Positions 1-64,000 of a stretch of DNA of 64,000 nucleotides are shown here, in pieces. The notes under the pieces are model-generated. The model searched no databases. It was given only the letters and a program-made list of their open reading frames with translations, and had not been told where the DNA came from. Both the position numbers and the translations under genes were made by a program. Position 1 is the stretch's first letter. The number at the start of each line of letters is the position of its first letter. The DNA lies in the IMG/VR virus record IMGVR_UViG_3300021962_000021, positions 1 to 64,000 of that record; one strand, 5' to 3'.

Positions 1-25
1 GTTGATGAAACAACGGATGTAGCAA

Positions 26-1081
26 ATGAGTCAGATTAATAAAAAGTATTTAGATATACTAAAACAAATAGATGAAGAACATAGAGGTTTTGGAGATTTA
101 CATAAAAACTCAAAAACCTTAGTTATTGATGGTCTTAATACCTTCATTCGTTCTTGGTCAACAGCACCAAATCTTTCAGATAATGGTGACCATATTGGAG
201 GAATAGTCGGCACTTTAAAAAGTATCGGTTACGCAATCCGTTTAATTAACCCTACCAGAGTTATTATTACATTTGATGGTAAGGGTGGTTCCAAAAGCAG
301 ACAAAATATTTACGCAGGATATAAGGCGGATAGAGCTAAAAACAAAATCCGTCTTAATCGTGCTATCACTGGTGGAGATATGAATCCTGAGGATGAACAA
401 ATCTCAATGAGAAGGCAGATGGTGGGATTGGCAGACTTATTAACTTATTTACCTGTTACCATTATGTTATATGATGGAATTGAGGCAGATGATGTTATGG
501 GTTATATCGCTACCCAATTAAGACAAGAAGGTGAGAAAGTAGTGTTAATGTCCTCAGATAAAGATTTCTTACAATTAGTAAATAAGGATGTAAGTGTTTA
601 CTCACCTACCAAAAAGAAAATATATACACCTGATGTAGTATTAGAAGAATTTGGTATTCATCCACACAATTTTATCAATTTCAGAATGATTGATGGTGAT
701 AAATCCGATAGTATTGAAGGTATCAATGGATTGGGTATCAAATCAATTATCAAAGCATTTCCAATTCTTGCAGAAGAAACTTATCATACAACTGAAAGTA
801 TGTTGGAATATTGTAAGAATGTAGATAAAAGAGTAAAAGCACACGAATTATTTGAAAATGGTTTGGCAATTTGCGAAAGAAATCGTAGATTAATGCAGTT
901 AGCGGAACCTGAATTTAGTGGTAATCTTCGTATGAAAATTATGGATAGATACGATGAACCAACTCCTAAATTTGATAAACAAGGTTTCTTAAAAACAGGA
1001 TTAAGACATGGTGTTGTGGATGCATTTAAAGATATTAATGATTGGTTACAATCCACATTTGGACATATTTCAAAATTTTAA
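26..1081 (+). CDS. 5'-3' exonuclease / flap endonuclease (T4 RNase H, Pol I 5'-3' exo family)
   Basis: IDGLNTF, FDGKGG, YKADR, EADD, SSDKDFLQL, GDKSDSIEGINGLG motifs of the 5'-3' exonuclease family. Confidence 0.9.
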   Translation: MSQINKKYLDILKQIDEEHRGFGDLHKNSKTLVIDGLNTFIRSWSTAPNLSDNGDHIGGIVGTLKSIGYAIRLINPTRVIITFDGKGGSKSRQNIYAGYKADRAKNKIRLNRAITGGDMNPEDEQISMRRQMVGLADLLTYLPVTIMLYDGIEADDVMGYIATQLRQEGEKVVLMSSDKDFLQLVNKDVSVYSPTKKKIYTPDVVLEEFGIHPHNFINFRMIDGDKSDSIEGINGLGIKSIIKAFPILAEETYHTTESMLEYCKNVDKRVKAHELFENGLAICERNRRLMQLAEPEFSGNLRMKIMDRYDEPTPKFDKQGFLKTGLRHGVVDAFKDINDWLQSTFGHISKF

Positions 1082-1093
1082 AAATAAAAAGTT

Positions 1094-1399
1094 ATGGCAG
1101 ACAAATTAGCAAAACCGTTGGGTGATAGAGTTCTTTTAACAGAAACGGATGCACCATCGGAAAAGACAGTAGGTGGTATTATTATACCGGATTCGGCAAG
1201 ACAAGAAGATGTTAAAAGAGCAAAAGTAGAAGCGGTTGGTGATGGATTATTTACACAAGCGGGCGTTCCAATCCCAATGAGTTTAAAAGTTGGTGATGAA
1301 GTTATTCTACCTGGATATCATCAAGGACAAGAAGTTAAGATAGGTGGAAACAAATATATCTTAATTAGAGAATCGGAAATATTAATGGTTATTAGATAA
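1094..1399 (+). CDS. groES: co-chaperonin GroES
   Basis: KPLGDRVL, TVGGIIIPDSA, VEAVGDG, LIRESEIL. Confidence 0.95.
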   Translation: MADKLAKPLGDRVLLTETDAPSEKTVGGIIIPDSARQEDVKRAKVEAVGDGLFTQAGVPIPMSLKVGDEVILPGYHQGQEVKIGGNKYILIRESEILMVIR

Positions 1400-1424
1400 T
1401 AAAAAAACATGGAGGAAACAAACT

Positions 1425-1658
1425 ATGAAGTGTATTAAATGTATTAAACAAACTAAAAATTACGATTTAAACGAAATCCGTAGAACGGAAAATCAAGATG
1501 CGGAAGAAAAAGTAGCAAGTGGTGTTTGGATGTTTATTTCAAAATCAGAATGGAAACTTGCAACTAGAAAACCAAAAACCGAAGAGGTTATATCAACCGA
1601 AGTAGTTGAGAAGGTTAAATCAAAAAAGCAATTAAGAAAAGAAAAAATTAAAGAATAA
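1425..1658 (+). CDS. hypothetical protein
   Basis: 77 aa ORF whose stop overlaps the helicase start (TAATG). Confidence 0.65.
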   Translation: MKCIKCIKQTKNYDLNEIRRTENQDAEEKVASGVWMFISKSEWKLATRKPKTEEVISTEVVEKVKSKKQLRKEKIKE

Positions 1659-3016
1659 TGGAAGCAGTAGATACATTGGTGAAATATGGTCAATCGTATC
1701 AATCTAAAGTTGTTGCTTCATTTATTTCAGATGAAAAATTCTTAGAGCAGGTAAACGAAATTACTAAACCGGAATTCTTCGAATCTCAAGCAAACCAATG
1801 GATTGTAAAAGAAACTCAAAATTACTTTGATGAGTTTCGTGCAACACCGACCATGGAGGTTTTCAAAATCAAAGTGGGAGAGATTGAAGATAAGGTTTTG
1901 AAACAAACTGTCATTGAGCAGTTAAAGGGTGTTTATCAGCAAATAGGAACCGATGATTTACCTTATGTTAAGAAAGAGTATCTTACCTTCGCCAAAAATC
2001 AAAAGGTTAAGGAAGCCCTCTTAAAATCTGTTGATTTACTAAAATCAGGTCAATATGATAAGATTATAGACACAATGACAGCTGCATCTAAAGTAGGTGT
2101 AGAAAATGATTTGGGTTTAGATTTCATTGATGACTTTGAAAATATCTTAGAGGAAGTTAAAAGAGATTCGGTAGGAACCGGATGGGATGTTATTGATGAA
2201 CTAATGGATGGTGGTTTAGGACCAGGTGAGTTAGGAGTAGTTATGGCACCTTCTGGTATTGGTAAGAGTTGGTTTCTATCCAAAATTGCATGTGAGGCTT
2301 TAAAGAGAGGTGTTAATGTTCTTCATTACACTTTGGAATTATCGGAATCATATGTAGGACAAAGATACATTACAATTCTTACAAACATTGCTACCGCAGA
2401 CCAAAAGTTAAGAAAAGATGATATTGTTCGTAAAGTAAAACAAACACCGGGTAGAGTAAAAATCAAATACTATCCACCACAATTCGCATCGGCAAAAACA
2501 TTATCAGCACATATTGATAAAGTTAAAGCAAGTGGTTTCAATCCACAATTAATCATTATAGATTACGCCGATTTGTTAAAGAGTGGTAATAGAGCTAGTG
2601 ATGGTTTATACGCAGAATTAGGTGGTATTTATGAAGAATTGAGAGGATTGAGTGGTATGACAGGTATTCCTGTTTGGACAGCAACACAAACTAATAGAGC
2701 AGCAATTGACCACGAAGTTATCCAAGCCGATTCAGTTGGGGATTCATATAAAAAAGTTCAAACTGCCGATTTCATTATGAGTGTGAGTAGAAAGACCAAA
2801 GATAAGTTATCAAACACAGGCCGTATCCACATTGTAAAGAATAGATTTGGTCCCGATGGTATGACATTTCCTGCTAAGATAGATACTTTTCATGGTGTTA
2901 TGGATGTATTTGCAGCAACATCAGTAGATGGTATGGCAGCTACAAAAGAAAGTAAGAATGGTGAAGGATTGGAAAAGAAACTTTTACATAAGAAATATGT
3001 AGAAAATATGGGGTAA
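1658..3016 (+). CDS. DnaB/gp41-like replicative helicase
   Basis: Walker A APSGIGKS, IIIDYADLL, TATQTNR, IVKNRFG. Confidence 0.93.
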   Translation: MEAVDTLVKYGQSYQSKVVASFISDEKFLEQVNEITKPEFFESQANQWIVKETQNYFDEFRATPTMEVFKIKVGEIEDKVLKQTVIEQLKGVYQQIGTDDLPYVKKEYLTFAKNQKVKEALLKSVDLLKSGQYDKIIDTMTAASKVGVENDLGLDFIDDFENILEEVKRDSVGTGWDVIDELMDGGLGPGELGVVMAPSGIGKSWFLSKIACEALKRGVNVLHYTLELSESYVGQRYITILTNIATADQKLRKDDIVRKVKQTPGRVKIKYYPPQFASAKTLSAHIDKVKASGFNPQLIIIDYADLLKSGNRASDGLYAELGGIYEELRGLSGMTGIPVWTATQTNRAAIDHEVIQADSVGDSYKKVQTADFIMSVSRKTKDKLSNTGRIHIVKNRFGPDGMTFPAKIDTFHGVMDVFAATSVDGMAATKESKNGEGLEKKLLHKKYVENMG

Positions 3017-3172
3017 TAAGTATTAAAAAATAAAAAAATATTTTTTGAAAAAAACCTAAAATTTACTAAAGAAAATGGAACTATTGTCCGTTAGAGTCCA
3101 TATTTATCTTTACATTTTCGGGTTTTTCCGAAAAAATTATTATTAATAAAAATAAAAAAAATTTACAAAACA

Positions 3173-5894
<2,722 letters not shown>

Positions 5895-5917
<23 letters not shown>

Positions 5918-6158
5918 CGCAGTATGGTGTGGACCTTGTAGAATGTTAGCACCTGTAATGAATGAAATCAAAGGTAAATATCCAAATGTAAAGTTTGAAG
6001 ATATTGATATAGATGAATATACATCTGAAGTAGAAAAATACGGAGTAACATCAGTTCCGACCGTAATCATTGAAAAGAATGGTGAATTGTTAGAAAGATT
6101 TACTGGTTTACAATCAAAGATAGCATATCAAAATGCAATTAATGAAGCTATAAAATAG
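5895..6158 (+). CDS. trxA: thioredoxin
   Basis: WCGPC active site, SVPT. Confidence 0.93.
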
Positions 6159-6159
6159 T

Positions 6160-6759
6160 ATGAGATTAGTAGCATTTGGCGATTCATTTACACATGGTTA
6201 TGGTGTTAGTGATAGTATAAAATGGAAAGGTTCAGCGCATCCAAATAAATTTGAAGATTTTTATAGAAGAATGAACTCTTGGCCAAGATATTTGGCAGAA
6301 AAATTAGATATACCATTTATCAATATGGGACAATGTGCGATAGGAAATAAAGAAATATATGAAATAATAAAAGAGAATGTTGATGAAATTTTGGATGATG
6401 ATTTAATAATTGTAGCATTTTCATTTCCATATAGAAATACAACTAGTCCAAATGATGATTATAAAAAAATAGATGAAATATTAAAAAATCACAACAGATA
6501 TTATTTTAATGCATTCTATCCAACGTTTAATGATGAAGAACCAATTAATATAGATTTTAGTAGATTTATAAGACCTGATTATAGTTTTGCATCATATTTA
6601 CAAAATGTTGAAAAAGCAATTCAAAAACCTCTTTTTGAAAATAATTGTTGGTATTCTCCTTTAAATATAGAAGGAAATCAACATCCAAATTTAGAAGGGT
6701 ATAAACATATTGCTCAATTTATCTATGATGAATTAAAAGAAAAATTGAATTTGTTATAA
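6160..6759 (+). CDS. SGNH/GDSL-like hydrolase family protein
   Basis: N-terminal GDSFT block, C-terminal HPN. Confidence 0.65.
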   Translation: MRLVAFGDSFTHGYGVSDSIKWKGSAHPNKFEDFYRRMNSWPRYLAEKLDIPFINMGQCAIGNKEIYEIIKENVDEILDDDLIIVAFSFPYRNTTSPNDDYKKIDEILKNHNRYYFNAFYPTFNDEEPINIDFSRFIRPDYSFASYLQNVEKAIQKPLFENNCWYSPLNIEGNQHPNLEGYKHIAQFIYDELKEKLNLL

Positions 6760-6983
6760 TGAAAAAAATTCCGTATATTAGGGTTATGTTAAAAGGTGAA
6801 GCGCATCCGATGCACAAACTTACTGAAAAGCAAGTTGAAACGATTAGAGAACTATGGAAAGTTGGACATCGTAATATAAAAGTATTGGCTAGAAATAATG
6901 GTGTATCACCTGCTAATATTAAAAAAATAGTTACAAACCAAACATGGCAACATATGCTAAAGTGGCCGTATGAAAAAGCTTAA
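6759..6983 (+). CDS. small HTH DNA-binding protein
   Basis: KGEAHPMHKLTEKQVETIR followed by helix-turn-helix pattern (LARNNGVSPANI), like the HTH module appended to HNH endonucleases. Confidence 0.6.
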   Translation: MKKIPYIRVMLKGEAHPMHKLTEKQVETIRELWKVGHRNIKVLARNNGVSPANIKKIVTNQTWQHMLKWPYEKA

Positions 6984-7725
6984 AATGTCATTTTTTGATT
7001 TTAGTAAAACATATGATTATCCAATATTTTTACAAGAATGTTTAAATAAAGAACAAAATTCTATTTTTAGAAACATAATAGATACACATCATTCTTATGT
7101 AAAATATAAAGATGTTCCACAGAGAAGAATTAATTATTTAATTTATAGAACATCAGATAGTAAACCCATCGGCGCAATAGGAATATCTTCTTGCGTTTTA
7201 GCAATCGGTGTAAGGGATAGGTGGATTGGTTGGGATAAAGAAATTAGATTAATAAATTCAAATAAGGTAGCAAATAATTATAGATTTTGTTTAGTGCCTG
7301 ATAATGGTATTAAAAATGTAGGAACAATGGCACTTAAACTATTAAGAGAAGATGGTGCTAAAAGATGGCAGGAAAAATATGGTGATGAATTAGTATTATT
7401 AGAAACATTTGTCCAACCGCTTATTGAAGGTTCTGAAAATAAAAGAAATGGTGCAGTATATCTGGCCGATAATTGGGTAATGATTGGTGAAACATTAGGA
7501 AATTCTATAAAAAAGGCACCACTATTGTTATGGCAAAAAGAAAATTCTGCAAGAGGTGAATTGGCTAGAACTAATCCAGAAGCAGCTATAGCAAAGTATG
7601 CAGTGGGGAGAGAACACTATGTTGTTACCGAATCGCCTATAAAAAAAGTTTTTGTAAAACCATTAGTAAAAAATTGGAAAGAAAGGTTATTAAATAATGA
7701 AAGAAGCAAACAAACAATATTGTGA
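6970..7725 (+). CDS. DUF4338 (DruA-like, Mom/GNAT-fold) protein
   Basis: RRINYLI, RDRWIGW, VANNYRF, LLETFV, GAVYLADNW-IGET pattern typical of DUF4338. Confidence 0.75.
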   Translation: MKKLKMSFFDFSKTYDYPIFLQECLNKEQNSIFRNIIDTHHSYVKYKDVPQRRINYLIYRTSDSKPIGAIGISSCVLAIGVRDRWIGWDKEIRLINSNKVANNYRFCLVPDNGIKNVGTMALKLLREDGAKRWQEKYGDELVLLETFVQPLIEGSENKRNGAVYLADNWVMIGETLGNSIKKAPLLLWQKENSARGELARTNPEAAIAKYAVGREHYVVTESPIKKVFVKPLVKNWKERLLNNERSKQTIL

Positions 7726-8500
7726 TGTATCCAGAGTTACAATTAGAGAAATAAGTCCATCAATTGCAAAAGAAATTATAGTTAAAAAACACTATACGCA
7801 TGCATGGACGGCTTGTAGATACTCTTTGGGTATATTTTATAGAACCGATGAATCAAACGCATTAGGAGATAACGAAAAGTTAATCGGATGTTTAGTTTAC
7901 GGATTTCCAGTAGGTGCAAGAGCAGCAAATTCTATTTCCGAATTACTTACAAAAGATAATGTATTAGAACTTACTCGTCTTTATTGTGATGATGGGTATG
8001 GTGCTAACATAGAAAGTTATGCAATCGGACAATCATTCAAATGGTTTAGAGAAAACGATAAAGCAATTAAGGTATTGATTTCCTACGCAGATAACGGACA
8101 GGAACATTTGGGTGGTATATACCAAGCAACGAACTGGATATATCAGGGAATGAACACAGAAATTGCTTTAATGCCCAATTACGGAATATCTTTATCAAAC
8201 AACCCATACGATTGGATTCATAGTAGGACAGTATTCTCAATGTGGGGTAGTGGTAATTTAGAACACCTTCGTAGAGAAATCGGAAAGCAAGGATATAAAG
8301 AGTTTTGGAGAAGGGAAGAACCACCAAAGCATAGATATGTGCAAGTAATTACAGGTGATAAAAAAGAAAAGAAAGCAATCTTAAAATCACTAAAACACGC
8401 AGTAAGAGAATATCCAAAGAACGCAAAAGAATTTAATAAGGATATAGAACATCACCTAACAATAGCACCCGAAACAGAATTAGCAAGTAAGTTTTGGTAA
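7697..8500 (+). CDS. Mom-like DNA adenine-modification protein (GNAT fold)
   Basis: IVKKHYTH, LELTRLY, LISYAD, HLGGIYQATNWIYQG; matches the Mu Mom family pattern. Confidence 0.82.
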   Translation: MKEANKQYCDVSRVTIREISPSIAKEIIVKKHYTHAWTACRYSLGIFYRTDESNALGDNEKLIGCLVYGFPVGARAANSISELLTKDNVLELTRLYCDDGYGANIESYAIGQSFKWFRENDKAIKVLISYADNGQEHLGGIYQATNWIYQGMNTEIALMPNYGISLSNNPYDWIHSRTVFSMWGSGNLEHLRREIGKQGYKEFWRREEPPKHRYVQVITGDKKEKKAILKSLKHAVREYPKNAKEFNKDIEHHLTIAPETELASKFW

Positions 8501-8524
8501 TGTGGTATATTTTCCGTATATTAG
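8493..8524 (+). promoter_or_regulatory. Bacteroidota sigma70-type promoter
   Basis: TTTG at 8493-8496, 20 nt spacer, TATATTAG at 8517-8524. Confidence 0.65.
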
Positions 8525-8550
8525 ATTATAACAAAAATAAAATCTGAAAT

Positions 8551-9942
8551 ATGAAAAAAAATTCTAAAATTAAATTTATTGAATTATTACAACACGATTT
8601 ATTAAGACCTAAACAAATTATAAAAATAGATGGTGATATAATACCACAAAGCGGATTAACAAGTTGCGTTTACCAATATTATGATGTTATAAACAAAAAA
8701 TGGTATATTGGTATGCATTTAGATACCGGAAAAGTTTATTGGACATCTACTACAAACAAAGAATTTAAAAAAATTTTAACAAACCATAATTCTCAACTAA
8801 TTTTAACGATTATTAAATGGGGGTCTGTGCAAGAAATGTATCAGTTAGAGCATGAATTACTTTCCAAAGTAAATGCTAGGGATAATAAAGATTATTATAA
8901 TTTATCAAATGGTAAACCTGGTACAAAAGAAATTAATTATAAATTAATAAATCAAATTGCATTAGAGTTAGATTGGATAAGAGATGATAGAAATGATAAA
9001 ACTATCAATGATTTTCAAATTTTAAAATATACAGATAATTTAAACAATATAATCTTTGGATTTAATTTTCTTTTAGAAAAAAATTCAATTAGTGATTTAT
9101 ATAATCATCCAAAACTACAAGTAAGAGCGGAAACTCTTGATAGAGAAAATATGGATAAAATTAAAGGTAGATTATCAATACAGGGTAATTCCGAATTTAC
9201 ATCTCCGCCAATTTTTCTAAAAAATAGAACATATAAAGGTGTGTTTTATAATTATTTATTAATAAGTGGAAACCACACAATAACTTCATATTGGGAACTT
9301 GGGACTCCATTTGATGAAGCAGAAATAAATTGTATCTTTATACCAGAAGAAATACACCAAAAGTTTTCAGATATAGAATTGCATATATTAGGAAATGAAT
9401 TAAATTCTGAAAAACGTGCATCAAAACCGTTTTCAAAAGATGATGCTTTTCGTGAAGGTTTATTTTTACATGAAGAAGGCAATTCTTGGAAAACTAAAGA
9501 AGTTTATGCACAATGGATAAGACGTGGACTTACACCAGCAAATGTATACAATGTTTGGGATAGAATAGACCAAGAAATTATTAATATTAAAATGAGAAAA
9601 TCAAATATGATTGTTATGGATTATGAGGGTGACCACAAATATATTGTTGATGAATTAATTAAAAATACTCCAAATGATATTTTTGCATGTCATTACTCAA
9701 GTGGAGCACCAGCATTAGACCGTATATTAATAAGTTATTGGGATACTCAAGAAGATAGAGAAATAAATAAATTAAAAAAACAAAAATCTATAAGAGTTTA
9801 TATAACACATCCAAGCGAAACCGTTAAAAATAAAACATGGCCTAAATTAAAAAATAGATTTGAAAAAATTCAACGTAAAGAAAATGGAACGCATGTTGAA
9901 TATGTTGAATTAGAAATGTATACAGAAAAAGAAATACGATAA
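8551..9942 (+). CDS. Seg-type GIY-YIG nuclease-like N-terminus fused to ParB/Srx-like domain
   Basis: VYQYY..WYIGMH and E.ELL.KVNARDN.DYYNLSNG (Seg-like); central LQVR..PPIFL..LLISGNHT (ParB-like DGNHR variant). Confidence 0.55.
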   Translation: MKKNSKIKFIELLQHDLLRPKQIIKIDGDIIPQSGLTSCVYQYYDVINKKWYIGMHLDTGKVYWTSTTNKEFKKILTNHNSQLILTIIKWGSVQEMYQLEHELLSKVNARDNKDYYNLSNGKPGTKEINYKLINQIALELDWIRDDRNDKTINDFQILKYTDNLNNIIFGFNFLLEKNSISDLYNHPKLQVRAETLDRENMDKIKGRLSIQGNSEFTSPPIFLKNRTYKGVFYNYLLISGNHTITSYWELGTPFDEAEINCIFIPEEIHQKFSDIELHILGNELNSEKRASKPFSKDDAFREGLFLHEEGNSWKTKEVYAQWIRRGLTPANVYNVWDRIDQEIINIKMRKSNMIVMDYEGDHKYIVDELIKNTPNDIFACHYSSGAPALDRILISYWDTQEDREINKLKKQKSIRVYITHPSETVKNKTWPKLKNRFEKIQRKENGTHVEYVELEMYTEKEIR

Positions 9943-9943
9943 T

Positions 9944-11167
9944 ATGAAATTTTGGGACACAGGCGAAGAAACAAATACCGAAACATTTGATTTCGAAAGA
10001 GAGAAAAAAGCATTGATAGATAATTTAGATTACCTATTTGCAATGTCCGTTCAGGAACAAACTCTATACAAAAAATGGTTAGAGTGGAATGAAGATTTGC
10101 ATGGTAGTATGAAACTACTTCCTGCACTTCATGCACAATACGATAAGATTTGGAAACCGAAAGATATAAACGATAAAGAAGGAACTATTGCAGAAATTCA
10201 AAACATGCAACCTTATGTAGAAATCGTTGAAGAAGGTGAAGAAGCAACTAAGTGGACTTATATGAGAAAGTTAATTAGTTCAATGGAGTTCACACCAAAT
10301 CCGGGTAGAAATGTAAAAGCATTCGTAAAGGATAGAGTAAGTGGTAAAGTATTGGGTGTAATATCATTGGGTTCGGACGTTACTTCAATGGGTGTAAGAG
10401 ATAAGTATATTGGGTGGACTAAAGAAGATAAATTCGAAAAAGGTAAGTTAAACAATACCGCAATCGGAACATCTATTATCGCAACTCAACCTTTGGGTTA
10501 CAACTTTTTAGGTGGTAAATTGGTATCAGCATTAACAACATCCCCCGCATTTAGAGAGCATTGGAAACAAAAATATGAGAATGTTCTAATCGCAGTTGGA
10601 ACAACATCGCTCTATGGTATTCACTCACAATACAATGCTATTCCACATTTCAAAACATTAGGTGAAACAGCGGGTAAGATTAGTATTAAACCTGATGATA
10701 AGTTTTATGACCCTTGGCATCAATGGTTGAAGGTGAATAGAGCAGATTGGTATGCAGAAGAAATCACCGAAGAAAGAGCAAGAAATGGTGCAAATATGGG
10801 TTATGATAGAAACGGACCTGTAAGTGGTATTAAACAAAAGATAATTACAAAAATATTCAAAGAATTGGGTATTAAAGCAGACCAATATCATCACGGATTT
10901 CAAAGAGGTGTATACTTCGCAATGATGTATGAAAATGGAAATGAATTCCTTTGTGATAAAATTACTGAAGATAAATTAGTAATGAAGGATAAGTTTGTAG
11001 AAGGTGATGATTATACAATCCGTTGGTGGAAAAAACAAGCAATCAAACGATATTCAAAATTGCACGAAGAAGGTAGATTAAAACCAGAAACTCTGTTTTA
11101 CGCGGATGCAATCGGATTGACTTGGGAACAAATGAAAGACAAATTTTTAGCAGACGTAGGAAGATAA
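9944..11167 (+). CDS. Druantia DruA-like (DUF4338) protein
   Basis: VLGVISLGSD, RDKYIGW, QPLGYNFLGGKL, TTSLYG. Confidence 0.75.
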   Translation: MKFWDTGEETNTETFDFEREKKALIDNLDYLFAMSVQEQTLYKKWLEWNEDLHGSMKLLPALHAQYDKIWKPKDINDKEGTIAEIQNMQPYVEIVEEGEEATKWTYMRKLISSMEFTPNPGRNVKAFVKDRVSGKVLGVISLGSDVTSMGVRDKYIGWTKEDKFEKGKLNNTAIGTSIIATQPLGYNFLGGKLVSALTTSPAFREHWKQKYENVLIAVGTTSLYGIHSQYNAIPHFKTLGETAGKISIKPDDKFYDPWHQWLKVNRADWYAEEITEERARNGANMGYDRNGPVSGIKQKIITKIFKELGIKADQYHHGFQRGVYFAMMYENGNEFLCDKITEDKLVMKDKFVEGDDYTIRWWKKQAIKRYSKLHEEGRLKPETLFYADAIGLTWEQMKDKFLADVGR

Positions 11168-11170
11168 AAT

Positions 11171-13726
11171 ATGTATCAAAACATTTATTACGAAAGAACA
11201 AAAAACACAATTCACATTTGGGATGATGCCCGTGGTTACTTTACAATGCCATATCGAAAGTATGCATACAAAAAAGACCCATACGGACAGTATCGTTCTA
11301 TGAATGGTGATAAACTGACACGAATTTCAAAGTGGGAAAAGGATGAGGCAGATGACCTTTTTGAAAGTGATGTGCCGGAAACTACAAGAGTATTGGTTGA
11401 TATGTATGATAGTGATATCCCATCCACAGGTCATAGAATAATGACGTTTGACATTGAGGTGGAAATGATATCAGGTCTACCAAACACAAAAGAAGCTCAA
11501 AACGAAATCACAGCAATTGCTGCACATGATAGTGCAACAAATTTATTTGATGTTTTCGTATTAGATAAACAAAGAAAAATTAAGAAAAATGAGAACAAGT
11601 TTACCAAAGATGGTAGAGAAGTTAGTGTTCACATTTTCGATAACGAGAAAAATCTCCTATTTGCTTTCCTTAATTACTACGAAGAAGTTAATGCAACTAT
11701 TCTTACGGGATGGAATATAGACTTTTTTGATATTCCATATTTGTATAATAGAATTAAAAATGTTTGTGGTGAAGGACATGCGAAAAGATTATCCCGTATC
11801 GGACAATGTTTTTACTCACCTTACAGAGACAAGTGGACTTTCGGTGGTGTATCTATTTTAGATTATATCAATTTGTATAAACAATACAACTTTGGTTTGG
11901 AAAGTAGTTACACCCTAAACCACATAGCAACAAAAGAGTTGGGTAGAGGTAAAGTAGAATATGAAGGTAGTTTGGATGATTTATTCGAAAACGATTTAGA
12001 AAAGTTTATTGAGTATAACATTGTGGACGTTGACCTTGTTGTGGCAATGGATGCAAAACTGAAATTCATTGAGTTATGTAGGGCAATTTGTCACGCCGGT
12101 TATGTTCCGTATGAAGATTACATCTATTCATCAAAGTGGTTAGAAGGAGCGTGTTTATCTTATCTTAAAAACAAAGGATTAGTAGCAACCAATAAACCAA
12201 AAGATAGAAAGGAGAGAATGCAAGCACTACGAGATAATGATGAAGAAAAATTCATTGGTGCATATGTAAAAGAACCTATCGTTGGAAAGTATGATTGGAT
12301 TTATGACTTGGACTTAACATCTCTATACCCATCAATCATTATGACTTTGAATATCAGTCCTGAAACAAAGATTGGTAAGATACAAAATTGGGATGCAGAA
12401 AGATGGATTAAAGGTGAAGATGTAGGAACTTATACAATCGTTGGAAAAGATGATACATACGAATATACAAAAGAGGAATTGGCAGATGTAATTAAAGATA
12501 GTAATTTGGGTGTTGCAGCAAATGGAGTTTTATATAACCAAGATAAGCCGGGTTTGATTGCAGATATTCTAAACGATTGGTTTCAAAAACGTGTGGAATA
12601 TCGTAAGTTAGAAAAGAAATATGGTGAGGAAAAAAATACCGAACAATATGAGTTTTATGGTAAAAGACAACACGTTCAAAAAATTCTACTAAACTCAATG
12701 TATGGTGTATTAGGTTTGCCGGCGTTTCGTTTCTATGATGTAGATAATGCAGAAGCAGTAACTCTGACAGGACAAGTTGTAATTAAAAAGACAGCTGAAA
12801 TGGCAAACATCAAATATTGGAAAGAGCTAGGAACAAAAGAAGATTACAATGTTTATATAGATACCGACTCAATTTATATGATGGCAGAACCTTTGGTAAA
12901 GCATAGATACCCTGATTATAAAAACTTTGATGAAGAAAGAATGGCACAAGAGGTAAACACTATTGCAGAGGAAACCCAAACATTCTTAAACAAATTCTAT
13001 GATATGTTGGCAGAGAGATTTTTCTTCATACCAAAAGAGAAGCATAGATTTGAAATTAAAAAAGAATATATCAGTAAAGCAGGATTTTGGGTAGCAAAGA
13101 AAAGATACGCACAATGGATGATTTTGAAGAATGGTATTCCGTGTGATAAGTTGGATGTGAAAGGATTGGATGTAGTTCGTTCTTCGTTTCCAAAAGCATT
13201 TCAGGAGTTTATGGCAAGAACTCTAAAAGATATTTTAATGGGTAAGGATAACGCATTTATAGATGATTCATTACTTACTTTCAAAAAGAGTATGGCAGGA
13301 TTGCCTGTAAACAAAATTGCAAAGGGTGGAGCAATTAAAGAATTGAGTAAGTATGACAACGGTAGTTGGGTTAAAGGTAAAGCAATAGCAGACTTTGAGA
13401 AAGGAACACCTGCACACGTTAAAGCCGGAATAGCATACAATAGATTATTAAAATTCTTCAACTGTCCATACAAACACGAACCAATCAGAGATGGTGATAA
13501 AGTAAAGTGGGTATATCTTAAAACAAACCCATTGGGATTGGAAGGATTGGCATTTAAAGATTATAATGACCCTAAAGAGGTTATGGATTTTATCGAAACT
13601 TATATTGATAGAGATGAAATTTACAAAGCAGAATTAGAAAATAAGATTGATGACTTTTACAACGCATTGAAGTGGGAGAAAGTATCAAATGAAACAAAAA
13701 CAGCACAGAAATTTTTCGCATTTTAA
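11171..13726 (+). CDS. family B DNA polymerase with 3'-5' exonuclease
   Basis: FDIEV, GWNIDFFDIPYL, YNIVDV, DLTSLYPSII, KILLNSMYG, YIDTDS, KKRYA; no intein insertion. Confidence 0.97.
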   Translation: MYQNIYYERTKNTIHIWDDARGYFTMPYRKYAYKKDPYGQYRSMNGDKLTRISKWEKDEADDLFESDVPETTRVLVDMYDSDIPSTGHRIMTFDIEVEMISGLPNTKEAQNEITAIAAHDSATNLFDVFVLDKQRKIKKNENKFTKDGREVSVHIFDNEKNLLFAFLNYYEEVNATILTGWNIDFFDIPYLYNRIKNVCGEGHAKRLSRIGQCFYSPYRDKWTFGGVSILDYINLYKQYNFGLESSYTLNHIATKELGRGKVEYEGSLDDLFENDLEKFIEYNIVDVDLVVAMDAKLKFIELCRAICHAGYVPYEDYIYSSKWLEGACLSYLKNKGLVATNKPKDRKERMQALRDNDEEKFIGAYVKEPIVGKYDWIYDLDLTSLYPSIIMTLNISPETKIGKIQNWDAERWIKGEDVGTYTIVGKDDTYEYTKEELADVIKDSNLGVAANGVLYNQDKPGLIADILNDWFQKRVEYRKLEKKYGEEKNTEQYEFYGKRQHVQKILLNSMYGVLGLPAFRFYDVDNAEAVTLTGQVVIKKTAEMANIKYWKELGTKEDYNVYIDTDSIYMMAEPLVKHRYPDYKNFDEERMAQEVNTIAEETQTFLNKFYDMLAERFFFIPKEKHRFEIKKEYISKAGFWVAKKRYAQWMILKNGIPCDKLDVKGLDVVRSSFPKAFQEFMARTLKDILMGKDNAFIDDSLLTFKKSMAGLPVNKIAKGGAIKELSKYDNGSWVKGKAIADFEKGTPAHVKAGIAYNRLLKFFNCPYKHEPIRDGDKVKWVYLKTNPLGLEGLAFKDYNDPKEVMDFIETYIDRDEIYKAELENKIDDFYNALKWEKVSNETKTAQKFFAF

Positions 13727-13728
13727 TT

Positions 13729-14475
13729 ATGAAGGCACTTAAATTTTGGAATCCAGAAGAATTTGATATTGCATCCTACAAATGGTCAATAAAAGAAAGA
13801 GTAGACAAAGAAATATTGGGAAACGGTTCTGATGAAGGAAATTGTTATTATACATTTAACGAATTAGGATTTAGAGGAGATTCTCCAAAAAAGAAAGGTA
13901 TACGAATAATGTCCGTTGGATGTTCACATACCGAAGGTATAAATGTGCACAATCATCAAACTTGGCCACATCTTATATCAAAAAAAATTCCAAATGGTGT
14001 GGATTTAAATTTAGGAATAAGTGGTAGAAGTAATGATTATATAGCAAGAACAATATTGACATGGTCGGATACTTTAAAACCATCTTTAGTTTTGGTTATG
14101 TATACATACCCATATAGAAGAGAGTTTTACAAATCAGATGGTAGTATTGAACCATATCATCCAACTCCTTGGGGATATTTTGATGAAGATACATTTGGTA
14201 GACGTGATTGGGCAAAGATGATAGAATTACAAAATGAAGAAGAAGATTTTATAAATTGGTATAAAAACCACCAATTAATAACATATTATTTAAAATCAAA
14301 AGATATTCCTTTTATTTGGAATGGAACTTTTGTAGGAACTGATTACACCGATGAAAATAGATTTGATGGTGATTATCCTAATTTTCCAGATGAAAATTTA
14401 CATGCAACAGGCGGTGAAAATGAAATCTATGTTGCAAAATTATTTAAACATATAAAAGAAAAATTTGAATTTTAG
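13729..14475 (+). CDS. SGNH-like hypothetical protein
   Basis: FNELGFRG, VGCSHTEG, NLGISGRSND, late LHA. Confidence 0.55.
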   Translation: MKALKFWNPEEFDIASYKWSIKERVDKEILGNGSDEGNCYYTFNELGFRGDSPKKKGIRIMSVGCSHTEGINVHNHQTWPHLISKKIPNGVDLNLGISGRSNDYIARTILTWSDTLKPSLVLVMYTYPYRREFYKSDGSIEPYHPTPWGYFDEDTFGRRDWAKMIELQNEEEDFINWYKNHQLITYYLKSKDIPFIWNGTFVGTDYTDENRFDGDYPNFPDENLHATGGENEIYVAKLFKHIKEKFEF

Positions 14476-14495
14476 AAATATTTTTCGTATATTTA
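14464..14495 (+). promoter_or_regulatory. Bacteroidota sigma70-type promoter
   Basis: TTTG 14464-14467, 20 nt spacer, TATATTTA 14488-14495. Confidence 0.6.
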
Positions 14496-14524
14496 AAAAA
14501 CATAAAACTTAAAAAAACAAAATT

Positions 14525-15238
14525 ATGAACAAAGCAAATTTATTAAAATTTATTCAAAAGTATTCATTAGGTGGATTGATTGAATCAGTAGCATGGAATG
14601 CAGAAGGAACGAAATTATCAGTTAGATTTATATCAGATGATAAAACTCTTTTAGGTGAAGTAGAATTTAACGCATTTACATCAACTGGTTTTAATGTAGG
14701 TATCTATACAACATCATTATTGAAAAATATGATTGGTGTATTGGATAATGATATCGCATTAAAAGTTGATAAAGCAGGTGATAAAGCAGTTACTCTTAAG
14801 TTGAGTTCGGATGATACTGAAACATCTTATCAATTGGCCGACTTGGGTGTTATTCCTCCGGTTCCAGATTTGAAAGCATTGCCTGATTTCGGAATTACAA
14901 TTGATATGACATCTCAGATGGTAGACCGTTTCATTAAAGCAAAGGGTGCATTGAGTGATGTAGACACTTTCACAGTATTTACCGAAGGTGGTGATTTGAA
15001 GATGGCAATTGGTTATTCTTCAATCTCTACAAACAGAGTTACATTTACTGCAATTAAGGGATTCGATGGTGATGTAAAACCAATTTCTTTCTCATCAAAA
15101 TATTTGAAAGAAATTTTGACAGCAAACAAAGAAGCAACAAATGCAAAATTAAAAGTTTCAACAGATGGTTTATCAAATGTTGAATTTCAAATTGATGATT
15201 TTGTATGTAAATACTATTTAGTAGAAATTTCAAATTAA
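14525..15238 (+). CDS. DNA polymerase sliding clamp (gp45/PCNA-like)
   Basis: 237 aa two-domain beta pattern ending CKYYLV; lies between polB and clamp loader. Confidence 0.75.
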   Translation: MNKANLLKFIQKYSLGGLIESVAWNAEGTKLSVRFISDDKTLLGEVEFNAFTSTGFNVGIYTTSLLKNMIGVLDNDIALKVDKAGDKAVTLKLSSDDTETSYQLADLGVIPPVPDLKALPDFGITIDMTSQMVDRFIKAKGALSDVDTFTVFTEGGDLKMAIGYSSISTNRVTFTAIKGFDGDVKPISFSSKYLKEILTANKEATNAKLKVSTDGLSNVEFQIDDFVCKYYLVEISN

Positions 15239-15242
15239 TAAA

Positions 15243-15617
15243 ATGACAGACGAACAAACAAAAGAAATGTTAGAATCAACATTAGGTCCAGAAATAGATA
15301 AAATGGCACAAGAAGTATTACAACCACAAGGTAGTGTTATAATGCCAGAACCACAACCAATTAAGGATGCAGAGTGGTGTTTTCAATTCTTCAATAATGA
15401 ACCAATTGTTTTTGGTTGGAGTACAGAAGGTGCGGAACCATCTCCATTGATATTACAAATTCAACCAAACCAAAATGATGTTTTAACATTTAAACAAAAT
15501 GGTATGGAATTTAAAATTTTCCCAAGAGCAATTAGTGAAGAAACTAAAAAACTAAGAAAAGAACAAGAAAATGAAAGTAAAAATCAAGAAGTTACATCCG
15601 AAAGCAGTAATTCCTAA
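15243..15617 (+). CDS. hypothetical protein
   Basis: 124 aa ORF in operon. Confidence 0.6.
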   Translation: MTDEQTKEMLESTLGPEIDKMAQEVLQPQGSVIMPEPQPIKDAEWCFQFFNNEPIVFGWSTEGAEPSPLILQIQPNQNDVLTFKQNGMEFKIFPRAISEETKKLRKEQENESKNQEVTSESSNS

Positions 15618-15987
15618 TTATGCAAAAGCCGGTGATGCCGGTATGGATTTAGTTATTACATCAATTATTGGTGAAAATAAAGAAGATATATCTTATGGAT
15701 TTGGAATATCTATGGAAATACCTGAAGGATTTTTAGGATTGGTATTCCCTCGTTCATCTATTAGAAAATATGATTTAATTTTGTCAAACGCAGTGGGTGT
15801 AATTGATAGTGGATATAGAGGTGAATTACAGGCGACATTTAAAAAAACAGGTCTACACAAATATGAAGTAGGAGATAGAGGTGCACAAATTATAATTTTA
15901 CCTTATCCCGATATTGAATTTGAAGAAGTAGAAGAATTATCTAACACCGAAAGAGGCGAAGGCGGATTCGGTTCAACAGGAAAGTAA
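15571..15987 (+). CDS. dut: dUTPase
   Basis: AGMDL, PRSS, GVIDSGYRGE, RGAQII, RGEGGFGSTG. Confidence 0.96.
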   Translation: MKVKIKKLHPKAVIPNYAKAGDAGMDLVITSIIGENKEDISYGFGISMEIPEGFLGLVFPRSSIRKYDLILSNAVGVIDSGYRGELQATFKKTGLHKYEVGDRGAQIIILPYPDIEFEEVEELSNTERGEGGFGSTGK

Positions 15988-15988
15988 T

Positions 15989-16936
15989 ATGAGTTTTTTC
16001 GCAAACGATATAAGCAAAAGAGAACATAGTTTATGGGTGGAGAAATACCGCCCACAAACTCTTGCAGATTATGTAGGAAATGAGCAAGTAAAAGAAACAA
16101 TCCAACAATATTTGGATACTAATGATATTCCACATTTATTATTTTATGGTAAAGCGGGTACGGGTAAAACTACACTTGCAAAACTTATTGTAAATACGAT
16201 TAAGTGTGACCATATGATTATCAACGCATCGGATGAAAACAATGTTGATACTGTGAGAACAAAGGTAAAGAACTTTGCATCTTCGGTAGGTTTCGCAGGA
16301 TTTAAGGTAATTATATTGGATGAGTTTGATTATATGACTCCAAACGCACAGGCAATCCTAAGAAACTTAATGGAAACATTTTCTAAACATTGTAGATTCA
16401 TTTTGACTTGTAATTACATTGAGAAAATTATTGACCCTATTCAAAGTAGATGTCAATCGTTTGCAATCACTCCACCAACTAAAAAAGATGTGGCAGTGCA
16501 AGTATCAAAAATATTAGATACTGAAAAGATTAAATACGATATTAAGAATGTGGCAGATATTATTAATTCATACTATCCGGACATTCGTAGAATCTTAAAC
16601 ACCTGTCAACTACAATCAGCTAAAGGTGAATTGAAAGTAGACCATAAAGTAATGGTTGAATCAAACTTTCAAACTAAATTGATTGATTTATTAAAATCAT
16701 CAAATGATAAAAGAAATTTATTTTTATCAATTAGACAGGCAGTTGCGGATAATCATCTAAACGATTATTCAGAAATGTATTCAATGTTATATGATAAAGT
16801 AGATGAATATGCGGCAGGAAATACCGCAAATGTAATCTTAACTATTGCAGATGGATTATCAAAAGATGCATTAGTAGTAGATAAAGAAATAGTGTTTATG
16901 AGCACAATTATTCAAATTTTAAATATTATAAAATAA
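15989..16936 (+). CDS. clamp loader large subunit (RFC/gp44-like AAA+)
   Basis: WVEKYRP, GKAGTGKTT, ILDEFD, QSRC. Confidence 0.94.
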   Translation: MSFFANDISKREHSLWVEKYRPQTLADYVGNEQVKETIQQYLDTNDIPHLLFYGKAGTGKTTLAKLIVNTIKCDHMIINASDENNVDTVRTKVKNFASSVGFAGFKVIILDEFDYMTPNAQAILRNLMETFSKHCRFILTCNYIEKIIDPIQSRCQSFAITPPTKKDVAVQVSKILDTEKIKYDIKNVADIINSYYPDIRRILNTCQLQSAKGELKVDHKVMVESNFQTKLIDLLKSSNDKRNLFLSIRQAVADNHLNDYSEMYSMLYDKVDEYAAGNTANVILTIADGLSKDALVVDKEIVFMSTIIQILNIIK

Positions 16937-17178
16937 TGGAACAAGGAATGAACCAATTACCGCCGAATTTTAATTTAAATGATGCGAGAGATATGGATTG
17001 TGAATGTGGTGGAAAAATTTTCCTACCAGGTTATAGATTCAAAAAGATTAGTAGATTATTAACAGGTGCACCAAAAGATTCGGTTATGCCTATTGAATTG
17101 TATGTGTGTGCAGCTTGTGGAAAACCACTACAAGAATTGTTACCACAAGAATTACAAGAATCTAAAATCATAGAATAA
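16936..17178 (+). CDS. small Zn-ribbon protein
   Basis: CECGG and CAACG pairs. Confidence 0.6.
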   Translation: MEQGMNQLPPNFNLNDARDMDCECGGKIFLPGYRFKKISRLLTGAPKDSVMPIELYVCAACGKPLQELLPQELQESKIIE

Positions 17179-17630
17179 TGGCTGCAAAAAAGTTATTTGA
17201 CCATTTAAATGCAATAACTGCGGAGCAAGACCCTAAGTATTTTGATAAACTTTCGGAAGAAGATTTAAAATCGTGGAGTAACTTTATGATTAATAGATTT
17301 CTTTCAATGAAACCAGAATGGGTAGAATTGATTGCAACTTTACTTCCTTTGACACAAACATTACAACCAAAGGAAATGTATAAGTTATATATCAGCGTTA
17401 TACCAAAAGGTAAACAATATCTTAAATATACAAAAGGAAAATCCGAAGATAAATACGAAGAATTTTTAATTGATTTAATCAAAAAAGATTTTCAATGTTC
17501 AGAAAAAGAAGCATTGGAATATATCGAAGTTCTATACTCAACAAGAGAAGGTAGAGAAAATATAAAATATATTTGCGAAAAATACGGAACTGATAAAAAA
17601 CAAATTACAAAACTGAAGTTGAAAATATAA
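17178..17630 (+). CDS. putative clamp loader small subunit (gp62-like)
   Basis: LFDHLNAI, WSNFMINRFLSM, YLKYTK; located just downstream of the gp44-like gene. Confidence 0.5.
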   Translation: MAAKKLFDHLNAITAEQDPKYFDKLSEEDLKSWSNFMINRFLSMKPEWVELIATLLPLTQTLQPKEMYKLYISVIPKGKQYLKYTKGKSEDKYEEFLIDLIKKDFQCSEKEALEYIEVLYSTREGRENIKYICEKYGTDKKQITKLKLKI

Positions 17631-18490
17631 TGCTTAATAAAAAATATTTGGTAGCTACAGGTTGTTCATTTACAGATGGGCATTTATTACAAGAGGAGGG
17701 TTCTTGGGCTACTTATTTTTCAAAAAGAAATAATTTAGAATGTATTAATTTGGGAGTCGGTGGTGCAGGAAATCAATTTTTAAGTTCAAATTTAATACAA
17801 TACGCAACTGTGAATAGAGATATAGCAGAAAATGCTATTTTTGGAATTCAATTAAGTGAGTGTTTAAGAACTTTGGTTTGTTTGGATTTTCCAGATGTAA
17901 ATGGTTTTCCAAAATATTGGCATATAACGCCCGCACAATTTATAAGAGAAAATGGATTTAATGGGTGGGATTTATCATCATTTCATACTAAATTTATTTA
18001 TGATAACAAATTTGCATTGGCACCATTTTATATGAATGTAACCAATTCGGTTTTAATATCAATAAATGCAATTATATCTTTGGTGGATTTTTTTAATAAA
18101 AATAATTATCCATTTTTTATATTTGATGGAATTACAAAAGTTATACCTGAAAAAGTAAATGATAAGTGGCAATTAATAAATCCAAATCAAAATAACGACT
18201 GTTGGGATGTTGATGTTATAGAGGAACAATCTCCTGATTGGATTTTTTATAAAAAAGAAGCAAAACCTGTTATACATAAATCTATTATAGATTATATAAA
18301 TTCAATTCCGAATTATATTTCAAAAGATAAAACTCTTAAAATTTATTTAGAAAATTTAGGACAAGAAAAATATAAAAATCCTAATTTTTTCTTTGAAGGA
18401 AATCAAGGACATCCAAATTCAGATGGGTGTAAAGAATGGGTAGAATACATTCAACATAATATTGAAAAATTATTTGGTGTTTACGAATAA
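17630..18490 (+). CDS. SGNH-like hypothetical protein
   Basis: GCSFTDG, NLGVGGAGN, C-terminal GHPN. Confidence 0.6.
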   Translation: MLNKKYLVATGCSFTDGHLLQEEGSWATYFSKRNNLECINLGVGGAGNQFLSSNLIQYATVNRDIAENAIFGIQLSECLRTLVCLDFPDVNGFPKYWHITPAQFIRENGFNGWDLSSFHTKFIYDNKFALAPFYMNVTNSVLISINAIISLVDFFNKNNYPFFIFDGITKVIPEKVNDKWQLINPNQNNDCWDVDVIEEQSPDWIFYKKEAKPVIHKSIIDYINSIPNYISKDKTLKIYLENLGQEKYKNPNFFFEGNQGHPNSDGCKEWVEYIQHNIEKLFGVYE

Positions 18491-18511
18491 TTTTAGTATC
18501 TTAAAAGTATT

Positions 18512-19393
18512 ATGGCAAGAGTATCATTTTCACAATACAGCATGTGGAGTTCGTGTCCACAACAATATAAGTTAGCATACATAGATGGTTTATCAGAATC
18601 ATCTTCAAATATACATTCAATATTTGGAACAGCAATGCACGAAACTTTACAACACTATTTAGAAAAGTGTTTAAGGATTTCAAAATCACAAGCGGATAAG
18701 ATGATTGATTTGGGTGAGTTCTTAAAAGAAAGAATGAGAGAGACTTACTTAAAAGAAACTGGTGGTGAAATCGGTTCTAATATTTGCACTAAGGAAGAAA
18801 TGATAGAATTTTTATACGATGGACAAGTATTATTAGATTGGTTTCAAAAACCCAAAAACTTTAACAAATTCTTTTCGTTAAAACACGATGAGTTGGTAGC
18901 AATTGAACAACCCATAAACACAAAGATTTCAGAGAATGTAAACTTTATGGGTTTTATAGATTTGATTATCAGAGATACATTTAATGGTAGATATAGAATC
19001 ATTGACTTTAAAACTTCCACAAGAGGTTGGAGTAAATATCAAAAATCAGACCCAGTTAAAAATGCACAAATATTACTATACAAAAAATTCTATGCAGAAT
19101 TACTAAACATTTCCGAAGATGTAATTGATGTTGAATTTATCATATTAAAAAGAAAGGTAGAAGTAAGAGAGGATATCCCAACACATAGAATGAGCAAGCA
19201 TGTTCCTGCAAATGGTAAAGTATCGGTAAATAAAGCGTGGAAAGGATTTAAAGAGTTTGTGGATACTATTTTTGATAAAGATGGTAATTATAATCTAAAC
19301 ATAGAATATCCCAAAAAAGCAACCAAACTTTGCGAATGGTGCGAATTCTTTGAAAGAGGAATATGTGATAGAGGATTAAAAAATTTAAATTAA
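18512..19393 (+). CDS. PD-(D/E)XK nuclease (Cas4/AddB-like, 4Fe-4S staple)
   Basis: SSCPQQY, GFIDLI, IIDFKT, Q.LLY, C-terminal CEWCEF..GIC; upstream TTTG-N20-TATCTTAA promoter at 18473-18504. Confidence 0.85.
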   Translation: MARVSFSQYSMWSSCPQQYKLAYIDGLSESSSNIHSIFGTAMHETLQHYLEKCLRISKSQADKMIDLGEFLKERMRETYLKETGGEIGSNICTKEEMIEFLYDGQVLLDWFQKPKNFNKFFSLKHDELVAIEQPINTKISENVNFMGFIDLIIRDTFNGRYRIIDFKTSTRGWSKYQKSDPVKNAQILLYKKFYAELLNISEDVIDVEFIILKRKVEVREDIPTHRMSKHVPANGKVSVNKAWKGFKEFVDTIFDKDGNYNLNIEYPKKATKLCEWCEFFERGICDRGLKNLN

Positions 19394-19418
19394 AAGCAAT
19401 ATATATTTAAAATTAGTT

Positions 19419-20798
19419 ATGGCAAAAAAGAAAATTCTGTTACTTTCGGATGATTTAAGAATGGCAAGTGGTATTGCCAATGTATCCAAACAATTGGTAT
19501 TAGGAACGGTTGATAAGTATGATTGGGTTCAACTAGGAGCTGCAATCAAACATCCAGAAGCTGGAAAGGTTTTAGACTTAAATGAAGATGTTAGAAAAAG
19601 AACAGGCGTAGAAGATGCAAATGTGAAAATATATCCATCAGACGGGTATGGTAATCCAGATGCAATCAGACAGTTATTGATGGTTGAAAAACCGGATGCT
19701 ATCTTACACTTTACAGACCCGAGATATTGGATTTGGTTATATGAAATGGCACATGAGATTAGACAAACTACACCACTATTCTTTTATCACATTTGGGATG
19801 ATTTACCAGACCCAAAATACAATAGAGATTATTATGAAAGTTGTGATTGGTTGGGGTGTATTTCCAAACAAACATATGGCATCGTAAAGAGAGTCGGTAC
19901 GTGGGATAAAGAACCATATTGGAATAAATTACAAGATTGGCAAGTAAGTTATGTTCCACACGGTATAAATTCGGAAGATTATAAACCTGTAGAAGTTCCT
20001 GAAGATTTTAAGAAAAGTATTTTTGGAGATAAAGATTACGATTTTGTATTGTATTGGTCAAATCGTAATATCAGAAGAAAACAACCAATTGATGCAATGC
20101 TGGCATTTGAGGAGTTTAGACAAACATTAAGACCAGAACAACAAGATAAAGTTTGTATGTTAATGCATACTACTCCTGTTGATGAAAATGGAACTGATTT
20201 ACCTAAAGTCGCAGAACATTTAATGCCTGATGCAAATATCATTTTTGCACCAAATAGATACACAGAAACGGAATTAAACTATCTTTATAATTTAGCAGAT
20301 GTTACGATTAACTTAGCATCAAACGAAGGGTTTGGATTAGCAACTGCAGAATCGGTAATGGCTGGAACACCAATTATTGTAACGGTAACGGGTGGTTTGC
20401 AAGACCAATGTGGATTTAGAGAGAAAGGAAGTGGTAAGTTATTAACCGCAGATGATTATGTTGAAATTGGTTCTCTACATGATAAGTATAAAAAGAATAC
20501 ACACGTTTGGGGTGATTGGGTAACACCAACGTGGCCAGTTCGTTCAACAACAGGTTCAGTTCCTACTCCATATATCTTTGATGATAGAGTTGATTTTCAG
20601 GATGTAGCACCATTAATTAGAGGATGGTATGATATGGGTAGAGAAGAAAGAAAGAAAATGGGATTAAAAGGTAGAAAACATTTTATGAGTGAAGGTAAGT
20701 TGAGTAGAGAAGCAATGTGTAATGCATTGGTTGAGGGTATGGAAGGTGCATTCGCAAATTGGAAACCAATTAAAAAATACAATCTAATTAAGTTATAA
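19419..20798 (+). CDS. glycosyltransferase (GT-B / GT4-like)
   Basis: SGIANVS, RNIRRKQ, NEGFGL..AESVMAGTPII. Confidence 0.85.
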   Translation: MAKKKILLLSDDLRMASGIANVSKQLVLGTVDKYDWVQLGAAIKHPEAGKVLDLNEDVRKRTGVEDANVKIYPSDGYGNPDAIRQLLMVEKPDAILHFTDPRYWIWLYEMAHEIRQTTPLFFYHIWDDLPDPKYNRDYYESCDWLGCISKQTYGIVKRVGTWDKEPYWNKLQDWQVSYVPHGINSEDYKPVEVPEDFKKSIFGDKDYDFVLYWSNRNIRRKQPIDAMLAFEEFRQTLRPEQQDKVCMLMHTTPVDENGTDLPKVAEHLMPDANIIFAPNRYTETELNYLYNLADVTINLASNEGFGLATAESVMAGTPIIVTVTGGLQDQCGFREKGSGKLLTADDYVEIGSLHDKYKKNTHVWGDWVTPTWPVRSTTGSVPTPYIFDDRVDFQDVAPLIRGWYDMGREERKKMGLKGRKHFMSEGKLSREAMCNALVEGMEGAFANWKPIKKYNLIKL

Positions 20799-20799
20799 T

Positions 20800-22065
20800 A
20801 TGAAACCAACATTAATATTTCAAGCACCAATAGCAACAAGAAGTGGATATGGTGACCACGCGAGAGACCTTTTACACTCTCTTTATAAATTAGATAAATT
20901 TAATATCAAAGTAATAAGCACTCGTTGGGGACAAACACCAATGGATGCATTAAATTATAATAATGAATTTCACAAATGGATTGTGGATAATATCATTCCA
21001 AAAATAACAGAAAAACCTGACATTTATATGCAAGTAACTGTTCCAAATGAATTTCAACAATTGGGGCATTACAATATTGGAATCACTGCAGGTATAGAAA
21101 CAACAGCATGTGCATTAGATTGGATACAGGGATGTAATAGAATGGATTTAATTATTACACCATCTGAGCATGCAAAACTTAGTTTAGTTGGAACAGTTTA
21201 TAATGAAGCAAACCAACAGGGGCAATTAATTCGTCAACACAAAATTGAGAAACCAGTTGAAGTTTTATTTGAGGGTTTTGATGAAAATGACTTTGGAACT
21301 AATGTTGTTACAAATATTAAAGAATTAGATGAAATTAAAGAAGATTTTGTTTTTCTATTTGTAGGACATTGGTTGAAGGGTGATTTAGGAGAAGATAGAA
21401 AGAATGTTGGTATGATGATTAAAACATTTGCTATGGCATTCAAAGATGAAAAAGTAAAGCCTGCATTAGTATTAAAAACATCATCAGCAACATTTAGTGT
21501 AATAGACAGAGAAAATACTATTGCTAAAATTAGAGCTGCATTGGGAAAAGATTATGGTAAAGTTCCAGTATATCTTATACATGGTGATATGAGTGTATCG
21601 GAAATGAATGGATTGTATGAACATCCAAAAGTAAAAGCAATGTTAAACTTCACAAAAGGTGAAGGATTTGGTAGACCTTTGTTAGAATTTAGTTTAACGG
21701 GTAAACCAGTAATCGTTTCTAATTGGAGTGGCCATTTGGATTTCTTAAAAGAGGGAGCAGTATTATTAGATGGTGAATTAAAAAATGTGCATGAATCGGC
21801 AGCAGACCAATTCTTATTAAAAGAATCACAATGGTTTAATGTAAACATTTCAAAAGCATTACAAAGTATTAAAGATGTTTATAAAAACTATGATAAATAC
21901 AAAGTAGCATCTTTTCAATTAGGCAAGCAAAACAAACAAAACTTTGGTTTAGAAAAAATGACTAAATTGTTCGATAGTATTTTAAATCAGTATGGTATTT
22001 ATACTAAGATACAACCGAAGTTTCAACAACTTCAACTACCTAAATTGAAAATGTTAAATAAATAA
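20800..22065 (+). CDS. glycosyltransferase (GT-B / GT4-like)
   Basis: RSGYG, EDRKN, GEGFGRPLLEF..TGKPVI. Confidence 0.85.
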   Translation: MKPTLIFQAPIATRSGYGDHARDLLHSLYKLDKFNIKVISTRWGQTPMDALNYNNEFHKWIVDNIIPKITEKPDIYMQVTVPNEFQQLGHYNIGITAGIETTACALDWIQGCNRMDLIITPSEHAKLSLVGTVYNEANQQGQLIRQHKIEKPVEVLFEGFDENDFGTNVVTNIKELDEIKEDFVFLFVGHWLKGDLGEDRKNVGMMIKTFAMAFKDEKVKPALVLKTSSATFSVIDRENTIAKIRAALGKDYGKVPVYLIHGDMSVSEMNGLYEHPKVKAMLNFTKGEGFGRPLLEFSLTGKPVIVSNWSGHLDFLKEGAVLLDGELKNVHESAADQFLLKESQWFNVNISKALQSIKDVYKNYDKYKVASFQLGKQNKQNFGLEKMTKLFDSILNQYGIYTKIQPKFQQLQLPKLKMLNK

Positions 22066-22538
22066 TGAGCAATTACAATCCAATATATCGTAAATTTGTA
22101 GATGATAGAAATAATGTTGCGCCTAATAAAATGACTAGGGGTAAATTCTATTTAATAAAAGAATACGAATATGTCGACGGTGATAAGGGTAGATTTACAG
22201 AAACAACCGCCCCAATTGTATTTACGCTTTTTGTATCAAAAGCAAAAGATATAATCCATTGTATAAAGGTATCAAATGTAAATCCAAATTTAATTAAAAG
22301 ATTTTTTGGTAAATTTGTAAATGAAGAAACTGAAAGATTGCAAATGAGAGGAAATGCAAAACAAATTTACGAAAAAACAATAGTTAAAATGCCAACAATT
22401 ACAAAAGATTCATATAGAACTTATAAAATAAGTGGATTAAGAAAGGTGATTGAATTAAATATGGATGTAAATGAAATTACTCCAAAAAATAAAAATGTAA
22501 TAGGAATAGATGTAAAATCACAAAAAAGAAATACATAA
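22065..22538 (+). CDS. hypothetical protein (weak resemblance to T4 gp2 DNA end protector)
   Basis: GKFY..P.VF..YRTY pattern; assignment weak. Confidence 0.35.
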   Translation: MSNYNPIYRKFVDDRNNVAPNKMTRGKFYLIKEYEYVDGDKGRFTETTAPIVFTLFVSKAKDIIHCIKVSNVNPNLIKRFFGKFVNEETERLQMRGNAKQIYEKTIVKMPTITKDSYRTYKISGLRKVIELNMDVNEITPKNKNVIGIDVKSQKRNT

Positions 22539-22541
22539 TTT

Positions 22542-23021
22542 ATGACATCAAAAGAGTTTACAATTTGGTTAAAAGGATTTATTACAGCATGTAATGAGTA
22601 TTCTCCTACACCAAAACAATGGGATATAATTAAAGAAGAATTGGAAAACGTAAAGGATGATACTTCAGCTCCATCATTTCCTTTTGGAACACCAAACACT
22701 ACACCATATCCGCTAGACACAACTCCAATAAACCCAGTGATAGACCCGTTTCCAAAATGGCAATATCCACATTATGTAGACCCATATAATCCATACAAAG
22801 TAACTTGTAAAGGAGAAGAAACGCCAACTGGAACTACAATTACAACAACACCTGGTACTGGATTTGTTACGATAGCAAATCCAAATTTAGTATCGTGGGG
22901 CAGTGGTTCGATTACAACAAATAATCCACCATTTGGATTCGGAGTAACATCAACCGCATACGGATACCCAAGTGGTTCTGCATGGCATTATACAAATGGT
23001 GGAAACGATATAAAAGATTAG
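22542..23021 (+). CDS. hypothetical Pro/Thr-rich protein
   Basis: 159 aa ORF, low-complexity C-terminus. Confidence 0.6.
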   Translation: MTSKEFTIWLKGFITACNEYSPTPKQWDIIKEELENVKDDTSAPSFPFGTPNTTPYPLDTTPINPVIDPFPKWQYPHYVDPYNPYKVTCKGEETPTGTTITTTPGTGFVTIANPNLVSWGSGSITTNNPPFGFGVTSTAYGYPSGSAWHYTNGGNDIKD

Positions 23022-23022
23022 A

Positions 23023-23895
23023 ATGAAAAAAGTATTAGTTACAGGTGGTTGTGGTTTTATAGGATACGCATTAACTTTGGAATTAATTAAAAGAGGTTAT
23101 GAAGTTGATGTTATAGATAATCTTTCAATTGGTAAAGAAGCAAAGATACCCGAAGCATGTAATTTCTTGGGTGGTGATATTAGAGCAATGGATAACATAG
23201 ATGATAAACCATATCTTTATATATTTCATTTAGCAGCATTGAGTAGAATACAACCATCATTTCAAAATCCAAATTTGACATTTTCAATAAATGTAGATGG
23301 AACAAAGCAAGTAATTGAATACGTTTATCATAACAAATCTAAATTGATTTATGCTGGTTCATCTTCTAGACATCATAATCCAATACTATCACCTTACGCT
23401 ATGAGTAAACATATGGGAGAAGAATGGATAAAGATGTTTAAGGGGGTATATGGATTGAATGCGGAGATAGTTAGATTTTATAATGTGTATGGACCTGGTG
23501 AGTTAGTGGATTCACATATGGCAGCGGTGATTGGAAAGTGGAGAAGTCAAATTGAAAAAAATTATCCAATATCAATAGTTGGTGACGGTGAACAACGAAG
23601 AGATTTTACGCATATTGATGATATAGTAGATGGTTTAATTAGAATAGCAGAAAGTGATGAAAAACACGAAGATGCTTGGGAATTAGGAACGGGTAAAAAC
23701 TATTCTATAAATGAAGTTGCAGATATGTTTGTTAAAAAATTTAATTGCACTAAATTAAACATTTTTGACCAAAAAGGAAATTATAGAGAAACATTGAGAA
23801 TTAATAATGATGCTATCGAAAGATTAGGATGGCAACCTACTGATAAATTAAAAAGTTACATAAATGAAATTAAGTTACGCAATAACGGCTTGTAA
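23023..23895 (+). CDS. NAD-dependent sugar epimerase/dehydratase
   Basis: TGGCGFIG, HLAA, YAMSK (YxxxK), RFYNVYGP, RDFTHIDD. Confidence 0.92.
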   Translation: MKKVLVTGGCGFIGYALTLELIKRGYEVDVIDNLSIGKEAKIPEACNFLGGDIRAMDNIDDKPYLYIFHLAALSRIQPSFQNPNLTFSINVDGTKQVIEYVYHNKSKLIYAGSSSRHHNPILSPYAMSKHMGEEWIKMFKGVYGLNAEIVRFYNVYGPGELVDSHMAAVIGKWRSQIEKNYPISIVGDGEQRRDFTHIDDIVDGLIRIAESDEKHEDAWELGTGKNYSINEVADMFVKKFNCTKLNIFDQKGNYRETLRINNDAIERLGWQPTDKLKSYINEIKLRNNGL

Positions 23896-24487
23896 CGAAG
23901 TCGAAGAAACCCTTAGATTGGTTACACAGTTATTAAACTACAAAGGAGAAAATTCAGAAGTTGTAGTTTTATTAGATACACCAAAAGCACCTACCGAATT
24001 ATTAGAATATTTGGAATTACAAGGTGAAGCAAATCACATTAACCTAATTGAATCGGAATTTGATAATGATTTTGCACAATGGAAAAATCTTTTAAATTCA
24101 CAATGTAAAGGTGAATGGATATTTCAGTTAGATGCTGATGAATACTTAGACCCAAATCTTATTGTAAATTTAGAAGAAATATTAGATACTAATACTGATA
24201 AAGATTTGATATTAGTTCCTAGAATTAATACTGTTGAAGGATTAACCGAAACACATATTCAAAAATGGGGTTGGAATGTAAATGAAAAAGGTTGGGTAAA
24301 TTTTCCAGATGTTCAAACCCGTATCTATAAAAATTCAGATAAGATTGGATGGAGTGGAAAGGTGCACGAAAGAATTGTAGGATTTGAATCATATACTGCA
24401 TTTCCAACGGATGAAGTGTATTGTATTAAACATCCAAAGACAATAGAAAGACAAGAAAAACAAAACAACTATTACGAAACTTTATAA
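23864..24487 (+). CDS. GT2-family glycosyltransferase
   Basis: ITACNE, LDADE, VHERI. Confidence 0.8.
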   Translation: MKLSYAITACNEVEETLRLVTQLLNYKGENSEVVVLLDTPKAPTELLEYLELQGEANHINLIESEFDNDFAQWKNLLNSQCKGEWIFQLDADEYLDPNLIVNLEEILDTNTDKDLILVPRINTVEGLTETHIQKWGWNVNEKGWVNFPDVQTRIYKNSDKIGWSGKVHERIVGFESYTAFPTDEVYCIKHPKTIERQEKQNNYYETL

Positions 24488-25149
24488 TGGTATACATTTA
24501 TTATCACATATATGCTATTGATGGTGTTGAATCTATAATAGATGAACAACTAAAACTGATACAAACTCATTTTAATTTTCCATTTATACTTAATGTTGGA
24601 ATATCAATTGCAAATGAAAATGTATCATCAAAGGAAATTATTGAAAAATTTTATAAATTTAATAAACCAAATTATAAAATAAGAGATATTAGATGTAAAG
24701 GTAATGAATTTGTTACATTAGATTTAATAGAAGAAGATAAAAATATTTTCAAAGATTCTGATTATATTTTGTATATTCATACAAAGGGTGCATCTAAACA
24801 AAAAGAAGCTGTTTATAAAAACATAAAAACTTGGAGAGAGTTGATGAACTATTTTAATATAGAAAAGGTAAAAAGTGTTATTAAAATATTTGAAAAAAGT
24901 GATTTTAACACATATGGTGTTTTATATAGTGAATTAGCAAATTGGAAATTATATTCAGGAAATTTTTGGTGGATGAAAGGTAGTTATGCAAAAACAATTT
25001 CATTGGACTCTGTAAAAAGAAATAATAGATTTTATGCAGAAACTCAATTTGTAAGTATGGGTGAAAATTGGAATCCATACTCACCATACAATAGAACAGG
25101 TGAAAATCATTATGATATAGAATTTAAAAAAGAAGAGTATGCAAAATAA
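24487..25149 (+). CDS. glycosyltransferase-like protein
   Basis: ILYIHTKG, YSGNFWW, AE motifs seen in GT-like proteins of large phages. Confidence 0.5.
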   Translation: MVYIYYHIYAIDGVESIIDEQLKLIQTHFNFPFILNVGISIANENVSSKEIIEKFYKFNKPNYKIRDIRCKGNEFVTLDLIEEDKNIFKDSDYILYIHTKGASKQKEAVYKNIKTWRELMNYFNIEKVKSVIKIFEKSDFNTYGVLYSELANWKLYSGNFWWMKGSYAKTISLDSVKRNNRFYAETQFVSMGENWNPYSPYNRTGENHYDIEFKKEEYAK

Positions 25150-26014
25150 AATAACATTTATATATAATCACAAACCAAACGAAACCTGGTCAACTCCACT
25201 ATCTTTATTGAATGAATTTAAAGAAAGAGGTTGGGAAACTGAAATAGTTCCAATTACTGCAGATGATGATTCTGTATTACAATTGTGGATTCAACAAGAT
25301 ACACCAACCGATATAGTATTGTTTATGGATTGGGGTAGAATTGATTCACCATATTTGGATAAAAGTTTAAAACCATCGGCATGTTGGATACAGGAAAGTG
25401 GTGATGACCCACAAAATTTTGAAAGAAACTATCCAAAAGCAAGTCGTTTTCATTATACAATTACACCGGATAGAGTATCGGCAGCCGAATACAGAGAAAG
25501 AGGTATAGATGCAGAATGGATACCACATTGGGCAGATACTGCAGTTCAATTTCCAATGAATTTAGAACCCGAATATGTTGCGGTAACGAGCAGAGGACCT
25601 GGTGGTTCTCAATTTTTAGATTATCTCACCAATTGGGCAGAAGGTGTAATTGGAAATAAAAACGGAATGGAAGCAAAGGAGCATACTGAATTTTTGAATA
25701 AAGGTTTAATGATTATTCAAAATAGTAGATGGGGTGAAATTACAAGAAGAATATTTGAAGGAATGGCTTGTGGTAAAATGGTATTAACCGATAGATTGGA
25801 TGTGAGTAGGGGGTTAGAAGAATTATTCATTGATGGACAAGATATCGTATTATATAATGATATGTTTGATTGTATTGAAAAGATTAATTATTACAATGAA
25901 AACGAAGAAGAAAGAGAAAGAATTGCATATAATGGAATGGCAAAGGTTATAGCAAATCATACACAAATACAAAGAGTAGATAAATTAATAGAAAAATGGA
26001 AAGGTTACCGATAA
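25139..26014 (+). CDS. glycosyltransferase (CgeB/Glyco_trans_1_2-like)
   Basis: RRIFEGMACG..VLTD, RIAYNG..KV..NHT. Confidence 0.75.
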   Translation: MQNKITFIYNHKPNETWSTPLSLLNEFKERGWETEIVPITADDDSVLQLWIQQDTPTDIVLFMDWGRIDSPYLDKSLKPSACWIQESGDDPQNFERNYPKASRFHYTITPDRVSAAEYRERGIDAEWIPHWADTAVQFPMNLEPEYVAVTSRGPGGSQFLDYLTNWAEGVIGNKNGMEAKEHTEFLNKGLMIIQNSRWGEITRRIFEGMACGKMVLTDRLDVSRGLEELFIDGQDIVLYNDMFDCIEKINYYNENEEERERIAYNGMAKVIANHTQIQRVDKLIEKWKGYR

Positions 26015-26736
26015 GTATAGGAATATTATCCTGGCATAGTGGACAAGTATTAGTAGATACATTAACCACATATTATGAAAATGGTTTGTTTGATATGGTA
26101 AATGATGTTACTATTCTATTTCAGGAAGTAACACCACAAGATATTCAAATTGCAACTCATTTTGGATTAGATTTTATAGGATTACAAAAGAACATTGGAA
26201 TCGGACAAGCATTCATTAGATTAACTGAAAATGCACAATCCGATTATGTTTTAGTATTGGAGCATGATTGGAATCTGATAGAGGATAGAGAAACCACATA
26301 TAACACATTAAAGAGAAGTTATCAAGCAATTGAAATGGGATTGGATGTTGTTAGATTAAGACATAGGAAAAATCCAGGCCACCCACATTTTTCTTTTCAA
26401 TACCAAGGAAGAGAATTGGAATATTATGATAAAGAAATTGAATGCACATCGCCGCATTTATTGGATTCAGTTCATTGGTGTGAACCGGCTGAAAAGTTTC
26501 CGGAACACATTAAAAAGAGTGAAGATATGTTTCATACCACATCTCGATATGGTAATTGGACAAACAATCCATGTCTTTATAAAAAACAATTTTACTTAGA
26601 TGTGGTTAGACCATTTGCAGGAGAAGGTATCGGATTAGAAGGAAATATAAGTAAGTGGTGGGCACAGCAGAATTATAAAGTTGGTCACAATGAAGGTTTA
26701 TTTATGCACAACGATTGGCAAAAATACGGAAGATAA
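25996..26736 (+). CDS. GT-A fold glycosyltransferase-like protein
   Basis: NIGI, VLVLEHDW, VVRLRHR, WTNNPCLY. Confidence 0.55.
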   Translation: MERLPISIGILSWHSGQVLVDTLTTYYENGLFDMVNDVTILFQEVTPQDIQIATHFGLDFIGLQKNIGIGQAFIRLTENAQSDYVLVLEHDWNLIEDRETTYNTLKRSYQAIEMGLDVVRLRHRKNPGHPHFSFQYQGRELEYYDKEIECTSPHLLDSVHWCEPAEKFPEHIKKSEDMFHTTSRYGNWTNNPCLYKKQFYLDVVRPFAGEGIGLEGNISKWWAQQNYKVGHNEGLFMHNDWQKYGR

Positions 26737-28103
26737 TGATAAAATTAATTATATTTGATTTAGATGGTGTATTGGTTGAGGCCAAAGATATACACTTTAA
26801 AACACTAAACCAAGCTCTTTGGGAAATTGGTAAAAGTGATAAGTATGTAATTTCAGAAGCAGAACACCTTTCAATATATGATGGATTAAAAACGAATCAA
26901 AAATTAGAATTACTTACACAAAATAAAGGATTACACCCAAATACATACGAAACCGTTTGGAATAGAAAGCAACATCTTACGATTGATGCAATATCGGAAT
27001 TACAACCTGATTTAGATAAAATTGAATTGTTTAAAGAGCTTCGTAATAGAGGTTATAAATTAGCAGTTGCATCAAACTCAATTAGAAGGTCAGTATTGGT
27101 AATGTTGGCGAAGATTGGTATTATTGAGTATATGGATTTAATCATCTCTAATGAGGATGTAAAGAACTCTAAACCACATCCTGAAATGTATTGGAAGGCA
27201 ATGAGTATGATGGGTGTTTTGCCAGAACAAACTCTAATCGTAGAAGATTCACCACATGGTTTGTTAGCTGCGAGTAGAAGTAGAGCAAATGTATTAAGAG
27301 TAGATAATCCAAAAGATTTGGTATTATCGAAAATTATTAGTAAATTAGAACAAAGGACAAATATGAAAATACCAAAATGGCAAGGTGGTAAGATGAATGT
27401 TCTTATCCCAATGGCAGGAGCAGGAAGTAGATTTCAACAAGCAGGATATACATTTCCAAAACCCCTAATTGATGTTGAAGGTAAACCAATGATTCAAGTT
27501 GTTGTTGATAATTTGAACATTGATGCAACTTTCATTTATGTAGTTCAGAAAGAACATAGAGCAAAATATAATTTAGATACTCTATTAAACTTAATCACTC
27601 CAAATTGTAAGATTGTAGAAGTTGATGGAATTACAGAAGGTGCTGCATGCACAACTTTATTAGCAAAAGAATATATTGATAACGATGCACCATTAGTTAT
27701 GGCAAACTCTGACCAATTTTTAGAGTGGGATTCCAATGAGTTTATGTATAAGATGATTGAACAAAAAGTTGATGGTGGGATTGTTACATTTACAGCAACA
27801 CATCCAAAGTGGTCATTCGCTAAAGTGGATGAGTATGGGTATGTTACGGAAGTAGCTGAAAAGAATCCAATTTCAGATATAGCAACTGTTGGTGTTTATT
27901 ATTGGGCTAAAGGTTCTGATTATGTAAAATATGCAGAACAAATGATTGAAAAGAATATCAGAGTAAACAATGAGTTTTATGTTTGTCCTGTTTTCAATGA
28001 AGCAATTGGTGATGATAAAAAAATCAAAACATTTAACATTGATAAGATGTGGGGATTGGGAACACCTGAAGATTTAACATATTACTTAGAAAATCATAAA
28101 TAA
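26736..28103 (+). CDS. HAD phosphatase fused to sugar nucleotidyltransferase-like domain
   Basis: N: FDLDGVL, KPHPE, VEDS; C: IPMAGAGSRF, PKPLI, ANSDQ, GLGTPEDL; probable start 26736. Confidence 0.85.
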   Translation: MIKLIIFDLDGVLVEAKDIHFKTLNQALWEIGKSDKYVISEAEHLSIYDGLKTNQKLELLTQNKGLHPNTYETVWNRKQHLTIDAISELQPDLDKIELFKELRNRGYKLAVASNSIRRSVLVMLAKIGIIEYMDLIISNEDVKNSKPHPEMYWKAMSMMGVLPEQTLIVEDSPHGLLAASRSRANVLRVDNPKDLVLSKIISKLEQRTNMKIPKWQGGKMNVLIPMAGAGSRFQQAGYTFPKPLIDVEGKPMIQVVVDNLNIDATFIYVVQKEHRAKYNLDTLLNLITPNCKIVEVDGITEGAACTTLLAKEYIDNDAPLVMANSDQFLEWDSNEFMYKMIEQKVDGGIVTFTATHPKWSFAKVDEYGYVTEVAEKNPISDIATVGVYYWAKGSDYVKYAEQMIEKNIRVNNEFYVCPVFNEAIGDDKKIKTFNIDKMWGLGTPEDLTYYLENHK

Positions 28104-28798
28104 TGAAAGTAGCGTTGATGTTGACTGGCTTGGCCAGAAAAGTTGAAAAAGGTTATGATAGTTATTGGAAATATATTTTAAATAATAATGATGTAGACCT
28201 TTATTTGCATGCATGGTATAGTAAACCAGATGAACTAACAAATCACGAAGATAGTGATATAGTTTCTAAAGTATATCCAAATCACAAATATCTTTTTATA
28301 GAAAAACCATTCAAATTTACAGAATATAGAAAAGGAATTGACAATCCTGGAAATGATAATTCCAGACCTTTGGAAGATTTTGATGTAGCAGGTAATTTTA
28401 GAAGTTTTCCTATGTATTATGGTTGGCAATCAACATATCAGCAAATTTTAAATTCAGATACAAAATATGATTGTGTAATTAGAAGTAGATATGATTTGGG
28501 TGGGTTACCATTAAATTTATCTAAATTGGATTTAACAAAAATAAATGTAGCTGTAAATCATTGGAATGGTTGGGATAAAAATGATGATAATTTATGTGTA
28601 ACAAACAAAGAAACTGCAGATTTAATATTTCCAAATATATTCGATAATATAGTTGCACATCATAAAGTAACAGGCCAAATAGGTTGTGCAGAAGATAATT
28701 GGACAGATTTCTTAAAAAGAAAAGGATTACATCACTTATCATATAAAGACCCAAATATTAATTTTCATTTATTAAGAGATAATAAATTATGGTATTAA
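28103..28798 (+). CDS. glycan-associated hypothetical protein
   Basis: VALMLTGLAR, DLYLHAW, VIRSRYD; paralogous pattern to 30465. Confidence 0.55.
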   Translation: MKVALMLTGLARKVEKGYDSYWKYILNNNDVDLYLHAWYSKPDELTNHEDSDIVSKVYPNHKYLFIEKPFKFTEYRKGIDNPGNDNSRPLEDFDVAGNFRSFPMYYGWQSTYQQILNSDTKYDCVIRSRYDLGGLPLNLSKLDLTKINVAVNHWNGWDKNDDNLCVTNKETADLIFPNIFDNIVAHHKVTGQIGCAEDNWTDFLKRKGLHHLSYKDPNINFHLLRDNKLWY

Positions 28799-29232
28799 TA
28801 TCACATAGAGGAAATATTGACGGAAGAATTCCAAGTAGAGAAAATCATCCTGATTACATAGCAGAAGCAATAAAAGATGGATATGAAGTTGAAATTGATG
28901 TTTGGTTTACATCGGATGGTTGGTATTTAGGACACGATGAACCACAATATAAAATAAAAACGGAATATCTTTTTAATCAAAAATTGTGGATGCATTGTAA
29001 AAACGCCGCAGCGTTAGAAAAATTAAATAAATGGAATAATGTAAAATATTTTTGGCATGCAAATGATGATTATACTTTAGTTTCAAATGGGATGGTTTGG
29101 GTATATCCAGGAAAACAAGCATTGAAAAATTCAATATATTGTATGCCAGAATGGGGTTATAATGGTGATTTATCAATTTGTTATGGAATTTGCACGGATG
29201 AAATTTTAAAATATAAAGAATTATACAAATAA
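28789..29232 (+). CDS. glycerophosphodiester phosphodiesterase-like (PLC-like) protein
   Basis: ISHRGN, VEIDVW, LGHD, HCKN, GICTD. Confidence 0.75.
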   Translation: MVLISHRGNIDGRIPSRENHPDYIAEAIKDGYEVEIDVWFTSDGWYLGHDEPQYKIKTEYLFNQKLWMHCKNAAALEKLNKWNNVKYFWHANDDYTLVSNGMVWVYPGKQALKNSIYCMPEWGYNGDLSICYGICTDEILKYKELYK

Positions 29233-30468
29233 ATGAAAGAAGTTAAACAGATTACAAATTGTCCGATTACAAATGATTCGGAAAGATTTACTTATATAGA
29301 TTTAGGCGATATGCCTTTGGTAAACAATTTATGTGATACAAAAGAAGAATCATTGAATTGTAAAAAATATCCATTATCAGTTCAATATTTTAAAAAGAGT
29401 AAATTATCGTGTTTAACTGAAAATGTAGACCCGAACTTAATGTTTTCACAATACTCATATAAATCGGGTGTAGTAAAAGTATATGCAGACCATTGCGAAG
29501 AAATGTTTAAATTTGTTGATACATATTTGAATTTAACAGAAAATGATAATGTATTGGATGTTGGTGGAAATGATGGAACTTTGTTAAAATCATTTCTAAA
29601 ACTAAAACCATATTTAAATGTATTAAATGTGGATGCATCAGAAAATCTTACAAAGTTAAGTGAACAAAAGGGTGTTCCAACTCATAATGCATTTTGGGGA
29701 ACTGAAACGGCAAAAAAGTTAAATAAAAAGTTTAAATTGATTACCTCTACAAATGTATTTCAACATACCCCACCTATTGTGGATTTTGTAGAAGCTATAT
29801 CAATGAGTTTAGAACCATATGGTATTTGGTGTTTGGAATTCCCATATTGGAAAACAAATATGGAAACAAAACAATATGACCAAATATATCACGAACATGT
29901 TTATTTTTATTTATTAGAACCATTGGCAGAACTATTTGCAAAATTTGGTTTAAGAATTATAAAGGTAACTCCGCAATCCATACATGGTGGTAGTTTAAGA
30001 TTATTAATATCTCATATTGGAAAATTGGGAGAAGCATGGCAACCATGTTCATATGTAGAAAAGTTCATTTCGGAAGAACAAGAAATAACGGAAGAATATT
30101 ATAAAAATTGGGGTAAAGAAATTGAATGGCATATTCAAACTTGTAGAGAATATTTAGGAATTACAAAATCAATTGGTGGAAAAATCGTAGGATTTGGGGC
30201 AGCTGCAAAGGGATGTATATTCTTAAATAGTGCAAAGATAGACCATAATATATTGGATGCAATAATAGATGATACCGATTTAAAGCAAGGTAAATTTGTT
30301 CCTGGAACAGGTATTCAAATTCATAGTAGAGAATATTTAAAAAACAATCATGTCGATGCTATTCTAATATTGGCACACAACTTTAAAGATGTTATTATCG
30401 AAAGTTTAAGAAATGATGGGTATAAAGGTCAGTTTATTGTTTTATTTCCAAATATAGAAGTTATATGA
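29233..30468 (+). CDS. NDP-hexose C-methyltransferase family protein
   Basis: LGDMPLVN, DVGGNDG, NVFQH, YDQIYHEH, IHGGSLR, GAAAKG, LAHNF. Confidence 0.85.
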   Translation: MKEVKQITNCPITNDSERFTYIDLGDMPLVNNLCDTKEESLNCKKYPLSVQYFKKSKLSCLTENVDPNLMFSQYSYKSGVVKVYADHCEEMFKFVDTYLNLTENDNVLDVGGNDGTLLKSFLKLKPYLNVLNVDASENLTKLSEQKGVPTHNAFWGTETAKKLNKKFKLITSTNVFQHTPPIVDFVEAISMSLEPYGIWCLEFPYWKTNMETKQYDQIYHEHVYFYLLEPLAELFAKFGLRIIKVTPQSIHGGSLRLLISHIGKLGEAWQPCSYVEKFISEEQEITEEYYKNWGKEIEWHIQTCREYLGITKSIGGKIVGFGAAAKGCIFLNSAKIDHNILDAIIDDTDLKQGKFVPGTGIQIHSREYLKNNHVDAILILAHNFKDVIIESLRNDGYKGQFIVLFPNIEVI

Positions 30469-31133
30469 GAATAGGAATTAATTTAGTTGGAGTTTCGTAT
30501 AACGATGGAAAGGTTGGTAGATATAGAAATTATGAAGATGCATTGGAAGGATTTATGACCAATGTTGTAAATCCGTTGATAGAAGAAGGACATGAACTAT
30601 TTTCATATCTATACACATATGATTCTCCAAAAAGAGAAGATATTATAAAAACTTACAATCCAGTTAAATCAACATTTTTAGACCCAAATTATAATAAAAT
30701 GGGTGGCGGCGATGTTATTGAAAATCAAATGAAAATAATATCTTTAACATACATCAATGCATTAAATGAATTAGTTGATGAAAAGTTGGATTTAGTTATT
30801 TCAACTAGATTTGATATTTCATTTAATATAAATCCATTTAAAGAATTTAATTTTGAAATTGATAAATTCAATTTTCTATTTAGAGAACCTATAATGAAAA
30901 CATTGCCATTAGTATGTGATACATTTTATGTTTTTCCACATTCAATGACAAATGATTTTATACAAGCAATTATAGATATGGAAACAAACCCATATCAAGG
31001 TGTAAATATTGCAATGCATAATATGTTGAGACCTATACAAAAAATAGTTGGAGAAGATAAAGTTAAATATGTTTGTGATGAATATTATTCTAGTTTAGAA
31101 AATCCATTTTATAAATTAACAAGACATGGCTAA
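30465..31133 (+). CDS. glycan-associated hypothetical protein
   Basis: IGINLVG, ISTRFD, CDTFY; similar pattern to 28103. Confidence 0.5.
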   Translation: MRIGINLVGVSYNDGKVGRYRNYEDALEGFMTNVVNPLIEEGHELFSYLYTYDSPKREDIIKTYNPVKSTFLDPNYNKMGGGDVIENQMKIISLTYINALNELVDEKLDLVISTRFDISFNINPFKEFNFEIDKFNFLFREPIMKTLPLVCDTFYVFPHSMTNDFIQAIIDMETNPYQGVNIAMHNMLRPIQKIVGEDKVKYVCDEYYSSLENPFYKLTRHG

Positions 31134-31917
31134 TTGGTTAAACGCATATTTGTGGGGATATAAAAATTGGGAAGCTGCTGACCATGCTTTTCGTAAATTT
31201 AAAGAATTTTATCCAGAAGGCGATATATTCATTAAAGTAGATGATGGTGGTGATTTTGAAAACTATAAAAAGGTTGCAGAAAAGTGGAATGCTGATATTT
31301 CAAAAAATCCATTTCAAATAGGTTATCCTGGAAATCATCAACAACATAATGTTGGTAGAGATTGTTGGCCAAAAGATAATGCATTTTTATGGTGCGACAA
31401 CATATATTGGACTTGTAAAAAATCGGACTCAAAATTTCTAATAGTATTGGAAGAAGATAGTTTTATTCTTAAACCAATCAGTATTATCAAACAATGTGAA
31501 TTTGGTATTGCTGGATTTGAATATAATACAAATGTTATTCCACAATATTTAATGGATATAGTTAATCAATTGGGTGGTAATACCGATATACCGTTAAATA
31601 TATTTGGTAGAAAAGGATATGGTGCAGGTGGAGGATTTATTATAGATTGTGATAAGTGGTGTAAGAGTTGGGAAAAATTTAGACCTGTATTAGAATTAAA
31701 TTACGATATGATTTCATCTTATGAAAAATTGATAGGATGGTCGGATTGTTTGGCACAACTTACTATAATGGTAGGTGGATATGAAGTTTTACAAAATCCA
31801 AATCATGTACAAGCTTGGTATCACGAAAGACCGGATTTATATCCAAACTATACACATTGGAGAGATTATGAGATTGCAGATTATGTAAAAGATATTGAAA
31901 TAATAAAAGGATTATAA
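31126..31917 (+). CDS. glycosyltransferase-like protein
   Basis: LEEDSF (DxD-like), GGGFI. Confidence 0.45.
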   Translation: MANWLNAYLWGYKNWEAADHAFRKFKEFYPEGDIFIKVDDGGDFENYKKVAEKWNADISKNPFQIGYPGNHQQHNVGRDCWPKDNAFLWCDNIYWTCKKSDSKFLIVLEEDSFILKPISIIKQCEFGIAGFEYNTNVIPQYLMDIVNQLGGNTDIPLNIFGRKGYGAGGGFIIDCDKWCKSWEKFRPVLELNYDMISSYEKLIGWSDCLAQLTIMVGGYEVLQNPNHVQAWYHERPDLYPNYTHWRDYEIADYVKDIEIIKGL

Positions 31918-32711
31918 TGAAATACACAATAGTAGGTTGTATAACAAAATATGGAGTAGATGATATCAAACCATATGTTGAGTCGATTAAACAAAGTGGA
32001 TTCAATGGTGATAAGATAATGTTGGTTTATGATGTTTCTGGAGAAGTATTAGATTACTTAATGGAAAATGATTGGTTAATTGCACAGGGACAATTACAAG
32101 AACATATCATTCTACAAAGATTTAGAGATATGTATGCACTTTTACACGCATCGAGAACGGATGTAATAATTTGGACTGATGTGAAAGATGTTATATTTCA
32201 AAAAGACCCAACGGAATGGTTGAATAAATGGATGAGACGAGATATACTTGCATTTAGTGAATGTGTTAGATTAAAAGATGACCCATGGGCTTGTGTAAAT
32301 AGTGGAACAACATTTCCAATGGAATGGGAATATGGAATAAAAGAAGAAATCAGCTATTGTGCAGGAACTATTGTTGGTAAAAGAGAAGCAATGAGAGATT
32401 TGTTTATTGACATTTATAGATGGAGTAAAACAACTGCAAACCCAGAACAACTTTCTGACCAAGCTGCATATAATGTTTTATTGAGATTAGACCATTATAA
32501 ACATAGTGTAGAGTTTGTAGAACAAGAAAGAGGATTTGCAACACAATTAGGAACGGTTTGGATAAATAAAGATAAGTTTTCATTAACCGAACCAACACCA
32601 ATGTTTAAAGATGGTAAATTCTACAATCAAAAAGGTGATGAATTTACAATAGTTCATCAATACGATAGAGACCCACAAATTAAAAAAGAAATTTATGAAA
32701 GGTATAATTAG
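31917..32711 (+). CDS. glycosyltransferase-like protein
   Basis: TDVKDVIFQKDP, CAGTIVG, DQAAYN, IVHQYDR. Confidence 0.55.
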   Translation: MKYTIVGCITKYGVDDIKPYVESIKQSGFNGDKIMLVYDVSGEVLDYLMENDWLIAQGQLQEHIILQRFRDMYALLHASRTDVIIWTDVKDVIFQKDPTEWLNKWMRRDILAFSECVRLKDDPWACVNSGTTFPMEWEYGIKEEISYCAGTIVGKREAMRDLFIDIYRWSKTTANPEQLSDQAAYNVLLRLDHYKHSVEFVEQERGFATQLGTVWINKDKFSLTEPTPMFKDGKFYNQKGDEFTIVHQYDRDPQIKKEIYERYN

Positions 32712-33585
32712 TATATTTGCACTTCCACAAGAATTGGAAGATTTGGCATTAACATTGGAAAGATTAAAAAGAAATTCGGCTTACATAGATAAATCCGTAG
32801 AATACAAAATAGATTTAACACTATCTTTATCGGATGAATTAACCGATTGGGAAAATTCTAAATTACCGAAAGAGTATTTTAGAGATAGAGCAACGGAATT
32901 GTGTGATAAGTATTTAGATTGGGGTGAATATGTATTGAGATTTGATAACAACTCAACAATATTAGGATGTGTTTCTCAAAGAAGAATGAGCTTGAAAAAC
33001 TATTCAGATGCCGATTTTTTTATTTGGTTAGATACGGATATTGTATTTAAAGATACTACATTATATTACATAACATCCGCATATCAAATGATAAAGAGTT
33101 CTGGAATGGATATGTTTATAGTGACTCCACAATTTGTAAAACAATGGGATAATACTTGGGACATAATTACTAATAAAAATTATTGGAATAAACCAATTAA
33201 TTATCATTTAGAATGCGACATATATCAAGAAGGATTACCACAATTAGAAGAAGTGGAAATCACACAAATAAATCAATTAAAATTTGCCGGTGGTTGGTTT
33301 ACATTAATATCAAAACCTTTATTGGATAGAATTGGTATACCCGAATCATTTGGACACTATGGATTGGAAGATACATTTGTTATGGCATGTGGTATGGTTA
33401 TGGCGCAAAACGGAGAAAATGTAGGTCAATTTGTAATGGAAAATTTAATTGTAGGTGAAAATCATAAGAACAGACCAAATCAATCTATAAAACAATATTT
33501 ATCATTAAGGGATAGAAAAGATGAGTTTAAAAAAATAGCTCATTCAAATTGGGAATCGGAAATTAATAAATTTATTCAAAAATGA
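32695..33585 (+). CDS. glycosyltransferase-like protein
   Basis: WLDTDI, GGWFTLI, YGLEDT. Confidence 0.55.
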   Translation: MKGIISIFALPQELEDLALTLERLKRNSAYIDKSVEYKIDLTLSLSDELTDWENSKLPKEYFRDRATELCDKYLDWGEYVLRFDNNSTILGCVSQRRMSLKNYSDADFFIWLDTDIVFKDTTLYYITSAYQMIKSSGMDMFIVTPQFVKQWDNTWDIITNKNYWNKPINYHLECDIYQEGLPQLEEVEITQINQLKFAGGWFTLISKPLLDRIGIPESFGHYGLEDTFVMACGMVMAQNGENVGQFVMENLIVGENHKNRPNQSIKQYLSLRDRKDEFKKIAHSNWESEINKFIQK

Positions 33586-34289
33586 CAATAGAACAATCAA
33601 AGGAAAAATTAAAAAAAAGTGGTTTTACTTATTTTAATTTAAAAGATTTTGATGAAAACGAATATCAGAAATTGGAAGTATTAAAATGTAATGATACTAC
33701 CAATTTTCAAAAACATATGACATCTTTTAGAGGTGATGCGTTATATAATTCAAAACCTGATGGTAAAAATTCAATTTGTGTAAATGATGATTTTACAACA
33801 TTTGAAAATGCAAATCTTAAAAAAAATGAAATAATAGTAAATAGTAAAAAGTTTGCACAATTATGGTTTTTTAGAGGATTGAGTAGAGTATTAGAAGATG
33901 CAAATCTTAAATATTCTTTAAACGAATATGATTCATTGGTAAAAAAGATAATTGATTTTTATTTTGATATGAATCCTATGCAAGAATATTCATCACCAAG
34001 TAGTATAACATATTATAATAATAATTGTTTGTTAGAAAATCATTCTGATGGAACGGGTACCGGTAGAATATGTGCATTACTTATTTATTTAAATGAAACA
34101 TATAGTGAAGAAGATGGTGGAATTTTAATATTAAACAATACGGATAAAGTGATTCCAACATTTGGAACCGTTGCTATTATTGATTTACAATCATTCGATA
34201 TACCACATATGGTTACGGAAGTAGTGGGTGGAATTGGTAGATATGCAATATTATCTTTTGTGAGAAAAAAAGAAGATGAGTTTAAATAA
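33582..34289 (+). CDS. 2OG-Fe(II) oxygenase
   Basis: HSD..RICALLIYLN..GGIL..PHMV..RYAI. Confidence 0.8.
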   Translation: MTIEQSKEKLKKSGFTYFNLKDFDENEYQKLEVLKCNDTTNFQKHMTSFRGDALYNSKPDGKNSICVNDDFTTFENANLKKNEIIVNSKKFAQLWFFRGLSRVLEDANLKYSLNEYDSLVKKIIDFYFDMNPMQEYSSPSSITYYNNNCLLENHSDGTGTGRICALLIYLNETYSEEDGGILILNNTDKVIPTFGTVAIIDLQSFDIPHMVTEVVGGIGRYAILSFVRKKEDEFK

Positions 34290-34330
34290 AATTTTCAATA
34301 TTTATATCAGTATATACAACAAAATATAAT

Positions 34331-34714
34331 ATGAAATTTGAAGTAACTCATCCGAAAATTTGGAAAAAATTGGCAGAAAAACAAATGCCAATGAAAAATA
34401 AACTCAAAATTTACGAAAAACTTGGTGGAGCATATCGTTTGGGAGAAAATGGTGGAGAGCAAGTATTCAATAAAATGACCGAATTGCTTAAACACAAAGC
34501 AAACGAAGAAAATTCTGGTGGTGACCACGAAGTTGGTATGGCTATGGGTCAATTAGAAGATATAATGAAAAACGCAACCGAACTTAAAGGTAAAATCGGA
34601 ACACAAGAGAAAAATCTTCCAGGTTGGATTACAGACCATATTTCACAGGCAATGCAATTTATTAATCAAGCTAACACCGGCTATCACGAATTAGGTGATA
34701 AGGGAGAAAAATAA
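34331..34714 (+). CDS. hypothetical protein
   Basis: DHEVGMA, LPGWITDHI; preceded by TATTTATA at 34299. Confidence 0.65.
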   Translation: MKFEVTHPKIWKKLAEKQMPMKNKLKIYEKLGGAYRLGENGGEQVFNKMTELLKHKANEENSGGDHEVGMAMGQLEDIMKNATELKGKIGTQEKNLPGWITDHISQAMQFINQANTGYHELGDKGEK

Positions 34715-35028
34715 TGGAAAATATATATTCAGTATTAATTACGGCAATTTCGGTATTAGGTGGAACAACCGCTTTTCGTTTTTATGAAAAGAGAGCAATG
34801 CGTAAAGAAAGAGATGATGAATTCATCAGACATGATTGTAAAGACCGTATCGCAAAGTTAGAAGCATTATTAGCTCAATCATCTAAAGAAAAGGATGAAA
34901 TGAGAAATATGATTTTAGATTTAACAAAGCAAGTAGCAGCTTTGACTGTTAAAGTAGAATTTCTTACAAGAGAAAATGAAGAACTTTCTAAAAAAGCTAA
35001 ACCAAAAAAGACATTATTGAATGGTTAA
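34714..35028 (+). CDS. membrane-anchored coiled-coil protein (holin/spanin-like candidate)
   Basis: N-terminal hydrophobic segment, then heptad-rich region. Confidence 0.5.
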   Translation: MENIYSVLITAISVLGGTTAFRFYEKRAMRKERDDEFIRHDCKDRIAKLEALLAQSSKEKDEMRNMILDLTKQVAALTVKVEFLTRENEELSKKAKPKKTLLNG

Positions 35029-35866
35029 GAACGGATTTATAGAAGGATTATGGAATGGAATGAAAGTTGAATTTGGAAAAATTTACAACAATCCATTTGT
35101 TAATGCCTTTAAACCAATACAAGAAGCGGAAAGCAAAAAATTAAGAGTATTTGATTTTGATGATACTTTGGTAAAAACAAAATCTCACATATATGTTAAA
35201 CATGGTGATGGTAAAGAATCAAAATTAACACCGGGTGAATATGCCGTTTATGAACCAAAATCAGATGATAAGTTTGATTTTTCTGATTTTGAAAAAGTAA
35301 AACAACCACAAGAAATAAAAGGAATTACCAAATTATTAAAGACGGTAGCAAAATCCGAAGGAGAAAGAAAGGTTGTAATACTTACTGCAAGAAGTGCATA
35401 TAAACCAGTTAAAGATTACTTAAAAGATATTGGATTGGAAGGAATATATGTTATAGCATTGGGCGATTCTGACCCACAAAAGAAAGCAGATTGGATAGAG
35501 GATAAAATTAAAAAAGGATATGATGATGTTTTCTTCATTGATGATTCTCACAAAAACGTAACAGCTGTGAGTAAATTAAAAGAAAAATATCCTAATATAA
35601 AAATGAAAGTTCAGCACGTAAAGCACGAAACACCTGAACTTCCAAAAAATACATTTAAAAAATCAGAAAAAGATACTCCAATGCCAACCAAAAAATCAGA
35701 ACCAAAAGGAAATGATATGAGTTTAAAATCGTTATTACCAAAAGATTTGGATAAAAAGATTAAAAATCCAGATACTGATAAAATGATTAAAATAAGTTCA
35801 GCATTAAAATACGATAAAAATACAAAAGCATTTAAAGCAGCGCAATTCGCATTAAAAAAGAAATAA
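35021..35866 (+). CDS. HAD-superfamily protein with basic C-terminal extension
   Basis: VFDFDDTL, ILTAR, FIDD. Confidence 0.75.
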   Translation: MVKNGFIEGLWNGMKVEFGKIYNNPFVNAFKPIQEAESKKLRVFDFDDTLVKTKSHIYVKHGDGKESKLTPGEYAVYEPKSDDKFDFSDFEKVKQPQEIKGITKLLKTVAKSEGERKVVILTARSAYKPVKDYLKDIGLEGIYVIALGDSDPQKKADWIEDKIKKGYDDVFFIDDSHKNVTAVSKLKEKYPNIKMKVQHVKHETPELPKNTFKKSEKDTPMPTKKSEPKGNDMSLKSLLPKDLDKKIKNPDTDKMIKISSALKYDKNTKAFKAAQFALKKK

Positions 35867-35869
35867 GTT

Positions 35870-36277
35870 ATGTCACATATTTTATTAAAAGAATTATTAT
35901 CAGACCTTTTTTCTGAAAAGGAAAAAAAAGGAATAATGCCAGAAGAAGAATGGAAAAATTTAGATGATGATAATAGTACTGAAAATATTCAAAAGAAAAT
36001 AAAATATGTTAGAGGATTATCCGATGAATGCAGAAAATATGCTATGGAAAATCATAGTGATTGGAAACATGATGTTGGTAGTGGTAGAGTTAGTGGATTA
36101 AAAATACATCCAGATTTACAAAAGAAAATTGAAGAAGAAGGATTACCATCCGGATTTAGTATGGGTGTAGATAAAAATGGATATTATATACATACGCATA
36201 GAGCAAGAAGTAAATCAAGAACAAATCCAGCTGGTTTCACACATAAAGAAATTAAATTTGTAGATAGTACCGGATAA
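35870..36277 (+). CDS. hypothetical protein
   Basis: 135 aa ORF, YYIHTHRARSKS. Confidence 0.6.
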   Translation: MSHILLKELLSDLFSEKEKKGIMPEEEWKNLDDDNSTENIQKKIKYVRGLSDECRKYAMENHSDWKHDVGSGRVSGLKIHPDLQKKIEEEGLPSGFSMGVDKNGYYIHTHRARSKSRTNPAGFTHKEIKFVDSTG

Positions 36278-36296
36278 TATAAAATAAAAATAAGTT

Positions 36297-36743
36297 ATGA
36301 TATACCTTTTTACAGGTCAGCCAGGAAGTGGTAAAACTACATTGGCAAAAAAATTACAAACGTGGTTACAAACCGATAAGAAGAATTGGAGAAAATCCGT
36401 ATTTCATATTGACGGAGACCAATTAAGAGAATTGTTTCCAAATACAGATTATTCAAAGGAAGGTAGATATAAAAACATCAATAAAGCATTTGATATTGCA
36501 AAATATTTGGATAGTTGTGGTAATGATGTTGTTATTAGTTTAGTTTCACCATATAGAGAGTTAAGAGAAAAATTCAAATCGGAATGCAAGGTGCAAGAAA
36601 TCTACTGTCACACAAAAAAGATGAGAGGTAGAGAAGATAAATTTGCATTAGATTACGAACCACCTATTGAATTTTTTGTAAATTTAGATACATCTGATAA
36701 TCCAGAAAACACATTTAATAAGCTAATAAAAATATTAGTTTGA
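36297..36743 (+). CDS. cysC: adenylyl-sulfate (APS) kinase-like P-loop kinase
   Basis: GQPGSGKTT, IDGDQLR, VVISLVSPY, YEPP. Confidence 0.75.
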   Translation: MIYLFTGQPGSGKTTLAKKLQTWLQTDKKNWRKSVFHIDGDQLRELFPNTDYSKEGRYKNINKAFDIAKYLDSCGNDVVISLVSPYRELREKFKSECKVQEIYCHTKKMRGREDKFALDYEPPIEFFVNLDTSDNPENTFNKLIKILV

Positions 36744-36775
36744 TATACTTATTAGTATAATTAAATGTTAATAGT

Positions 36776-37363
36776 ATGGAACAAATAGAAGAAAGTTTTT
36801 TTCCAAATCTGGAAGATAAACCAAAGGGGAAACGTGGTGTCGGTGCAAAACCACTACTAGAATCTCAAATAAAAGCAGCACAAGAAAAATCACAATCAGC
36901 ATTTGAAGCAGCAAGATTATTGGGTGTATCATATAACACTTATAAAAAATATGCGAAATTATATGGTATTTTTGAAGATTTAAAAAATCCATATGGAATT
37001 GGAATTCATAAAGCAAAAAAGATAAAAAATAAAAAATATCACATTGATGATTTAATTGCAGGAAAGCATTTAAGATATCCTCTTCACAAATTTAAAAATA
37101 AACTATTTGATAGTGGATATGTTCCAAAAGTTTGTGGAAGTTGTGGATTTAGTGAAGAAAGAATTACAGATGGTAAAATGCCATTACTTATAGATTTTTT
37201 AGATGGTAATTTAAATAATAGAAAATTAGATAATATTAGACCACTTTGTTACAATTGTTTTTTCCTATTAGTAGGTGAAAGAAATGTAAAAAATTGGTAT
37301 GAAGAAAACGGAATGCCAGATGAAGAAGAAAATATACAGGAGCAAAGTTCCATTCAGGATTAG
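36776..37363 (+). CDS. HTH plus degenerate HNH-like Zn-finger protein
   Basis: AARLLGVSYNTY; CGSCG..LIDFLDGNLNNRKLDNIRPLCYNC (His positions replaced). Confidence 0.6.
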   Translation: MEQIEESFFPNLEDKPKGKRGVGAKPLLESQIKAAQEKSQSAFEAARLLGVSYNTYKKYAKLYGIFEDLKNPYGIGIHKAKKIKNKKYHIDDLIAGKHLRYPLHKFKNKLFDSGYVPKVCGSCGFSEERITDGKMPLLIDFLDGNLNNRKLDNIRPLCYNCFFLLVGERNVKNWYEENGMPDEEENIQEQSSIQD

Positions 37364-38354
37364 TTTCGGTGGTGGTGGAACAGACATGCCCGATTATTGT
37401 AAATATCATACGGGTGCAGTAATCAATACTACCATTCGTTTATTTACACATACATCTCTACAATTACGAGATGATAATAAAGTTACATTTAAATGGGTAA
37501 ATAAGGATGAATATGAGGAGCATGAGTTTAGTAGTTGGTTGGATTGTTCTTATGGATTAAAACTCTTTAAAGCAACTCACAATCACATATTTACACGCTT
37601 TCAATTAGACCCAATTGGTTACGATATAGTGACCAATCAAGATGTTCCAACTGGTAGTGGATTGGGAACATCATCTACTCTAATTGTTTCTCTTATTGGA
37701 GTGTATATGGAATTATTCAATCTACCATTGGGAGAATATGATATTGCTGAAATGGCAATTCAAATTGAAAGAGTTGAATTAAAAGAAAATGGTGGTAAGC
37801 AAGACCAATACGCAGCTGCATTTGGCGGATTCAATTATATGGAATTCAAAGGAGATGATGTTATCGTAAATCCACTTCGTATCAAAGATAGTGTACAAGA
37901 TGAATTAGAAAACAATGTTGTTCTTTATTTTACAAACTTTACAAGGAAAAGTTCGGATGTGTTGGAAGAGCAAGTAAAGAAAATGAAAGAACAAAACAAA
38001 ACATCAACATTATCATTACATGCATTGGTAGAGCAAGCAAAGTTGATAAAAGATTGCTTAATCAAAGGAAACATAGATGACTTGGGTGAAATATTGGATT
38101 ACGGATTTCAGCAAAAGAAAATGTTGGCAAAAGGAATAAGCACTCCTGAAATAGAATTATTATATGAAACTGCACTAAAAGCAGGTGCAACCGGTGGGAA
38201 AATAAGTGGTGCCGGCGGTGGTGGATTTATGTTTTTCTATTGTCCTAATAATACAAAATATGATGTAATAAAAGCATTGGATAAATTAAAAATGGGTTAT
38301 CATCAACCATTTACTTGGAATAAATTTGGATTAAGAACTTGGCAAATTGGATAA
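37320..38354 (+). CDS. hddA: GHMP kinase, D-glycero-alpha-D-manno-heptose-7-phosphate kinase-like
   Basis: PFRISFGGGGTD, PTGSGLGTSS, GGKQDQY, KISGAGGGG; probable start 37320. Confidence 0.85.
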   Translation: MKKKIYRSKVPFRISFGGGGTDMPDYCKYHTGAVINTTIRLFTHTSLQLRDDNKVTFKWVNKDEYEEHEFSSWLDCSYGLKLFKATHNHIFTRFQLDPIGYDIVTNQDVPTGSGLGTSSTLIVSLIGVYMELFNLPLGEYDIAEMAIQIERVELKENGGKQDQYAAAFGGFNYMEFKGDDVIVNPLRIKDSVQDELENNVVLYFTNFTRKSSDVLEEQVKKMKEQNKTSTLSLHALVEQAKLIKDCLIKGNIDDLGEILDYGFQQKKMLAKGISTPEIELLYETALKAGATGGKISGAGGGGFMFFYCPNNTKYDVIKALDKLKMGYHQPFTWNKFGLRTWQIG

Positions 38355-38388
38355 TTTTACTTATATTTATAAAAGTAAATAAGATAAT

Positions 38389-38799
38389 ATGGCATATAGT
38401 GACAAAGTTTTAGACCACTATTCAAATCCTAAAAATGTAGGAACTTTGGACAAATCTAAAAATAATGTAGGAACAGGATTGGTAGGTGCTCCAGAGTGTG
38501 GTGATGTAATGAGATTACAAATTGAAGTAAACAATAATATCATAACCGATGCAAAATTTAAAACATTTGGTTGTGGTTCAGCAATTGCAGCAAGTTCTTT
38601 AGCAACCGAATGGTTGAAAGGAAAAAGTTTGGATGAAGCCGTAACGATTGATAATATGGATTTGGTAGAAGAATTAAACCTACCACCAGTTAAGATACAT
38701 TGTTCGGTATTGGCAGAAGATGCAATCAAATCTGCAATCAATGATTATAGAAAAAAACAAGGATTAGAAGAATTAGTTTTTGAAGAATCACACATATGA
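38389..38799 (+). CDS. iscU: Fe-S cluster scaffold IscU
   Basis: YSDKVLDH, PECGD, FGCGSA, LPPVKIHCS. Confidence 0.97.
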   Translation: MAYSDKVLDHYSNPKNVGTLDKSKNNVGTGLVGAPECGDVMRLQIEVNNNIITDAKFKTFGCGSAIAASSLATEWLKGKSLDEAVTIDNMDLVEELNLPPVKIHCSVLAEDAIKSAINDYRKKQGLEELVFEESHI

Positions 38800-39119
38800 T
38801 TACAGTCACAGAAACAGCAGCAAAAAAAGTAAAATCATTAATTGAAGAAAGTGGTTTTAAAACACCTTATTTAAGAGTATCCGTTAGGGGTGGTGGGTGT
38901 AGTGGATTATCTTATGACCTTTCATTTGATACCGAACAACAACCAAACGATACCCTTGCAGAAGATAAAGGTGTAAAAATTTTAGTAGATAATAAATCGT
39001 TACTATACTTATTCGGCACTGAATTGGAATTTTCAGATGGTTTAAATGGTAAGGGTTTTCAATTTATAAACCCCAACGCTAGCCGAACTTGTGGATGTGG
39101 GGAAAGTTTTGCAGTATGA
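38796..39119 (+). CDS. iscA: Fe-S cluster carrier IscA/HesB
   Basis: GGGCSGLSY, CGCGESF. Confidence 0.95.
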   Translation: MITVTETAAKKVKSLIEESGFKTPYLRVSVRGGGCSGLSYDLSFDTEQQPNDTLAEDKGVKILVDNKSLLYLFGTELEFSDGLNGKGFQFINPNASRTCGCGESFAV

Positions 39120-39487
39120 TAACTAAACCAGTAAGAGTAGAAAAAAAATGGGGTTACGAATTATGGATTCACAATGACCCTCAATATTGTGGAAAACTAT
39201 TAGTATTCCCACAATCGGGTAATCATTTTTCAATGCATTATCACATGATTAAAAACGAAACTTGGTATATCCAAAGTGGAAGTTTTGAATTTCATTACAT
39301 TGATACCGAACATGGAAAACGTGTTAGAAATATACTTAAAACGGGCGATGTTGTTTATATTGAAAAAGGTAAACCACACCAATTGGTCGCAATGGAAGAT
39401 AATTCGGTAGTATTTGAAGTATCTACGGAACACTTTGATAGTGATTCATATAGAATTTACAGAGAATCACATTATGATTTAAAATAA
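39116..39487 (+). CDS. cupin-domain protein (sugar isomerase-like)
   Basis: KKWGYE, SMHYH..KNETW, HQL, FEVST; start 39116 overlaps the iscA stop. Confidence 0.75.
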   Translation: MITKPVRVEKKWGYELWIHNDPQYCGKLLVFPQSGNHFSMHYHMIKNETWYIQSGSFEFHYIDTEHGKRVRNILKTGDVVYIEKGKPHQLVAMEDNSVVFEVSTEHFDSDSYRIYRESHYDLK

Positions 39488-39489
39488 TT

Positions 39490-40329
39490 ATGTCTACACT
39501 AAGAGCAAAAGAAAATGGTAGTGAGCAAAAGCTGTGGATATTTGGTGATTCATTCACAGGCCAATATTTTTTAGAAAATTCTTGGCAATGGATTTTATAT
39601 CAAAAATTTGTAGGAAAAAAAATATACATAAGTTCCAGAGGTAGTAGAGATACACAAACTATAATTGATATTTTCTTAAGAAACTTACACAAAATAAAAG
39701 CTACCGATTTAGTTATATTATTTTTACCAACAATGTGTAGATGGAGATTACCATTAAAAAATCCTGTATGGGATGTTGAATGGAGTTCCGATTTGTTAAA
39801 AAGTGAAGATTACGAAAAACAATCTTTATTGGATTATTTTATAGGAAGTTTAGGATACGCTGCGGCTCCCACACAAAGTGAGAGAGAACTGGAAGAACCA
39901 CTATCTTTACTACCATATACTATATTTGAACCAACAAAAAATTATGCAGATTTGTTGGATAATTTAGATGCTAGTGAATTTGATAAGATTAAAAAAAATA
40001 TATCCAACTTATCAATCGGTGATGTAAATTCAATGATTTCTGCTTCAAATGCAAATCTCAAAAATATGAATGAAATATTAAATTCATTTAAAAAATATTT
40101 TCCATTTGAACTTTATATAATAAGTTGGACAAACGAATATGATGAAAATATAGTTGAGGGTAGAAAGCATTTGGAAAATTCTTTAAAAGAATGGCATACG
40201 CAGCATATGGATTACATTGAAACAAATGGTGAATCTGGATCAATTCACGATTTTCATTGGTCTAAAAAAATGAATAAATTATTCGCAGATTATCTTATTG
40301 CTAAATTTCCACAATTTTTTAACTTATGA
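39490..40329 (+). CDS. SGNH-like hypothetical protein
   Basis: IFGDSFT, late DFHWS. Confidence 0.5.
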   Translation: MSTLRAKENGSEQKLWIFGDSFTGQYFLENSWQWILYQKFVGKKIYISSRGSRDTQTIIDIFLRNLHKIKATDLVILFLPTMCRWRLPLKNPVWDVEWSSDLLKSEDYEKQSLLDYFIGSLGYAAAPTQSERELEEPLSLLPYTIFEPTKNYADLLDNLDASEFDKIKKNISNLSIGDVNSMISASNANLKNMNEILNSFKKYFPFELYIISWTNEYDENIVEGRKHLENSLKEWHTQHMDYIETNGESGSIHDFHWSKKMNKLFADYLIAKFPQFFNL

Positions 40330-40526
40330 GTATAAAGAGTTCTAAAGAAAACCTTAGTAAAACGGAAAAATCGCAAAAATTCGAATACATATTTGAAGAT
40401 GATGAATCTAAATCTATTTGGAAATATGACTTGAAGAAATTCCCGAATGGGCCCGTTTCGGTTGAATATCATTGGAAAGCACATTATCTAAAAGAATTAG
40501 AATTAAAAAGAAAAAGAGGAAGATAA
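40326..40526 (+). CDS. hypothetical protein
   Basis: 66 aa ORF in operon. Confidence 0.55.
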   Translation: MSIKSSKENLSKTEKSQKFEYIFEDDESKSIWKYDLKKFPNGPVSVEYHWKAHYLKELELKRKRGR

Positions 40527-40582
40527 TTTGGTTGTATCAAATTTTTTCCTTATATTTACTTAACAAACAAAAAACAGCAATT

Positions 40583-40765
40583 ATGGCTAGTAAAAAAGAA
40601 GAATTATTCCAAACAATGAAAGAATTGTGGAATAAATTTGAAGAAGAACACAACAAGACAACAAAGGTATCACAAAAAAATGCAAGAACCTTAATCGGCG
40701 ACTTAAAAAAAGTAGTTACAGATTATCGTCAAGCATCGGTAGAAGAGACTAAAAGTAGTAATTAA
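40583..40765 (+). CDS. histone H1-like (Hc1-like) small protein
   Basis: NAR..IGDLKK...YRQASV pattern of Bacteroidota Hc1-like proteins; own promoter TTTG 40527, TATATTTA 40551. Confidence 0.6.
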   Translation: MASKKEELFQTMKELWNKFEEEHNKTTKVSQKNARTLIGDLKKVVTDYRQASVEETKSSN

Positions 40766-40790
40766 AATTTACGCAGTCAAATATACTCAC

Positions 40791-40821
40791 AATCCCTCAC
40801 CCTAAAAGTGGGGGATTTTTT
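40791..40821 (+). terminator. intrinsic terminator
   Basis: AATCCCTCAC / GTGGGGGATT stem followed by T run. Confidence 0.8.
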
Positions 40822-40876
40822 GGTAATGTCAAAAATATTTCGTATATTTATTTATTAACAATTAAAAACAAAAGTT

Positions 40877-41083
40877 ATGGCAAAGTATTATTCAGTATTA
40901 GTTGCAGTAGAAGTAGAAGATGCAAAAGGTAAAATTAAGAAAAACAAAGAGCAGTATTTGGTAGATGCAATGTCTTGCACAGAAGCAGAAGCTAAGTTGG
41001 TAAATAAATTTACTAAAGATGCTGTTAAGTTGGAATATGAAGTAGTAAAAGTATCAGAAACAAAAATCATCGAAGTATTTTAA
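40877..41083 (+). CDS. DUF4494-like protein
   Basis: EQYLVDAMSCTEAE, ETKI.EV; promoter TTTG 40819, TATATTTA 40843. Confidence 0.7.
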   Translation: MAKYYSVLVAVEVEDAKGKIKKNKEQYLVDAMSCTEAEAKLVNKFTKDAVKLEYEVVKVSETKIIEVF

Positions 41084-42174
41084 TGAAAATTGGAATTGAT
41101 TTTGGTTCTCTGGAAGATATTAGTAATATACTATGGTGTATAAAAAATCTAAATCTTCAAAAAATTCAAGATAAAAAAGAATTTATTTTGAATGATTCAA
41201 ATGATGAATTTATTTTTGTGCAAAATACAACCGATAGACCATCAGATACAATTCAAAATTGTGATATCAAAATTAGAGCATATCACACATTTCAGGAATG
41301 GAAAAATATGATTGGATATGATTTATTAATTCAATCACAAATTGTTGAAAATTATCATATTTACAATAATGATTTAAAAGAATTTTTAGATGCAGGAAAT
41401 ATAGCATTATCTTCTGCATCTATTTCTTTTAAACATCCTAATTTTTATTATGAACCGCTTTTCAACATAAACTATTTTTATTATTTTTATGGATTTAATT
41501 ATTTAAATTATTACAAAATAAAAACTGATAAGTTAGGTTTAATTGGTTGTTATCATAAAGGCGGTGGAAAATCGTGGAGAGATGAAATTTTTAATACTAT
41601 TAAAAATGATTTACAAAATGATTTAATTAGTTTTCAAAATAGAGATTACAACTATAAAAATTTATATCAACCATATTCGAATGAATATGAAATAGGATTT
41701 AATTTGTGGGGATTAAATCATATATCAGGATATATAGATTATAAAATGGCATCTTGCAATCTTATATTTGAAACAATGCAACACAATGGTAATAATGAAG
41801 AACATGATACCAGAATGTTTGATAGAAGATATATTACAGAAAAAACCACAAAAGCTTTAATTTACGGTCAGGAAGAAATATTTTTCATTTGGTATGGTCC
41901 ACAAGATATTTATGAATATTTGATGGATATGGGATTTTGGTTTTATAATTCGGAATTTTATAAAGGAGACATAATACAATCCGTATATGATGCATCAAAT
42001 GAGTTGAAAAAATTAAAAATAGAATTAGGAAATAACAATGCGGTTTATGATTATCTAAAAGAAAATTATGGGCATAAATTAAAAAACAATGTAGATTTGT
42101 TTTATAAAATGTTGGATTGTTATTACAAAAAAGATGAGGTTTTAAATTTAATAAAAAATGGAAAAAGAAATTAA
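41083..42174 (+). CDS. hypothetical protein
   Basis: 363 aa Tyr/Asn-rich ORF with FET..ITEKT.K motif. Confidence 0.6.
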   Translation: MKIGIDFGSLEDISNILWCIKNLNLQKIQDKKEFILNDSNDEFIFVQNTTDRPSDTIQNCDIKIRAYHTFQEWKNMIGYDLLIQSQIVENYHIYNNDLKEFLDAGNIALSSASISFKHPNFYYEPLFNINYFYYFYGFNYLNYYKIKTDKLGLIGCYHKGGGKSWRDEIFNTIKNDLQNDLISFQNRDYNYKNLYQPYSNEYEIGFNLWGLNHISGYIDYKMASCNLIFETMQHNGNNEEHDTRMFDRRYITEKTTKALIYGQEEIFFIWYGPQDIYEYLMDMGFWFYNSEFYKGDIIQSVYDASNELKKLKIELGNNNAVYDYLKENYGHKLKNNVDLFYKMLDCYYKKDEVLNLIKNGKRN

Positions 42175-42406
42175 AGAACAAAAAGAGCTTGTATTAAAAA
42201 GAGTTCCACCGGGAGACAGATGGGTGTTTGCTACAACTCCAAAGGGAACAATTTATTCATCTCTAACCGATGCATTGGAAGCTTGGTATCAAAACACAGG
42301 CGATACTAATTTTTATATCGAAGCAAGAAAAGGAACGGTTGAAATTATTAAGCAAGAAGAAGTAGAAATACCTGTTAAGAGATTTTCATTATATGGGGAA
42401 GATTAA
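42158..42406 (+). CDS. hypothetical protein
   Basis: 82 aa ORF in operon. Confidence 0.6.
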   Translation: MEKEIKEQKELVLKRVPPGDRWVFATTPKGTIYSSLTDALEAWYQNTGDTNFYIEARKGTVEIIKQEEVEIPVKRFSLYGED

Positions 42407-42827
42407 AACTTTAGTAATAGTGAGTGGTTATTTTAATCCAATACATGAAGGACATTTGGAATATCTTAATCGTTCTAAAGCACTTGGGGATTTTCTATAT
42501 GTAATAGTTAATAATGATTTACAAAGAGAATTGAAAGGTTCAAAACCATTCTTAACAGAACAACAAAGAAGAATAATTGTAAAAAATATAAAAGCAGTTG
42601 ATGATGTAATTATATCAATTGATAAAAATAAATTTGTAGATAAAACAATAGAATTTATACATAGACACGAGTCTCACAAATATGATAGAATTTTATTTAC
42701 AAATGGTGGAGACCAAACAGCCGAAACAATTGGTGAAAAATCAATTTGTGAAAAACTAGGTATAGAAATGATTTTCGGTTTAGGAGATAAAATTCAATCA
42801 TCATCGTGGTTATTAAATAAACTATGA
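42393..42827 (+). CDS. cytidylyltransferase-family nucleotidyltransferase
   Basis: SGYFNPIHEGH (HxGH), NGGD, KIQSSS. Confidence 0.85.
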   Translation: MGKIKTLVIVSGYFNPIHEGHLEYLNRSKALGDFLYVIVNNDLQRELKGSKPFLTEQQRRIIVKNIKAVDDVIISIDKNKFVDKTIEFIHRHESHKYDRILFTNGGDQTAETIGEKSICEKLGIEMIFGLGDKIQSSSWLLNKL

Positions 42828-43132
42828 GTTATATTATAGGAAAAGAGTGTGTTGGTTGTATTGATATGGGATGTTTAAAGGTATGTCCTGTCGATTGTAT
42901 ACATGGCCCAATAAAAAATGATGATAATGGTTTAGGTGCAAAAAACTTATTAGAAGAAGAAAAGCAAGGGAAGCAATTGTATATAAATCCAAATGATTGT
43001 ATAAATTGTGGTGCCTGTATATCCGAATGTCCTGTAGATGCAATATATAGAACAGAAAAAGAAGCAATTGAATTGGGAGATATTGACTCCGTGCATAAAA
43101 ATTATGAATTCTTCGGACTTAAATTTAACTAA
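42824..43132 (+). CDS. 4Fe-4S dicluster ferredoxin
   Basis: CVGC..CLKVCPVDC and CINCGACISECPVDAI. Confidence 0.9.
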   Translation: MSYIIGKECVGCIDMGCLKVCPVDCIHGPIKNDDNGLGAKNLLEEEKQGKQLYINPNDCINCGACISECPVDAIYRTEKEAIELGDIDSVHKNYEFFGLKFN

Positions 43133-43183
43133 AAATTTTTTATATTTATATTTAACTAAAACGTTCACTAAAACAAAAAACAA

Positions 43184-43450
43184 ATGAGCACAGTAGCATT
43201 AGTAGTAATTGTATTGGCCGTTGCCGGTGGGGTTACTTACCTTTTAATGAAAAAAGGAAAAATTCAAGACGCAAACAACAACAACATTCCTGACGTGGTT
43301 GAAAAACCAATTGAGGAAGTAAAAGAGGTTGTTAAAAAAACAGCAGCAAAAGCTAAAAAAGTAGCAAAGGTTGTTGAAGAAGTTGCAAAAGAAGTAAAGG
43401 TTAAAAAGCCAGCAACTAAAAAAGCAGAAAGTAAGAAATCAGCAAAGTAA
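43184..43450 (+). CDS. membrane-anchored Lys/Ala-rich protein
   Basis: N-terminal TM, KKTAAKAKK tail; TATTTATA at 43143. Confidence 0.65.
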   Translation: MSTVALVVIVLAVAGGVTYLLMKKGKIQDANNNNIPDVVEKPIEEVKEVVKKTAAKAKKVAKVVEEVAKEVKVKKPATKKAESKKSAK

Positions 43451-43479
43451 GTAAAGTAAAATCGGAGAAATAACCAATT

Positions 43480-43614
43480 ATGGCAAAAGCAAAAGGCGGA
43501 AACTCTTCTCAAAAAACAACATTTGGCAAGAGAAAAACTGGTCCAGGTTCTGGTACAAAGAGTTATAACAAACATACTCCAAAACCAAAACAATATAGAG
43601 GACAGGGTAGATAA
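43480..43614 (+). CDS. small basic protein ending YRGQGR
   Basis: 44 aa ORF read by hand, MAKAKGG...KQYRGQGR; below the ORF-track cutoff. Confidence 0.65.
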   Translation: MAKAKGGNSSQKTTFGKRKTGPGSGTKSYNKHTPKPKQYRGQGR

Positions 43615-43615
43615 T

Positions 43616-44620
43616 ATGATAAAGTTAAGAGACCTTTTAAAGGAAGAGGTTGTTGTAAAAAACAAAAAAACAGGTAATGTTTATGTGGTTAAGAATTTTG
43701 ACCCATCTAAACATGACAAACCTACTCCTGCCGAAGTTGATAAAGCCAAAGCAGCAAATGGTGGAAAACTTCCAAAAGGTGAACAACCATCTCAAAAACC
43801 TACCCCACAACAACCACAAGGGCAACCACAAAAAGGGCAAAAGGTAGCAGCATCGGATTTCAAAACAGCAGCTGAAAAACCTACGAATGGAAAAACCGAT
43901 ATTCCAATGTTAAAGGATTTAATGCCAAACGCAGACTTTAACAGAAAACCATTATCAGCCGTTGCACCTATTGAAAGACAACAAATTTCCACTATTATAG
44001 ATAAACTTGCCGATTTAGGTAAGCAAGCAAAAGAGAAAGGTGAAAAAGCACCTAACTTTAATTTGTGTCAAGTAACTGTTCCAGGTACTAACCTATATTG
44101 TGATGGAAACAAAGGAATTCCAAGAGAGGATATGCCACAATTCAAAGGAACACCTGAACCAGGATCACCTGCGGATAAACTACCAAAGGATGAAAATGGT
44201 GAAGCAGATACCGAAGAATTTTTTAAAGAAATGTTGAATAAACAAGGTATCAAAGTTTCAGAACCAGCAGCAGTTCCACCAGACCGTTTAAAAGCAACAC
44301 AAAGTGAGCTTGTCGGCGTTAAGGTAGCAGGAATGAGTAAAGTATTAGCAGACCCTAATCATCCTGCATATGAAAAAATTACAGCACCTATATATGTTTC
44401 CAATGATGGATATGTATTAGATGGTCACCACAGATGGGCGGCAGTTGTAGCACATAATGCAGCAAACCCAGATAATCAAATCCCAATGAATGTTAGAGTA
44501 ATTGATGAACCAATTGAACCATTGGTAAAACGCTCAAATGCATTCGCAGAAGCAATCGGTATTAGAGCTAAAAAAGCAGATACTGGAGCAGGTGGAGGAC
44601 CACAACCGATTACTAAATAG
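43616..44620 (+). CDS. ParB/Srx-like domain protein, probable virion-internal
   Basis: LKATQSEL, PIYVSNDGYVLDGHHRWAA; probable start MIKLRDLLKE at 43616. Confidence 0.7.
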   Translation: MIKLRDLLKEEVVVKNKKTGNVYVVKNFDPSKHDKPTPAEVDKAKAANGGKLPKGEQPSQKPTPQQPQGQPQKGQKVAASDFKTAAEKPTNGKTDIPMLKDLMPNADFNRKPLSAVAPIERQQISTIIDKLADLGKQAKEKGEKAPNFNLCQVTVPGTNLYCDGNKGIPREDMPQFKGTPEPGSPADKLPKDENGEADTEEFFKEMLNKQGIKVSEPAAVPPDRLKATQSELVGVKVAGMSKVLADPNHPAYEKITAPIYVSNDGYVLDGHHRWAAVVAHNAANPDNQIPMNVRVIDEPIEPLVKRSNAFAEAIGIRAKKADTGAGGGPQPITK

Positions 44621-44648
44621 TTTTATATTTATAAGAAACTATATAATC

Positions 44649-45482
44649 ATGCTACTTAAAAAAGGAGATAACAACGAGAACGTAAAATTAATGCAAGAGA
44701 AGTTAGGAATTTCTCCTGCAGTAACTAACTTTGGTCCAAAAACCGAAGCAGCAGTAAAAGAATTTCAAGCAAAGCACGGATTAACTGCCGATGGTATTGT
44801 TGGTGATAAAACGTGGGCGATGATTATGGGAGAGAATACTCCACCACCGCCACCACCTGCACCGATTGTACCTGTTGGTGGTTTGAAATTGGATGCATTA
44901 AAAGGACATGTTCCTGATGCAGTTATCCAAATGATTCCCGATACAGCGGCCAAATTCCAAATCAACACTCCATTAAGATTAGCACACTTCTTAGCACAAT
45001 GTGGACATGAAAGTGGTGGATTTAGAGTAACACAAGAGAATTTAAACTATTCAGCAAAAGGTTTGAATGGTATATTTAAGAAATATTTCCCAACTGAAGC
45101 TGCAGCAGCATCCTACGCTAGACAACCACAAAAGATTGCAAACAAAGTATATGCAAATCGTATGAGTAATGGTGATGAGGCTAGTGGGGATGGCTTTAAG
45201 TTTCGTGGTAGAGGATATATCCAATTAACAGGTAGAGCAAACTATACTGAATTTGGTAAAGCAATCGGAGAAGATATTGCAAATAACCCTGATATAGTTA
45301 GTGGAAAGCACGCATTATTATCGGCAGCATGGTTCTGGTCTAAAAATGGATTGAACAAAATGGCTGATGGTGGTGCAAGTGATGTAGTAGTAACATCTAT
45401 TACTAAGAGAGTAAATGGTGGAACTATTGGATTAGCAGACCGTATCAAACACTTTAAAGAATACTATCATTTATTAGCATAA
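44649..45482 (+). CDS. endolysin: peptidoglycan-binding domain plus GH19 domain
   Basis: FGPKTEAAVKEFQ..LTADGIVG; LAHFLAQCGHES, FRGRGYIQLTG, VNGGTIGL; probable start 44649. Confidence 0.92.
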   Translation: MLLKKGDNNENVKLMQEKLGISPAVTNFGPKTEAAVKEFQAKHGLTADGIVGDKTWAMIMGENTPPPPPPAPIVPVGGLKLDALKGHVPDAVIQMIPDTAAKFQINTPLRLAHFLAQCGHESGGFRVTQENLNYSAKGLNGIFKKYFPTEAAAASYARQPQKIANKVYANRMSNGDEASGDGFKFRGRGYIQLTGRANYTEFGKAIGEDIANNPDIVSGKHALLSAAWFWSKNGLNKMADGGASDVVVTSITKRVNGGTIGLADRIKHFKEYYHLLA

Positions 45483-45485
45483 AAG

Positions 45486-45511
45486 AAAGGGAGTTAAATA
45501 CTCCCTTTTTT
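45486..45511 (+). terminator. intrinsic terminator (possibly bidirectional)
   Basis: AAAGGGAGT / ACTCCCTTT stem plus T run. Confidence 0.85.
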
Positions 45512-45548
45512 ATTTGGTTTATTCAAAAAATATTCTTATATTAGATTT

Positions 45549-45725
45549 ATGGAAAAATTTAAAATATTATTAAACATTTTATTAGTTACTTGTATTGTTG
45601 GATTGGCGATATCATATGTAACACAATTAATAAACTTACCATTTAAACTGAATTTTTTAGAAGCAGTTGGGGTTTATTGTTTGTGGACACCTATACACCA
45701 TACTTTTACTAGAAAAGAAAACTAA
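45549..45725 (+). CDS. small two-TM membrane protein
   Basis: 58 aa hand-read ORF MEKFKILLNILLVTCIVGLAIS...; promoter TTTG 45513, TATATTAG 45537. Confidence 0.55.
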   Translation: MEKFKILLNILLVTCIVGLAISYVTQLINLPFKLNFLEAVGVYCLWTPIHHTFTRKEN

Positions 45726-45780
45726 CTTTAATCATAGGTTTTGGTTATAATCTTATATTTATGTAAGAGAATAACCATTT

Positions 45781-46434
45781 ATGAGACAAAAAGTAACAGC
45801 ACTGGCATTAGGCCTTAAGGAAAGAGCTATATATTTTATACTAGCTCCATTTTTAGCATTCATTGGACTTGCGTTTTTATTCCAAGTCTTTTTTGTAATC
45901 CTTCAATTTAGTGGAAATGAAAATCTTGCAACAGATATTGCAAATGAAATTTCATGGAGAATTGATGGAACATTTAAAAATTCACCAGAAAACATTTGGT
46001 ATAACGCAGATGAACACATTTGGGTTGAAAGTGTAGAAAACAAAGTAAAGATTGGTAAATTGGCGGGAAACCGTAATTTGGAATTTGGTGTTAAGAATGT
46101 ATTAGAAGAATATTTACAGGATAAAAATTATAATTTATCTCCTGATGCTACGCAAAAACTTAAAGTAGAAATTGTATATTTAGATGTCTTAACTACAAAG
46201 ACAAACATTTCAGTATTTCATAAAGGGGAAGAAGAAGTTGTTATCAGAATGAAGGGTATCCTTTATAAAGATGGCAAAAAAGAAAAAGAGGTAATGGTTG
46301 AAGAATCATCATCAGAAATTTCCATGTCTACACTTATTGTTGACCAGGGTGGTAAATTCAATCAAACTTCGTTATCAAACGCACTTAAAAAAGCAGCAGA
46401 TAAACTAATAACAAAACTTTTTGAAAAAAAATAA
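45781..46434 (+). CDS. membrane-anchored envelope protein (CsgG/LptE-like alpha/beta fold candidate)
   Basis: N-terminal TM; C-terminal SNALKKAADKLI helix pattern like 54044. Confidence 0.45.
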   Translation: MRQKVTALALGLKERAIYFILAPFLAFIGLAFLFQVFFVILQFSGNENLATDIANEISWRIDGTFKNSPENIWYNADEHIWVESVENKVKIGKLAGNRNLEFGVKNVLEEYLQDKNYNLSPDATQKLKVEIVYLDVLTTKTNISVFHKGEEEVVIRMKGILYKDGKKEKEVMVEESSSEISMSTLIVDQGGKFNQTSLSNALKKAADKLITKLFEKK

Positions 46435-46435
46435 T

Positions 46436-48103
46436 ATGAAAAAATTATTAAGTATTTTAGGGGTATTATTGATGGTATCCCTTTCGTCTTTTGGACAAAT
46501 CATAGTTAATCAATCAATTTCTACTGGACCTTATAAAGTTGGTGATACCATCACAGTAACTTATAATGTAGATAAAGGAACAACTAAACCACGTTATTTT
46601 TGGTTGAGATATCAATATAATAATAAGGCGTTGACTTACCTTTCTACCACATTTTCACAAGGTAATCAATCTCAAACATATTATACAAGTTGGAATAACT
46701 ATAAGTTTACTGCAGCTGCAAACATATCAGATACTTCATTATATGCACAATATAGTGCAACTCCTTGGGGATATGCAGTAAATGCAGATTGGAATGTTGG
46801 CCAATTGGCAATTCAAAGAGCAGACCAAAGTGTGAATGGTGTAATAGCAACCCAAAAATATATTCTTAAAGACCAAAATGTTTATGAAAATTTTCACAAA
46901 TTAGATTTATCATACGCATTAGATAGTGCAACGGGTAATAACATTCCGTTTGTAAAAACAACATCTGGACCATTATCCATTACAGGGGTTACGGGTAATA
47001 CTTCTTTCTTTAAGGTGAGAGTTTTATTTCCAAATGGATATACAATTACAGACCACAATGTTCAATTAATGAGATTGAAAAATGATGGAACCGGTGATAT
47101 TGATTGGTCACAACAACCGATTGCACAAAGAGCATTGGATGCAAGTGGCGAAGCTCTATTCACTTCGGGTATTAAAGTTGGTGATTCGTTGGGTGTATTT
47201 GTATCACCCGCTTCACAAAAGACTTGGATGAATAATGTAATAACCGTATCGGATGCATATAAATCATTTTTGGGTGTTTCTCAAACTGATTTAAGTGGTG
47301 TTCCTACATTTTTCACTCGTCCAAATTTTGAAAAGAAAATAGGTAATATTACAAAAAATGATATGACATTTACCGAAGCAGATGCATACTATTCATTTGC
47401 ATATGTGATGGGGCAAGACGTATCGGCAAATGCATTTGTTCCAACATCAACAGCAACTTCGTGGAGATGGCATAGTGGTTTGTTAAACCAGAGTTGGTTA
47501 GATGGAACTTCTAAATATAGAGTATATGTAACACAACCTGCACAGACTGTAAATGCTGTATTTGCATGGGGTGGTGATTTAGATTGGTCACATTCATCTC
47601 ATCCTGATACGGTAGCAGCTAGAATAGCAAGTGGTATTTACACAAATGCAGCTAATCCTGGATCATCTGATGTTGCTACTATTAAAACTATGGCAATGAC
47701 TTCATATTCTACTAATGTTTATGAAAATAAAACAGCGGAGACTGCAAAATTATCTATCGTTTCTAAATTAGAGGGTGGTAAGGTTGTATTAACCGGTGCA
47801 TTGACAAAAGAAGGATTGGCGGGTTTACAGGTTGTAATGAATTATGATTCTACGAAATTAGAATTAGAAAATGTAATATTTGATGCGGGTTCAACAATTA
47901 CCAACTTCTCAACAAAAGAAAATGGTAGATTGACATTTGGTTCAATTGACCAATTAAAAACGGCTAGAATCAAAACGGGTATACCATATAAATTAGTATT
48001 TGCACCAAAGGGAGAATTAACAAATACGGCTGGTTTATTCTTCTTTGTATTGGCAGATGCAGTAGATGGTGCCGGTAAAAAAGTTGAATTAACCATAGAA
48101 TAA
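46436..48103 (+). CDS. exported cohesin/dockerin-like protein
   Basis: signal peptide SFG|Q; ITVSDAY/ADAY dockerin-like repeats; C-terminal GLQVVMNYDSTKLEL cohesin-like. Confidence 0.55.
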   Translation: MKKLLSILGVLLMVSLSSFGQIIVNQSISTGPYKVGDTITVTYNVDKGTTKPRYFWLRYQYNNKALTYLSTTFSQGNQSQTYYTSWNNYKFTAAANISDTSLYAQYSATPWGYAVNADWNVGQLAIQRADQSVNGVIATQKYILKDQNVYENFHKLDLSYALDSATGNNIPFVKTTSGPLSITGVTGNTSFFKVRVLFPNGYTITDHNVQLMRLKNDGTGDIDWSQQPIAQRALDASGEALFTSGIKVGDSLGVFVSPASQKTWMNNVITVSDAYKSFLGVSQTDLSGVPTFFTRPNFEKKIGNITKNDMTFTEADAYYSFAYVMGQDVSANAFVPTSTATSWRWHSGLLNQSWLDGTSKYRVYVTQPAQTVNAVFAWGGDLDWSHSSHPDTVAARIASGIYTNAANPGSSDVATIKTMAMTSYSTNVYENKTAETAKLSIVSKLEGGKVVLTGALTKEGLAGLQVVMNYDSTKLELENVIFDAGSTITNFSTKENGRLTFGSIDQLKTARIKTGIPYKLVFAPKGELTNTAGLFFFVLADAVDGAGKKVELTIE

Positions 48104-48104
48104 T

Positions 48105-50396
48105 ATGAAAAGATTATTAGTTACTTTATTACTTTTATTAACATCATTTTTAGGGTTCGGACAGAGTGTATCTGCTCCGGACTCTAAATCATTTTTACCA
48201 TCTACAGCAGGACAGGATGCTAGTGGATTTAGTTTGAGTGGTTTTAGTTCAACAGCAACCCTTTTAGCATCAATCAGTTTAGTAAACCCACCATCGGGTA
48301 CAACCTTTTATCTCAATACAACAGCAGGTTTAACCGCAGCAAGTGGATTCACTTTAGCAGGTAATAAGACTCGTTTAGTGGTAACGGGTACAATGGCTAA
48401 TATCAATACGGCATTAGCATCTCTTAAAGTAAATACTGGTTCGGTAAGAGGTAATGTTGCATTATCCGTAGCAGCAACTGTAAATCCAACCGGATACTAT
48501 TACAATGGTGTAAACGGACATTTTTATAGACCAATATCAACAACTGCAACTTATATAAATGCTAGAACATTAGCATCACAACAAACATTCAAAGGACAAC
48601 AAGGATATTTAGTAACAATAACTTCAGCCGATGAAGATGCTTTCATTTTTAATAATGTACCACAAGGTAATATTTGGTTTGCATTAACAGATGAAGTAAG
48701 TGAAGCAAGATGGACAATTGATGCGGGACCTGAAGCAGGAACTTTAATTAAAATCAATAATGGACAATTAAATGGAAACATACCAGGTCAATACAACAAC
48801 TGGGCACCCGGTGAACCAAACAATAGTGGTAATGAAGATTATGCAGTAACTAAATGGGGTGGTGGTTCTCAATGGAATGATTTACCAAACCATTTTTCAA
48901 ATCCTTATGTAATTGAATTTGGAACTTGGACTAACCCTGATAATGCAACATTTACAGAGTTTTACACCAATTCAGTAACACATACAAACGGAGAAGTTCT
49001 AACCGCAAGATTCAATATTGATTTTGGTAATAATGTAGATGAAACTAAATTTTCAGCAAAAGCAAACACTTTTGTAAATAATGTGTGGGGTGTAACAACA
49101 AACACATCGAGAGTATTAAGTGGGTTGGGTAAAGCAGATTTAACAAATGATTTAGATACGATAAAAGTAAATGGTAATGGTGTTAGAGCAACAACAACGG
49201 GAGGACAAGTAGAATGGTGTGTAGTATATGATTATGAACCATCAAATCAAAGATACCAAATTTTAATAGATAAAAGAGAATTTCCACAAGGCATTTCAGC
49301 AAGTGGTGTTACAACTTTACAATTATTTGATTTGTGGAATGGACCCGTGACGTATCAATGGGATGATGGAACATGGGCTGCTTATTGGATTTATACACCA
49401 ACAGAATTTAATTTTGCAGGTTCATCATTTACATCTAATATAAGACGAGCTGGATTTTTTTGGGGATTAAGTGCAGAATTTACATTTACGCCCATTCAAA
49501 TATACAAACAACATGGAGTAGATTTATCATACATCAACCAAACTGATTTAAATACTTTGTATAATAGTATTGTGACCGTATCAGATGTGTATTTAGCATT
49601 TAAGGAATTGGCTAATGGTGGGATATTTGGAAACGAAACAGGTAATGAATTTGGATATGGTATACAATTTATGAATGCTGATGTAGATGGTAATGGTGTA
49701 TTTAATGAAGCAGATACTTACAAATTATTACAACATTTAACAGGTATACAATCAATAAACGAATATCAAACATTAACATATTTGATGAAGTTATATGGTA
49801 AATCGGAATATGATGGGATTACAAAATCAAATTGGAATACACAATTTAACTCAACGAGGAGTTTATATCCATTCAGTTTAAATACCGGAACACTTAACAA
49901 CACATATAATGTTAGTGTAAGTTGGAAAGGTGATGTAAATCTTTCACATTCGGCAATACCTGTAGTTAATACCACACCTAATTCAATTACAGGTATGAGT
50001 ATTAGAACAATGAGTATTCCTACATCAAATCAAATAAACGCATCAATTATAACCGAAATGGTTGGTGATAGTGTTTATGCATATATCACAATAGACCCAT
50101 TACAACAAGAATTAGTAGGAACACAATTTCAAATAAATTACGATAATACTTTATTGAAATTTGGAAATGTATCCTATAAAACAAAAGGTTCACCAACTAA
50201 CTATGGAACCGATAAATCAACATATGTAAATTTGGGTTCTTTAATTACGGATGGTGGAACTTTGGATAATACTACGGAATATAAAGTATCATTCACAACA
50301 AAATCAAAATTGAATAATGTATTAGGATTAATTTCAATTGGATTTATGGATGCGGTAAATAAAGCAGGAACAACATTAAAAATTAGAATGCAATAA
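48105..50396 (+). CDS. exported C-type lectin / dockerin / cohesin-like protein
   Basis: signal GFG|Q; GHFY..GYLVTITS..NNWAPGEPNNSGNEDY..WNDL (C-type lectin, EPN motif); ADVDGNGVFNEADTY (dockerin/EF-hand); GTQFQINYDNTLL (cohesin-like). Confidence 0.72.
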   Translation: MKRLLVTLLLLLTSFLGFGQSVSAPDSKSFLPSTAGQDASGFSLSGFSSTATLLASISLVNPPSGTTFYLNTTAGLTAASGFTLAGNKTRLVVTGTMANINTALASLKVNTGSVRGNVALSVAATVNPTGYYYNGVNGHFYRPISTTATYINARTLASQQTFKGQQGYLVTITSADEDAFIFNNVPQGNIWFALTDEVSEARWTIDAGPEAGTLIKINNGQLNGNIPGQYNNWAPGEPNNSGNEDYAVTKWGGGSQWNDLPNHFSNPYVIEFGTWTNPDNATFTEFYTNSVTHTNGEVLTARFNIDFGNNVDETKFSAKANTFVNNVWGVTTNTSRVLSGLGKADLTNDLDTIKVNGNGVRATTTGGQVEWCVVYDYEPSNQRYQILIDKREFPQGISASGVTTLQLFDLWNGPVTYQWDDGTWAAYWIYTPTEFNFAGSSFTSNIRRAGFFWGLSAEFTFTPIQIYKQHGVDLSYINQTDLNTLYNSIVTVSDVYLAFKELANGGIFGNETGNEFGYGIQFMNADVDGNGVFNEADTYKLLQHLTGIQSINEYQTLTYLMKLYGKSEYDGITKSNWNTQFNSTRSLYPFSLNTGTLNNTYNVSVSWKGDVNLSHSAIPVVNTTPNSITGMSIRTMSIPTSNQINASIITEMVGDSVYAYITIDPLQQELVGTQFQINYDNTLLKFGNVSYKTKGSPTNYGTDKSTYVNLGSLITDGGTLDNTTEYKVSFTTKSKLNNVLGLISIGFMDAVNKAGTTLKIRMQ

Positions 50397-50740
50397 TGAA
50401 GAAGATATTATTTATATTATTTTTATCGTTGGTAGCTTGTAAAAAGGTAGAAGTTATACCACAACCAGAACCAACACCTATTGATATTTTTTCAGTAAAT
50501 GAAGTAACTCTTACAAACGGACAAGATTTTAATTTTACTTTAAAAAGTGGTGGAGTTCATATAATTACATTATTTGATTCAACCACCCAACAGGTTGTAA
50601 CTAAAGAAAAAATTAACGGAATTGTAGGTAATAACACAAAAAAAATATATACTAAATCATTATCACAAAAAAGTTTATATTTATACATAGTTAATGAGAA
50701 TAACCAAGAAATAGGCAGAACTTTAATTAAAATCCAGTAA
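50396..50740 (+). CDS. lipoprotein
   Basis: lipobox LVAC; small beta-rich domain. Confidence 0.7.
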   Translation: MKKILFILFLSLVACKKVEVIPQPEPTPIDIFSVNEVTLTNGQDFNFTLKSGGVHIITLFDSTTQQVVTKEKINGIVGNNTKKIYTKSLSQKSLYLYIVNENNQEIGRTLIKIQ

Positions 50741-50742
50741 CA

Positions 50743-51108
50743 ATGAAAAAACTTTTATTTGTATTATTTACAATTGTAATGGTTGGTTGTACAAAAACAC
50801 CAATAGCACCATTGCCACCACAAGTTGACAATTCTTTAAAAATTGAAAAAGTTGCAGGTATCAAATTGCAATCACCATTTGTGACTTCAGAAGTTGCAAT
50901 GAATGTGAAAGTAGAAACCTCACAAACTGTTACTGTAAAAATCATTGATATTGCAAACAGAGTAGTATCAAAAGAAGAAATGTATTTAAATTCCGGAGAT
51001 AACATCTTAAAAGTATATACCACCGCTTTACCAGCATCGGCATATAGAATAGGATTATATGATAAAAACGGAAATTTATTAGGAATCACAGATTTTAACA
51101 AACTATAA
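50743..51108 (+). CDS. lipoprotein with T9SS C-terminal-sorting-domain-like Ig fold
   Basis: lipobox MVGC; VKIIDIANRVV..GDN...TALPASAYRI resembles type A CTD. Confidence 0.55.
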   Translation: MKKLLFVLFTIVMVGCTKTPIAPLPPQVDNSLKIEKVAGIKLQSPFVTSEVAMNVKVETSQTVTVKIIDIANRVVSKEEMYLNSGDNILKVYTTALPASAYRIGLYDKNGNLLGITDFNKL

Positions 51109-51120
51109 AAACAAAAATTT

Positions 51121-51426
51121 ATGTCAGAAGAACAAAAAGAATCAGGTGGAACTTCATTGAAAAACATTATTTTGGGATTGGTATCGACTATAACTTTAGG
51201 TGTTGGTGGTTGGTTCACAACTAAATTAACAGGTGGAGATGAAAAAGAAGCAGCTCCAGTTCAACAAGCAGCTCCTGTAATTAACATCCAAAACACCAAT
51301 CAACAATCTCAAGCGGCAGGTGGTGGAAAAACTGTAATCGTTAAAGAAAAAACAGTAGAAAAACCGGCAGCTCCAGTTAAGAAGAAAGAAGGTGATGAGT
51401 TCAAAGAGAAACCGGCAGAATGGTAA
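51121..51426 (+). CDS. single-TM protein
   Basis: IILGLVSTITLGVGGWF TM then Q/K-rich tail. Confidence 0.65.
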   Translation: MSEEQKESGGTSLKNIILGLVSTITLGVGGWFTTKLTGGDEKEAAPVQQAAPVINIQNTNQQSQAAGGGKTVIVKEKTVEKPAAPVKKKEGDEFKEKPAEW

Positions 51427-51518
51427 TATGGTATCAAATAGGGACAGTTCTATTTTTTATAGTAGGACTTTCGTTATTAATTAATTGGTCATTTAAAATA
51501 AAGAAAAAAGATGAGTAA
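51420..51518 (+). CDS. 32 aa single-TM peptide
   Basis: hand-read MVIWYQIGTVLFFIVGLSLLINWSFKIKKKDE, overlapping both neighbours. Confidence 0.45.
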   Translation: MVIWYQIGTVLFFIVGLSLLINWSFKIKKKDE

Positions 51519-52176
51519 TCAACAACCGCCAAGCGGATTTAGGGATTTATTAAACGCAATGATGAAACGTAGATGGTATATTACTGCGTTGGTATTGGGT
51601 GGATTTATGTTTATAATGGCCGGAATGTTCGCCGCTATCGGTATAGGAACAAAAATGGCAGCAGAGTGGAAGGAACTTCTATTATTGTTATTAGGTGCGT
51701 TTATTGGTAGCTATGGTAAAATCATAGATTACTGGTTTAGTGATACCGATAAGGATAAGATGTTAGTTCAGAAAATGGATGAAGAAGATGGTGTTTCGAT
51801 GTCGCATACAAACGATATGAAAGAAACTAATAAACCAGTAACTCCAATCATTCCAGATGCATTTGTAGCAGGAGCAGCTGCAGCAAGAGAATTAGCAGTA
51901 GTAGAAAACAAACAAAATTTTGAATTGGCTAAAATCGAAGCAAGTCAACCAAAACCGGTAGAAACTCCAAAATCACAACCAAGAACAGGTGTTGAAGTTG
52001 ATGAAGATGGTGATGGTGTAATGGATGGTATTGATTTTGATGGTGATGGTAAGATTGATATGTATTTCGCACATAGACAATGTGAACACATTTGGGGTGA
52101 TACTGACCATAATGGTGAAGAAGAATGTCAGAAATGTGGAAAGATAAAAGATGAAGATGCTGAAATGGCAGGATAA
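51511..52176 (+). CDS. two-TM protein with acidic EF-hand-like loops
   Basis: two TMs, DYWFS, DEDGDGVMDGIDFDGDG, C-terminal C..CG. Confidence 0.65.
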   Translation: MSNQQPPSGFRDLLNAMMKRRWYITALVLGGFMFIMAGMFAAIGIGTKMAAEWKELLLLLLGAFIGSYGKIIDYWFSDTDKDKMLVQKMDEEDGVSMSHTNDMKETNKPVTPIIPDAFVAGAAAARELAVVENKQNFELAKIEASQPKPVETPKSQPRTGVEVDEDGDGVMDGIDFDGDGKIDMYFAHRQCEHIWGDTDHNGEEECQKCGKIKDEDAEMAG

Positions 52177-52215
52177 AATGGGTTATTTAATTAATAACAA
52201 TTAAAAACAAAAACT

Positions 52216-52488
52216 ATGGGATTTTGGAAAGAATTATTTAAAGACAACAATGATATCAACGAAAAATCAGTAGTTGGTTTCTTATCATTCGCATGTATGG
52301 TAATTGCATTATTCGTAGACTTGGTAACAGGTTGGATGGGTAAAGAATTATTAATTAACGAATATATTTTTAACGGATTTTTAGTAATCACATTGGGTGC
52401 ATTTGGTATCGCATCGGTTGATAAATACATCAACAGAAAAGCGGAGCATGATAAAAACAAACTGGACGCCGGTGTAGAAGAAGGATAA
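52216..52488 (+). CDS. two-TM membrane protein (holin-like candidate)
   Basis: INEKSVVGF, two hydrophobic helices, charged tail. Confidence 0.6.
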   Translation: MGFWKELFKDNNDINEKSVVGFLSFACMVIALFVDLVTGWMGKELLINEYIFNGFLVITLGAFGIASVDKYINRKAEHDKNKLDAGVEEG

Positions 52489-52504
52489 TAATTTGGTAAT
52501 ATTG

Positions 52505-52533
52505 AAAACCCTCACTTTTAGTGGGGGTTTTTT
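52505..52533 (+). terminator. intrinsic terminator
   Basis: AAAACCCTCACT / AGTGGGGGTTTT stem plus T run; resembles the 40791 terminator. Confidence 0.8.
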
Positions 52534-52543
52534 ATTTATAGGT

Positions 52544-53239
52544 ATGAAAGATTTATTAACAATTGTAATTCCTTGTAAAAATGAAAAAGATAACATATAT
52601 GAGTGTATTTCATTTATTGCAAAACAAGTGGGAAGCACAGGACTTAAAATTATTATTGCAGATAATTCCGATGAAGGTGATAGTTTAGATTTTTTATATT
52701 ATGTTCAGAGAGATTTTAAATATTCTTTAGATATTCAATTTATACAAGGTGGATTTCCAGCAAAAGCAAGATTGGAAGGTAGTAAATTAGTAGAAACACC
52801 TTATATTCTATTCTTAGATGCAGATATAATGTTACAAGATAAATTTGTATTGGGTGAATGTTTAGCATATAATACAGATTTAGTAACTGTCCCATTTCAA
52901 ACCGAAAAAGGATTCAATTGGATATTCCGATTATTTGATATTCAACAAAGAATGAGTAATTGGTTAGGAACTCCATTTGCTATTGGTGGGTTTCAATTGT
53001 GGAAAACCGAATCATATTGGAAAACTGGAGGATATGATGAAACCCATTTATTTGCAGAAGATTATTGGGTTTCACAAAAAACAGAAGTGATGAAAATACA
53101 CAATACAAAAGGTATTTGGACATCGGCTAGAAGATTTAAAAATAAAGGTTTCTTTTATATGTTTTGGTTGAGTATAAAATGTTATTTTAATAGAAATAAT
53201 TCGGAATTTTTTAAACAACATCACAATTATTGGATATGA
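52544..53239 (+). CDS. GT2-family glycosyltransferase
   Basis: IVIPCKNE, FLDADI, GGYDE, AEDY, TSARRF; probable start 52544. Confidence 0.85.
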   Translation: MKDLLTIVIPCKNEKDNIYECISFIAKQVGSTGLKIIIADNSDEGDSLDFLYYVQRDFKYSLDIQFIQGGFPAKARLEGSKLVETPYILFLDADIMLQDKFVLGECLAYNTDLVTVPFQTEKGFNWIFRLFDIQQRMSNWLGTPFAIGGFQLWKTESYWKTGGYDETHLFAEDYWVSQKTEVMKIHNTKGIWTSARRFKNKGFFYMFWLSIKCYFNRNNSEFFKQHHNYWI

Positions 53240-53306
53240 AAAAAAAGATTTATTTTAAAGAAATTTTAATTGGAACAACCATTTTAATGATAATCCTTAT
53301 TAAACT

Positions 53307-54038
53307 ATGCACTCTATAAAATACAAAGCAATTATAGTATCCGACTTACATTTAGGAACAAAAGATAGTAAAGCAGAAGAGTTTATTGAATTTTTAGAAG
53401 AACATCCAACCGAACTATTGGTGTTAAATGGTGATATAATTGATGGTTGGGCAATCAATAGAGGAAGTAAGTGGAAAAAACAACACACAAAAGTAATAGG
53501 TAAATTACTTAAACTTTCAAATAAAACACAAATCATTTGGATAAGAGGAAACCATGACGAATTTATACAAGAATTTATGGGAAACCATTTTGGCGGAATT
53601 GAAATTAGAGAAGATTATATTATCGACTTACCTAATTCTAACAAAAGTTATTATATTTTCCACGGAGATGTTATTGATGTTTTTATAACAAAATATAAAT
53701 GGTTAGCAAAAATAGGTTCAGTAGGATATGATTTTGCACTTTGGTTAAATAGATGGTATAATCGTTATAGAAAATGGAGAAACTTACCATACCAATCAAT
53801 ATCACAAAAAATTAAAAGTGGAGTAAAAGCTGCCACAAATTACATAAACGATTTTGAAACAACTGCTCTATCAATGGCATCTAAAAAAAGATGTGATGGG
53901 GTTATGTGTGGACATATTCATCAACCAGAAGATAGAATGATAAATGGACATCATTATCTTAATTCAGGAGATTGGGTTGAAAATATGACTGCTATTTGTA
54001 TAGATAAAGAGGAAACTCTATATTTATATAAAAAATAG
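53307..54038 (+). CDS. calcineurin-like phosphoesterase, LpxH2/PlcP family
   Basis: SDLHLG, NGDIIDGW, RGNHDE, HGD, CGHIH, NSGDWVE. Confidence 0.85.
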   Translation: MHSIKYKAIIVSDLHLGTKDSKAEEFIEFLEEHPTELLVLNGDIIDGWAINRGSKWKKQHTKVIGKLLKLSNKTQIIWIRGNHDEFIQEFMGNHFGGIEIREDYIIDLPNSNKSYYIFHGDVIDVFITKYKWLAKIGSVGYDFALWLNRWYNRYRKWRNLPYQSISQKIKSGVKAATNYINDFETTALSMASKKRCDGVMCGHIHQPEDRMINGHHYLNSGDWVENMTAICIDKEETLYLYKK

Positions 54039-54043
54039 TATGT

Positions 54044-54763
54044 ATGAAAAAATTATTCGTATTATTCGTTGGCTTTTTGTTAAGCAATGTTGTAGTTGCC
54101 CAAACTGTGGGAAGCACAAAAACTGAACAATATAAAGCATCATTTGAAACCGCAATTGATATTTCTAACTTTTTAGATTATGATGGACCACAAATTCCAA
54201 TCCAAATCTTAAAGTGTGGTATTTCCGATGAGATGTATGAAATGTATCCTGAACTAAAAGAGAAAAGAGTAGGATTGGGTGTAGCAAATATTTCAATGGA
54301 ATATTTGGAAAACCTTAATCGTTTCAAATTTACCGAAGATAAAACTGAAATTAAAAACAGAATGGTGCAACAATTCAAAGCATCAAACGCTGGTATTTCT
54401 GAAAACAAAATTGAAGGTAGAGGTAAAATCAATTTAGCAAAATACTTCGTAACAATCGAATGTTATGATTATTCGGTATCAGAAGATGAGACAGTGAATT
54501 TAAAAGATGGTGTTAAAAACCTAATGGTGACTCGTATCGGTTTACAGGTTAGATTTACCGATGCAGAAACAGGTGTAGTATTCGGAGCAAGTGGTTTGGG
54601 TGAGGCCAAAACTACAAGAGAATTAACTTTATTATCAGATGCAACCATTGATCCTGTTAAGTTTAACCAATCTACTATTTCTATCGCAACAAAGAAAGCA
54701 TTGGATATTGCTTGTGCTAGAATTTTAGATAGAATGATTAAAAAACAAATCTTTACTAAATAA
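54044..54763 (+). CDS. CsgG-like exported protein
   Basis: signal VVA|Q; LENLNRFKFTE, IGLQVRFTDAETG, ATKKALDIA pattern. Confidence 0.6.
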   Translation: MKKLFVLFVGFLLSNVVVAQTVGSTKTEQYKASFETAIDISNFLDYDGPQIPIQILKCGISDEMYEMYPELKEKRVGLGVANISMEYLENLNRFKFTEDKTEIKNRMVQQFKASNAGISENKIEGRGKINLAKYFVTIECYDYSVSEDETVNLKDGVKNLMVTRIGLQVRFTDAETGVVFGASGLGEAKTTRELTLLSDATIDPVKFNQSTISIATKKALDIACARILDRMIKKQIFTK

Positions 54764-54966
54764 TGATAAGATTAAGTAATTTAATTAAAGAAACAAGTGC
54801 AGACCATTCTAACGATAGGGATATGGTGGTAGGAGTTACGGAAATAATTAAAATGGTAAAAGATTTAGACAATAGAAAAGATATAGCAGTTTCAATGATG
54901 GCAAAATTCAGAAATGAAGATGTTATATTTGATAAAGATGAATTTTTAAAAATGTGTCAAATATGA
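54763..54966 (+). CDS. hypothetical protein
   Basis: 67 aa, starts MIRLSNLIKE. Confidence 0.55.
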   Translation: MIRLSNLIKETSADHSNDRDMVVGVTEIIKMVKDLDNRKDIAVSMMAKFRNEDVIFDKDEFLKMCQI

Positions 54967-55247
54967 AAAACTTACTATTAGCAGCAATATTGTTATTAGG
55001 AATAGCAAGTTGCACTCCGGTTAAATATGTAATGATTGACCCTAAAGATTCTACAAAATTGGTAGAGGTTAGAAAGAGAATTGTATATGATGATTATTAT
55101 ATGCAATCTCCATTGTTTTATAATTATTGGATAACACCACATTATAGAACACCTATTATTATACAACAACCAATTAGAGTTCCTCAACCACCGGTTAGAT
55201 ATAAACAATCAGCACCTATAAGAAAATTTGAACCACGTAAAAGATAA
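54963..55247 (+). CDS. lipoprotein
   Basis: lipobox IASC. Confidence 0.65.
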   Translation: MKNLLLAAILLLGIASCTPVKYVMIDPKDSTKLVEVRKRIVYDDYYMQSPLFYNYWITPHYRTPIIIQQPIRVPQPPVRYKQSAPIRKFEPRKR

Positions 55248-56662
55248 TGAAAAAGTGGTTAATAGGTCTTATTGTTGTTTTATTATTTGCTTTAAAAGCC
55301 AATGGACAAACCTATACCCAAACTTATGTTGATAAGTGTACCGGAGAAATTAAGATAGTTACAACATCCTATGTAAATGGTAATGCAATAGTTTCTTTTT
55401 ATAATCAAGTAAAGATATTCACACCATCGGAAGTTGCAACCGGTGTAGTTCAGGGGTGGTTAAACTCAGTTTATGCACAATATAATTCGATGGCATGCCC
55501 AACGAATCAGGTAGTAACACAGACTGTTCAAAATACAGTTACACAAGCTGCTTCACAAGCCGCATCTTCTGCAGCAAGTGCAGCTGCAAGTTCAGCGGCA
55601 TCTTCATCGGCAAGTTCGGCAGCAAGTAGTTCAGCATCATCTGCGGCATCATCATCTGCAAGTTCGGCAGGTAGTTCTGCAGCAAGTAGTGGGGCATCGG
55701 CTTCTTCATCAACACCGCCGGCAAGTAGTAGTTCATCTAGTAGCTCATCTTCATCTAGCTCAAGCAGTTCATCTTCTTCATCATCTTCGGAAAGTAAAAC
55801 TGAAACAAAGAGTGAGGGTAGTTCTTCATCATCCGAGTCAAAGAGTGAGAGTAAATCGGAAAGCAAATCGGAAGAATCAAAATCCGAAAGTAAGAGTGAA
55901 GAAAAGAAAGAAGAATCTAAATCCGAATCCAAAGAAGAAAAGAAAGAGGAAAAAAAGGAAGAGAAGAAAGAATCCAAAAAAGAAGAAAAGAAAAAATCAG
56001 GTGGATTAAACCCAATGATATTGGCATCAGATTTAACAGCGGCACAAAATCCTGATAAAAAAATGAATGCAATTTTGGGATTGGGTTGGAGTAGAGCAAG
56101 TATGGCCGGTGATGAATCATTCTCTGCAAATGCAATGATATGGAGTAATTTAAAACAATTTGCATTAGGTGGTGGTTATACTAAAATGGAATTTGATGAA
56201 GGACAATTAAAAGCAATCCATTCATATGGAACTACTGTCGCATATTTGGATGGTAACTATATGAATTTAATGAGTTACACTTATATTAAACCACATCCAA
56301 AACACGGAACATATGGTTATAATTTGGGTGTTGTGAATTTATTTATTAAAAATCCAGAAAAAGATAGATGGGAATATAATATGATTTCATCGGGTGTAGC
56401 ATTTTGGACTAAACCATACGCATATAGTAAAAAATTGACAATATCACCACAAACATTTATTTTACTATCACCAATTAGTTATAATTCTACAACAGGAAAC
56501 ACATTGGTAAATAGACATATGGGATTTTTAGTAGGAAGTTCATTTGACTATAAAATCAGTAAAAGATTTGGATTCAGCATAAACTATAAGATAGCAGGAA
56601 ACACTATGCCTGGATCTCCTATATTACATAATGTATTAATTGGAAGCAGATTAATATTATAA
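55247..56662 (+). CDS. exported protein with Ser/Ala and Glu/Lys low-complexity linker and C-terminal beta-barrel-like domain
   Basis: signal ANG|Q; alternating hydrophobic strands in the last ~220 aa. Confidence 0.65.
   Translation: MKKWLIGLIVVLLFALKANGQTYTQTYVDKCTGEIKIVTTSYVNGNAIVSFYNQVKIFTPSEVATGVVQGWLNSVYAQYNSMACPTNQVVTQTVQNTVTQAASQAASSAASAAASSAASSSASSAASSSASSAASSSASSAGSSAASSGASASSSTPPASSSSSSSSSSSSSSSSSSSSSSESKTETKSEGSSSSSESKSESKSESKSEESKSESKSEEKKEESKSESKEEKKEEKKEEKKESKKEEKKKSGGLNPMILASDLTAAQNPDKKMNAILGLGWSRASMAGDESFSANAMIWSNLKQFALGGGYTKMEFDEGQLKAIHSYGTTVAYLDGNYMNLMSYTYIKPHPKHGTYGYNLGVVNLFIKNPEKDRWEYNMISSGVAFWTKPYAYSKKLTISPQTFILLSPISYNSTTGNTLVNRHMGFLVGSSFDYKISKRFGFSINYKIAGNTMPGSPILHNVLIGSRLIL
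55546..55997 (+). repeat. low-complexity coding repeat (SSAA / poly-Ser / SESK / EEKK)
   Basis: visible in translation, synonymous codons varied. Confidence 0.9.
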
Positions 56663-56686
56663 CTTATATTTATTTTAAAATTATAG

Positions 56687-57289
56687 ATGAAAAAATTATT
56701 TACGTTATTTACACTTTTAGTTATTGGTGTTATAACATTCGCACAAGATACCGTTAGAGTTAAAAACAATGTATTCGAAGTTCTTTATTCACAATCATTG
56801 GAACAACCATTGATGATTAAATATCATTCAACAAATAGACCTACAAAGGTTAATAGAGGTGCTATGGATTTTTACAAAGAACCAAATATCAAAACATCCG
56901 ATGCTGATGATTACAAAGCAAACATATATGATAAAGGACATGGTGCACCCGCTGCAACATTCTCTGATAATATCGAAAATCTTAAACAAACATTTTCGTA
57001 TTTGAATTGTATTCTACAAGACCAATATCTTAATAGAGGTGAGTGGAGATTGTTAGAGGAACAAGAAAGAAAGTGGGATGATACTGAAAATTTAACAGTA
57101 GTAATTAAAGTTTTATTTGATAAGCCTGTTAAAAGAATACCAACAAATGCTGCAATACCAATTGTTTTACAAAAGCATATTTATTTTGAAAACCAAAAGA
57201 AATGGAAGTGTTATGTATTTTTAAATGAAAGACCTAAATATAAGTGGGAAGAATTAGAAATGATTTGCCCACCATCTGACCATAAATAA
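56687..57289 (+). CDS. exported DNA/RNA non-specific endonuclease (NucA family)
   Basis: signal TFA|Q; YDKGHGAPAA, LNRGEW..LE. Confidence 0.88.
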   Translation: MKKLFTLFTLLVIGVITFAQDTVRVKNNVFEVLYSQSLEQPLMIKYHSTNRPTKVNRGAMDFYKEPNIKTSDADDYKANIYDKGHGAPAATFSDNIENLKQTFSYLNCILQDQYLNRGEWRLLEEQERKWDDTENLTVVIKVLFDKPVKRIPTNAAIPIVLQKHIYFENQKKWKCYVFLNERPKYKWEELEMICPPSDHK

Positions 57290-57305
57290 AACAAAAATTT
57301 AAGTA

Positions 57306-57719
57306 GTGTTTAAACCAAATCATTTACACTTATTAGTGAAGGGATATATGAGCACCCCACCAAAAGAAGAAGCTCATTTGAATGAATTTTTTAAGAAATT
57401 AGTAGAGAAAGTAAGAATGGTAGTAGTTGCCGGACCAACATCCGTTTATGTTAATGAACCGGGTAATGAAGGAATAACAGGAACGGTGACATTAGCAACA
57501 TCGCATGCTAGTATTCACGTTTGGGATGCGGAAAGACCTGCAATGTTCCAATTTGATTTATATAGTTGTTCGGAATTTACAGCAGAAGAAGTATTAGAAG
57601 AATTAGATAATTGGTTTGGATTAGAATCAGCAAATTGGATAATGTTAGATAGAAATGGTGATGATTTTGATTCTATTGTATCCGGAAAATGGGAAGGGGC
57701 TGGGGTAACCACGTCGTAA
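57306..57719 (+). CDS. pyruvoyl-dependent S-adenosylmethionine decarboxylase-like proenzyme
   Basis: HLLV, GITGTVTLATSHASIHVW, FDLYSC; GTG start. Confidence 0.75.
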   Translation: MFKPNHLHLLVKGYMSTPPKEEAHLNEFFKKLVEKVRMVVVAGPTSVYVNEPGNEGITGTVTLATSHASIHVWDAERPAMFQFDLYSCSEFTAEEVLEELDNWFGLESANWIMLDRNGDDFDSIVSGKWEGAGVTTS

Positions 57720-57739
57720 ACCCAAAAATTTTTGATAGC

Positions 57740-58399
57740 ATGAGTTATTTAGTTGCGAACATACCACCAATCGAAGTGCTCATAGATAAACGATTTCTAT
57801 ACGATTTTCAAAAAGATGAGAAAGGAAACCTATTGGGAGAAGGGGAATGGGAAAAAGGGCATTGGGTAAGTGTTAAATCAATTCCTAATCGTGCACTCTT
57901 ATTTGAAACCCACATTGATAAATTCGGCGCGGTATATGATAAACTACCTATTCATGCATTTCGTTGGAGACCTCTGGACGCAAATGATAGGGTGTTTCCT
58001 TTGGATTTTCTACAACTTTGGGATTGTTTATCATACAATATATCGGTTATCGAAAAAAGGGTTTTAAGGGGTGTTAAAACCTATACCACAATGAAAGACC
58101 ATACCGTTGTCGGTGGTGATTATCTCTTTACAATTGATACAACACATTCTGACCCAAATGAAATAGATTGTGGGTGGAGTGAAACACCAAACGAACATAA
58201 GTGTTATAATATATCGAAGTTAGAAAACGGTCAATTTTGTGCACAACCAAATAATAGAACTAAATTTTATCAACCAAGTAGAACTGCTGATATAAATGAG
58301 ATACCTTATTTTAGACATTCTACAAAGATATGGTCATGTGAAGATTACGGAAAATGGCGACCTTCGGATGAAAATTGGAACTACGATACGTCTATTTAA
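57740..58399 (+). CDS. conserved phage hypothetical protein
   Basis: YLVANIPP, KLPIHAF, LQLWDC, EHKC, AQPNNR; probable start 57740. Confidence 0.65.
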   Translation: MSYLVANIPPIEVLIDKRFLYDFQKDEKGNLLGEGEWEKGHWVSVKSIPNRALLFETHIDKFGAVYDKLPIHAFRWRPLDANDRVFPLDFLQLWDCLSYNISVIEKRVLRGVKTYTTMKDHTVVGGDYLFTIDTTHSDPNEIDCGWSETPNEHKCYNISKLENGQFCAQPNNRTKFYQPSRTADINEIPYFRHSTKIWSCEDYGKWRPSDENWNYDTSI

Positions 58400-58440
58400 A
58401 AAAACTTATATTTATATAGGTAATAATTAAAACAATTAAA

Positions 58441-58620
58441 ATGGAAGAAATATTATACAAAATAACATTTTCTGGAAATGAAACTCCTGTAGAAGGTTGC
58501 GAATCTATGACAGATGAACAAGCTACTGCATGGTTGAATGAAAATCAAGAATATTTCGAAGAACCGAATGAGTCAGGCGATACTGCAAAATATATTCGTG
58601 TTCCTTTAACGGCTGAATAA
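58441..58620 (+). CDS. small acidic hypothetical protein
   Basis: 59 aa hand-read ORF after TATTTATA (58409). Confidence 0.55.
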   Translation: MEEILYKITFSGNETPVEGCESMTDEQATAWLNENQEYFEEPNESGDTAKYIRVPLTAE

Positions 58621-58679
58621 TTTCACATCTAAATTTATTCTATTTATAATTTGTTGATAATCAATGAGTTATAAATAAA

Positions 58680-58747
58680 TTTGGCGATTTCAAAAATTCT
58701 TCGTATATTTGATATTCAAATCGGTAATACTGATTTTAGTTCTTTAA
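58680..58747 (+). promoter_or_regulatory. sigma70-type promoter plus boxA-like element upstream of tmRNA
   Basis: TTTG 58680, TATATTTG 58704-58711, AGTTCTTTAA 58738-58747. Confidence 0.75.
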
Positions 58748-58752
58748 AATAT

Positions 58753-59122
58753 GGGGATGTTTGGTATTGATTGCCATGCGAATGATAATATCACAAGTAG
58801 AGAAATGATACTATCTCTTAATATCGTATCGAAACAATAAATGACGAAAAGTCAACAATGACTTACGATGACCTTATGGCATTCGTAGGTATGGATTACG
58901 CTGTAGCAGCCTAATCCTACTCGGGTCGGAATACATATAACCTAGGAACAGAAGTATCTATAAAGGTGGAAAATTGACTGAACCCAAAATCGAGTCAAAA
59001 CATTGATTATGATAAAATGTAAAAACTCATATATTTGTCAGTTGTGAATAACTGAATAAACTTGTGAGACGTTGGTATTATGATTACTCGGTAAGACACG
59101 GGTTCGACTCCCGTCATCTCCA
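58753..59122 (+). ncRNA. ssrA: tmRNA
   Basis: GGGGATG/CATCTCC acceptor stem with G3-U, T-arm GGTTCGACTCC, tag ORF 58843-58914 ending YAVAA-stop. Confidence 0.95.
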
Positions 59123-59212
59123 CAAAAACGCTAATATGTAAAGTATTGATTGTCAATAAGGCGTTGATTATCAATGAGTTATAACTTATTGATTTTCAAT
59201 GACTTAAGAAAG

Positions 59213-59221
59213 TTATCCACA
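59213..59221 (+). promoter_or_regulatory. perfect DnaA box
   Basis: TTATCCACA; single copy, function unproven. Confidence 0.4.
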
Positions 59222-59235
59222 TTTTTTAAAAAATA

Positions 59236-59306
59236 TTTGGTAGTTTAAAAAACTTTTCGTATATTTGATATTCAAATGTGAAAAACATATTTAGTTTAGT
59301 TCTTTA
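59236..59306 (+). promoter_or_regulatory. sigma70-type promoter plus boxA-like element upstream of tRNA-fMet
   Basis: TTTG 59236, TATATTTG 59260-59267, AGTTCTTTA 59298-59306. Confidence 0.75.
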
Positions 59307-59321
59307 TTTATATTATTATAT

Positions 59322-59394
59322 CGTGGGGTAGTAGCAGCGGTAGCTCGTTAGGCTCATAACCTAAAGGTCGGTGGTTCGAATCCATCCCCCGCAA
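59322..59394 (+). tRNA. tRNA-fMet (CAT), initiator type
   Basis: C1:A72 mismatch, anticodon loop CTCATAA, canonical T arm. Confidence 0.92.
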
Positions 59395-59593
59395 CAAAGT
59401 AATTAAGGTTGAAGCCAATAGTAATAAAACCGACTATGTGAAAAAAATAAAGCCGGATACCTTAATAACTTATTTTAAAAAATATTTGGTAGTTTAAAAA
59501 ACTTTCCTTATATTTACAATGTTCAAATGATATATGACCTTATAGGCGATGAAAGATACTCGGGTAGTTGATTTTGAATAAAAAATAAATAAA

Positions 59594-59692
59594 TTTGGTA
59601 GATTAATTTTTTTTTACTATATTTATTAAACATTGGGGTTGTAAATATTCTTACTAATGTAAGTTGTAAAGATTCCCCGATTAGTTCTTTAA
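59594..59692 (+). promoter_or_regulatory. promoter, hairpin and boxA-like leader
   Basis: TTTG 59594, TATATTTA 59618, GGGG..CCCC hairpin, AGTTCTTTAA 59683-59692. Confidence 0.65.
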
Positions 59693-60562
59693 AAGATTGA
59701 AAATATTTTACATAGTAGGCTCGTCCTACATAGTAAACAACCGCCGCCTATGGTGGTTAAATAAACTACGAAAGTAGGATAAAGTGAGAATGCTTGGTTT
59801 AGTATTCTTGCGGCATCAGCAATGGTGCTTGAGTAGGCAAGTGGGATATCATCTGAGCCTTGTACGAAAGGGTAACACTATATCGGAAGGGTTTGGGTGA
59901 CTGGGGATATGTAGAATCTCTAGTTGAGTTCGGAAGAACAATAAGAATAACCCATAGAATATCAGTAAGAAGTATGTGGCTAATCACTATATATCATTGC
60001 GGTATTCAATTTCAAAGTGGTCTTAAAACCAAGCTATCCGAAAGGACGTAAGGTATGTTAATGTACAAGTGGTGTTGTTATTAACCTTTAATGTGGGACA
60101 CCAATCCCTATTAATGAAGATGACTTAAAAAATGGTGTTGACGATAACACATTGGGTAGTTTAGTATTCTCTCGTTCAAAAGATGGGGGAGCTGGTTGGC
60201 AAGCCACTACCTGAACAATCTACAAACCAAACTCAAATTTGCTTTAGGTGCAAACTATAAATCAATTTTAAGCTTAAGTGCTTGCCAGTTACGGACGAAA
60301 GGTGTCTACATAGTAATGGGTTGTCCATTGCCACGATACCACCGCAAGTGGTCTGTGATTCTTACGAAAAGTTTCTAGTTCCGCAAGAATGAATTTGCTC
60401 GGCAGGGTAGAAGAAATAGAGTAATGAGAGAGTAGTCAGTAACTCAATGAGTGGTTAGCATTACTAACCGACACTGAACGGATACATCTCAAAAGGGTGT
60501 GGATAAGAAAGGAAAAAAATAATCTTTCTAAAGGACGTTCTTCCCAAATGTGTAATCTCAGC
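59693..60562 (+). ncRNA. large structured ncRNA, GOLLD-like
   Basis: ~870 nt without credible ORF, many GNRA-capped hairpins, own promoter, ends directly before a tRNA; boundaries approximate. Confidence 0.65.
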
Positions 60563-60571
60563 ATTTTATAA

Positions 60572-60665
60572 GCGGAGTTAGTGTAATGGTCCACGCGGGT
60601 TCGCCCACGGGTTAGCACACCCCTCTTCCAGGGGGGAAGATGTAGTTCGATTCTATGGCCCCGCT
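60572..60665 (+). tRNA. tRNA-Gly (TCC) with ~20 nt D-loop insertion
   Basis: CCCCT-CTTCCAG-GGGGG anticodon arm, U73, extra UUCG hairpin in D loop. Confidence 0.8.
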
Positions 60666-60996
60666 CAATTACGATTTTCGTAGTCTTTTTCCAATGTTGT
60701 TCTGGCAGGTGAGTGGACAAGTAGGTTAGGACTTTAAATATCAAACCTAAAAGTTGTAAGACTGTCAGTTTTTGTGGGGGAAGTTTTTTACTATAAACAA
60801 ACGTAATCTAACACGATATGATTACCGAATAAAAGTAGTAGGCCGCTACATTGAGAGTATTCGTTCCCCTTATTACTCTCTTTATTAAAGGCTAAATGGT
60901 AATTTGATGAGGCTAGTATTAACCGGAGCATGACTTGACGTGGCGTATTTTGAAATCGAATTACTTTTATTTAAAAAAATATTATATATATTAGAG

Positions 60997-61155
60997 ATGA
61001 AAACTTTAACATTACATACAAATTGTTCTAACCAATCATTGAGAAATGAGTGGCAGGGGATTAGTATGTTTAATGCTATATCAAATCCGGCAACGCTTAA
61101 TTTAGGCAAGGTGGATTATATTAGCAAGATGTTAGAGGACACTGATGTAGGATAA
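60997..61155 (+). CDS. short ORF, candidate leader peptide
   Basis: 52 aa MKTLTLHTNCSNQ...; stop 27 nt before a terminator that precedes the tRNA array. Confidence 0.45.
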   Translation: MKTLTLHTNCSNQSLRNEWQGISMFNAISNPATLNLGKVDYISKMLEDTDVG

Positions 61156-61182
61156 AATGTAAAAATTTTAGAACAATATTTG

Positions 61183-61214
61183 AAACCTCTAACTCACAAA
61201 GTTAGGGGTTTTTT
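61183..61214 (+). terminator. intrinsic terminator / attenuator
   Basis: AAACCTCTAAC / GTTAGGGGTTT stem plus T run. Confidence 0.8.
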
Positions 61215-61219
61215 GTTTT

Positions 61220-61294
61220 GGGGATATAGCTCAGCGGTAGAGCGGGTCACTGTTAATGACTAGGTCATAGGTTCGAATCCTTTTATCCCCGCCA
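61220..61294 (+). tRNA. tRNA-Asn (GTT)
   Basis: cloverleaf, CCA encoded. Confidence 0.95.
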
Positions 61295-61298
61295 AATA

Positions 61299-61373
61299 GG
61301 GAAATTAGCTCAGTTGGTTTAGAGCATCTCGTTTACACCGAGAGGGTCATTGGTTCGAATCCAGTATTTCCCA
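61299..61373 (+). tRNA. tRNA-Val (TAC)
   Basis: cloverleaf, TCTCG-TTTACAC-CGAGA. Confidence 0.95.
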
Positions 61374-61378
61374 CAAAC

Positions 61379-61460
61379 TGGGGTATCGCATAGTGGCAAT
61401 TGCGGCTGACTGTAAATCAGCTCTCATTTGAGTTCGGCGGTTCGAGTCCGTCTACCCCAA
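61379..61460 (+). tRNA. tRNA-Tyr (GTA)
   Basis: cloverleaf with long variable arm. Confidence 0.95.
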
Positions 61461-61469
61461 CAAACAATA

Positions 61470-61542
61470 GGTGATGTAGCTCAGTTGGTAGAGCACCGCA
61501 CTGAAGATGCGGGTGTCAGCAGTTCAAGTCTGTTTATCACCA
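61470..61542 (+). tRNA. tRNA-Phe (GAA)
   Basis: cloverleaf, CCGCA-CTGAAGA-TGCGG. Confidence 0.95.
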
Positions 61543-61548
61543 CAAAAT

Positions 61549-61622
61549 GACTTCTTAGCTCAATTGGTTAGAGCACTACACTTTTAATGTAGGGGTTTTG
61601 AGTTCGAGTCTCAAAGGGGTCA
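61549..61622 (+). tRNA. tRNA-Lys (TTT)
   Basis: cloverleaf, CTACA-CTTTTAA-TGTAG. Confidence 0.95.
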
Positions 61623-61632
61623 CTTTGAATAA

Positions 61633-61708
61633 CGGAATATAGAGGAGTCCGGTCTATCTCGCTTCGTTTGGGACGAAGAGCACGCAGGTTCGAATCCTGC
61701 TATTCCGA
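61633..61708 (+). tRNA. tRNA-Pro (TGG)
   Basis: cloverleaf, CTTCG-TTTGGGA-CGAAG. Confidence 0.95.
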
Positions 61709-61756
61709 CAGATATGGTTCGCACTAGACAATGCGTGAAAATAGGAAGTGCAAAAT

Positions 61757-61830
61757 TGGAATATAGCTCAATTGGTTAGAGCATTCGCCTGATACGCGAA
61801 AGGTTGTAGGTTCGAGTCCCACTATTCCAA
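61757..61830 (+). tRNA. tRNA-Ile (GAT)
   Basis: cloverleaf, TTCGC-CTGATAC-GCGAA. Confidence 0.95.
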
Positions 61831-61835
61831 CATAC

Positions 61836-61906
61836 ATCCGCATGGTGAAATGGTATCATAACGGTCTCCAAAACCGCTGTTCCGAGTTCGAATCTTGGTG
61901 TGGGTG
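61836..61906 (+). tRNA. tRNA-Trp (CCA)
   Basis: cloverleaf, G73. Confidence 0.9.
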
Positions 61907-61911
61907 CAATT

Positions 61912-61984
61912 GGCTCTTTGGTGTAATGGATTAGCACATAACACTACGGATGTTAGAGTAAGGGTTCGAATCCTTTAGGAGCTA
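61912..61984 (+). tRNA. tRNA-Arg (ACG)
   Basis: cloverleaf, TAACA-CTACGGA-TGTTA. Confidence 0.93.
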
Positions 61985-61999
61985 CTAAAACAAAATGAT

Positions 62000-62335
62000 A
62001 TGAAAACATTTAAAGATTTGGAATTTAATGCACATCCAACTCATATGTTGGGTGGAGTTCAAGCTCGTATGGATTTTGATAATGGGTATGGAGTGAGTGT
62101 AGTGAAAAGTCCATATACATATGGTGGTGATAAAGGATTATACGAATTAGCAGTATTCAAAGATGGTCATATTCATTATGATAATCCAATTGCTAAAGGT
62201 GATGTTGTTGGTTATTTAAGACCAGAAGATGTAACCGATGCAATGTTAATAATTCAGAAATTTGAAAAAGAAAATGAAATAAAAAATGATCCTGATTTTA
62301 TGTATAATTGGATTAGGAATAAAAGTGGAAAATAA
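62000..62335 (+). CDS. conserved phage hypothetical protein
   Basis: FDNGYGVSVV..YGG..GLYELAV. Confidence 0.7.
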   Translation: MKTFKDLEFNAHPTHMLGGVQARMDFDNGYGVSVVKSPYTYGGDKGLYELAVFKDGHIHYDNPIAKGDVVGYLRPEDVTDAMLIIQKFEKENEIKNDPDFMYNWIRNKSGK

Positions 62336-62338
62336 GAT

Positions 62339-62602
62339 ATGGCACATTTAATACCAAATAATTCCACTCCATCGGTAACACAAATTAAACCCAAACCAAT
62401 ATTCGTAATGAGGTTTAGTAATTCAATGAGTGATGAAGATGCGAGACAAACTTGTGAAACGATATACAAATCCGATATGAATAATGAGTATCATATAATT
62501 GTAATTCGTAATGACAAAGATAGAGATGAGTTTGAATTATATAACGCAGATAAGATTGAAAGACAAGAGTGGAATGAAATAGTTAAAAAATTAAAGTTAT
62601 GA
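62339..62602 (+). CDS. hypothetical protein
   Basis: 87 aa ORF. Confidence 0.6.
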   Translation: MAHLIPNNSTPSVTQIKPKPIFVMRFSNSMSDEDARQTCETIYKSDMNNEYHIIVIRNDKDRDEFELYNADKIERQEWNEIVKKLKL

Positions 62603-63123
62603 GACGTAAGATAATATTCATAGATGTAGATGGCCCGTTGGCGTGGGGAACGTGGGGTGATGGTAGAGTTGAAATGAGTTTAGGTTCATCATCAACATTT
62701 AAAATACCATACGCTTGGGTTGAAGAAGATTGTCAGGCTCTTAAAAAGATTTTGGATGAGAGTAATGCAAAGATGGTATTAAGTTCAGATTGGAGAAAAC
62801 ATTTTAGTTTCTTACAAATGAAAAGAATATTTGAATACTACGGAATTGCAGGACACAATTTGATTGATATAACTACACATCAGGACCTATGGATGAAGTT
62901 GAGTAGACCTGCAATTGAGTGGGAGAGAGCAGCTGAAATCAAAAAGTGGGTAAAGGATAATAAAATTAGTAATTGGATTTCAATTGATGATATGCAGTTG
63001 AATAAACAATTCAAATGGATGAAAGTTCCACAATGGAGACATGTTCAGGTTGATGGTGATTTTGGAGTAGGTGGTAGATTAAGAGATAAGATTGATGAAT
63101 GTATCATCAAACTAAATAGATAA
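62599..63123 (+). CDS. HAD-domain protein (Swiss Army Knife RNA-repair-like HAD)
   Basis: FIDVDGPL, VLSSDWR, RAAEI..W, WISIDD. Confidence 0.75.
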   Translation: MRRKIIFIDVDGPLAWGTWGDGRVEMSLGSSSTFKIPYAWVEEDCQALKKILDESNAKMVLSSDWRKHFSFLQMKRIFEYYGIAGHNLIDITTHQDLWMKLSRPAIEWERAAEIKKWVKDNKISNWISIDDMQLNKQFKWMKVPQWRHVQVDGDFGVGGRLRDKIDECIIKLNR

Positions 63124-63132
63124 AATAGTTGA

Positions 63133-63205
63133 GGCGGATTGGCCGAGGGAAGTGAGGTGAAGCTCTGCAAAAGCTTTTAGGTAGGTTTGAATCCTACATC
63201 CGCCT
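63133..63205 (+). tRNA. tRNA-Cys (GCA)
   Basis: cloverleaf, U73, AAGCT-CTGCAAA-AGCTT. Confidence 0.9.
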
Positions 63206-63214
63206 CAACTATAT

Positions 63215-63283
63215 TGTGGGAAGGTTAGGTAACCCGTTTGGTCTCATAAGCCAGATATTCAGGTTCGATTCCTGGTCCCGCAA
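63215..63283 (+). tRNA. tRNA-Met/Ile2 (CAT) with shortened D arm
   Basis: intact acceptor, anticodon and T arms; 69 nt. Confidence 0.75.
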
Positions 63284-63289
63284 CAACAT

Positions 63290-63364
63290 GGTGGCCGTAG
63301 CCTAATGGTAGGGCGAAAGTTTGTGGCACTTTATGTAAGAGTTCGATTCTCTTCGGTCACACCA
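63290..63364 (+). tRNA. tRNA-His (GTG)
   Basis: G-1, cloverleaf, A73, CCA encoded. Confidence 0.93.
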
Positions 63365-63423
63365 CCCCGGGTTTTGGAGCTGGTATCTCTTTTTCCCGAT
63401 ATAAATGAAAAAACTACCAAAAA

Positions 63424-63507
63424 GGAAAGATGGGTGAGTGGTTTAAACCAGCAGTTTACTAAACTGCCGATTCAAAAGGTCCGTGAGTTCGAATCTCACT
63501 CTTTCCG
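63424..63507 (+). tRNA. tRNA-Ser (ACT)
   Basis: long variable arm, G73, GCAGT-TTACTAA-ACTGC. Confidence 0.88.
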
Positions 63508-63508
63508 C

Positions 63509-63649
63509 ATGAAAAATGATAAATTTGAAACTAACAAAAGAGTAAATCGTATTGTTAGAATAAGAAAAATTATTAGAGAAAATGGAGCTTGTTTAATATG
63601 TGTGAGAAGATGGAATGGTGGAGTGAAAAAATATAGAACAAACTGTTAA
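63509..63649 (+). CDS. small basic hypothetical protein
   Basis: 46 aa ORF MKNDKFETNKR... filling the Ser-Leu spacer. Confidence 0.35.
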   Translation: MKNDKFETNKRVNRIVRIRKIIRENGACLICVRRWNGGVKKYRTNC

Positions 63650-63652
63650 AAT

Positions 63653-63726
63653 GCCCGTATGGCGTAATTGGCAACCGCACTGGTCTTAGAAACCAGTTTG
63701 TGAAAGTTCGAGTCTTTCTACGGGTA
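63653..63726 (+). tRNA. tRNA-Leu (TAG) with short variable loop
   Basis: CTGGT-CTTAGAA-ACCAG, A73, 5 nt variable loop. Confidence 0.88.
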
Positions 63727-63755
63727 CAAAAAATAAATTATCAATATGTAATATT

Positions 63756-64000
63756 ATGGAATACAAACGGCTATATGATGGAGTAAAAATTGACATGATT
63801 GAATATGTCAGAGAGTATTTAAGTGGAAAAGAAAATGTAGAAATACTAATTGGTTGTGATTCACAAAACTTTTCCGATAAAACTATTTACGCAATCGTTG
63901 TAGCTTTGTATCATAAAGGTAAAGGAGCACATGTTCTTTATAGTAAATGGAAAACCCAAAGAGAACCAACACGTTCAGTAAGATTGTTGAGTGAAGTATG
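63756..64000 (+). CDS. YkuK-like (RNase H-fold) protein, truncated by window end
   Basis: hand-read MEYKRLYDG..EILIGCDSQ..YAIVVALY..GKGAHVLY..RLLSEV. Confidence 0.75.
   Translation, partial: MEYKRLYDGVKIDMIEYVREYLSGKENVEILIGCDSQNFSDKTIYAIVVALYHKGKGAHVLYSKWKTQREPTRSVRLLSEV

Follow-up and report, generated by a model that had tools for sequence, protein, structure and literature searches.

The gene at positions 60572 to 60665 on the plus strand of the window, by which we mean the whole 64-kb stretch of DNA analysed here, is most likely a five-armed tRNA-like RNA linked to the large non-coding RNA GOLLD, and neither an intron-containing nor a dead tRNA gene. In the reading that we favour, to which we assign a probability of roughly 0.55, it encodes a genuine, selected RNA derived from tRNA-Gly, which retains a hairpin at its elbow, is linked to GOLLD, has a main role other than decoding and uses the hairpin sterically. 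The window covers the opening 64 kb of a virus record of 238,219 bp (31% G+C) that is complete by CheckV's estimate, and the presence of a tmRNA in this phage indicates that its host is bacterial.

The gene is of the tRNA-Gly(UCC) type, measures 94 nt, carries no encoded CCA and scores 93.7 bits with covariance model R1. Its acceptor stem is formed by 60572-60578 (GCGGAGT, followed by UA) and 60658-60664 (GCCCCGC), with the discriminator U73 at 60665. The D stem GTGT/GCAC (60581-60584 with 60615-60618, followed by an A) is normal and closes a D loop of 30 nt, consisting of AATGG, an inserted block of 22 nt (60590-60611) and TTA. The anticodon arm (60620-60636) reads CCCCU-CUUCCAG-GGGGG and places the anticodon TCC at 60627-60629 within the loop CTTCCAG (60625-60631); it is followed by the 4-nt variable loop AAGA and by the T arm (60641-60657), which reads UGUAG-UUCGAUU-CUAUG, all on the plus strand. 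The gene and its 22-nt block are thus as the sequence-only reading had described them. That reading had also called the other arms and U73 intact, which holds for U73 and for the arms as such and has to be qualified by an A5.C68 mismatch, kept throughout one clade of homologs (clade A, below) among six standard acceptor pairs, and by two G.U pairs in the T stem.

Within the D loop, the inserted block separates G19 from U20/A21; it folds into a hairpin in which 60591-60599 pair with 60604-60611 around a UUCG loop (60600-60603). From the base upwards the stem comprises two C-G pairs, a bulged A (60593), a C-G and a G-C pair, a C.A mismatch (60596/60607) and GGG/CCC below the loop; the GGG-TTCG-CCC noted earlier is present, and the stem extends further than had been recognized. 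The insertion site is a variable pocket of the D loop, at which G18, G19 and A21 stay free for their usual tertiary contacts. The direct repeat CCACG...CCACGG was considered as a target-site duplication and was ruled out, as relatives lack the repeat. The five-arm structure is predicted at -31.9 kcal/mol, on par with the unconstrained minimum free energy of -31.5, while the unconstrained single-sequence fold of the gene contains no cloverleaf and does not differ from shuffled sequences (z=0). Folding of the single sequence thus tells little in this case, and the argument rests on the comparative data.

Standard tRNA finders do not see the gene. ARAGORN, run by default or with introns allowed, makes no tRNA call for 60572-60665, and with lowered thresholds or introns it returns either no call or nonsense calls there; the Rfam tRNA model RF00005 leaves the same positions unmatched even at E<=10. 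Omission in silico of 17-27 nt from the D loop restores an ordinary ARAGORN tRNA-Gly(tcc) call. The anticodon arm (5-bp stem, 7-nt loop, U33 and a purine at 37) and the T arm (G53-C61 and a UUCRANY loop) are those of an elongator tRNA; the D loop is far longer than the about 7-11 nt of elongator tRNAs, and the gene stays below the family threshold of RF00005 and ARAGORN. A cloverleaf search permitting long D loops, run on 2.6 Mb of phage DNA (about 270 arms), matched only the hairpin-bearing Gly and Glu tRNA-like families, the D loops of the other tRNA arms measuring 7-12 nt. Since standard finders miss tRNAs with a D-loop hairpin, such genes are systematically unannotated.

The neighbourhood is dominated by GOLLD. 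What had been called a GOLLD-like RNA proves to be a true GOLLD, whose conserved 3′ domain occupies 60152-60564 on the plus strand (Rfam RF02032, 278.6 bits, E=1.8e-78) and whose variable 5′ domain lies upstream on the same strand, from roughly 59400. GOLLD ends at 60564, 7 nt before the tRNA-like gene starts on the same strand, and just upstream of GOLLD stands a tRNA-Met(CAT) (59322-59395, plus strand; ARAGORN and Rfam), so that GOLLD carries one tRNA on each side, the tRNA-Met upstream and the five-armed gene downstream. The tmRNA precedes the tRNA-Met, and a large tRNA island extends beyond the five-armed gene. ARAGORN finds 15 tRNAs and one tmRNA in the window, the five-armed gene excluded, and the whole 238-kb genome holds 26 standard tRNAs. 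Beyond the window these include a tRNA-Gly(GCC) at genome positions 65141-65214 and a canonical tRNA-Gly(UCC) at 65273-65347, which makes the five-armed gene a redundant extra copy.

Directly 3′ of the gene, at 60670-60690 on the plus strand, lies a small hairpin, TACGA-TTT-TCGTA, followed by GTCTTTTT. Its core TTTCGT(A/G)GT recurs 3′ of other GOLLD-adjacent tRNA-likes, in a comparison made by eye between the window and eight further loci (L126, L130, L131, L154, L240, L014, L033 and L050). A separate, abundant plus-strand transcript (60705-60931) starts about 40 nt after the tRNA, with RNA contigs beginning at 60705 (X15) and 60706 (X19, depth 1936); it has no Rfam family match and is partly conserved in relatives.

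The RNA evidence consists of assembled metatranscriptome contigs, in which rare forms are lost, strand information is missing and mature tRNAs are poorly captured. The GOLLD 3′ domain is heavily covered by them, and one X15 contig (60328-60656) continues uninterrupted past the GOLLD 3′ end, through the spacer and across the hairpin, joining the GOLLD 3′ domain and the tRNA on a single RNA contig at equal depth. The suggestion that the gene is a partner of GOLLD is borne out to this extent, as a genomic and transcript-level association that is not obligatory. A number of short X15 records stop at 60656-60659; of these, one that stops at 60659 continues into Illumina adapter sequence, which marks a true fragment end 6-9 nt short of the tRNA 3′ end; RNA coverage is zero over 60664-60703. 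Near the boundary between GOLLD and the tRNA, contigs end at 60561 (X16, X17) and 60575 (X18), where X15 reads through. Contig ends are weak evidence, but such stops would fit joint transcription followed, as a rule, by cleavage at the tRNA 5′ end.

The same contigs bear on the nature of the insert, which the sequence-only reading had offered to explain as a non-canonical intron. On that account, 22 nt would be excised after transcription to leave a standard 72-nt tRNA-Gly. Removing the block in silico does yield a textbook tRNA-Gly, and archaeal tRNAs do carry short D-loop introns (PMC3241643). Several lines of evidence nevertheless make an intron highly improbable. No joint or deletion at 60590-60611 occurs in the contigs of six metatranscriptomes, from which rare forms may drop out. 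The host inferred from the phage tmRNA is bacterial, a bulge-helix-bulge motif cannot be drawn, the sole bulge being a single A, and neither a tRNA splicing endonuclease domain (tRNA_int_endo, PF01974) nor RtcB (PF01139) is encoded in the 238-kb genome, the controls being positive. The paired positions of the hairpin are, moreover, conserved like those of a structural arm, and 22 nt is far below the size of a group I or group II intron. In tRNA genes, group I introns usually interrupt the anticodon loop and need over 200 nt for their catalytic core; the insert described here has 22 nt and sits in the D loop.

The insert is not peculiar to one assembly. The GOLLD-tRNA stretch is present in at least 14 DNA metagenome runs, from marine, estuary and lake samples of 2018-2025, as well as in the six metatranscriptomes. 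Search patterns in which only the D stem and portions of the D and anticodon loops were fixed, and the insert was left free, matched 11 viral and 28 metagenomic contigs, which reduce to 16 distinct versions (about 35 contigs) and one chance hit. An insertion unique to this assembly and unconserved, the outcome that had been named as counting against the initial proposal, is contradicted by these 16 versions. An assembly artefact was likewise considered and is ruled out by the many independent assemblies and runs. A scan of cellular genome contigs gave two chance hits without a cloverleaf, and no homolog of the hairpin-bearing Gly or Glu genes was found in cultured phages, where the hits of one search fell on an ordinary tRNA situated between such genes.

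The homologs fall into two clades. Genes of clade A, to which the window copy belongs, immediately follow GOLLD. Those of clade B differ in the acceptor stem, and their anticodon stem has hardly a base in common with that of clade A yet is fully paired. Across 19 homologs, 88.6% of the cloverleaf cells are paired, versus 38-47% when the partners are slid, and two-sided changes are seen at all five anticodon-stem pairs and at four of the five T-stem pairs. Invariant in the same 19 sequences are G1-C72, C2-G71, G3-C70, U73, C35, C36, A37, G38, G10 and the whole D stem. The identity set of bacterial tRNA-Gly, which comprises U73, G1-C72, C2-G71, C35 and C36 (PMC9976931), is thus entirely present and invariant. 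The 5′ half of the anticodon loop is freer: positions 32-34 vary among the 19 homologs, C35, C36, A37 and G38 being fixed, and relatives show the loops CUUCCAG (UCC), CUCCCAG (CCC) and CCUCCAG, the last with C33; four variants of clade A have a loop of 8 nt, CGAUCCAG. Clade B copies stand on GOLLD-free fragments that are 7-18% complete. A diverged GOLLD was sought upstream of them and none was found, and the ORFs next to them are small and unassigned apart from one for a GIY-YIG nuclease, none suggesting itself as a binding partner.

The hairpin itself is preserved with more modest covariation than the cloverleaf. In clade A it is 89% paired, and the search for compensatory changes that the sequence-only reading had proposed returned one such pair, C-G/U-A, so that one of eight pairs is compensatory and six of eight are invariant. 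The base of the hairpin, CCAC...GGG with its bulged A, is the same in clades A and B. The loop varies (UUCG, UUUA, GAAA, GUAAA(A)), one middle pair alternates between C-G, C.A and U-A, its neighbour is G-C or A.C, and no homolog has both middle pairs mismatched together. Clade B hairpins are poor when compared with shuffles (z about -0.5). Formal covariation support is thus modest, and much of the case for the hairpin rests on its conservation and on its recurrence in other families. The proposal of a five-armed tRNA is upheld in that the hairpin is kept in two diverged clades, retains its pairing and is seen in RNA-derived contigs.

Close relatives, gathered via a neighbouring protein and searched with a covariance model of the cloverleaf only, bear on whether the gene is a duplicate in decay, in which a neutral, functionless insertion persists and the tRNA is kept only because its acceptor/T-arm fold lets RNase P define where GOLLD ends. 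The post-GOLLD ortholog has the hairpin in L126 and L131, and an alignment shows that it lacks precisely the block between G19 and U20/A21 in L125, L154 and L130, the last of which is visibly decayed, with an 8-nt anticodon loop and a decayed T arm. Taken with the canonical paralog, the single compensatory pair behind the hairpin and the frequency of aberrant tRNA-likes in GOLLD 3′ flanks, these orthologs speak for decay. We nonetheless regard decay as improbable, because the base of the hairpin (CCAC...GGG) and the entire D arm do not differ between clades whose anticodon stems are nearly unrelated, the two middle pairs are never mismatched together, the Gly identity nucleotides and anticodon-stem pairing are still selected, and other tRNA-like families have acquired unrelated hairpins of their own at this D-loop site.

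These other families came to light in the flanks of GOLLD. In a sample of 120 GOLLD 3′ ends from IMG/VR, ARAGORN calls a tRNA no more than 42 nt downstream of 24, in most cases a tRNA-Met; several tRNAs in these 3′ flanks are flagged as aberrant, and other tRNA-likes there go uncalled by ARAGORN. In a 483-kb phage (L052/L240), the body 3′ of GOLLD is of the tRNA-Glu type, with an odd anticodon loop and, after the D-loop GGU, a 22-nt hairpin unrelated to the one in the window. A D-arm pattern of this Glu type, with at least 18 extra nucleotides and no GOLLD sequence included, matched 15 viral contigs, mostly of 130-480 kb. The inserts measure between 17 and about 60 nt, always follow the D-loop GG directly and for the most part fold on themselves. 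One Glu-type family has up to three tandem genes with near-identical bodies and differing anticodon loops (UCG, UAG and 8-nt loops), and one anticodon arm is capped by UUCG.

Of the 12 Glu-type loci tested, 7 have a GOLLD, as identified with Rfam, at a distance of about 10-1200 nt. Four hairpin-bearing genomes each contain a single GOLLD, with tRNA-likes flanking it in G000, G001, G011 and G012, and in every GOLLD-bearing genome checked the hairpin-bearing tRNA-likes flank the sole GOLLD; two complete giant-phage genomes have hairpin-bearing tRNA-likes and no GOLLD. The Gly and Glu families carry their hairpins at one and the same D-loop site, and these hairpins are unrelated. We read the five-armed gene as a probable member of a wider set of Gly and Glu tRNA-likes of giant phages that preferentially flank GOLLD. 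That this elbow-extended class, with a hairpin at D-loop position 20 and rewritten or capped anticodon loops, comprises functional partners of the GOLLD nanocage is a tentative proposal, which we put at clearly below even odds. If it were true, such partners, as by-products, cargo or docking modules of GOLLD, would give a first concrete handle on its role.

A narrower form of partnership, in which the tRNA-like is attached to or docked on the nanocage as cargo or a handle and the hairpin blocks processing or contacts the cage, appears unlikely. It would agree with the RNA contig that joins the GOLLD 3′ domain and the tRNA at equal depth, with the flanking tRNA-likes of the four genomes named above, and with cryo-EM work on GOLLD that places tRNAs in the linker and proposes covalently linked tRNAs and an ‘inhibited storage’ (10.1101/2024.12.08.627333; PMC12990946). 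Against it, the contigs of three other RNA libraries stop at or near the boundary between GOLLD and the tRNA, the same tRNA is found without GOLLD nearby, and a specific loop contact is unlikely given that the loops differ (UUCG, UUUA, GAAA) and that the Gly and Glu hairpins are unrelated.

In the reading that we favour, a selected tRNA-Gly derivative with a retained elbow hairpin, GOLLD and the five-armed tRNA would be transcribed as one precursor, in which a cut by RNase P at the tRNA 5′ end would separate the tRNA and set the GOLLD 3′ end, and the tRNA-Met on the far side could do the same for the GOLLD 5′ end. The D-loop hairpin would stay in the RNA and form a fifth arm at the outer corner, or elbow, of the L shape. 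As all bacterial Gly identity nucleotides are kept, the RNA is probably charged by the host GlyRS. The effect of the hairpin would most likely be steric, altering which elbow readers engage, whether the ribosome, RNase P or host tRNA-targeting nucleases. A redundant canonical paralog and a drifting 5′ half of the anticodon loop suggest that decoding is not what is mainly selected, and on these comparisons decoding is probably not the main role of the five-armed RNA. The conservation of C35 and C36 would agree just as well with genuine decoding. As to the purpose of the arm, we give roughly equal weight to an arm that keeps the RNA away from elbow-reading machinery or marks the RNA for it, to the evasion of tRNA-targeting nucleases and to a role together with the cage.

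The combination of nuclease evasion with decoding deserves separate mention. A working tRNA-Gly could be hidden by its elbow hairpin and by the variable 5′ half of its anticodon loop from a tRNA nuclease of the host, or from a phage-encoded one that removes host tRNAs, and would then sustain the decoding of GGA and GGG during infection; we consider this possible, if unlikely. It would account for the invariance of the Gly identity nucleotides and of the NCC anticodon core and for the clustering of variation at positions 32-34, and it sits well with clade B contigs, which have no other tRNA within about 10 kb. D-loop-based escape also has a precedent in the PARIS nuclease AriB, which makes base-specific D-loop contacts and is impaired in cleavage by U16>C, phage T5 tRNAs having C16 (bioRxiv 10.1101/2025.02.04.636281). 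What speaks against a protected decoder is the unprotected canonical tRNA-Gly(UCC) in the same genomes, together with the 8-nt loops, the C33 and the decayed T arm of close relatives, all ill-suited to decoding. The tRNA elbow touches the ribosome at the A/T, P and E sites, and an elbow arm of 9 bp may hinder translation. We know of no tRNA-Gly-targeting nuclease here, which also weighs against evasion.

The GOLLD-tRNA neighbourhood itself is already known; for D-loop hairpin arms, or for systematically aberrant tRNAs flanking GOLLD, we found no description in the searchable literature, outside of which the original GOLLD papers of 2009 and 2020 fall. The architecture of tRNA is highly constrained, and a conserved natural D-loop helix at the elbow lies outside the textbook repertoire. 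RNase P, the ribosome (L1 stalk, uL5 and A-site finger), T-boxes and certain defence nucleases all recognize the elbow, and a natural extension of it is thus a ready-made probe of such interactions. It may also represent a new phage trick in the arms race centred on tRNAs. To our knowledge, GOLLD has had no known function since 2009, and its nanocage structures are now solved; the hairpin-tagged tRNA-likes at its ends suggest hypotheses that include tRNA-punctuated processing, tethered cargo and storage. Anticodon loops of 8 nt, and bodies that stay the same while their anticodon is exchanged, may point to non-standard decoding or to functions other than decoding.

Among known RNAs, the closest is the canonical tRNA-Gly(UCC) of bacteria and phages, with which the five-armed gene shares the cloverleaf arms, the 4-nt variable loop, the full Gly identity set, the nucleotides of the tertiary interactions (U8, A14, G18, G19, A21, G53 and C61) and the T loop UUCGAUU. 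It differs in its 30-nt D loop, in A5.C68, in being missed by ARAGORN and RF00005 and in its redundancy. Class II tRNAs (Leu, Ser and bacterial Tyr) also have a natural fifth helix that is kept in the mature molecule, its retention here being read from the RNA contigs. Their extra arm emerges from the variable region 44-48, on the inner side of the L, whereas the five-armed gene has a short variable loop (AAGA, 4 nt) and its arm branches off at the elbow, behind G19 of the D loop, which sets the gene apart from class II. A tRNA shape directly 3′ of a long structured RNA recalls MALAT1 mascRNA and the tRNA punctuation of mitochondrial transcripts, in which tRNA-shaped elements direct 3′-end processing; those systems are eukaryotic or mitochondrial, while the five-armed gene keeps its full aminoacylation identity and its cleavage would follow from the model above. 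Staphylococcus has a non-proteinogenic tRNA-Gly(UCC) that serves pentaglycine cell-wall synthesis and is thought to be diverted from the ribosome. It, too, is a redundant and atypical UCC isoacceptor beside a normal tRNA-Gly, and it has no D-loop arm.

The non-canonical introns of archaeal tRNAs are comparable as short D-loop insertions; they need a bulge-helix-bulge and EndA, and the phage has neither of these and a bacterial host. GOLLD is reported to lie in tRNA arrays, with env-38 GOLLD following a tRNA-Met and tRNAs sometimes located in the linker (10.1101/2024.12.08.627333; PMC12990946). The five-armed gene and the tRNA-Met likewise flank GOLLD. The tRNAs described in these cryo-EM papers of 2024-26 are ordinary ones, with no mention of D-loop hairpins or aberrant anticodon loops in tRNAs adjacent to GOLLD. 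Finally, a structured RNA module has been inserted into a tRNA loop by design, in Spinach-tRNA fusions produced in Escherichia coli, where no D-loop fusion of tRNA-Tyr (C16/G18) could be detected and stability and activity were confined to V-loop fusions (PMC5397188), an instability which indicates that D-loop additions can harm. The insertion described here is natural and follows G19, leaving G18 and G19 free for the elbow pairs, and the instability of the engineered D-loop insertion makes a conserved natural D-loop arm all the more noteworthy.

Recurrent elements were noted in 120 GOLLD 3′ flanks sampled from IMG/VR (L002-L121). Where no tRNA is present, a hairpin and GTGGTGGA often come after GOLLD; GOLLDs followed by tRNA-Met have AAGTGACTCC or GGTGGAGA 3′ of the tRNA, and those followed by a Gly- or Glu-like tRNA have TTTCGT(A/G)GT 3′ of the tRNA. 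These hairpin and motif patterns suggest a conserved element located beyond the 3′ end of the Rfam GOLLD model.

In the window, metatranscriptome contigs reveal a separate and very abundant RNA that starts at 60705/60706, about 40 nt 3′ of the five-armed tRNA, and extends over 60705-60931, possibly to about 61210. The RNA with this start reaches a depth of 1936 in run X19, and 60705-60931 is covered by one contig of run X15; an Rfam search of this interval returned no family match. Conservation of the region in most relatives is limited to two later blocks, 60899-61026 and 61131-61219. The 5′ start, GGCAGGTGAGTGGACA, resembles a GGTGGA-type motif found beyond the 3′ ends of other GOLLDs. Upstream, in the GOLLD 5′ and linker region (59950-60300), a number of runs yield RNA contigs that leave out 91-337 nt, such as a jump from 59960 to 60296, and variant letters are also plentiful. 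Related phages whose GOLLD linkers are shorter are the probable source of these skips, more so than splicing.

Close homologs of the five-armed tRNA carry 8-nt anticodon loops (CGAUCCAG, CAUUCCAG) or C33 (CCUCCAG), with C35, C36 and A37 retained. They are found in contigs L131 (13513-13608), L211 (8005-8100, minus strand), L215 (1056-1151), L217 (972-1067), L130 (12675-12746), L207 and L209. These RNAs may decode in a quadruplet or frameshift-type manner, or may have no decoding role.

D-loop hairpins are also carried by tRNA-Glu-type genes, up to three of which lie in tandem immediately upstream of GOLLD, every copy with an insert (contigs L247, 1474-1958, minus strand; L256, 8120-8609, minus strand; L249; and L254, 2117-2228). 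Their bodies are near-identical and their anticodon loops differ (UCG, UAG or the 8-nt UUAGUCAC); in one copy, a long UUCG-capped hairpin replaces the anticodon loop. A 483-kb phage has a tRNA-like of Glu type 9 nt 3′ of GOLLD (L240 1501-1597, corresponding to G001:C1 about 314029-314125; also in L052 and L252). This tRNA-like has a non-standard anticodon loop and a 22-nt D-loop hairpin, inserted at the same site as that of the five-armed tRNA and unrelated to it. Its relatives in L014, L033 and L050 have no D-loop hairpin, and L014 harbours a second, hairpin-bearing copy 166 nt 3′ of GOLLD.

In the window, ARAGORN also predicts a tRNA-Ser whose anticodon, ACT, is unusual (A34; 63424-63508), and a short third tRNA-Met of 70 nt (63215-63284; Rfam 29.9 bits, barely over threshold). 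The phage encodes a tmRNA of its own (58753-59125; tag ...MAFVGMDYAVAA). A protein with a HAD_SAK_2 RNA-repair-type domain (62599-63123) is located within the tRNA island, and a non-specific endonuclease (56687-57289) and an AdoMet decarboxylase-like protein (57306-57719) are encoded just upstream.

Among cultured phages, GOLLD is present but unannotated in Acinetobacter phages Ab15 (PP763259.1), whose record labels the region as hypothetical proteins, and vB_AciJM_313 (PX050566.1). Directly 3′ of GOLLD, both have a tRNA missing from the record annotation, Asp(GUC)-like with the T loop AUCGAAA in Ab15 (L258, about 1153-1230) and Asn(GUU)-like in vB_AciJM_313 (L257, about 1170-1250). The two phages could serve as laboratory models of GOLLD-tRNA processing.

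Follow-up and report, generated by a model that had tools for sequence, protein, structure and literature searches.

How the tRNA genes carried by phages are regulated is largely unknown. The question arises sharply at one locus of a 238-kb lake phage (IMG/VR record IMGVR_UViG_3300021962_000021), where a small open reading frame and a strong hairpin followed by a T-tract lie directly ahead of a run of nine tRNA genes, leaving no space for a promoter between the T-tract and the first tRNA gene. We asked whether this arrangement is fortuitous, whether the frame is maintained as a reading frame, and whether it could control transcription of the tRNA genes. A sequence-only reading had proposed that the frame and the terminator form a translation-sensing attenuator, with antitermination through boxA as the alternative. 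We analyzed the first 64 kb (hereafter, the window) of the 238,219-bp record, which is complete by CheckV's estimate, and compared the locus with related viral and metagenome loci. Our results support the attenuator as the probable explanation, although translation of the frame, the direction of the switch and the signal are all inferred from sequence.

Results

Anatomy of the locus

The genome has about 31% G+C and all genes lie on the + strand. The region of interest lies in a block of non-coding RNA genes (Table 1). The tRNA island continues beyond the window to 24 tRNAs covering all 20 amino acids. The ORF, the hairpin and the T-tract were all confirmed, and the start of tRNA-Asn was placed by both ARAGORN and Rfam. 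A terminator scan of 57000-64000 identified only this one site, whereas 3.7 such sites are expected by chance, and one ORF of this size alone would not be significant either. The case therefore rests on comparison with relatives. A longer, GTG-started frame (60940) was rejected because it overlaps the structured RNA element upstream.

Table 1. Features of the locus (window coordinates unless stated otherwise)
Feature	Position	Strand	Remarks
ORF with DNA/RNA non-specific endonuclease domain	56687-57289		PF01223, 71 bits; shortly upstream of the RNA gene block
tmRNA	58753-59123		23-residue tag ending in AVAA; conserved upstream of tRNA-Met and GOLLD in relatives
tRNA-Met	59322-59395
Promoter-like motifs	40819, 58680, 59236, 59485, 59594	+	TTTGGYR..TATATTT; ahead of tmRNA, tRNA-Met and GOLLD
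Promoter-like motif upstream of GOLLD	59594-59624	+	TTTGG..N..TATATTT, Bacteroidota -33/-7 type; likely start of the transcription unit (inferred)
GOLLD RNA	59630-60564	+	5' boundary approximate; RF02032 covers the 3' domain, 60152-60564 (278.6 bits, E 2e-79)
tRNA-Gly(UCC)	60572-60668	+	hairpin insertion of about 20 nt in the D-loop
Stretch covered by RNA contigs	60705-60931		conserved only in the window's own lineage
Structured RNA element	60898-60965	+	closing helix P1, 60898-60908 with 60955-60965
Leader ORF	60997-61155	+	52 codons plus stop; TAA at 61153-61155
Segment 1	61004-61013	+	ORF codons 3-6; anti-antiterminator
Segment 2	61128-61138	+	14-24 nt before the stop codon; anti-terminator strand
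Two start-stop pairs	61141-61170		ATG directly followed by a stop, out of frame with the leader
Terminator hairpin plus T-tract	61182-61219		stem 61182-61212, 13 pairs
Segment 3	61186-61194	+	5' arm of the terminator
Segment 4	61200-61219	+	3' arm (61200-61208) plus T-tract (61209-61219)
First tRNA block	61220-61985	+	Asn, Val, Tyr, Phe, Lys, Pro, Ile, Trp, Arg
Probable remainder of the operon	62000-63727	+	three small ORFs and five tRNAs (Cys, Met, His, Ser, Leu)
ORF with HAD_SAK_2 domain	62599-63123		PF18143, 71 bits; RNA-repair-type phosphatase domain
tRNA-Ser	63424-63508		unusual anticodon ACT; conserved in relatives' arrays
Further RNA-repair-type genes	genome 63756-64212 and 65443-67608 (locus L233, 3757-4212 and 5443-7608)		RNase H-like (PF04308), metallophosphoesterase, AAA_33 kinase, RNA ligase with an OB domain

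GOLLD lies directly upstream of the structured element in 13 of 13 diverse relatives tested. The tRNA-Gly that follows GOLLD was missed by ARAGORN, which calls tRNA-Gly(tcc) once the D-loop insert is removed in silico; it aligns with the intact tRNA-Gly of two related loci, L002 and L003, which have the plain tRNA, whereas locus L091 carries the same kind of insert. In other lineages, only a degenerate tRNA-like remnant precedes the element.

A search of Rfam at E values up to 1 over 57000-64000 gave only GOLLD, tmRNA and tRNAs as significant matches, with nothing credible on 60669-61219. The structured element thus has no Rfam family. In an alignment of 27 distinct versions, its 11-pair closing helix P1 contains seven pairs with compensatory changes and surrounds a 46-nt core that is almost invariant. 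The element is single-copy in the phage genome. It could be a sensor, a ribosome-loading or pause element, or a separate small RNA.

The promoter-like motif occurs 5 times in the window against 0.2 expected. In 62 related loci, such motifs cluster 1050-1350 nt upstream of the element, and almost none lie between GOLLD and the tRNAs. The tRNA block thus seems to depend on polymerases that have passed GOLLD and the attenuator. A sigma-70 promoter scan was not above shuffles and was not informative for this genome. No terminator-like site or promoter motif was identified between 61220 and about 64218 in genome coordinates, near which the next motif lies, just past the window's end. The controlled operon is therefore probably 61220 to about 64200, although that this is one operon is inferred.

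Conservation of the leader ORF among related loci

A megablast search against 50,697 phage records gave only a tRNA-Met match and hence no annotated relative. Among 80 loci collected through a neighboring 111-aa protein, only 3 (L002-L004) shared the tRNA context, but their alignment revealed a sharply conserved non-coding stretch just upstream of the ORF. Exact-pattern scans with this stretch returned 34 viral loci and 116 metagenome stretches, of which 80 were used as loci, all from lake, river or marine assemblies; the same scan of 185,579 prokaryote genomes returned nothing. Since some contigs occur in both collections, we counted distinct sequences. The comparison comprised 114 related loci with 43 distinct leader versions and 60 distinct leader peptides; two more (loci L126 and L159) escaped the search filter because one residue differs.

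The order of ORF, hairpin plus T-tract and tRNA recurs in 112 of 113 informative loci, with the stop codon 62-75 nt before the first tRNA although the ORF varies from 22 to 53 codons. The exception, metagenome contig L128, has lost the ORF and segments 1 and 2 by deletion, and its element is followed directly by a weakened hairpin plus T-tract and a different tRNA. A hairpin of 8-13 pairs plus a T-tract is present in every locus with enough sequence. The distance from the ATG to segment 2, which is located by complementarity and therefore independently of the frame, takes ten values (65 to 137 nt), all equal to 2 mod 3. Frames +1 and +2 carry about 3.6 stops each and are never open. Conserved positions use several synonymous codons: Leu4 is encoded by TTA, TTG, CTT and CTA, Pro13 by three codons and Gly22 by four. 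However, conserved His-Thr, Pro, Trp-Gly and Met codons also form nested hairpins, such that part of the apparent peptide conservation may be constraint on the RNA. Profile searches with Pfam and PHROGs gave nothing credible for the peptide. Only 5 of 70 genes in the window have a Shine-Dalgarno-like site and start regions are A-rich. The A/T-rich context of the leader ATG, which lacks such a site, is therefore normal for this phage and, together with the promoter-like motif, hints at a Bacteroidota-like host.

Covariation of four leader segments

We then addressed whether the ORF contains sequences that could compete with the terminator. In every version longer than 26 codons, the best complement to the 5' arm of the terminator (segment 3) lies 12-25 nt before the stop codon and gives 8-9 pairs at -10 to -15 kcal/mol (shuffle p of 0.003-0.03 each). 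This segment 2 changes together with the arm: five arm classes each have a matching partner inside the ORF, although the encoded C-terminal peptide differs (LED, LRD, LRE, LGE, SGY and others). The start-stop pairs listed in Table 1 sit in a nucleotide block conserved among the versions whose peptide ends in LEDTDVG. Segment 2 pairs with the segment 3 of its own class at -12 to -13.6 kcal/mol, against -6 to -9 for unrelated classes; swapping partners between classes costs 3-6 kcal/mol, and the own partner is better in 41 of 43 versions. As an independent count, we used a plain MAFFT alignment. Despite some register errors, the 2:3 helix is 85.8% paired, with 11 double-change cells and a covariation score reached by 0 of 500 shuffles, as good as the terminator itself, which is 84.8% paired across the 43 versions.

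A further segment, segment 1, is complementary to segment 2. The best complement lies at nt +5 to +18 of the ORF in 41 of 43 versions and follows the changes of segment 2, for example TGAC with GTCA against TAAC with GTTA. The own partner is better in 42 of 43 versions. Support for 1:2 on the MAFFT alignment was weaker, with 69% of cells paired, 9 double-change cells and 14 of 500 shuffles reaching the double-change count. In the 22-codon versions both 1:2 and 2:3 are weak (-4 and -8 kcal/mol, respectively, not significant against shuffles). For both the 2:3 helix and the terminator, departures from pairing are almost all G-U on the + strand, as expected for RNA pairing.

Folding of the leader (60992-61219) gave 1:2 plus the terminator (-57.8 kcal/mol, z = -4.85 against shuffles), whereas folding without segment 4 gave 2:3 in nearly all representatives. 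The 1:2, 2:3 and 3:4 pairings are mutually exclusive. In the 22-26 codon versions, segment 2 overlaps or follows the stop codon (-5 to +10), so it is inside the footprint of a terminating ribosome there as well. Segment 3 starts 26-39 nt after the stop in all but two versions, which have 51 nt.

Amino acid content of the leader peptide

Classical attenuators carry a run of identical regulatory codons, but the leader examined here has none. Instead, it holds 13-20 different amino acids; all 51-53 residue versions and most 39-42 residue versions contain all 20, against a random expectation of 0.005-0.05. An amino acid whose tRNA gene is in the array occurs in the leader in 97% of cases against 75% expected, whereas one whose tRNA gene is absent occurs in 64% of cases. 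Phylogenetically independent pairs, pooled over 14 amino acids, go the same way about 20 times and the opposite way about 3 times (sign test about 5e-4), although Val, Tyr, Phe and Lys come and go as one block and so are not independent. Close relatives show concordant changes for Tyr, Gly, Ala, Pro, Gln and Ser: Tyr appears in the leader where a tRNA-Tyr joins the array, and Gln and Pro vanish together with their tRNAs. However, many tRNA losses are not mirrored and one Tyr case is opposite. A test by codon box was mixed, holding for Leu-CTN and Ser-AGY but failing for Arg-CGN and Ser-TCN. AGY codons in the leader track the tRNA-Ser with anticodon ACT, occurring with 25 of 26 arrays that have it and 4 of 13 without. 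We treat feedback on tRNA supply as a plausible but unproven refinement.

RNA data and RNA-repair genes

We examined Logan contigs from four lake and river metatranscriptome runs, which show where RNA-derived contigs lie but not their ends, strand or level. Contigs at high word depth cover GOLLD (about 59663-60656) and the stretch at 60705-60931, where a 228-nt contig occurs in three lake RNA libraries at a depth comparable to that on GOLLD. This stretch, shared with loci L083 and L088, may be a stable RNA in its own right or the abundant 5' part of the leader. Some depth extends to about 61015, but there is none on 61016-61116, little on the tRNAs and almost none on the flanking coding sequence. 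Thus, the upstream RNAs are abundant, whereas the lack of contigs counts against the leader ORF region being an abundant stable RNA, although strain divergence may hide it. These data neither support nor contradict regulated termination. The genes encoding RNA-repair-type proteins in and just after the tRNA island look like a tRNA-repair set, which fits a phage exposed to tRNA damage, but this evidence is circumstantial.

Discussion

The anatomy of the locus, its conservation and the covariation of the three pairings lead us to suggest that a ribosome-mediated transcription attenuator of the trp type gates the phage tRNA operon. We put the probability of this reading at about 0.72; it is inferred without direct evidence of translation, termination or read-through, and the host, and hence its degree of transcription-translation coupling, is unknown. 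Transcription probably starts at the promoter-like motif upstream of GOLLD and runs through GOLLD, tRNA-Gly and the structured element before entering the leader. With no ribosome on the ORF, segment 1 would pair with segment 2, the terminator would form and transcription would stop 1-10 nt before tRNA-Asn. A ribosome translating the start of the ORF would melt 1:2; if it lags or stalls before reaching the last eight codons, free segment 2 would pair with segment 3 as soon as the latter is made, and RNA polymerase would run into the tRNA genes, which RNase P would then cut out of the transcript. A ribosome reaching the stop codon in time would cover segment 2, allowing the terminator to form again. 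This direction, read-through when translation lags, is the one that the sequence-only reading proposed. The trigger it gave as an example, attack by an anticodon nuclease, is compatible with the RNA-repair genes.

Other explanations seem unlikely. The ORF could be an ordinary small phage gene, or the end of the GOLLD transcription unit, with a constitutive terminator that mainly serves as a protective 3' end or processing landmark once RNase P has cut at tRNA-Asn, the tRNAs being made by leaky read-through. The hairpin plus T-tract does abut the RNase P site, such that terminated and RNase-P-cut upstream RNAs would end at almost the same place; the N-terminal part of the peptide is conserved at the amino acid level, and contigs show much more RNA upstream than on the tRNAs. 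However, this view does not explain why segment 2 stays complementary to the terminator arm through five sequence classes at a fixed distance from the stop while the C-terminal half of the peptide is freely replaced, nor why codons 3-6 stay complementary to segment 2, and the peptide has no family. Somewhat less likely still is an RNA-only switch, in which the structured element is a ligand- or factor-binding sensor, segments 1-4 are its expression platform and the open frame is tolerated but not needed. The covarying helix around an invariant core resembles an aptamer, the element always precedes the leader and the leader itself is highly structured. Yet the linker between the element and segment 1 varies from about 25 to 100 nt (about 20 to 85 nt to the leader ATG), we saw no pairing that links P1 to segments 1-4, albeit without a systematic search, and frame maintenance over ten lengths with a stop tied to segment 2 is unexplained without translation. 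Locus L128 indicates that the element can stand alone.

Antitermination, the alternative in the sequence-only reading, is not excluded but is less likely. Several versions of segment 1 contain a 10-nt stretch that appears to equal the core of the E. coli rrn boxA, and the structured element, which might be a put-like RNA, lies between the promoter and the terminator. On the other hand, segment 1 varies among relatives (TAAC, TGAC, TAGC and TGAA forms) in step with segment 2, which fits pairing rather than a protein site, and lies inside the reading frame. Also, Nus-type complexes act mainly on Rho-dependent termination, and a conserved strong intrinsic terminator that is always overridden would have no purpose. 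That the segments are DNA sites of one phage DNA-binding protein evolving in concert is the least likely. Although all four are versions of one 8-9 bp word in alternating orientation, the prevalence of G-U departures on the + strand is a signature of RNA, and the T-tract, the A-tract and the fixed relation to the stop codon have no role in an operator model. We also considered nascent-peptide arrest of the TnaC/SecM type as the reason for the conserved Trp-Gly and His-Thr, but did not adopt it, because the conserved block lies at very different distances from the stop in short and long versions and those codons also form RNA helices.

Leader-peptide attenuators of the trp, his, leu, thr, ilv and pheA operons in Proteobacteria (PMC1183508) likewise have a short leader ORF, four segments with mutually exclusive pairings, a stop codon placed so that a terminating ribosome covers segment 2, and an intrinsic terminator just before the regulated genes; in them slow translation gives read-through, which is only inferred here. 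The locus described here differs in that the regulated genes are tRNAs rather than enzymes, that the leader is rich in different amino acids instead of carrying a tandem run of one regulatory codon, and that it lies in a phage downstream of a giant non-coding RNA. T-box riboswitches also couple tRNA status to the choice between terminator and anti-terminator, but they bind uncharged tRNA directly and have no ORF, and no T-box match was found. The mgtA and mgtCBR leaders of Salmonella (PMC3641672) combine a structured RNA domain with translated short ORFs whose translation decides the formation of alternative stem-loops, but with different sensors and regulated genes. GOLLD has been described next to phage tRNA genes, with possible co-transcription already suggested (10.1101/2024.12.08.627333; PMC5737381); as far as we could see, those papers describe no leader ORF, attenuator or conserved element between GOLLD and the tRNAs. 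In the literature that we could search, which is incomplete, we found no report of tRNA genes controlled by leader-peptide attenuation, in phages or in cells.

A more far-reaching possibility, which remains tentative, is that the leader peptide samples the phage's own tRNA supply, carrying about one codon for nearly every tRNA isotype encoded in the array behind it and co-evolving with that gene content. A shortage of any of these tRNAs, through early infection, codon-usage mismatch or cleavage by host anticodon nucleases, would stall the ribosome and switch the array on, and a sufficient supply would switch it off. GOLLD, transcribed from the same promoter as the 5' part of this unit, would then belong to a translation-linked regulon, which would give the first concrete functional context for this RNA.

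Besides bringing to light an undescribed, sharply conserved structured RNA element, our analysis has the following implications if the attenuation mechanism holds. The classic attenuator would have been re-used to sense overall decoding capacity rather than one amino acid, and it would offer a natural sensor of tRNA depletion, relevant to the conflict between anticodon nucleases and phage tRNAs or RNA repair. It would also tie GOLLD, a giant RNA of unknown function that forms nanocages, into a defined transcription unit whose output depends on translation, making the role of GOLLD experimentally approachable.
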